DNA from: a virus
Lineage: Duplodnaviria > Heunggongvirae > Uroviricota > Caudoviricetes
DNA: 5,720 nt
Virus record (IMG/VR): IMGVR_UViG_2703718860_000012
Coordinates: 1-5,720 of that record
Reading direction: 5' to 3' (one strand)
Shown here: piece after piece, positions 1 through 5,720 of the stretch
Layout of the letters: the number at the start of each line of letters is the position of its first letter
Numbering within the stretch: the stretch's first letter is position 1
Position numbers and translations under genes: made by a program
The notes under the pieces: model-generated
The model's input: the letters and a program-made list of their open reading frames with translations, nothing else
Database searches by the model: none
Told to the model about the DNA's origin: nothing

Positions 1-900
1 GGGCGTGTCCTGCTGGAGCCTGAGCCGGAACGTTATTCATCTTTTGCCAGTGGTGCCGTTCCGGCATCATCACAACCGCTGGCGGATGATCCTGCCGTTC
101 GGGCCGTGTTCCGCCATGAGGCGGTGATCCGTCGTGCTGGTGGCGTGGAATGCCTTGAGAGCTGGTTACTTCGTGAAAAGGGCTGTCAGTGGCCTCATTC
201 CGACTGGCACAGCGAGAACATGACCACAATGCGGCACGCGCCAGGCGCAATCCGTCTGTGCTGGCACTGTGACAATCTTCTCCGTGACCAGTTCACGGAA
301 CGGCTGGAAGCAATGGCAACGGATAACTGTGCCCGCTGGGTGTTGTCTGTTGTGCGCCGTGATCTTGGTTTTGATGACAGTCACGTTGTGACAATGCCGG
401 AACTGTGCTGGTGGCTGGTTCGTAATGACCTGGCGGATGCTTTACCGGAAAGTGCAGCCCGTAAGGCCCTGAGATTACCGAAGCCTGTTGTGCCGTCTGT
501 CACCCGGGAAAGTGACCTTGTGCCTTCGGTTCCTGCCACCAGCATCATCCAGGATAAGGCGAAAAAGGTGCTGGCGCTGAAAGTGGATCCGGAGTCGCCG
601 GAGTCTTTTATGTTACGCCCAAAACGTCGCCGCTGGGTTAATGAAAAGTACACGCGCTGGGTTAAGACACAGCCGTGTGCATGTTGTGGAAAGCCTGCTG
701 ATGATCCCCACCACCTGATAGGCCACGGTCAGGGTGGTATGGGGACAAAAGCGCATGACCTTTTTGTGTTGCCGTTGTGCAGAAAACACCATGACAAACT
801 GCATGCGGATACCGTGGCATTTGAAGAGAAGTATGGTTCCCAACTGGAGCTGATATTTCGTTTTATCGATCGCGCGCTGGCGATTGGTGTGCTGTCCTGA
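1..900 (+). CDS. DUF968-family lambdoid prophage protein, 5'-partial (reading frame open from base 1; listed GTG at 106 is probably internal)
   Basis: Frame 1 has no stop from 1 to 900. C-terminal motif C-A-C-C-G-K-P...D-P-H-H-L-I-G...G-T-K-A-H-D...[12 protein letters not shown] (codons from 676) is the HNH-like Cys/His pattern recalled for DUF968 (YdfU-like) proteins, which sit just upstream of Q in lambdoid prophages. A second CxxC lies near residue 52 of the listed ORF. G+C is high, like the esterase gene. Confidence 0.7.
136..143 (+). other. Chi octamer 5'-GCTGGTGG-3'
   Basis: Exact octamer read directly at 136..143. Confidence 0.9.
407..414 (+). other. Chi octamer 5'-GCTGGTGG-3'
   Basis: Exact octamer read directly at 407..414. 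Confidence 0.9.
536..543 (-). other. Chi octamer (CCACCAGC on + strand, so GCTGGTGG on - strand)
   Basis: Exact reverse-complement octamer read directly at 536..543. Confidence 0.9.
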
Positions 901-917
901 TTTTGTGGAGAAAGTTG

Positions 918-1310
918 ATGCGTGATATTCAGATGGTTCTCGAACGCTGGGGAGCATGGGCGGCAAATAATCATGAGAATGTTAGTTGGTCGCCAATTGC
1001 TGCGGGGTTTAAAGGCCTCATCCCCTCAAAAGTAAAATTTCGACCGCAATGTTGCGATGATGATGGTCTTATCATTAGTTCAGTTATGGCTGTTCTCAAG
1101 AAAAAGGAACCATATCAATACCAATTACTGGAAATGTATTATGTATATGGGATCACATTACGAGCGTTAGGGGCGAAAATGGGGATATCGCTTAATCAAG
1201 TTGTTATTAGATTGCAGAAAGCTGAAGGGTTTGTTGAAGGGTGTCTGGCAATGCTCGAGGTATCTTTAGAAATGGATTGCTATATGAATCACGAAAATGA
1301 TTCAAGATAA
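918..1310 (+). CDS. quuD: Late-gene antitermination protein Q, short QuuD/YbcQ-type (130 aa)
   Basis: N-terminus [20 protein letters not shown]...GFKGLI...RPQCCDDD...LQKAEG matches my recollection of the E. coli DLP12 QuuD (YbcQ, ~127 aa) family. ATG at 918 is preceded by GGAG (907..910) with a 7-nt spacer; the listed TTG at 903 is less likely. Position directly after a DUF968 gene is typical. G+C is clearly lower than in flanking genes. Confidence 0.85.
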
Positions 1311-1376
1311 ATGAACAGTTACTAGTTATATTTTACAGTAATCTCCTGATGATACACGTTCAGCAGGAGGTTATTT

Positions 1377-1994
1377 ATGAATGAAAATGTAAGACACATA
1401 TTGCTGGATGCAATTGAAAATAAGAAATCTTTAACGGTAATTTACTTAGGAGGTAGTCAGCCAGGAACATTGAGAGATATATCTCCGATAAGCATATCAG
1501 AAGATAAACTTAGGGCAAGATGCCATAGTACTGATGCTGTAAAGTTTTTTAATATTGGGAAAATACAACTACCTAGTGACTCGTCCATGATAACTGTGCC
1601 ATATGGAAGTTTAGAGCTTAAAGTTTATGAGACGATGCAGAGTGTGTATGAGGACTTTCATAGCCTGTATCCGGAAGGTCGATGGGGAGTTGAATTTAAT
1701 GATCATGAATTTGCTCTATTTGATTTTTTCAAAAATGGAAAAAGAAAAAAAACAGCATTTATGGCAATTCAGTTTATGGAAAGACATGAGGATGAAACAA
1801 GAACGGAGATAACAATTGATGTCAGTCTATCAGGTGTTGTGATTTCGGAGGGAGCCAGAACACCTAAAAGACGTCCGTGGGTTGTGACTGGTCCCGGGCG
1901 TGGAGAGCTAAGAACTTATTCAACGTTAGACAAAGCTGCTACAGAGTTTTTTAAGCGACTTTCATTGATGGTATCTATGGCGATTGAAACATAA
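1377..1994 (+). CDS. Hypothetical 205-aa protein, AT-rich cargo (moron) gene of unknown function; no signal peptide or TM segment evident
   Basis: Consensus SD AGGAGG (1365..1370) lies 6 nt before ATG 1377. The ORF is uninterrupted for 618 nt in a region of roughly 35-40% G+C (counted by hand on sample 60-mers) against roughly 55-60% in the esterase gene. Many AGA/AGG Arg and ATA Ile codons, rare in E. coli, indicate horizontal origin. A terminator follows at 2084..2105. I do not recognise the protein. Confidence 0.8.
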   Translation: MNENVRHILLDAIENKKSLTVIYLGGSQPGTLRDISPISISEDKLRARCHSTDAVKFFNIGKIQLPSDSSMITVPYGSLELKVYETMQSVYEDFHSLYPEGRWGVEFNDHEFALFDFFKNGKRKKTAFMAIQFMERHEDETRTEITIDVSLSGVVISEGARTPKRRPWVVTGPGRGELRTYSTLDKAATEFFKRLSLMVSMAIET

Positions 1995-2083
1995 GGGATA
2001 TAAAGATACCGAGGAAATGATTTGTGTTATAACAAAAACCATCTTAATCTGTTAAGAGTGGTCACTCCGTCATACAGCTTAAA

Positions 2084-2105
2084 CCTGCCGCCTGGCGGGT
2101 TTTTT
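2084..2105 (+). terminator. Rho-independent terminator after the 205-aa gene
   Basis: Stem CCTGCC (2084..2089) pairs with GGCGGG (2094..2099), including one G-U, around loop GCCT, followed by TTTTTT (2100..2105). Confidence 0.65.
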
Positions 2106-2136
2106 ATGCCCAAAATCGCGTCAGTACAGTAAACAC

Positions 2137-2144
2137 GCTGGTGG
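2137..2144 (+). other. Chi octamer 5'-GCTGGTGG-3'
   Basis: Exact octamer read directly at 2137..2144. Confidence 0.9.
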
Positions 2145-2227
2145 TTGCGAATACGGGTCTTTCAGCTTGCTGGCTTTTTCGACAAGAGTTATTGGTGTGT
2201 CACGTTAACCGGAAAAGGGAAAAAGAC

Positions 2228-2425
2228 ATGCTAAAACAGCAGGATATGACAGAAACCGCCAGAGTGGTGTTTAATGAATTAAGTGCCACCGAACCGGCGA
2301 CAGTCGGGGAGATTGCGCAGAATACTTACCTTTCACGCGAACGCTGCCAGTTAATACTGACCCAGCTGGTTATGGCGGGTCTGGCAGACTATCAGTTCGG
2401 TTGTTACAGACGCCTTCCGCAGTGA
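2228..2425 (+). CDS. Small hypothetical protein (65 aa), putative winged-helix/HTH DNA-binding protein
   Basis: ATG 2228 is preceded by the purine-rich stretch AAAAGGGA (2213..2220) with a 7-nt spacer; the listed 94-aa form starts at a GTG (2141) with no SD. The segment TVGEIAQNTYLSRERCQLILTQLVMAGL looks like a helix-turn-helix with recognition helix. Its own terminator overlaps the stop codon. Confidence 0.55.
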   Translation: MLKQQDMTETARVVFNELSATEPATVGEIAQNTYLSRERCQLILTQLVMAGLADYQFGCYRRLPQ

Positions 2426-2439
2426 AGGCTTTTTTATTT
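2412..2439 (+). terminator. Rho-independent terminator overlapping the stop of the small wHTH gene
   Basis: Stem GCCTTC (2412..2417) pairs with GAAGGC (2424..2429) around loop CGCAGT, followed by TTTTTTATTT (2430..2439). Confidence 0.7.
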
Positions 2440-2453
2440 GTGGTAAATGGGCG

Positions 2454-2461
2454 GCTGGTGG
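2454..2461 (+). other. Chi octamer 5'-GCTGGTGG-3' inside a GT-rich tract
   Basis: Exact octamer at 2454..2461, followed by Chi-like GTGTGGTGGTTGTTG. Confidence 0.9.
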
Positions 2462-2757
2462 GTGTGGTGGTTGTTGCTTTCCCGTTGCTGAAAAAGAAAG
2501 CATCAGGCGATTAGCAGGGTATCAGTTACCCGTTGAAATTTTTAAATACCTCACAATTCAGGCGGTTGACTGTTGTCTGGTTTGCGGGGAGTTTGTTAAA
2601 AGAAACTGGCATGGTGAATCCCCCTGTGCGGAGGGGCAATCAGCAACTGGTGTTTTGTCACCGACCCTTATCCTTTCTGTGCGGGTTCAGGTGCTGATAC
2701 TGAACTCACCGGGAGGCACCCGGCACCATGTGCATGATGATACAGATACGCGGCTTT

Positions 2758-2784
2758 AGCCCCTCTCCGGAGGGGCTTTCTTGT
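2758..2784 (+). terminator. Rho-independent terminator in the leader upstream of nanS-p
   Basis: Perfect 8-bp stem AGCCCCTC (2758..2765) with GAGGGGCT (2770..2777), loop TCCG, then TTCTTGT. Confidence 0.65.
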
Positions 2785-2812
2785 GGGCAAAAAAAAGCCT
2801 GAGTGGGTTCGG

Positions 2813-2842
2813 GCAACAGCATGAGATATACATTTTTATAAT
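2813..2842 (+). promoter_or_regulatory. Candidate sigma70 promoter: perfect -10 TATAAT (2837..2842) with a weak -35 (GCAACA, 2813..2818, 18-bp spacer)
   Basis: Perfect TATAAT hexamer read directly; the -35 match is only 3/6. Sits ~155 bp upstream of nanS-p ATG. Could be a late (Q-responsive) promoter. Confidence 0.3.
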
Positions 2843-2869
2843 CGAATGGATTTTAACCAGAATTCATAA

Positions 2870-2894
2870 GGCTGCGCAACTGCGTGGCCTTTTT
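2870..2894 (+). terminator. Hairpin plus U5 (attenuator or early terminator) about 25-50 nt downstream of the candidate -10
   Basis: Stem GGCTGCGC (2870..2877) pairs with GCGTGGCC (2882..2889), with two G-U pairs, around loop AACT, followed by TTTTT (2890..2894). Confidence 0.45.
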
Positions 2895-2996
2895 CGTATT
2901 GCGGGCTGTAGTTTTCCTTCTGCCATTGTCCTGTAACTTCCGGACTTCAGCCCGCCCCTCATCTGACTCACAACATTATCCCGACCGGGAGGATTC

Positions 2997-4979
2997 ATGA
3001 CATTTAAACACTACGATGTGGTCAGGGCGGCGTCGCCGTCAGACCTTGCGGAGCGACTGACACAAAAACTGAAGGAGGGGTGGCAGCCATTTGGCAGCCC
3101 TGTCGCCATCACGCCTTATACCCTGATGCAGGCCATTGCGGCGGAAGGTGATGTCACCACACCTGTGGTGGTGAAGCCGTCGGATGGAGAAGGCACAGTT
3201 ATCAGCACCACCAGCGAACCGGAGTATTACTTTGTTGTTGTTCTGGCGGGGCAGTCAAACTCAATGTCTTTTGGTGAAGGGCTGCCGCTGCCGGAGACAT
3301 ATGACCGTCCGGACCCGCGTATTAAACAGCTGGCGCGTCGCAGTACGGTGACGCCGGGTGGTGCCGCCTGTAAATATAACGACATCATTCCGGCAGACCA
3401 TTGTCTGCATGATGTGCAGGACGTGAGTAATCTGAATCACCCGAAAGCAGACCTCAATAAAGGGCAGTATGGCTGTGTGGGGCATGCCCTGCATGTGGCC
3501 AAAAAACTGCTGCCGTTTATGCCTGCCCGTGCGGGGATCCTTCTTGTCCCGTGTGGACGTGGCGATTCGGGATTTACTGCGGGAGCAGAGGGCGCGTTTA
3601 ATGAGGCGTCGGGTGCGACAGCGGGCTCTTCCCTGTGGGGGGTGGATAAACCGTTGTATCGTGACCTGGTCAGCAGAACGCGTGCAGCCCTGAAGAAAAA
3701 TCCGAAAAACGTGCTGTTGTCGGTGATCTGGATGCAGGGGGAAAAAGATGTCAGTTCGGGGAGACATGCAGAGCACAATGCACTTTTTCTTGCCATGGTA
3801 AATAAATACCGTGCAGACCTGGCAGATATTGCAGACCAGTGTACTGGCGGGACAACGTCCGGCGTCCCGTGGATTTGCGGTGACACCACGTACGACTGGA
3901 AGGCGAAGTATGCAGTGCAGTATGAGGCGGTTTACGGAGGCTATAAAGGCAAGGCGGCGCAGAATATTCACTTTGTGCCGTTGATGACGGATGAGCATGG
4001 TGCGAATGTGCCGACAAACGAGCCGTCAGAAGATCCGGACATTATCACGGCGGGATACTATGGTGCCGCGTCACGCAGTAATGGTAACTGGACGACAGCC
4101 GATCGTAAAACGCACTTCAGCTCCTGGGCGCGAAGAGGCATTGTTTCAGATCGGCTGGCAGGAGAGATACTGGTGCGAGCCGGGCGTTTGCTGCCGTTCC
4201 TGAGCGGGCAGTCTGCACCGCTGGCGACCACGCCAGCCTCCACGGGGGATGCACAGTCTGGCTCTGCGGGTCAGACGCAACAGCAGGGTGCAGGTACTTC
4301 TGCAGGCGGTCATACTGAAGCCGTAACAAGAATGGTGGCCGGATATGATGCGAACAGTGGCAGTGGTGTATGGACAGAGCAGCAGTGGAATGCGTCCGGT
4401 GGTAAAGGCACTGTGACGGATGACAGTGGCAGGAAGGCGCTGCGACTGGAAAAACAGCCGGGTAAACTGACCTCCTGGAAGATGTTCCGTACTGTTGCGG
4501 TGGAGGAGGCAAAAAATCTTCTCAGTAAGGGAGGTGAAATTGCCGTGCGGTTTAAGATCCCGGAGGGTGTCGAACTGGTTAACGGTCAGTTTGTCTTTGG
4601 TCTGTACTGGCCGGTGTCGCAGTGGGCGTCAGGCGCGACAGCAAACAGCATGCTGGCGTCCTTCTTCCTTCAGACGGATGCATCAAATCTGAATCTGATG
4701 TACCACAAGGGGGAGTCGAATGCGCAACTGGGCACATTTGGGGCATTTGACCATAACTGGCATACAGTTGTTTTCCGCTTTGCGGGAAATAACAGCGAAA
4801 AAGTGGTGCCGGTGATTGATGATGCAGAGCAGTCTGCGTTTGACCTGGTGATGTGGACAAATGATGGCTTTACAGCAGATACGCTGACGCTGACAGATAT
4901 CACGGGGGCAAAAGCGACGTATCCGGTACTGCTTGATACGGTCACAGTCAAAGTTAACGAAAGCCGGGCATCATCATAA
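2997..4979 (+). CDS. nanS: Prophage-encoded sialate (9-O-acetyl-Neu5Ac) O-acetylesterase, NanS-p/YjhS-like, 660 aa
   Basis: SD GGGAGG (2987..2992) precedes ATG 2997. The SGNH/SASA esterase block VVVLAGQSNSM, with catalytic-type Ser in G-Q-S-N at 3249..3260, lies ~85 residues into the protein, consistent with the N-terminal extension I recall as DUF1737 in nanS-p. Size of ~650 aa, a Gly/Ser/Gln-rich linker and a C-terminal domain match prophage nanS-p genes, which lie between the stx slot and the lysis genes in EHEC phages. High G+C. Confidence 0.88.
   Translation: MTFKHYDVVRAASPSDLAERLTQKLKEGWQPFGSPVAITPYTLMQAIAAEGDVTTPVVVKPSDGEGTVISTTSEPEYYFVVVLAGQSNSMSFGEGLPLPETYDRPDPRIKQLARRSTVTPGGAACKYNDIIPADHCLHDVQDVSNLNHPKADLNKGQYGCVGHALHVAKKLLPFMPARAGILLVPCGRGDSGFTAGAEGAFNEASGATAGSSLWGVDKPLYRDLVSRTRAALKKNPKNVLLSVIWMQGEKDVSSGRHAEHNALFLAMVNKYRADLADIADQCTGGTTSGVPWICGDTTYDWKAKYAVQYEAVYGGYKGKAAQNIHFVPLMTDEHGANVPTNEPSEDPDIITAGYYGAASRSNGNWTTADRKTHFSSWARRGIVSDRLAGEILVRAGRLLPFLSGQSAPLATTPASTGDAQSGSAGQTQQQGAGTSAGGHTEAVTRMVAGYDANSGSGVWTEQQWNASGGKGTVTDDSGRKALRLEKQPGKLTSWKMFRTVAVEEAKNLLSKGGEIAVRFKIPEGVELVNGQFVFGLYWPVSQWASGATANSMLASFFLQTDASNLNLMYHKGESNAQLGTFGAFDHNWHTVVFRFAGNNSEKVVPVIDDAEQSAFDLVMWTNDGFTADTLTLTDITGAKATYPVLLDTVTVKVNESRASS
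3208..3215 (-). other. Chi octamer (CCACCAGC on + strand)
   Basis: Exact reverse-complement octamer read directly at 3208..3215. Confidence 0.9.
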
Positions 4980-4984
4980 CCGGC

Positions 4985-5021
4985 AAAAAAAACCGCCAGC
5001 GGCAGGAACGGAAGCTGGCGG
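4985..5021. repeat. Perfect 8-bp inverted repeat (stem-loop) with an A8 tract on its left side, 14 nt after the nanS-p stop
   Basis: CCGCCAGC (4993..5000) and GCTGGCGG (5014..5021) are exact reverse complements around a 13-nt loop, with AAAAAAAA at 4985..4992. This geometry would terminate leftward (- strand) transcripts; for + strand transcripts there is no U-tract. Confidence 0.5.
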
Positions 5022-5118
5022 AGGTAATCCCAATGGAGAATGTAAAGAAAAGATGCTTTCGTATATCGGTTTTTTAAATGAAAACAGTTCTCATTGTCAA
5101 CCATAACGGTAAGAAACT

Positions 5119-5313
5119 ATGACATTTGTTCATCAGGTGATGCTGTACTTCTGTACGGCTGTCTGTGTGCTGTATCTTCTTTCGGGTGGGTACAGGGCAG
5201 TGCGCGATTTCTGGCGCAGGCAGATTGATAAAAGGGCCGCAGAGAAAATCAGCGCCAGTCAGTCAGCCGGAGCAAAAACAGAAGCCCCACTCATTCCGGA
5301 ACAACCTTCTTAA
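5119..5313 (+). CDS. Small hypothetical single-TM membrane peptide (64 aa)
   Basis: ORF with a hydrophobic N-terminal segment (VMLYFCTAVCVLYLLSGGY) followed by a basic then polar tail; weak SD (AAGAAA). It does not overlap the next gene if that gene starts at 5339. Coding status uncertain. Confidence 0.4.
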   Translation: MTFVHQVMLYFCTAVCVLYLLSGGYRAVRDFWRRQIDKRAAEKISASQSAGAKTEAPLIPEQPS

Positions 5314-5338
5314 TAACCCCTTTCAACGAGAAAATCCT

Positions 5339-5629
5339 ATGTCAGAAATAAAATCGCTGGTCACTGCTGAGGCAGTGAAGGAAGTCCTGCGCTCTGAAGA
5401 AGTCCGGAGCGCACTGAAACAGCAACTTCGGCAGAACCTTGAGGCGCGTCTTGATGCAGAAGTGGATTCAATTCTGGATGAATTGCTTGGTGCACAGCCG
5501 GAACCATCCCCGGAACTGCTTCCGGAACCACAGGCGGAAGATGTCACCACGGAAAATGGTGATATTCAGCCGGAGCCACCGGTGACGGATATGACAGACA
5601 CACAGCCAGAATCGGGCACAATGCTGTAA
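5339..5629 (+). CDS. Hypothetical acidic protein (96 aa): helical N-terminal half, Pro/Glu-rich disordered C-terminal half
   Basis: ATG 5339 is in frame with listed ORF 5165..5629. I chose the internal start because the upstream extension overlaps the 5119 ORF and looks non-protein-like. Strong net negative charge (many E/D, few K/R). Followed by a terminator. Confidence 0.6.
   Translation: MSEIKSLVTAEAVKEVLRSEEVRSALKQQLRQNLEARLDAEVDSILDELLGAQPEPSPELLPEPQAEDVTTENGDIQPEPPVTDMTDTQPESGTML
5498..5533 (+). repeat. Three tandem imperfect 12-nt repeats (CCGGAACCATCC / CCGGAACTGCTT / CCGGAACCACAG) encoding PEPS-PELL-PEPQ
   Basis: CCGGAAC recurs at 5498, 5510 and 5522 with exact 12-nt periodicity inside the acidic-protein gene. 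Confidence 0.6.
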
Positions 5630-5639
5630 CGGCGGGGCA

Positions 5640-5673
5640 GGGCCATCAGTAAAGAGCTGGTGGCCCTTTTGTT
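5640..5673 (+). terminator. Rho-independent terminator after the acidic-protein gene
   Basis: 10-bp stem GGGCCATCAG (5640..5649) with CTGGTGGCCC (5657..5666), one G-U, loop TAAAGAG, then TTTTGTTGTTG. Confidence 0.7.
5656..5663 (+). other. Chi octamer 5'-GCTGGTGG-3' embedded in the terminator stem
   Basis: Exact octamer read directly at 5656..5663. Confidence 0.9.
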
Positions 5674-5720
5674 GTTGTGAGCTTCCGAGTACGGGAGACG
5701 GGGTATGTACCAGATGGAAA

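Follow-up and report, generated by a model that had tools for sequence, protein, structure and literature searches.

Rec-less lambdoid phages accumulate Chi sites in the active orientation near their right end (Zheng, Casjens, Davidson, Amundsen & Smith, 2025, Genome Res; PMC12315714), and the same study sets out the underlying RecBCD/Chi mechanism for phage LLS together with 62 further lambdoid phages (PMC12315714). Orientation follows a simple rule, in which RecBCD meets Chi from its 3' side, coming from a double-strand end (PMC12315714). Transitional mosaics are also described in that study (PMC12315714). Our recount of LLS reproduced the published numbers, with 20 sites on the plus strand (Chi+), three on the minus strand (Chi−) and the highest density from cro to the right end. 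A related genome-level statistic, a Chi excess of ~2.5-fold in prophages without an inhibitor, was reported by Bobay, Touchon & Rocha (2013, PLoS Genet; PMC3784561), as summarized in PMC12315714. Other precedents come from lambda, as chi+ mutants of red gam phage (Lam et al, 1974; Faulds et al, 1979; Kobayashi et al, 1982; all as cited in PMC12315714). Outside the lambdoid group, phage P1 carries 50 Chi sites in 94.8 kb and requires RecBCD, but it packages by headful with terminal redundancy, which gives another geometry. A literature search for Chi specifically in Stx phages returned nothing relevant.

Gene order and Chi sites of the window

The DNA analyzed here (5,720 nucleotides, hereafter the window) corresponds to the DUF968–Q–cargo–nanS-p–holin part of an Escherichia coli lambdoid prophage (Table 1). 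Along the plus strand, DUF968, Q, cargo, nanS-p and holin are followed by lysis genes, cosN and terminase. Taken together with its genomic contexts, the window belongs to an order of repressor, cro, replication and nin genes, DUF968, Q, lysis genes, cos, terminase and head and tail genes, which is the lambdoid organization of LLS-type phages. The lambda layout assumed in the earlier note, with Q, lysis genes and cos following one another rightward, is therefore borne out by the gene order. All close matches come from E. coli, either chromosomes or phages, a host whose RecBCD recognizes this octamer. Four draft assemblies (L096, L097, L100 and L102) contain the window at 100% identity, and strains with the identical window include GCA_012495125.1, GCA_029716885.1, GCA_050715915.1 and GCA_018156765.1; the exact arrangement was not found in complete E. 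coli genomes, where the best match covers 81% of the window at 96.6% identity. Part of the cargo is a moron gene, orf205, whose product matched only a PHROG without known function and showed weak similarity to a WYL domain.

Table 1. Coordinates of genes, Chi octamers and a hairpin in the window.
Feature	Coordinates	Strand	Remarks
DUF968/HNH-like gene	1..900	+	5' end outside window; Pfam PF06147, 2.7e-81
Late antiterminator Q	918..1310	+	Pfam PF06530, 5.8e-49; 130-aa gene call in assemblies; fixes map orientation
NanS-p-type SASA carbohydrate esterase	2997..4979	+	DUF1737 + SASA + DUF6645; relatives annotated SASA family carbohydrate esterase
Class II holin gene, start	5705..5720	+	Lysis genes and cos to its right in contexts
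Chi	136..143	+	Active orientation; within DUF968 gene; codons GCT GGT GG(C), Ala-Gly-Gly
Chi	407..414	+	Active orientation; within DUF968 gene; codons (T)GC TGG TGG, Cys-Trp-Trp
Chi	536..543	−	Inactive orientation; within DUF968 gene; plus-strand codons Ala-Thr-Ser
Chi	2137..2144	+	Active orientation; non-coding; ~30 nt past orf205 moron terminator
Chi	2454..2461	+	Active orientation; non-coding; directly past terminator-like hairpin 2412–2429
Chi	3208..3215	−	Inactive orientation; within nanS-p; plus-strand codons Thr-Thr-Ser
Chi	5656..5663	+	Active orientation; non-coding; 3' arm of terminator-like hairpin upstream of holin gene
Terminator-like hairpin and T-run	5639..5667	+	12-pair stem; between DUF826 and holin gene

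All seven exact GCTGGTGG octamers listed in the earlier note were found again at the same coordinates and on the same strands. It had counted two of them as non-coding, but three (2137, 2454 and 5656) fall outside called genes. The site that it placed in a terminator stem does lie there, with a T-run after the hairpin. This hairpin has a predicted energy of −29.1 kcal/mol (z = −4.3), and compensatory changes across relatives conserve its structure.

Retention of the individual sites differs, and the following counts should be read with the shared ancestry of the relatives in mind, which makes the events non-independent. The sites at 136 and 407 are both retained in 27 of 27 aligned relatives and the inactive site at 536 in 21 of 27. 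Retention at 2137, which lies 91 nt upstream of a 65-aa gene at the position of lambda orf-64, reaches 39/46 compared with 0.41 expected from flank identity; for the inactive site at 3208 it is 63/87, again compared with 0.41. Chi 2454 is the final conserved element ahead of a variable cargo slot. The exact octamer at 5656 is present in only about one third of relatives (25/~74), the others having Chi-like variants within the covarying stem.

The closest described counterpart is LLS, with which the window shares the lambdoid order, the exact E. coli Chi as top octamer, a strong bias toward the lambda-active orientation and clustering near the right cos end. [quoted passage not shown] Even a single site corresponds, in that LLS has a Chi at the orthologous Cys-Trp-Trp codons of gp47 (37243), although the DUF968 proteins are only 55% identical. 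The two differ in that their DNA is similar over only 327 nt (72% identity), that LLS has a phage-21-like pinholin module whereas the late region of the window is Stx-phage-like (nanS-p, DUF1378, DUF826 and class II holin), and that the LLS left arm contains eight Chi sites, compared with none in the left arm of the complete relative L001. The lambda chi+ mutants have the same octamer as the window, follow the same orientation rule with respect to cos and likewise have RecBCD entering at the right end, but they represent single laboratory-selected sites in a naturally Chi-free phage, whereas the window has many natural ones. Like the prophages surveyed by Bobay et al (2013), this E. coli lambdoid prophage exceeds its compositional Chi expectation; their genome-level analysis differs in treating neither positions relative to cos nor individual sites.

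Chi distribution relative to cos and across the prophage

A cosN identical to that of lambda (GGGCGGCGACCT) is found 2.7–3.7 kb beyond the right end of the window in contexts that are 99–100% identical to it. Measured from this point, the Chi+ sites are located 0.8–9.5 kb to the left (for L096, whose context is 100% identical, 0.9–9.3 kb). With cosN in this position, the five plus-strand sites face RecBCD entry at the right cos end, which agrees with the orientation proposed for them in the earlier note. Five of the seven sites would therefore be approached from the 3' side, as is required of a functional Chi; the remaining two (536 and 3208) point the other way.

The wider contexts extend this pattern. 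Those that are 99.9–100% identical to the window contain 11–13 Chi+ and 3–4 Chi− within 13–20 kb. In the four assemblies with the identical window and their sister contexts, 6–11 Chi+ lie left of terS, and the 3.4–6.4 kb to its right have none in either orientation. A whole-prophage count, the check proposed in the earlier note, was carried out on the closest complete relative (L001 together with L103) and revealed that Chi is biased in density as well as in orientation. Its 12 Chi+ and four Chi− all fall in a stretch of 15.4 kb that runs from cro through the lysis genes on the left side of cos. No Chi lies right of cosN, and the 24.9-kb structural arm and the 9.5-kb early-left region each have zero. 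Clustering toward the right cos end is thus as in LLS-type phages, and the counts of this relative and of the near-identical contexts also fall within the LLS-type range (at least eight active and at most six inactive sites per genome).

The same tendency is seen across the family. Dereplicated nanS-p loci (n = 51) average 0.36 Chi+ per kb vs 0.16 Chi− per kb, with values near zero past +6 kb. When octamers were ranked by the number of distinct contexts in which they occur, the right arm placed Chi+ first of 58,247, and the DNA past cos placed it 5,054th. Chi in the inactive orientation is elevated family-wide as well (rank 26), an excess for which the RecBCD model has no need.

Recombination genes were assessed in L001, the 96%-identical complete relative, in which neither annotation nor Pfam nor tblastn searches using the Exo, Bet and Gam proteins of lambda detected these three, another recombinase or a RecBCD inhibitor; the Rec-less status is read from this genome, as the contigs identical to the window end at the repressor, short of the early-left region. 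L001 carries yfdR/yfdQ/yfdP, like phage LLS.

The window is probably a 5.7-kb slice from the right arm of a Chi-rich E. coli lambdoid prophage of the LLS kind. Observed directly here were where the sites lie, how they are oriented and how strongly they are enriched, as well as the place and direction of cosN, the restriction of Chi to the arm left of cos and the Rec-less gene content of L001. In phages of this kind, top-strand Chi octamers accumulate from the immunity region to the right cohesive end. Terminase would cut cos and keep the left end, so that the right end stays free; further open ends would come from rolling-circle tails and from linear DNA after injection. RecBCD would enter at such an end and move leftward while degrading DNA. 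It would come upon every top-strand Chi from the 3' side, and one of these encounters would turn it from destruction to RecA loading. Less phage DNA would then be lost, and the recombination begun in this way would lead to the concatemers required for packaging. The RecBCD–Chi biochemistry and the RecBCD-enhanced growth of LLS are the literature-based parts of this explanation; that this phage uses these particular sites is what we infer from the sequence. The earlier suggestion that the sites protect replicating or packaged DNA holds for the mechanism, which is the published one, but fails for packaged DNA, which is not exposed to RecBCD. Taken together, the evidence supports reading the Chi pattern as one further example of the published lambdoid pattern rather than a new one, and the earlier interpretation as essentially right.

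Other possible origins of the Chi array

The sites may instead have been selected in an ancestral Rec-less phage and now travel passively in a mosaic module, with no current function here. Several observations are consistent with such hitch-hiking, which would resemble the transitional mosaics of Zheng et al (PMC12315714). The identical 5.7-kb module occurs with two distinct packaging modules attached, and a 91%-identical copy of the late module resides in PhiR5_1, an Exo+, Bet+ and Gam+ phage whose cro–Q region is free of Chi and in which the Chi sites of the module may be idle passengers. On the other hand, the 99–100% identical contexts that reach upstream all have a Chi-rich cro–Q region as part of their 11–13 Chi+ locus, and LLS-like yfdP/yfdQ genes adjoin the repressor in orf205-bearing relatives. 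Together, these two features suggest that the usual carrier is of the Rec-less type, and we consider passive carriage in this prophage unlikely.

A second possibility is that the host drove the build-up in a resident, possibly cryptic prophage, through replication-fork orientation and the repair of chromosomal breaks, a caveat that Zheng et al raise for prophage-based surveys (PMC12315714). Chi in the prophage of the complete relative does have the same orientation as in the adjacent host flank (three Chi+ and no Chi− in 15.8 kb), and this prophage bears an IS1 and several pseudogenes. Yet the right arm, with 0.5–1.1 Chi+ per kb, is several-fold above the host mean and so overshoots amelioration, the array stops sharply at cos while the remaining 34 kb of the same prophage are Chi-free, and the pattern recurs in the free plaque-forming phages LLS, PhiR5_1 and PhiR12. 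A host-driven origin is therefore very unlikely.

Finally, Chi might be a by-product of composition and coding, arising without RecBCD selection from plus-strand genes, a G-rich strand and the common CTG-GTG codon pair. GC skew is positive along the entire window, Chi 136 can be attributed to Ala-Gly-Gly codons, and the octamer at 407 follows for the most part from a conserved Cys-Trp-Trp protein motif. A 6th-order Markov model expects 3.1 plus-strand sites vs the five observed, although the sites themselves come close to saturating this model. Other null models leave a much larger gap. Dinucleotide-preserving shuffles (n = 200) yielded 0.28 sites on average and never more than two, vs seven observed, and the 168 octamers of the same composition average 0.23 occurrences on the plus strand, whereas Chi is the commonest octamer of the window (five strand-specific and seven strand-collapsed); all GCTGGTG and CTGGTGG heptamers lie within full Chi sites. 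Codon-preserving shuffles expect 0.42–0.46 coding Chi+ where two are present (P~0.02), and 0.01–0.02 coding Chi− in total where two are also present. The 1,127 non-coding bases have three Chi+ vs 0.03 expected (Poisson P~5e-6). Relative to the E. coli mean of one Chi per 4.6 kb, 1.24 sites are expected (P(>=7) = 3e-4). Counted by hand, Chi+ sites have no clear intergenic excess in L001 (4/12) or in LLS (3/20), and the three non-coding sites are accordingly a local feature of the window. With four nulls against it, a structural arm that is also plus-strand coded and has higher GC (0.547) and stronger skew (+0.131) but no Chi, and a lambda genome of similar codon usage in which we counted zero Chi on both strands, as the earlier note had stated, the codon-usage and composition explanation was rejected as extremely improbable.

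Cargo borders and wider meaning

The preferred reading, an LLS-like array serving RecBCD, concerns the sites collectively. A further proposal is that individual Chi sites are placed at the borders of variable cargo slots and drive modular exchange of cargo, including stx. Chi 2137 lies immediately right of the slot occupied by the orf205 moron, and the slot after Chi 2454 holds stx or methylase genes in relatives. RecBCD would here resect leftward from cos through non-homologous cargo, and RecA loading would begin at the first sequence common to co-resident lambdoid prophages. Homology to 35 loci ends at 2462–2465, just 1–4 nt past Chi 2454, but only two alleles follow, so this junction represents a single event. 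Breakpoints of homology form ~11 clusters, and three of the seven Chi sites lie within 50 nt of one, compared with ~29% expected, which is not significant. On this basis Chi was rejected as a mark of mosaic junctions, and the earlier suggestion that the sites promote recombinational exchange of this cargo has no statistical support; border placement as a driver of exchange appears rather improbable.

The window is a well-resolved example, with cosN located and conservation followed site by site, of a class described in 2025, and it opens no new question. It covers the part of the genome, late regulation plus cargo, in which Shiga-toxin phages bear stx. A dense, correctly oriented Chi array implies that such prophages would rely on host RecBCD and RecA for replication and packaging. 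It also implies ready recombination with resident relatives, which bears on the movement of virulence cargo.

Chi enrichment and gene content of the window

The window covers the part of lambdoid E. coli prophages resembling Stx phages that holds late regulation and cargo, and the Chi enrichment within it is real and strongly non-random. A recount of the Chi octamer GCTGGTGG reproduced all seven positions and strands of the earlier note, with five sites on the + strand and two on the - strand (see table). Chi is the top octamer of the window, whether the strands are taken separately or pooled, and dinucleotide-preserving shuffles (n = 200) yielded a mean of 0.28 and a maximum of 2 sites, compared with the 7 observed. 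Octamers with the same base composition (n = 168) average 0.23 copies on the + strand, where Chi has five, and all GCTGGTG and CTGGTGG heptamers in the window extend to full Chi. Sites on the + strand, which are in the active orientation for RecBCD entering at the right cos end, are termed Chi+ below, and those in the inactive orientation Chi-. When synonymous codons were shuffled with protein sequences and codon usage left unchanged, 0.42–0.46 coding Chi+ were expected and 2 observed (P ~0.02), and 0.01–0.02 coding Chi- were expected, again with 2 observed. The 1,127 non-coding bases contain 3 Chi+ versus 0.03 expected under a first-order model (P ~5e-6). The strongest local signal therefore lies in non-coding DNA, which holds three sites (2137, 2454, and 5656) rather than the two counted before.

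Chi sites, genes, and structured elements of the window, with the fraction of relatives in which each Chi site is kept
Feature	Position	Strand	Context	Kept in relatives
DUF968/HNH-like gene, 3' part	to 900	+		
Chi 136	136	+	DUF968, Ala-Gly-Gly codons	27/27 aligned
Chi 407	407	+	DUF968, Cys-Trp-Trp codons	27/27
Chi 536	536	-	DUF968, Ala-Thr-Ser codons	21/27
Late antiterminator Q	918-1310	+		
205-codon gene (orf205)	1377-1994	+	low GC	
Terminator-like hairpin of orf205	~2083-2107		with T-run	
Chi 2137	2137	+	non-coding, upstream of 65-codon gene	39/46 (flank identity predicts 0.41)
65-codon gene	2228-2425	+	position of lambda orf-64	
Chi 2454	2454	+	non-coding, left edge of cargo slot	15/16
STnc100-like element	2580-2788	+	cargo slot	
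AsxR/AgvB-like stretch	2792-2844	-	downstream of STnc100-like element	
NanS-p-type SASA esterase, 660 codons	2997-4979	+		
Chi 3208	3208	-	nanS-p, Thr-Thr-Ser codons	63/87 (expected 0.41)
DUF1378	5119-5313	+		
DUF826	5339-5629	+		
Terminator-like hairpin	5639-5667		before holin gene	
Chi 5656	5656	+	non-coding, 3' arm of this hairpin	
Class II holin, first codons	5705 onward	+		

Four E. coli draft assemblies match the window with 100% identity over all 5,720 bases, and several further assemblies do so with 99.0–99.98%. The exact arrangement was not found in complete E. coli genomes, where a prophage of strain DETEC-S792 comes closest, at 96.6% identity and without the 205-codon gene. This gene, orf205, with a GC content of ~0.34–0.39 versus ~0.55 in its flanks, is an insertion separating Q from the conserved Chi 2137. 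It has its own Shine-Dalgarno sequence and terminator-like hairpin, and is absent from both the closest complete relative and the Gam+ phage PhiR5_1; orf205 is therefore a classic moron. Its protein matches PHROG 8498 (unknown function), shows weak WYL-domain similarity, and occurs in exact form in 859 blocks of a public-assembly index.

A right-arm Chi array bounded by cos

The whole-prophage count proposed in the earlier note was run on the closest complete relative, a prophage of ~50 kb with the integrase gene at one end and a DinI-like gene at the other. All of its Chi sites, 12 Chi+ and 4 Chi-, lie left of cos, in a 15.4 kb stretch running from cro through lysis: 8 Chi+ and 3 Chi- from cro to Q (7.4 kb), and 4 Chi+ and 1 Chi- from the end of Q to the end of lysis (8.0 kb). 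Both the early-left region (int to repressor, 9.5 kb) and the structural arm (cos/terminase to tail fibres, 24.9 kb) are free of Chi in either orientation. The latter is a useful internal control, with + strand transcription and a GC content (0.547) and GC skew (+0.131) that are both above those of the Chi-rich arm. In contexts 99–100% identical to the window, the small terminase gene has 6–11 Chi+ on its left and 3.4–6.4 kb free of Chi in both orientations on its right. Across 51 dereplicated nanS-p loci, Chi+ occurs at 0.36 per kb versus 0.16 per kb for Chi-; with nanS-p as the reference point, Chi+ density remains high between -10 kb and ~+5 kb and then drops to about zero. To correct for common descent, octamers were also ranked by the number of different 24-nt contexts. 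Of 58,247 octamers, Chi+ comes first in the right arm, with 101 contexts against 67 for the second-ranked one, a T-run; beyond cos its rank is 5,054.

The layout assumed in the earlier note, with Q, lysis, and then cos to the right, proved correct. Lysis genes and then terminase genes lie right of the window module in every context, and a cosN, GGGCGGCGACCT, identical to that of lambda and with similar flanks, is found ~195 nt upstream of Nu1 in six contexts. In the four of these that carry the window, cosN lies 2.7–3.7 kb right of its last base.

Relation to LLS-type phages and the proposed role of RecBCD

The same Chi pattern was described for LLS, a lambdoid phage without a recombination module, whose growth is improved by RecBCD (Zheng, Casjens, Davidson, Amundsen and Smith, Genome Res 2025, PMC12315714). 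In that study, 62 of 68 enterobacterial lambdoid phages lacking the module carry at least eight Chi in active orientation. The authors propose that terminase holds the left end while RecBCD enters at the free right end, and that Chi turns RecBCD into a recombinase loader, aiding concatemer formation; the earlier note's interpretation of the sites in terms of RecBCD and the right end is correct. An earlier study showed a Chi excess in lambdoid prophages without a RecBCD inhibitor (Bobay et al, 2013). Our recount gave 20 Chi+ and 3 Chi- in LLS, densest from cro to the right end, and none in lambda. Neither Exo, Bet, Gam nor another recognisable recombinase was found in the early-left operon of the closest complete relative, which has the yfdR/yfdQ/yfdP trio in common with LLS, and in orf205-bearing relatives yfdP/yfdQ adjoin the repressor. 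We accordingly interpret the window as a segment of the Chi array in the right arm of a lambdoid prophage of the LLS type, the absence of the recombination module being seen in the complete relative and the window-identical contigs ending at the repressor.

In some carriers, Chi sites may instead be passengers. PhiR5_1, which encodes Exo, Bet, and Gam, has a 91%-identical copy of the late module; it has no Chi between cro and Q but retains four in the Q–lysis module, and transitional mosaics with passenger Chi are discussed by Zheng et al (PMC12315714). Prophage Chi sites in the complete relative share the orientation of those in neighbouring host DNA, and that locus taken alone would allow a host contribution, but Chi stops sharply at cos and free phages show the same pattern, and we therefore argue that the array belongs to the phage.

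RecBCD recognises about one in three of the correctly oriented Chi sites that it meets; a row of five to eight such sites from cos to the window's left edge would then stop nearly every RecBCD molecule. The substrates that matter are ends cut at cos, the tails of rolling circles, and linear DNA upon injection; packaged DNA, which the earlier note had included among the protected forms, is no RecBCD substrate. Chi- is also raised in the right arm of the nanS-p lambdoid loci (45 distinct contexts, rank 26 of 58,247), and this excess is left unexplained by the right-end entry model.

Individual sites and exchange of the late module

Protein constraint can explain Chi 407: gp47 of LLS has Chi at the orthologous codons, though the proteins are only 55% identical. 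Conservation ahead of the variable slot ends with Chi 2454, and homology to 35 loci stops 1–4 nt past this site. Only two alleles follow on the right, and the homology stop is therefore one historical event. In the alternative allele, a 12-bp hairpin (GGCTGGTGGGTG ... CAC[T/C]CACCAGCC; for example, 11076–11104 of the related nanS-p locus L003; window 2454–2465) has Chi as its 5' arm. In L003, L058, L061, and L062, the 3' arm consists of an inverted Chi without mismatch, so that two Chi stand head to head, 13 nt apart.

The cargo slot also holds, between the 65-codon gene and nanS-p, a strong full-length match to the gammaproteobacterial sRNA STnc100 (Rfam; 134.7 bits, E = 1.7e-30). Directly downstream, an antisense stretch has sub-threshold matches to the EHEC prophage anti-sRNAs AsxR (56.5 bits; gathering score 63) and AgvB (37 bits; gathering score 56).

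The hairpin containing Chi 5656 (-29.1 kcal/mol, z = -4.3) keeps its structure across ~74 loci, with several fully compensated stem variants, and probably represents a genuine terminator or RNA element of the late operon. Most variants have a Chi-like 3' arm (ACTGGTGG, GCCGGTGG, ACTGGCGG, GCTGCTGG), and 25 of the ~74 loci have an exact Chi there. The hairpin seems to be primarily a terminator, with Chi gained and lost through single substitutions.

The late module is a mosaic. Two unrelated packaging modules adjoin the identical 5.7 kb in different strains, one with a lambda-type cos and Nu1 and GpA terminase (loci L094, L096, L098, and L099) and one with HNH and Terminase_2/TerL (L093, L097, L100, and L101), which represents recent mosaic exchange right of the window. 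Chi-promoted exchange of the cargo region, as suggested in the earlier note, is reasonable in principle, but breakpoint analysis gives it no support. The two Chi at the cargo-slot borders and the Chi- excess are the only less ordinary leads, and the window is an additional instance of the phenomenon published in 2013 and 2025.

Follow-up and report, generated by a model that had tools for sequence, protein, structure and literature searches.

We analyzed a 5,720-nt window of viral DNA (IMG/VR record IMGVR_UViG_2703718860_000012, positions 1 to 5,720; Caudoviricetes), in which an open reading frame of 205 amino acids at 1377..1994 (+ strand), hereafter the WYL gene, lies between the gene for antiterminator Q and a conserved intrinsic terminator. 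The initial annotation of this stretch had described the ORF, placed it 66 nt after the Q stop codon (1308-1310) and named the upstream gene as Q, and all three descriptions hold. The Q gene (903..1310, +) belongs to the Q21 family (PF06530, E = 5.8e-49), matches the Q21 structures 6P18/6JNX (E = 1.3e-8) and contains a Sigma70_r4-like stretch at residues 72-107. The first gene past the terminator is a 65-aa winged-helix-like ORF at 2228..2425 (+; phrog_331, E = 1e-43) with weak TrmB/MarR/HTH_24 matches, which is present with or without the WYL gene and bears the label TrmB family regulator in some records. The possibility that the interval holds an RNA gene or a tRNA was weighed and rejected.

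The WYL gene is a real gene under purifying selection. Comparison with the second allele, from S88, gives a dN/dS of 0.20 over the ORF, which rules out a chance ORF; taken separately, the two folded domains give 0.14 and 0.19, and the linker, predicted to be disordered, gives 0.83. The rare-codon usage noticed earlier is also there, with AGA or AGG for 10 of the 14 arginines and ATA for 7 of the 14 isoleucines. As for composition, the GC content of 37.7% (GC3 28%) is indeed well below the approximately 55% of DUF968 and nanS-p, but the ORF is not alone in this, as the C-terminal half of Q stands at 37%. The encoded protein has neither a transmembrane segment nor a signal-like N-terminus (maximum 19-residue hydropathy 0.74), in agreement with the intracellular location that had been proposed; its hydropathy is that of a cytoplasmic protein and rules out a secreted or membrane role.

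Residues 1-65 (1377..1571, +) form, in the predicted model, a five-stranded Sm/SH3-like beta-barrel with a preceding helix, which is the fold of the WYL ligand-binding superfamily (PF13280). The single protein scores 16.5 bits against this model, below the gathering threshold of 21.8; 45 of 129 family members match it at E < 0.01 (best 4.8e-8), and the family profile matches DriD, BrxR and CapW chains with E-values from 8e-5 to 9e-3. In the profile alignment, Y23-x-G-G-S27-x-P-G-x-x-R33 falls onto DriD Y168...S172...R178, three residues that touch ssDNA phosphates (PMC9186387). Across the 129 members Y23 and R33 are conserved in 100% and S27 in 91%, position 56 (K56) is K/R in 99%, position 58 (F58) is aromatic in 100%, and R46 and R48 are K/R in 74%, whereas DriD R176 has no conserved counterpart, position 31 being K/R in only 14 of the 129. 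By this alignment, the phosphate- and base-contacting residues of WYL domains are kept.

A flexible linker (residues 66-85; 1572..1631, +), with pLDDT below 50 at residues 69-78, connects the barrel to an alpha-beta(7)-alpha domain with a conserved basic/aromatic surface (residues 86-205 plus stop codon; 1632..1994, +). Its conserved residues among the 129 members are K119, K122, K125, R166, W103 and W168; no set of acidic, His or Ser residues is conserved. A domain-only profile of this half found no significant relative in PDB or Pfam. Its motifs GW...FKN and PW-V...F..L..A are colinear with those of YutD-like proteins (PF06265; PDB 1YLX), which two family members match weakly. No helix-turn-helix (HTH) is present in the structure model or by Pfam, with the barrel starting at about residue 5 and a single helix spanning residues 3-14. 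Fusions within the family are to transmembrane or zinc-ribbon segments, a zinc-ribbon or transmembrane gene also occurs as a neighbor, and no fusion protein carries an enzyme domain. On the model and profiles, then, the protein appears to be a WYL sensor domain without a DNA-binding or enzymatic part, and is predicted to bind nucleic acid.

The initial annotation had recognized no family, which proved incorrect: the protein corresponds to PHROG 8498 (E = 3.3e-111; residues 1-204 on a 205-position profile), a family without annotated function, and "WYL domain-containing protein" is already the name in some RefSeq and UniRef records. The family comprises at least 886 sequence clusters, nearly all of whose representatives are 187-210 aa long. 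A single-sequence PDB search gave no match, a BFVD viral fold search none below E 1e-3, and NCBIfam only noise. Within PADLOC-DB 2.0 the matches were to two generic WYL "associated signalling" models (E = 1.5e-4 and 7.7e-4) and to no system-defining model. No publication on this protein, or on phage WYL proteins that lack an HTH, turned up when the literature was searched by accession and topic.

This architecture sets the protein apart from the known WYL systems. The wHTH-WYL-WCX regulators CapW, BrxR, DriD and PafBC have an N-terminal winged HTH that it lacks, no adjacent operon with an operator accompanies it here, and its second domain does not detectably resemble WCX in sequence and has best fold matches that are weak and frataxin-like; it cannot be a transcription factor of that type. 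In type VI-D CRISPR systems the accessory protein WYL1 carries an RHH domain and has its own partner, Cas13d, whereas no neighboring partner gene is conserved across loci of the present family; and unlike WYL1 and the WYL fusions with Pif1, Cas3 or nucleases, the gene has no CRISPR or helicase context. WYL domains are established ssDNA sensors that switch on defence or damage responses, always within a DNA-binding regulator or an enzyme. What is new here is that the sensor is joined to a single further domain, itself of a new kind, in genes of prophages and defence islands; its role, be it exclusion, counter-defence or phage timing, would represent a new use of the WYL domain.

Upstream, the 66-nt spacer contains two features bearing on expression. 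A permissive scan places a weak candidate sigma-70 promoter at 1312..1339 (+; TGAACA-16-TACAGT), with TATTAT at the aligned -10 position of the S88 allele; the site is absent from the calls of a stricter scanner, and we regard it as a weak candidate for a promoter of the WYL gene. The second is a predicted RNA hairpin at 1340..1372 (+) in which AGGAGG (1365-1370) pairs with CUCCU (1343-1347). The consensus Shine-Dalgarno (SD) sequence claimed earlier is therefore real, 6 nt 5' of the ATG, but it lies paired within a stable structure (minimum free energy -15 kcal/mol, z = -2.7). The S88 allele forms a 15-bp hairpin (-20.9 kcal/mol, z = -4.2) despite sequence changes, and SD sequestration is thus predicted to be conserved across both alleles. 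The predicted start of the candidate promoter, at about 1346, lands in the anti-SD arm.

The WYL gene is one part of a larger low-GC mosaic block (1076..2032) made up of the C-terminal half of Q, the spacer and the ORF. Homology to an empty-site relative (L003) is confined to 1-1075 and 2033-5720, and GC content is 0.37 at 1076-1310 and 0.377 in the ORF against 0.55 in the flanks, with low GC starting within Q at about 1076, so the DNA-binding half of Q (1076-1310) lies inside the swapped block. The initial annotation had taken the ORF for independently acquired cargo with its own terminator, an account with which the inclusion of this half of Q does not agree. The two are also linked in populations: the WYL gene is found in 74 of 5,426 complete E. 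coli genomes as two alleles (22 + 52), the C-terminal Q allele occurs in 74 of the same 5,426, the sum of the two ORF alleles, and the ORF and the Q DNA-binding allele have diverged together (dS 0.81 vs. 0.84). This linkage would be explained if the WYL gene is held between the DNA-binding half of Q and the Q target site.

Downstream, a hairpin with a T6 run marks the conserved intrinsic terminator at 2081..2105 (+), described previously as belonging to the gene. The hairpin and T-run are as described, but the terminator is not the gene's own, since it directly follows Q in L003 and in the isolated phage PhiR5_1, both of which lack the WYL gene. It is common to 102 phage records, occurs in SfV, Stx2k, phiP27 and others, and is also found in phages with unrelated Q types. 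In SfV the authors' own annotation places it 3' of a lambda-like pR'/pause element, and it follows such an element in Stx2k too; it is probably tR'. Between the ORF and this terminator lies a candidate late promoter pR' at 2022..2050 (+; TTGTGT-17-TAATCT), whose -10-like hexamer stands in the same register in the window, S88, L003/PhiR5_1, phiP27 and Stx2a_1447, within a shared framework CAAAAA-N11-TGTTAAGAGTGG; the window and S88 also have in common, without any mismatch, a 17-nt island, TTGTGTTATAACAAAAA, against a dS of about 0.8. A consensus promoter and terminator scanner returned no useful promoter and also missed the obvious conserved terminator, as the stem runs into the T-tract; because the scanner was uninformative, the promoter model is based on manual comparison of weak motifs, from which pR' most likely lies downstream of the ORF. 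One record, Stx2a_1447, has the same framework with no adjacent Q, an observation that counts against this placement. Immediately 3', at 2051..2061 (+), is GTTAAGAGTGG, invariant in every Q21-family relative examined and occupying the position of AACGATGGG in SfV and Stx2k; we consider it a candidate sigma-dependent pause element next to Q-binding repeats. An 8-bp direct repeat, AGTATGTC|AGTATGTT, precedes it in L003, in line with the two 8-bp subsites of the Q21 binding element described in 10.1101/651190. The post-Q region of phage 434 was rejected as a comparator, being a different, IS-disrupted module. Expression coupled to Q antitermination, as claimed initially, is unlikely, because the gene lies 5' of the shared post-Q terminator and most likely of pR' as well.

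Nor does the gene occupy the Shiga-toxin slot to which it had been assigned. The true cargo junction, empty in the window, lies at about 2466..2550, where homology to three relatives (L001, L002 and L005) ends at 2465 and resumes at 2456-2551; these relatives carry 2.8-2.2 kb of cargo there, consisting of a methyltransferase, tRNAs and stx2AB (or TerB/IraM). In L002, stx2AB is found 2.6 kb further on, past the terminator, and in O113:H21 the WYL gene coexists with stx2a, 2.6 kb downstream, the order in strain FWSEC0010 being Q, WYL gene, small ORF, methyltransferase, three tRNAs, stx2AB and nanS-p. Late cargo of Stx phages (stxAB, tRNAs, the methyltransferase and the lipoprotein of phiSTEC1575-Stx2k) shares with the WYL gene its lineages, its neighborhood 3' of Q and its variable presence, but sits 3' of the terminator and needs Q read-through, whereas the WYL gene sits 5' of the terminator and outside the late-cargo position 3' of pR' and tR'.

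The gene is accessory, as had been anticipated: it is absent, with clean junctions, from the close relatives L003 and PhiR5_1, and a synteny comparison of the kind proposed for the slot shows its presence to vary among otherwise syntenic prophages. An IS element interrupts it in at least one genome, which indicates that it is dispensable for prophage carriage. A related-locus search with a four-sequence alignment recovered the two E. coli alleles and little else beyond four distant genome loci. Distant relatives adjoin CI/Cro-type genes or an integrase in prophage immunity regions, or Mrr-nSTAND3, SMC/AAA_23, HD/dGTPase-like and OLD-TOPRIM genes in defence islands. Some stand directly 3' of a CI-like repressor, others have int on one side and the repressor on the other; these positions, in genes that are accessory, AT-rich and variably present, are equivalent to those of prophage lysogeny-module exclusion genes such as lambda rexAB. 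No sequence or fold relationship to rexAB is known, however, and the E. coli gene lies in the Q region, not the immunity region. Guilt by association of this kind cannot tell defence, counter-defence and regulation apart.

Taking protein, position and role together, our best explanation, held tentatively and at somewhat short of an even chance, is that the WYL protein is a stand-alone nucleic-acid sensor for phage-host or phage-phage conflict. The N-terminal 65 residues would supply the beta-barrel that DriD, CapW, BrxR and PafBC use for short ssDNA, and the 120-residue second domain may provide the other wall of a nucleic-acid cleft and/or an oligomerization or partner surface in the manner of WCX. 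Because the protein has neither an HTH nor an enzyme domain, its output would be ligand sequestration or a ligand-dependent protein-protein contact. The gene has Q on one side and the conserved terminator on the other, and pR' with its Q-binding site most probably also lies on the terminator side. Its transcripts would come from the early rightward operon, shared with Q, once the prophage is induced, and/or start at a weak promoter belonging to the gene, and the RBS-hiding hairpin would limit their translation. The most likely role would be the sensing of replication- or damage-derived nucleic acid, in exclusion or defence. Defence, abortive infection or exclusion, all raised by the initial annotation, form a live hypothesis: a sensor domain typical of defence-associated proteins and relatives in immunity regions and defence islands would speak for it.

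Two other arrangements of the locus were weighed against this one. In the first, which we consider unlikely, pR' would be the spacer site itself (TGAACA-16-TACAGT), and the WYL gene would be coding sequence inserted in a pR'-to-tR' leader of 770 nt, which lysogens would transcribe constitutively as far as 2081-2105. The promoter-like site at 1312-1339, its aligned TATTAT in S88 and the AGTTAC/AGTTAT repeats within the spacer are compatible with such a layout, lysogen expression would fit the repressor-adjacent relatives, and Stx phages offer a precedent, their pR' being constitutive and its terminated leader potentially long (258 nt) and functional (PMC7547250). Yet the window and S88, whose Q DNA-binding regions are the same, show little conservation in the spacer; in empty-site relatives pR' has to lie no more than about 60 nt from the terminator, and the CAAAAA-N11-TGTTAAGAGTGG framework that stands 3' of the ORF occurs in them too. 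Moreover, the sigma-dependent pause and Q loading must be promoter-proximal, according to 10.1101/651190, which conflicts with a pause-like invariant element at 2051-2061. The other arrangement is that of the initial annotation, an independent cargo gene in the Shiga-toxin slot reached by pR' read-through via Q, as stxAB is. While an AT-rich gene downstream of Q and variable among related prophages would suit it, stx2AB coexists with the gene beyond the terminator, small ORF, methyltransferase and tRNAs, the gene is upstream of the conserved terminator, the compositional block takes in half of Q, and synteny contradicts it; we find it very improbable.

As to function, the protein might instead be a counter-defence decoy, the sensor half of WYL regulators made with Q at induction to keep CBASS, BREX and similar systems repressed, either by mopping up the ssDNA alarm signal of CapW and BrxR or by forming dead-end complexes with them. 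It does amount to the sensor half of wHTH-WYL-WCX repressors minus the DNA-binding half, with conserved ligand-contact residues, is probably encoded in an early operon turned on at induction, and is small, phage-borne and non-enzymatic, as known sponge proteins are. A protective effect of CapW-controlled CBASS against lambda prophage induction has been reported (PMC11662680); such a decoy would therefore serve a lambdoid phage, and counter-defence would then target the regulation of immunity, not its effectors. We nonetheless rate this as quite unlikely: the places where distant relatives occur, namely lysogeny-type positions (3' of CI-like repressors, or flanked by int and the repressor) and defence islands of the chromosome, suit defence or regulation better than an inhibitor of the lytic phase, transmembrane-anchored variants would make poor sponges, the sequestered RBS argues against the high expression that a stoichiometric sponge needs, and a literature search found no paper on such a protein. 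Rather improbable, too, is a checkpoint intrinsic to the phage, in which the protein would sense ssDNA from replication or damage and relay this to the switch of the phage itself, acting for instance on Q loading, on the timing of late genes (and hence on Stx2 output) or, where a relative follows a CI-like gene, on the repressor. Counts equal to those of one Q DNA-binding allele and divergence in step with it, the adjoining candidate Q-binding/pause region, relatives that lie co-oriented and directly 3' of small HTH_3 repressors without a recorded peptidase domain, and the SOS-independent damage responses that DriD and PafBC drive through WYL ssDNA sensing are all consistent with a checkpoint. 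Position alone accounts for the linkage, however, since a crossover between the DNA-binding half of Q and its target would break the late switch; in addition, close relatives work without the gene, including PhiR5_1, a deposited phage genome, IS-disrupted copies persist, and some members lie in non-phage defence islands without a nearby Q or repressor.

The linkage suggests how an accessory gene between the DNA-binding half of an antiterminator and its probable target can become inseparable from a regulatory allele. In E. coli the WYL gene is also found in Stx2a phages of LEE-negative STEC (O113:H21 and O104:H21), with the Q/pR' switch that controls toxin output as its immediate neighbor, so an effect on the timing of late genes would be medically relevant.

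The ORF at 1377..1994 (+) encodes a 205-aa product and is preceded by a Shine-Dalgarno AGGAGG at 1365-1370, 6 bases 5' of its ATG, with a gap of 66 nt after the end of the Q stop codon at 1310, just as the initial annotation had described. Its low GC content (37.7%, with a GC3 of 28%, where nanS-p and the DUF968 gene have 55%) and its preference for AGA/AGG (10 of 14 Arg) and ATA (7 of 14 Ile) were likewise borne out, as was the lack of a transmembrane or signal segment, the maximum 19-residue Kyte-Doolittle mean being 0.74. Comparison with the allele found in S88-type prophages (73% identity) gives a dN/dS of 0.20 at a dS of 0.81; the value is 0.14 for one predicted folded domain, 0.19 for the other and 0.83 for the linker, which is predicted to be disordered. 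Because dN/dS is low overall and in both folded domains, we conclude that the ORF is a real gene. It is nonetheless dispensable for prophage maintenance, since an IS4-family insertion carrying an IS4-like ISVsa5 transposase gene splits it into 98-aa and 119-aa fragments in E. coli 266917_2 (L076 1004-2959), and the S88 allele is split into two places in a second genome, strain SCPM-O-B-7615. We also observed that most prophages carrying this AGA/ATA-rich ORF have late-region tRNA-Ile and tRNA-Arg genes, one of them annotated with anticodon tct (window vs. L001, L002, L005, L004 and L079), while no tRNA genes were found in the window's own prophage.

Gene order in the window runs DUF968/HNH, Q (Q21 family, PF06530), the ORF, a 65-aa winged-helix-like ORF, nanS-p esterase, DUF1378 and DUF826. 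In E. coli O113:H21 FWSEC0010 the order is Q, ORF, small ORF, DNA methyltransferase, tRNA-Ile/Arg/Arg, stx2A, stx2B and nanS-p, with a TerB/IraM block in place of stx in STEC1585. The ORF had been placed in the Shiga-toxin slot, a reading that fails because stx2a coexists with the ORF in FWSEC0010, lying 2.6 kb downstream of it. Window homology to these two loci stops at 2465 and picks up again around 2540-2550, and the intervening junction (window 2466-2550, ~85 nt; L002 7090-9929; L001 10089-12254), which in relatives holds DNA methyltransferase, tRNA-Ile/Arg/Arg and stx2AB, or TerB, DUF3927 and IraM, is the real cargo slot, empty in the window.

A close relative without the ORF, DETEC-S792 (L003), matches the window at 1-1075 and 2033-5720, so the swapped block comprises the C-terminal half of Q together with the ORF. 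The GC drop agrees with this boundary, starting inside Q (37% over 1076-1310), and the low-GC block is thus not the gene alone, as first thought. Among 5,426 complete E. coli genomes, this Q C-terminal allele occurs in 74 (22 at >=95% identity and 52 at 80-90%), and the two ORF alleles occur in 22 and 52 respectively, tallies that match as totals, the coordinates being adjacent in every record compared. Synonymous divergence between the window and S88 is also alike for the two genes (Q 0.84, ORF 0.81), and the pair is therefore old and stable.

The intrinsic terminator at 2081-2105 (hairpin plus T6) had been taken as the ORF's own. It lies, however, within the part of the window common to the empty-site relative, where the same hairpin directly follows Q, ~60 nt after its stop. 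Matches to 2033-2430 come from 102 phage records. SfV has an unrelated Q of 250 aa, and homology there starts exactly at the hairpin, annotated by the depositors as a rho-independent terminator. Upstream of it SfV carries TTGCAT-17-TAAGAT and then CCAACGATGGG, which resembles the pause element of lambda pR', and phiSTEC1575-Stx2k is organised in the same way. The canonical cassette consists of the Q gene, pR' with an embedded Q-binding element (QBE), a sigma-dependent pause, a terminator and the late genes (10.1101/651190), and pR' is constitutive and stopped at tR' in lysogens (PMC7547250). Because of this layout and of a constitutive pR' ending at tR', the hairpin is most likely tR'. The ORF very probably sits upstream of this shared terminator and, being 5' of tR', is therefore outside the compartment opened by Q read-through, which makes the proposed coupling of its expression to Q antitermination improbable. 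In phiSTEC1575-Stx2k (L079 ~400-1130), a lambda-like pR'/AACGATGGG element and terminator are followed by an inserted 141-aa lipoprotein-like ORF (MSVMKKVLIAAIGFCLVGCAG...) and then a second terminator copy, a cargo flanked by duplicated tR'.

For pR' itself, we aligned six lineages (the window, S88, the empty-site L003/PhiR5_1, phiP27 and Stx2a_1447), on the invariant TGTTAAGAGTGG. All share the framework CAAAAA-N11-TGTTAAGAGTGG, ~20 nt and the terminator, with a -10-like hexamer in the same register in each (TAATCT, TAGTGT, cAGTAT, TATCCT, TATCGT). In the window, S88 and phiP27 this hexamer is preceded, at a distance of 17 nt, by a TTG-containing -35. The variable N11 of L003 is an 8-bp direct repeat (AGTATGTC then AGTATGTT), which fits the two 8-bp QBE subsites of Q21 (10.1101/651190). 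Between the window and S88 the Q DNA-binding region is the same and a 17-nt island at this site, TTGTGTTATAACAAAAA, is kept perfectly, but the Q-ORF spacers are little alike. Framework, register, repeat and island together lead us to place a candidate pR', with reasonable confidence, at ~2022-2050, downstream of the ORF, which would then likely lie between Q and pR'. Such an ORF would be held between the DNA-binding half of Q and its target site, enough to explain the perfect linkage. Alternatively, a weak promoter-like site at 1312-1339 could be pR', in which case the ORF would belong to a long leader transcribed constitutively from it; we consider this unlikely. In Stx2a_1447 (L078 780-965) the CAAAAA-N11-TGTTAAGAGTGG-terminator framework has a minus-strand gene rather than Q as its upstream neighbour; either that phage has its antiterminator elsewhere, or the link between framework and Q is not a strict one.

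The consensus Shine-Dalgarno is probably masked in read-through transcripts, since a hairpin at 1340-1372 (33 nt), 5' of the start codon, pairs AGGAGG with CUCCU (-15 kcal/mol, z -2.7). Although its sequence differs, the S88 allele folds likewise, with a longer stem of 15 bp (-20.9 kcal/mol, z -4.2). Speculatively, a start from the weak local promoter (~1346) would leave out the masking arm and act as a possible switch. Inside the same hairpin region of S88 (L004 1651-1624, minus strand), a strong promoter-like site (TGAACA-16-TATAAT, 10/12) is directed back into Q and may be an antisense promoter; the promoter scanner called no equivalent in the window.

The product had been described as having no recognisable family, yet it matches PHROG 8498 (no annotated function) over its full length (E 3e-111), and some RefSeq and UniRef records already name it "WYL domain-containing protein". 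Its Pfam WYL match is below threshold (16.5 vs. 21.8 bits) and its PADLOC matches are to generic WYL models. An exhaustive HMMER search returned 886 cluster representatives, of which 564 reach E<=1e-10; almost all of the 886 are 187-210 aa long. In an AlphaFold model built from a 129-sequence alignment (mean pLDDT 86.8), residues 3-59 are predicted to form a helix and a barrel of five strands, residues 66-85 a linker without order, and residues 86-205 a domain of alpha-beta(7)-alpha type; the WYL fold is close to certain. In the family profile, Y23-L-G-G-S27-Q-P-G-T-L-R33 aligns to Y168-E-G-G-S172-T-P-G-R-T-R178 of DriD, whose Tyr168, Ser172 and Arg178 are seen in crystal structures to form hydrogen bonds with the backbone of ssDNA (PMC9186387), and the CapW response requires the equivalent Ser and Arg (PMC11662680). 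Across the 129 members, conservation is highest on this predicted ligand face (Y23 and R33 invariant, S27 91%, K56 99% K/R, F58 100% aromatic, R46 and R48 74% K/R each). The C-terminal domain's own profile has no significant relative in PDB or Pfam, its best match, the YutD-like protein 1YLX, being colinear but insignificant (E 0.73); its conserved set is basic/aromatic (W103, K119, N120, G121, K122, K125, R166, P167, W168) and includes no catalytic-type residues. In DriD (PMC9186387) and CapW (PMC11662680) the WCX domain, following the barrel, supplies the second wall of the crevice that takes up ssDNA and also makes the dimer interface, and by analogy the C-terminal domain may do the same. 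A test for homology between this domain and WCX detected no sequence similarity. Unlike wHTH-WYL-WCX regulators, the product has no HTH anywhere, and it therefore cannot be classed with them.

Relatives of the gene occur in varied settings: as a 370-aa fusion protein encoded between the genes for the integrase and the LexA-type repressor in Pseudoalteromonas phage PY3; 3' of an HTH_3 CI-like repressor on the same strand in P0007 elements, with a 68-aa zinc-ribbon/TM protein 3 bases later; in the immunity region of two related prophages, adjoining cro-like genes and early operons; and in chromosomal copies adjoining Mrr-nSTAND3 and SMC/AAA_23 genes, adjoining HD/dGTPase-like, DUF2971 and OLD-TOPRIM genes, or among integrases and a BrnT toxin. 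No neighbour gene is conserved across family loci. Rare fusions add an N-terminal TM helix, zinc ribbons with a TM segment or an unknown 170-aa domain, and none adds an enzyme domain. Small membrane elements recur, as the zinc-ribbon/TM gene 3 nt downstream (L062 4181-4387), the zinc ribbon-TM fusion and N-terminal TM anchors (P0089; P0085; P0138). Such settings are the usual signature of phage-host conflict genes and fit defence, counter-defence and regulation equally.

In the model that we find best supported, the protein would act as a stand-alone sensor, binding short single-stranded nucleic acid where the WYL barrel and the basic C-terminal domain form a cleft; a nucleic-acid ligand is marginally the better bet. 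Since there is no DNA-binding or catalytic part, output would come through sequestration or ligand-dependent contact with a partner, and synthesis of the sensor would accompany that of Q after induction and/or proceed at a low level from a separate promoter for the gene. Its role would be in exclusion or defence, an assignment we hold only tentatively. Two rivals seem improbable to a similar degree: a counter-defence decoy aimed at host WYL regulators, in line with the reported action of CapW-CBASS against lambda prophage induction (PMC11662680), and a phage-intrinsic checkpoint tied to Q or repressors. Late-operon cargo, as originally proposed, is contradicted by synteny and very hard to sustain.

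The WYL domain itself is already known, and database records label the protein so; a literature search of limited coverage, which leaves absence unproven, found no paper on the product, its accessions or HTH-less phage WYL proteins. New are the architecture, in which a sensor barrel is joined to a second domain without a match and an output module is lacking, the family's size and ecology, and the location of the ORF in Stx2a and other lambdoid prophages, locked in by Q on one side and the probable Q target site on the other. The ORF is a good experimental candidate even though the toxin slot, the absence of a family and probably Q control fall away.

Elsewhere in the window, the 65-aa winged-helix-like ORF (2228-2425 (+), also listed as 2141-2425; phrog_331, with weak TrmB, MarR and HTH_24 matches) is the first gene past the conserved terminator here and in SfV (orf47), phiP27 (L23) and many Stx2 phages, and its stop overlaps a second terminator-like hairpin at 2412-2429. 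Between this ORF and nanS-p, STnc100 sRNA (RF02076) has a full-length match at 2580-2788 (+) (134.7 bits vs. a gathering score of 47, E 1.7e-30) that ends at a terminator-like hairpin, 2758-2777. Directly after it, at the position of anti-sRNAs in Stx phages, 2792-2844 (-) gives AsxR-like (56.5 bits, full-length, vs. a gathering score of 63) and AgvB-like (37 vs. 56 bits) matches, both below threshold. Finally, the DUF1378 (5119-5313 (+)) and DUF826 (5165-5629 (+)) ORFs overlap in different frames, and the 154-aa DUF826 form is probably over-extended, as RefSeq relatives are annotated with a later start.

Follow-up and report, generated by a model that had tools for sequence, protein, structure and literature searches.

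A convergent pair of small RNA genes and a gene-island deletion scar upstream of nanS-p in a lambdoid prophage sequence

Positions 2426 to 2996 of the window, i.e., the whole stretch of 5,720 nucleotides analyzed here, hold the end of an intrinsic terminator, the 3' remnant of a DUF3927 gene, a small RNA (sRNA) gene of the STnc100 family on the plus strand, an anti-sRNA gene of the AsxR/AgvB/EcOnc03 family on the minus strand, a terminator-like hairpin, and the 5' untranslated region of nanS-p. In this analysis, which provides the family identities, the conserved structures, the gene order, and the conservation, the region is very probably a composite intergenic module typical of lambdoid prophages, rather than a single leader RNA, and it is found at the downstream border of the “moron” insertion site, with Q/pR' before it and nanS-p and the lysis genes after it.

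An earlier note on this DNA described the region as G+C-rich, devoid of credible ORFs, and folded into five stem-loops. The longest reading frames indeed have only 54 (TTG start) and 51 codons, and the five stem-loops all exist within a few bases of the reported places, fold as reported, and are kept in homologous prophages, but the G+C content is 49.4%, against 50.2% in the whole window, with 55.5% in the STnc100 part alone. Thermodynamic stability was discarded as uninformative evidence, given that the folding energy, relative to shuffled sequences, has a z of -1.7 for the whole 571 nt and -0.8 for the STnc100 segment. The terminator scan found 12 terminator-like sites in the whole window, versus 5.2 +/- 2.5 in the shuffles, and ranked those at 2868, 2758, and 2412 as hits 2 to 4, while a search for cis-regulatory RNA families in Rfam returned matches at chance level only (e.g., a Leu leader with 20.9 bits, E = 0.74). 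The motifs GAGGGGC and GCCCCTC do recur, at 2631 and 2770 and at 2759 and 2954, respectively, which are not exactly the positions first given, and the repeat CTGTGCGG (2624 and 2677) has its second copy in the variable segment of the STnc100 RNA, being double in only 3 of 21 homologues.

At the upstream edge, a plus-strand intrinsic terminator (2412..2435; stem 2412..2429 and a U-run, -8.7 kcal/mol) closes a 65-aa ORF (2228..2425), and the two are conserved together in other prophages (L005, 569..834). This is followed, on the same strand, by the last ~19 codons and the stop codon of a DUF3927 gene (2448..2514; Pfam DUF3927 profile positions 32-50 of 53), a remnant overlooked previously; at the equivalent place, RefSeq annotates a fragment of 24 aa in EC931 and, in ABU 83972, the intact gene, of 54 aa. 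In the blastn mapping against L005, window 2200..2465 corresponds to 569..834 and window 2448..2600 to 2993..3145, with a junction of 18 nt of microhomology (2448..2465), and the remnant marks a 2.2-kb deletion in which a methylase, three tRNAs, and TerB were lost.

This scar bears directly on the proposal that the region is a decayed tRNA island similar to the ileZ-argN-argO cluster of the Stx phages, given that related prophages do carry tRNA Ile-Arg-Arg genes shortly upstream of the STnc100 unit, and that the scar lies exactly where such an island would sit. However, ARAGORN found 0 tRNA genes and Rfam, at E values up to 10, gave no tRNA match anywhere in the window, while the clean deletion alignment to L005 implies that nothing derived from a tRNA remains. 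The island was cleanly deleted rather than left to decay, so that this proposal is extremely improbable.

The principal feature of the plus strand is an STnc100-family sRNA gene of the EcOnc27/sRNA103 type (2580..2788). The Rfam scan suggested by the earlier note gave a full-length match to RF02076, with 134.7 bits against a gathering score of 47 (E = 1.7e-30, model positions 1-206 of 206), which accounts for three of the hairpins described, including an intrinsic terminator. The family takes in EcOnc27/sRNA103 of the Stx2 phages and, more distantly, PasD, and it was present in 17 of the 17 related loci that were scanned, at 104.7-207.7 bits.

The architecture of this RNA is that of a conserved multi-helix core around one variable segment, followed by a variable linker and then a strong intrinsic terminator. 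A closing helix (2609..2616/2724..2731) surrounds hairpin 1 (2621..2625/2632..2636; 2621..2636 folds at -8.1 kcal/mol), the variable segment (2637..2682), and two further hairpins, at 2683..2690/2700..2707 and at 2709..2713/2719..2723 (2709..2723 folds at -7.7 kcal/mol), after which come the linker with the candidate seed (2732..2757) and the terminator (stem 2758..2777, U-run to 2783; -16.8 kcal/mol), which has an 8-bp G+C-rich stem and a U-rich tail at the 3' end, as in the rho-independent type. In the pair counts from 21 homologues, the closing helix was 99.4% paired, the hairpin at 2683..2707 was 95.8% paired, with three pairs changed on both sides, and the terminator helix was 91.3% paired, with two such pairs, while two of the hairpins were essentially invariant. 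None of 500 shuffles reached the observed covariation score in these homologues, and the paired fraction was 83%, in comparison with 40-52% in the slid controls. Of the nine helices in the Rfam consensus, five were supported by the homologues in the covariation analysis, and the other four, which are peripheral, were unsupported (24-64% paired in the 21 homologues).

An RNA of this type probably pairs with mRNAs through the variable linker or the variable segment. A small protein encoded in the conserved core (ATG 2611, MVNPPVRRG...) was also considered and rejected, as the homologous frames vary from 10 to 44 aa and have no Shine-Dalgarno sequence, and the change of ATG to ATA in two homologues also counts against it.

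We infer the promoters of the STnc100 gene, like the targets and the insulator role discussed here, from the sequence. The conserved sRNA module begins on the plus strand at 2537..2561, with the motif AAnT(G/T)TTAAAT-N4-CACAATTCAG, which was found in 53 of 56 distinct upstream sequences, while everything further upstream is unrelated. The first candidate promoter, P1 (plus strand; -10 TAAATA at 2543..2548, without the TG present in most homologues), would start near 2555 and yield an RNA of ~228 nt, close to the 235/247-nt Northern bands of EcOnc27. The second candidate, P2 (plus strand; -35 TTGTCT at 2573..2578, extended -10 TG at 2594..2595, -10 TAAAAG at 2597..2602, putative +1 at G2609), does not have the usual T at -7 in the window, but its elements show position-specific conservation in the 56 distinct sequences, and the RIL-seq fragments of the relative PasD2 start at the equivalent G of GCATGG, matching this +1. 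Two tandem promoter candidates may explain the differing RNA sizes reported for EcOnc27 and PasD, which makes them a mildly useful lead. Two other possibilities were rejected, i.e., TTGACT (2566..2571) as a -35 element, which has no -10 at a workable spacing, and a sigma-54 promoter in GTTGACnGTTGCC, where neither the spacing nor the GG/GC dinucleotides agree with such a promoter.

On the minus strand, the 56-nt anti-sRNA gene (2844..2789), which the earlier note did not record, nor its terminator (2797..2814), was recognized through Rfam, published sequences, and 19 distinct copies in related loci. Its promoter has the -35 TTGCGC (2879..2874), an 18-nt spacer, and the -10 TAAAAT (2855..2850), and its +1, C2844, corresponds to the published 5' RLM-RACE ends of AsxR and AgvB (PMC4104026); the arrangement TTGCGC-N18-TAAAAT-N5-C, with identical hexamers in the same register, lies upstream of all four anti-sRNA classes. 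Downstream of the +1 are a 16-nt 5' variable region, CGAUUAUAAAAAUGUA (2844..2829), a terminator stem with one C.A mismatch (2814..2797), and a U8 tract (2796..2789), all on the minus strand. The end of the gene is 3 nt away from the STnc100 match, and the two genes converge, with their terminators back to back.

The copy in the window falls below the family cut-offs, with 56.5 bits on the AsxR model (gathering score 63, E = 3.4e-7) and 37.0 bits on the AgvB model (gathering score 56), while same-class copies without the stem mutation (L011 and L021) score exactly 63.0 bits on AsxR, which is the cut-off itself. The mutation is a G-to-A change that creates the C.A mismatch in the 6-bp terminator stem and leaves the U8 tail intact, so that this stem A is the sole difference from EcOnc03 in the core, UAUCUCAUGCUGUUGCCCGAACCCACUC(A)GGC-U8; the allele is also found in L003 and L029. 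The fold of the whole RNA has -5.3 kcal/mol, versus -11.7 for AsxR, and, given the weakened stem and the score below the cut-off, the anti-sRNA of the window may be weakly terminated or unstable.

In functional terms, the 16-nt 5' variable region probably lets the anti-sRNA act as a sponge for a host sRNA. For the variant found in the window, no clear site emerged from a duplex prediction with FnrS. The CGAUUAUAAAAAUGUA class occurs at an identity of at least 95% in ~183 of 5426 complete E. coli genomes, such as those of ABU 83972 and of O16:H6 and O25:H4 isolates, and in this sample it belongs to extraintestinal and commensal-type E. coli rather than to Stx phages. The minus-strand unit that follows nanS-p was also compared with PasA, and this homology was rejected for want of a convincing alignment.

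Between the two sRNA genes and nanS-p, a conserved 10-bp plus-strand hairpin followed by U5 (2868..2896; stem 2868..2891, -13.9 kcal/mol) overlaps the -35 element of the anti-sRNA promoter. It is 90-100% conserved in related loci, including those that have a different minus-strand cassette, and would function in the manner of a terminator. The 5' untranslated region of nanS-p then extends over 2897..2996 on the plus strand (Shine-Dalgarno GGGAGG at 2987..2992, ATG at 2997), where the identity across loci is 81-99%, against only 57-98% for the esterases that they encode.

The location of the late promoter bears on another interpretation, in which the region is the late-operon leader proper, carrying pR' and tR' together with the Q-utilisation site, and the STnc100 RNA corresponds to the lambda 6S RNA (pR' to tR'). 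The region does lie between Q and the lysis genes, and it contains a promoter-like TAAAT with a -10-like CACAAT 4 nt downstream, an arrangement reminiscent of the sigma-dependent pause element in lambda pR'; a strong terminator stands at the end, and the size is near that of 6S RNA. However, transcription from the Sp5 pR' begins 22 nt past the stop codon of Q (PMC7547250), at a point that maps to position 2953 of Stx2 phage I (L001), and the alignment of the post-Q region of this phage and of four E. coli prophages placed the homologue on the plus strand of the window at 2022..2057 (-35 TTGTGT at 2022..2027, -10 TAATCT at 2045..2050, start near 2057), i.e., at least 370 bp upstream of 2426..2996, with a first plus-strand terminator after it, at 2084..2106.

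Other loci point in the same direction. In the Stx phages, the STnc100 unit comes after stx2B or stx1B, and the Stx2-phage homologue of the region, being downstream of stx2B, is far from pR'/tR'. The unit is found with at least three different Q families and forms tandem arrays of 2 to 4 copies in related loci, while the genes directly upstream of it are highly diverse, including TerB, a methylase with tRNAs, StxB, and lipoproteins, and, in the loci with Q as the nearest gene upstream, at least 194 nt separate the two, leaving room for a canonical pR'-tR'. These diverse neighbors and this gap also led to the rejection of the idea that STnc100 serves some other Q family as its pR' leader. There is a likeness to the lambda pR'-qut-tR' unit (6S RNA) and to StxS, which also binds Hfq in the Stx phages (PMC7547250), in that both produce a short terminated late-operon transcript that is read through by Q-modified polymerase, but the StxS/pR' homologue of the window lies at another locus, 2022..2106, and the STnc100 unit has promoter-like elements of its own and is far from Q in many phages. 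The late-operon leader put forward by the earlier note is therefore very unlikely, although the region itself still belongs to the late transcription unit that Q antiterminates. Of the three readings offered there, it is the source of a small RNA that held, with two sRNA genes, one on each strand.

The region upstream of nanS-p is thus an ordinary copy of a prophage module that has already been described, consisting of a convergent sRNA gene pair and the scar of a gene-island deletion. Tree et al. (2014) reported exactly such an arrangement, as “convergent sRNA pairs 3' of PR' in the moron insertion site” (PMC4104026), and the literature on the homologues, from which expression, Hfq dependence, and anti-sRNA activity are taken, presents them as Hfq-bound RNAs in Northern blots, CRAC, and RIL-seq (PMC4104026, PMC8550237). 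For example, EcOnc27 gave an Hfq CRAC peak and, with a probe whose sequence can pair with the STnc100 linker, Hfq-dependent Northern bands of 235/247 nt, and AsxR gave a 54-nt band (Tree et al. 2014), while PasD1/D2 were detected by Northern blot and RIL-seq. In Stx2 phage I, STnc100 was placed at L001 5030..5235 and AsxR at 5237..5289 on the minus strand, which are 75 and 282 nt after stx2B, respectively, in agreement with the publications (PMC12370729, PMC4104026).

The likenesses to these systems are close in both genes. EcOnc27 (Sp5, E. coli O157:H7 Sakai) and sRNA103 (EDL933) have the same core helices and terminator type as the window, and occupy the same slot after the moron site, ~390 nt before nanS-p and convergent with an anti-sRNA gene, but the variable segment (2637..2682) and the linker (2732..2757) of the Sp5 copy differ, the overall identity is ~71-77%, and the window, unlike Sp5, has no stx genes upstream; its STnc100 allele is 100% identical to the copy of E. 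coli EC931. PasD1/PasD2 (EPEC E2348/69; Pearl Mizrahi et al. 2021; Zhu, Shabalina and Storz 2026 preprint) also lie after a DUF3927 gene and before a sialate esterase gene, and share the start of the closing helix (GCAUGGUGAAUCC...), the order of the hairpins, and a P2-like promoter, although PasD2 is a shortened and divergent relative (41.4 bits on the STnc100 model, versus 134.7 for the window), and the published PasD seed, UGUGAG, is absent from the linker of the window. The anti-sRNA, in turn, follows the family layout of a highly conserved ~42-nt 3' region and a variable 14-18-nt 5' region (Tree et al. 2014), with a distinct 5' region of 16 nt. It shares with AsxR, AgvB, and EcOnc03 (RF02703, RF02702) the promoter hexamers, register, +1, convergent position, and ~40-nt conserved 3' core with terminator and U-run, at 56 nt versus 51-60 nt, while CGAUUAUAAAAAUGUA, in which 4 of 16 positions are not those of AsxR and which does not resemble AgvB or EcOnc03, makes up a fourth class.

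In a lysogen, each sRNA would have a sigma-70 promoter and a terminator to itself, and both RNAs would bind Hfq and act in trans. During lytic growth, RNA polymerase modified by Q would set out from ~2057 and read through the four plus-strand terminators identified by the terminator scan (2084..2106, 2412..2435, 2758..2783, and 2868..2896) into nanS-p and the lysis genes, which, without Q, the stacked terminators may insulate from the upstream moron promoters.

These four terminators between pR' and nanS-p also favor the view that the conserved structure acts mainly in cis, as a terminator stack and possibly a conformational switch that sets Q-independent transcription into nanS-p and the lysis genes, with the sRNAs as secondary products. 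The STnc100 unit always borders the lysis cassette on its 5' side, with nanS-p or a holin following, and the distance from its last copy to the ATG of the esterase (nanS-p) is constant, at 373-408 nt in the survey of 55 viral loci. The pairing proposed for the switch would join the 3' arm of hairpin 1 (2631..2637) to the terminator's 5' arm (2759..2765); it can form in 98.6% of cells in the 21 homologues, and the constrained alternative fold is only 2.3 kcal/mol above that of minimum free energy. However, this helix has no changes on both sides and is kept up solely by G.U pairing to a G-rich arm that does not vary, with shuffles that equal the observed value, and the homologues accumulate as discrete Hfq-bound RNAs with many partners in trans (PMC4104026, PMC8550237).

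A tie between STnc100 and the function of nanS-p was likewise rejected. The complementarity of GAAUCCCCCU to the ribosome-binding site of nanS-p (10 nt, -15.2 kcal/mol) was equaled overall by 73 of 500 shuffles, which also weighs against action in cis, and the pairing is lost where the ribosome-binding site differs, while the STnc100 unit also stands before holins and other genes. A mainly cis-acting role is therefore unlikely, though compatible with the preferred explanation, i.e., two trans-acting sRNA genes in a composite module.

In biological terms, there is nothing new in kind, the region being a further copy of the convergent pair of Tree et al. (2014), here in a non-Stx prophage, and the value for annotation is modest, in that recognizing the module averts two errors, the late-promoter leader and the degenerate tRNA cluster. 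Mildly useful leads are the unnamed fourth anti-sRNA class and the view of STnc100 as a fixed scaffold with exchangeable variable cassettes. It is doubtful, though conceivable, that the CGAUUAUAAAAAUGUA RNA is also functionally distinct from the other anti-sRNA classes, perhaps sponging a host sRNA other than FnrS or GcvB, and/or that the G-rich arm of STnc100 hairpin 1 competes with the terminator, which would turn the unit into a conformational switch adjusting the level of Q-independent read-through into the lysis genes and nanS-p.

Finally, the module is widespread. The STnc100 core lies at most 1.3 kb upstream of an esterase gene in 52 of 55 viral loci, the scan of genome contigs with the esterase as query gave two loci only, and the RefSeq records of E. 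coli that were examined leave the module bare, except for the DUF3927 fragment and occasional hypothetical or pseudogene calls. Parts of the region were found in 2732 of 5426 complete E. coli genomes, i.e., in about half of them, often in several copies.

The region at 2426-2996, a 571-bp gap ahead of nanS-p, is an ordinary copy of a prophage sRNA locus already described (Tree et al. 2014; Pearl Mizrahi et al. 2021; Zhu, Shabalina and Storz 2026 preprint; Rfam RF02076, RF02703 and RF02702). The window itself covers the beginning of the late region of an E. coli lambdoid prophage, in which Pfam identified a DUF968/NinG-like gene (106..900), the antiterminator Q, of family PF06530 (918..1310), the sialate O-acetylesterase gene nanS-p (2997..4979; DUF1737, SASA and DUF6645), and DUF1378 and DUF826 genes, together with a 205-aa ORF of low G+C (1377..1994) and a 65-aa ORF (2228..2425).

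The earlier note's claim that no credible ORF spans the gap holds, the longest there being 54 aa. The five hairpins are all present and fold as described, and three of them rank in the top four of the terminator-like sites that the terminator scan found in the window, 12 in all where shuffles gave 5.2 +/- 2.5. The supposed G+C richness was not borne out (49.4% versus 50.2% for the window), the folding energy is unexceptional (z = -1.7 overall, -0.8 for the core), and the recurring motifs exist, with some coordinates swapped or off by one, while the repeat of CTGTGCGG is not a family feature. Two elements, a minus-strand gene and a protein-gene remnant, had been overlooked.

The Rfam covariance scan that the note proposed gave, over all families, a sole match above its curated threshold, namely STnc100 (RF02076) at 2580..2788 on the plus strand, with 134.7 bits against 47 and the whole model covered. 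Of 5426 complete E. coli genomes, 2732 carry the region, at a median of two places in each, and it was also found in 356 phage records, most of them from Stx-converting phages. The homologous stretch of Stx2 phage I lies between stx2B and the nanS-p homologue, and carries in Rfam STnc100 (207.7 bits, 75 nt past stx2B) and, on the opposite strand, AsxR (88.1 bits, 282 nt past stx2B), at positions identical to those published (PMC12370729 and PMC4104026, respectively). The plus-strand RNA is the EcOnc27 of Tree et al., who reported for it Northern bands of about 235 and 247 nt and an Hfq cross-linking peak across the final 80 nt (PMC4104026). The STnc100 linker is the complement of their Northern probe, and STnc100, EcOnc27 and sRNA103 are treated as the same RNA in a 2025 paper (PMC12711010).

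Among 80 viral contigs collected via the esterase protein alone, independently of the RNA, at least one STnc100 core was present in 52 of the 55 loci with enough upstream sequence, the last copy always being 373-408 nt from the esterase ATG. Given that units are also found before holins and after many different genes, STnc100 is a self-contained module at the 5' border of the lysis cassette rather than a leader specific to nanS-p. Units can stand in tandem, two to four together, as in the head-to-tail arrays of the related loci L071 (four copies, 1091..3772) and L003 (two, 4155..4847). Every unit there comes with a promoter-like block and a terminator of its own, the variable segments and linkers differ, and this arrangement suggests cassette shuffling on a fixed scaffold.

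Stem-loop conservation, whose absence in homologous prophages the note had counted among the refuting results, was found when 21 units were aligned and their pairs counted against the Rfam consensus. The long-range closing helix (2609..2616 with 2724..2731), the hairpin 2683..2690/2700..2707 and the terminator are well supported, each with two-sided changes at some pairs, the hairpins at 2621..2636 and 2709..2723 vary never or hardly, and four peripheral Rfam helices are without support in these units. A cis-acting switch, in which the 3' arm of hairpin 1 pairs with the 5' arm of the terminator, is improbable: the pairing is possible in 98.6% of cells, at a cost of no more than 2.3 kcal/mol for the alternative fold, but it lacks compensatory support. 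STnc100 is a fixed scaffold with one internal variable segment (2637..2682), separated from the terminator by a variable linker (2732..2757), and the seed of its relative PasD, as published, sits in the equivalent linker.

Directly adjoining STnc100 on the minus strand, at 2844..2792, Rfam gives a sub-threshold match to AsxR (56.5 bits versus 63, E = 3.4e-7) and, at the same site, one to AgvB (37 bits, also sub-threshold). The predicted RNA, 2844 to 2789, reads CGAUUAUAAAAAUGUA-UAUCUCAUGCUGUUGCCCGAACCCACUCAGGC-U8, and its promoter, TTGCGC-N18-TAAAAT-N5-C, has hexamers and register that are constant in all collected copies. The final 40 nt correspond to the core shared by AsxR, AgvB and EcOnc03 (compared with the sequences in the PMC4104026 supplement), and the first 16 nt, judged by sequence, make up a fourth class, distinct from the three published. 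Thirteen of the loci examined carry this class, as do about 183 complete E. coli genomes (at least 95% identity over the 112-nt module), the module being unannotated in the 12 matches listed. The low score of the window copy is due to a G-to-A change, also seen in NCTC9112 and the related locus L029, which produces a C.A mismatch in the terminator stem, the unmutated allele scoring exactly 63.0. In many relatives, including L002 (4361..4470, minus strand), L066 and L009, a different minus-strand cassette, ...ACGUUUUGUUGUUUAUUCCUUGCCGCCCGCGUCUCCCAGCGCGGGC-U7, occupies the slot, which thus accepts alternative convergent sRNA genes; E2348C_1409.E2348C_1408.IGR, an sRNA candidate from RIL-seq in EPEC, is a close match to this cassette.

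The 56 distinct upstream sequences compared have nothing in common beyond about 72 nt before the STnc100 core, and two promoter-like arrangements from there on. The candidate P1, T(G/T)TTAAAT followed 4 nt later by CACAATTCAG, occurs in 53 of the 56, with its -10 at 2543..2548 in the window, and would start near 2555 to give an RNA of about 228 nt, close to the EcOnc27 bands. The candidate P2, TTG(C/T)CT, 18 nt that include an extended -10 TG, TAAAA(A/G) and a G six nt on, would have its +1 at G2609 and yield about 175 nt; the EPEC relative PasD2 has P2 only, and its RIL-seq fragments start at the G equivalent to G2609. In Salmonella LT2, ChIP-exo reported RpoD at STnc100 promoters (PMC10794520). 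The conserved block ahead of the core also contains CUCACA (2550..2555), a motif enriched among the RIL-seq targets of the related sRNA PasD (seed UGUGAG), and the long P1 transcript could in principle pair with PasD-type RNAs, over a match of only 6-7 nt.

Further downstream, the hairpin at 2868..2896 overlaps the -35 of the anti-sRNA promoter, is conserved even in loci with the other minus-strand cassette and, read on the plus strand, resembles one more terminator. The conserved nanS-p 5' UTR, with GGGAGG at 2987..2992, makes up the final 100 nt of the gap. The 9-mer ACCGGGAGG occurs twice, in STnc100 hairpin 3 (2707..2715) and at the nanS-p Shine-Dalgarno (2982..2990), and the invariant GAAUCCCCCU (2616..2625) matches, at all positions but one, the complement of GGGAGGAUUC in the ribosome-binding site (2987..2996; -15.2 kcal/mol). 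Pairing of STnc100 with this site was rejected, being no better than chance against shuffles, and the complementarity is lost where the ribosome-binding site differs.

The note had also offered the late-operon leader as a possible reading of the gap. In Sp5, pR' starts at Sakai 1,266,203 and tR' is at 1,266,460 (Sy et al., PMC7547250). With the annotated genes for Q and stx2B as a check on the coordinates, this start lies 22 nt past the Q stop codon, at position 2953 of the Stx2 phage I locus (L001), inside AAGAGTGG. In related E. coli prophages the pR' block comes directly after Q; its counterpart in the window, at 2016..2110, is set apart from Q by the 205-aa ORF, which is inserted between the Q 3' end and the promoter. 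Homology to Sp5 pR' gives a -35 TTGTGT at 2022..2027, a -10 TAATCT at 2045..2050 and a start near 2057, with a putative first terminator at 2084..2106, so that the gap is within the late transcription unit, pR', qut and tR' all being outside it; the reading as a pR'/6S-like leader fails, given the pR' homologue upstream, at 2022..2057. The pR' transcript has a hairpin and U-run only about 25-50 nt past the start (window 2084..2106; L001 2976..3000), unlike the Sp5 tR' published at +258 (PMC7547250). The stem of this early hairpin is stronger in the window, with 6 bp and one G.U.

In lambdoid phages, Q-modified polymerase passes through intrinsic terminators. In the lysogen, both sRNA genes would be transcribed from promoters of their own and end at terminators placed back to back, whereas on induction polymerase from about 2057 would cross four terminators to nanS-p; without Q, the terminator stack may shield nanS-p and the lysis genes from moron promoters. 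Both RNAs of the homologues accumulate in lysogens and are Hfq-dependent, AsxR and AgvB antagonising the host sRNAs FnrS and GcvB (PMC4104026), and PasD has many RIL-seq partners (PMC8550237).

The first 90 bp of the gap are explained through comparison with annotated genomes. RefSeq has a 24-aa 'DUF3927 family protein' fragment in EC931, where the window has 2440..2514, and in ABU 83972 a complete DUF3927 gene of 54 aa, and the window reading frame matches the C-terminal third of DUF3927 (Pfam). After the 65-aa ORF, ABU 83972 carries, in order, a DNA methylase, tRNA Ile-Arg-Arg, TerB and DUF3927; window 2200..2465 aligns to the stretch ending just past the 65-aa ORF and 2448..2600 to the end of DUF3927, with an overlap of 18 nt of microhomology (2448..2465, GCTGGTGG..GGTGTGGTGG). 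The two alignments imply a deletion of about 2.16 kb (835..2992 of the ABU 83972 locus, L005), by which the methylase, the tRNAs, TerB and most of DUF3927 were lost relative to that prophage, and the junction looks like a recombination scar. The decayed tRNA island envisaged by the note fails likewise, since the Rfam and tRNA-gene scans of the window found no tRNA and the island is deleted.

The inserted 205-aa ORF (interval 1295..2022) has a G+C of 37.7%. In relatives, Q is directly adjoined by the block beginning AATGATT (window 2016), and the octamer AAATGATT is present at both 1295 and 2015, which indicates that the Q C-terminus was replaced in the window. The ORF has weak WYL-domain similarity only (Pfam E = 0.0087; PADLOC WYL E = 1.5e-4) and could be a moron or defence-type cargo gene.

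Finally, a terminator-ended sRNA-like unit lies on the minus strand at 4985..5059, directly after nanS-p and convergent with it. It gave no alignment with PasA, from the equivalent slot in E2348/69, and Rfam matches it only weakly to Esr41 (23 bits, gathering 102, E = 0.47), but it clearly resembles the 3' two-thirds of Esr41: ACAUU..CUCCAU.GGG.AUU.CCUCCGCC.GC, then a stem and U8.
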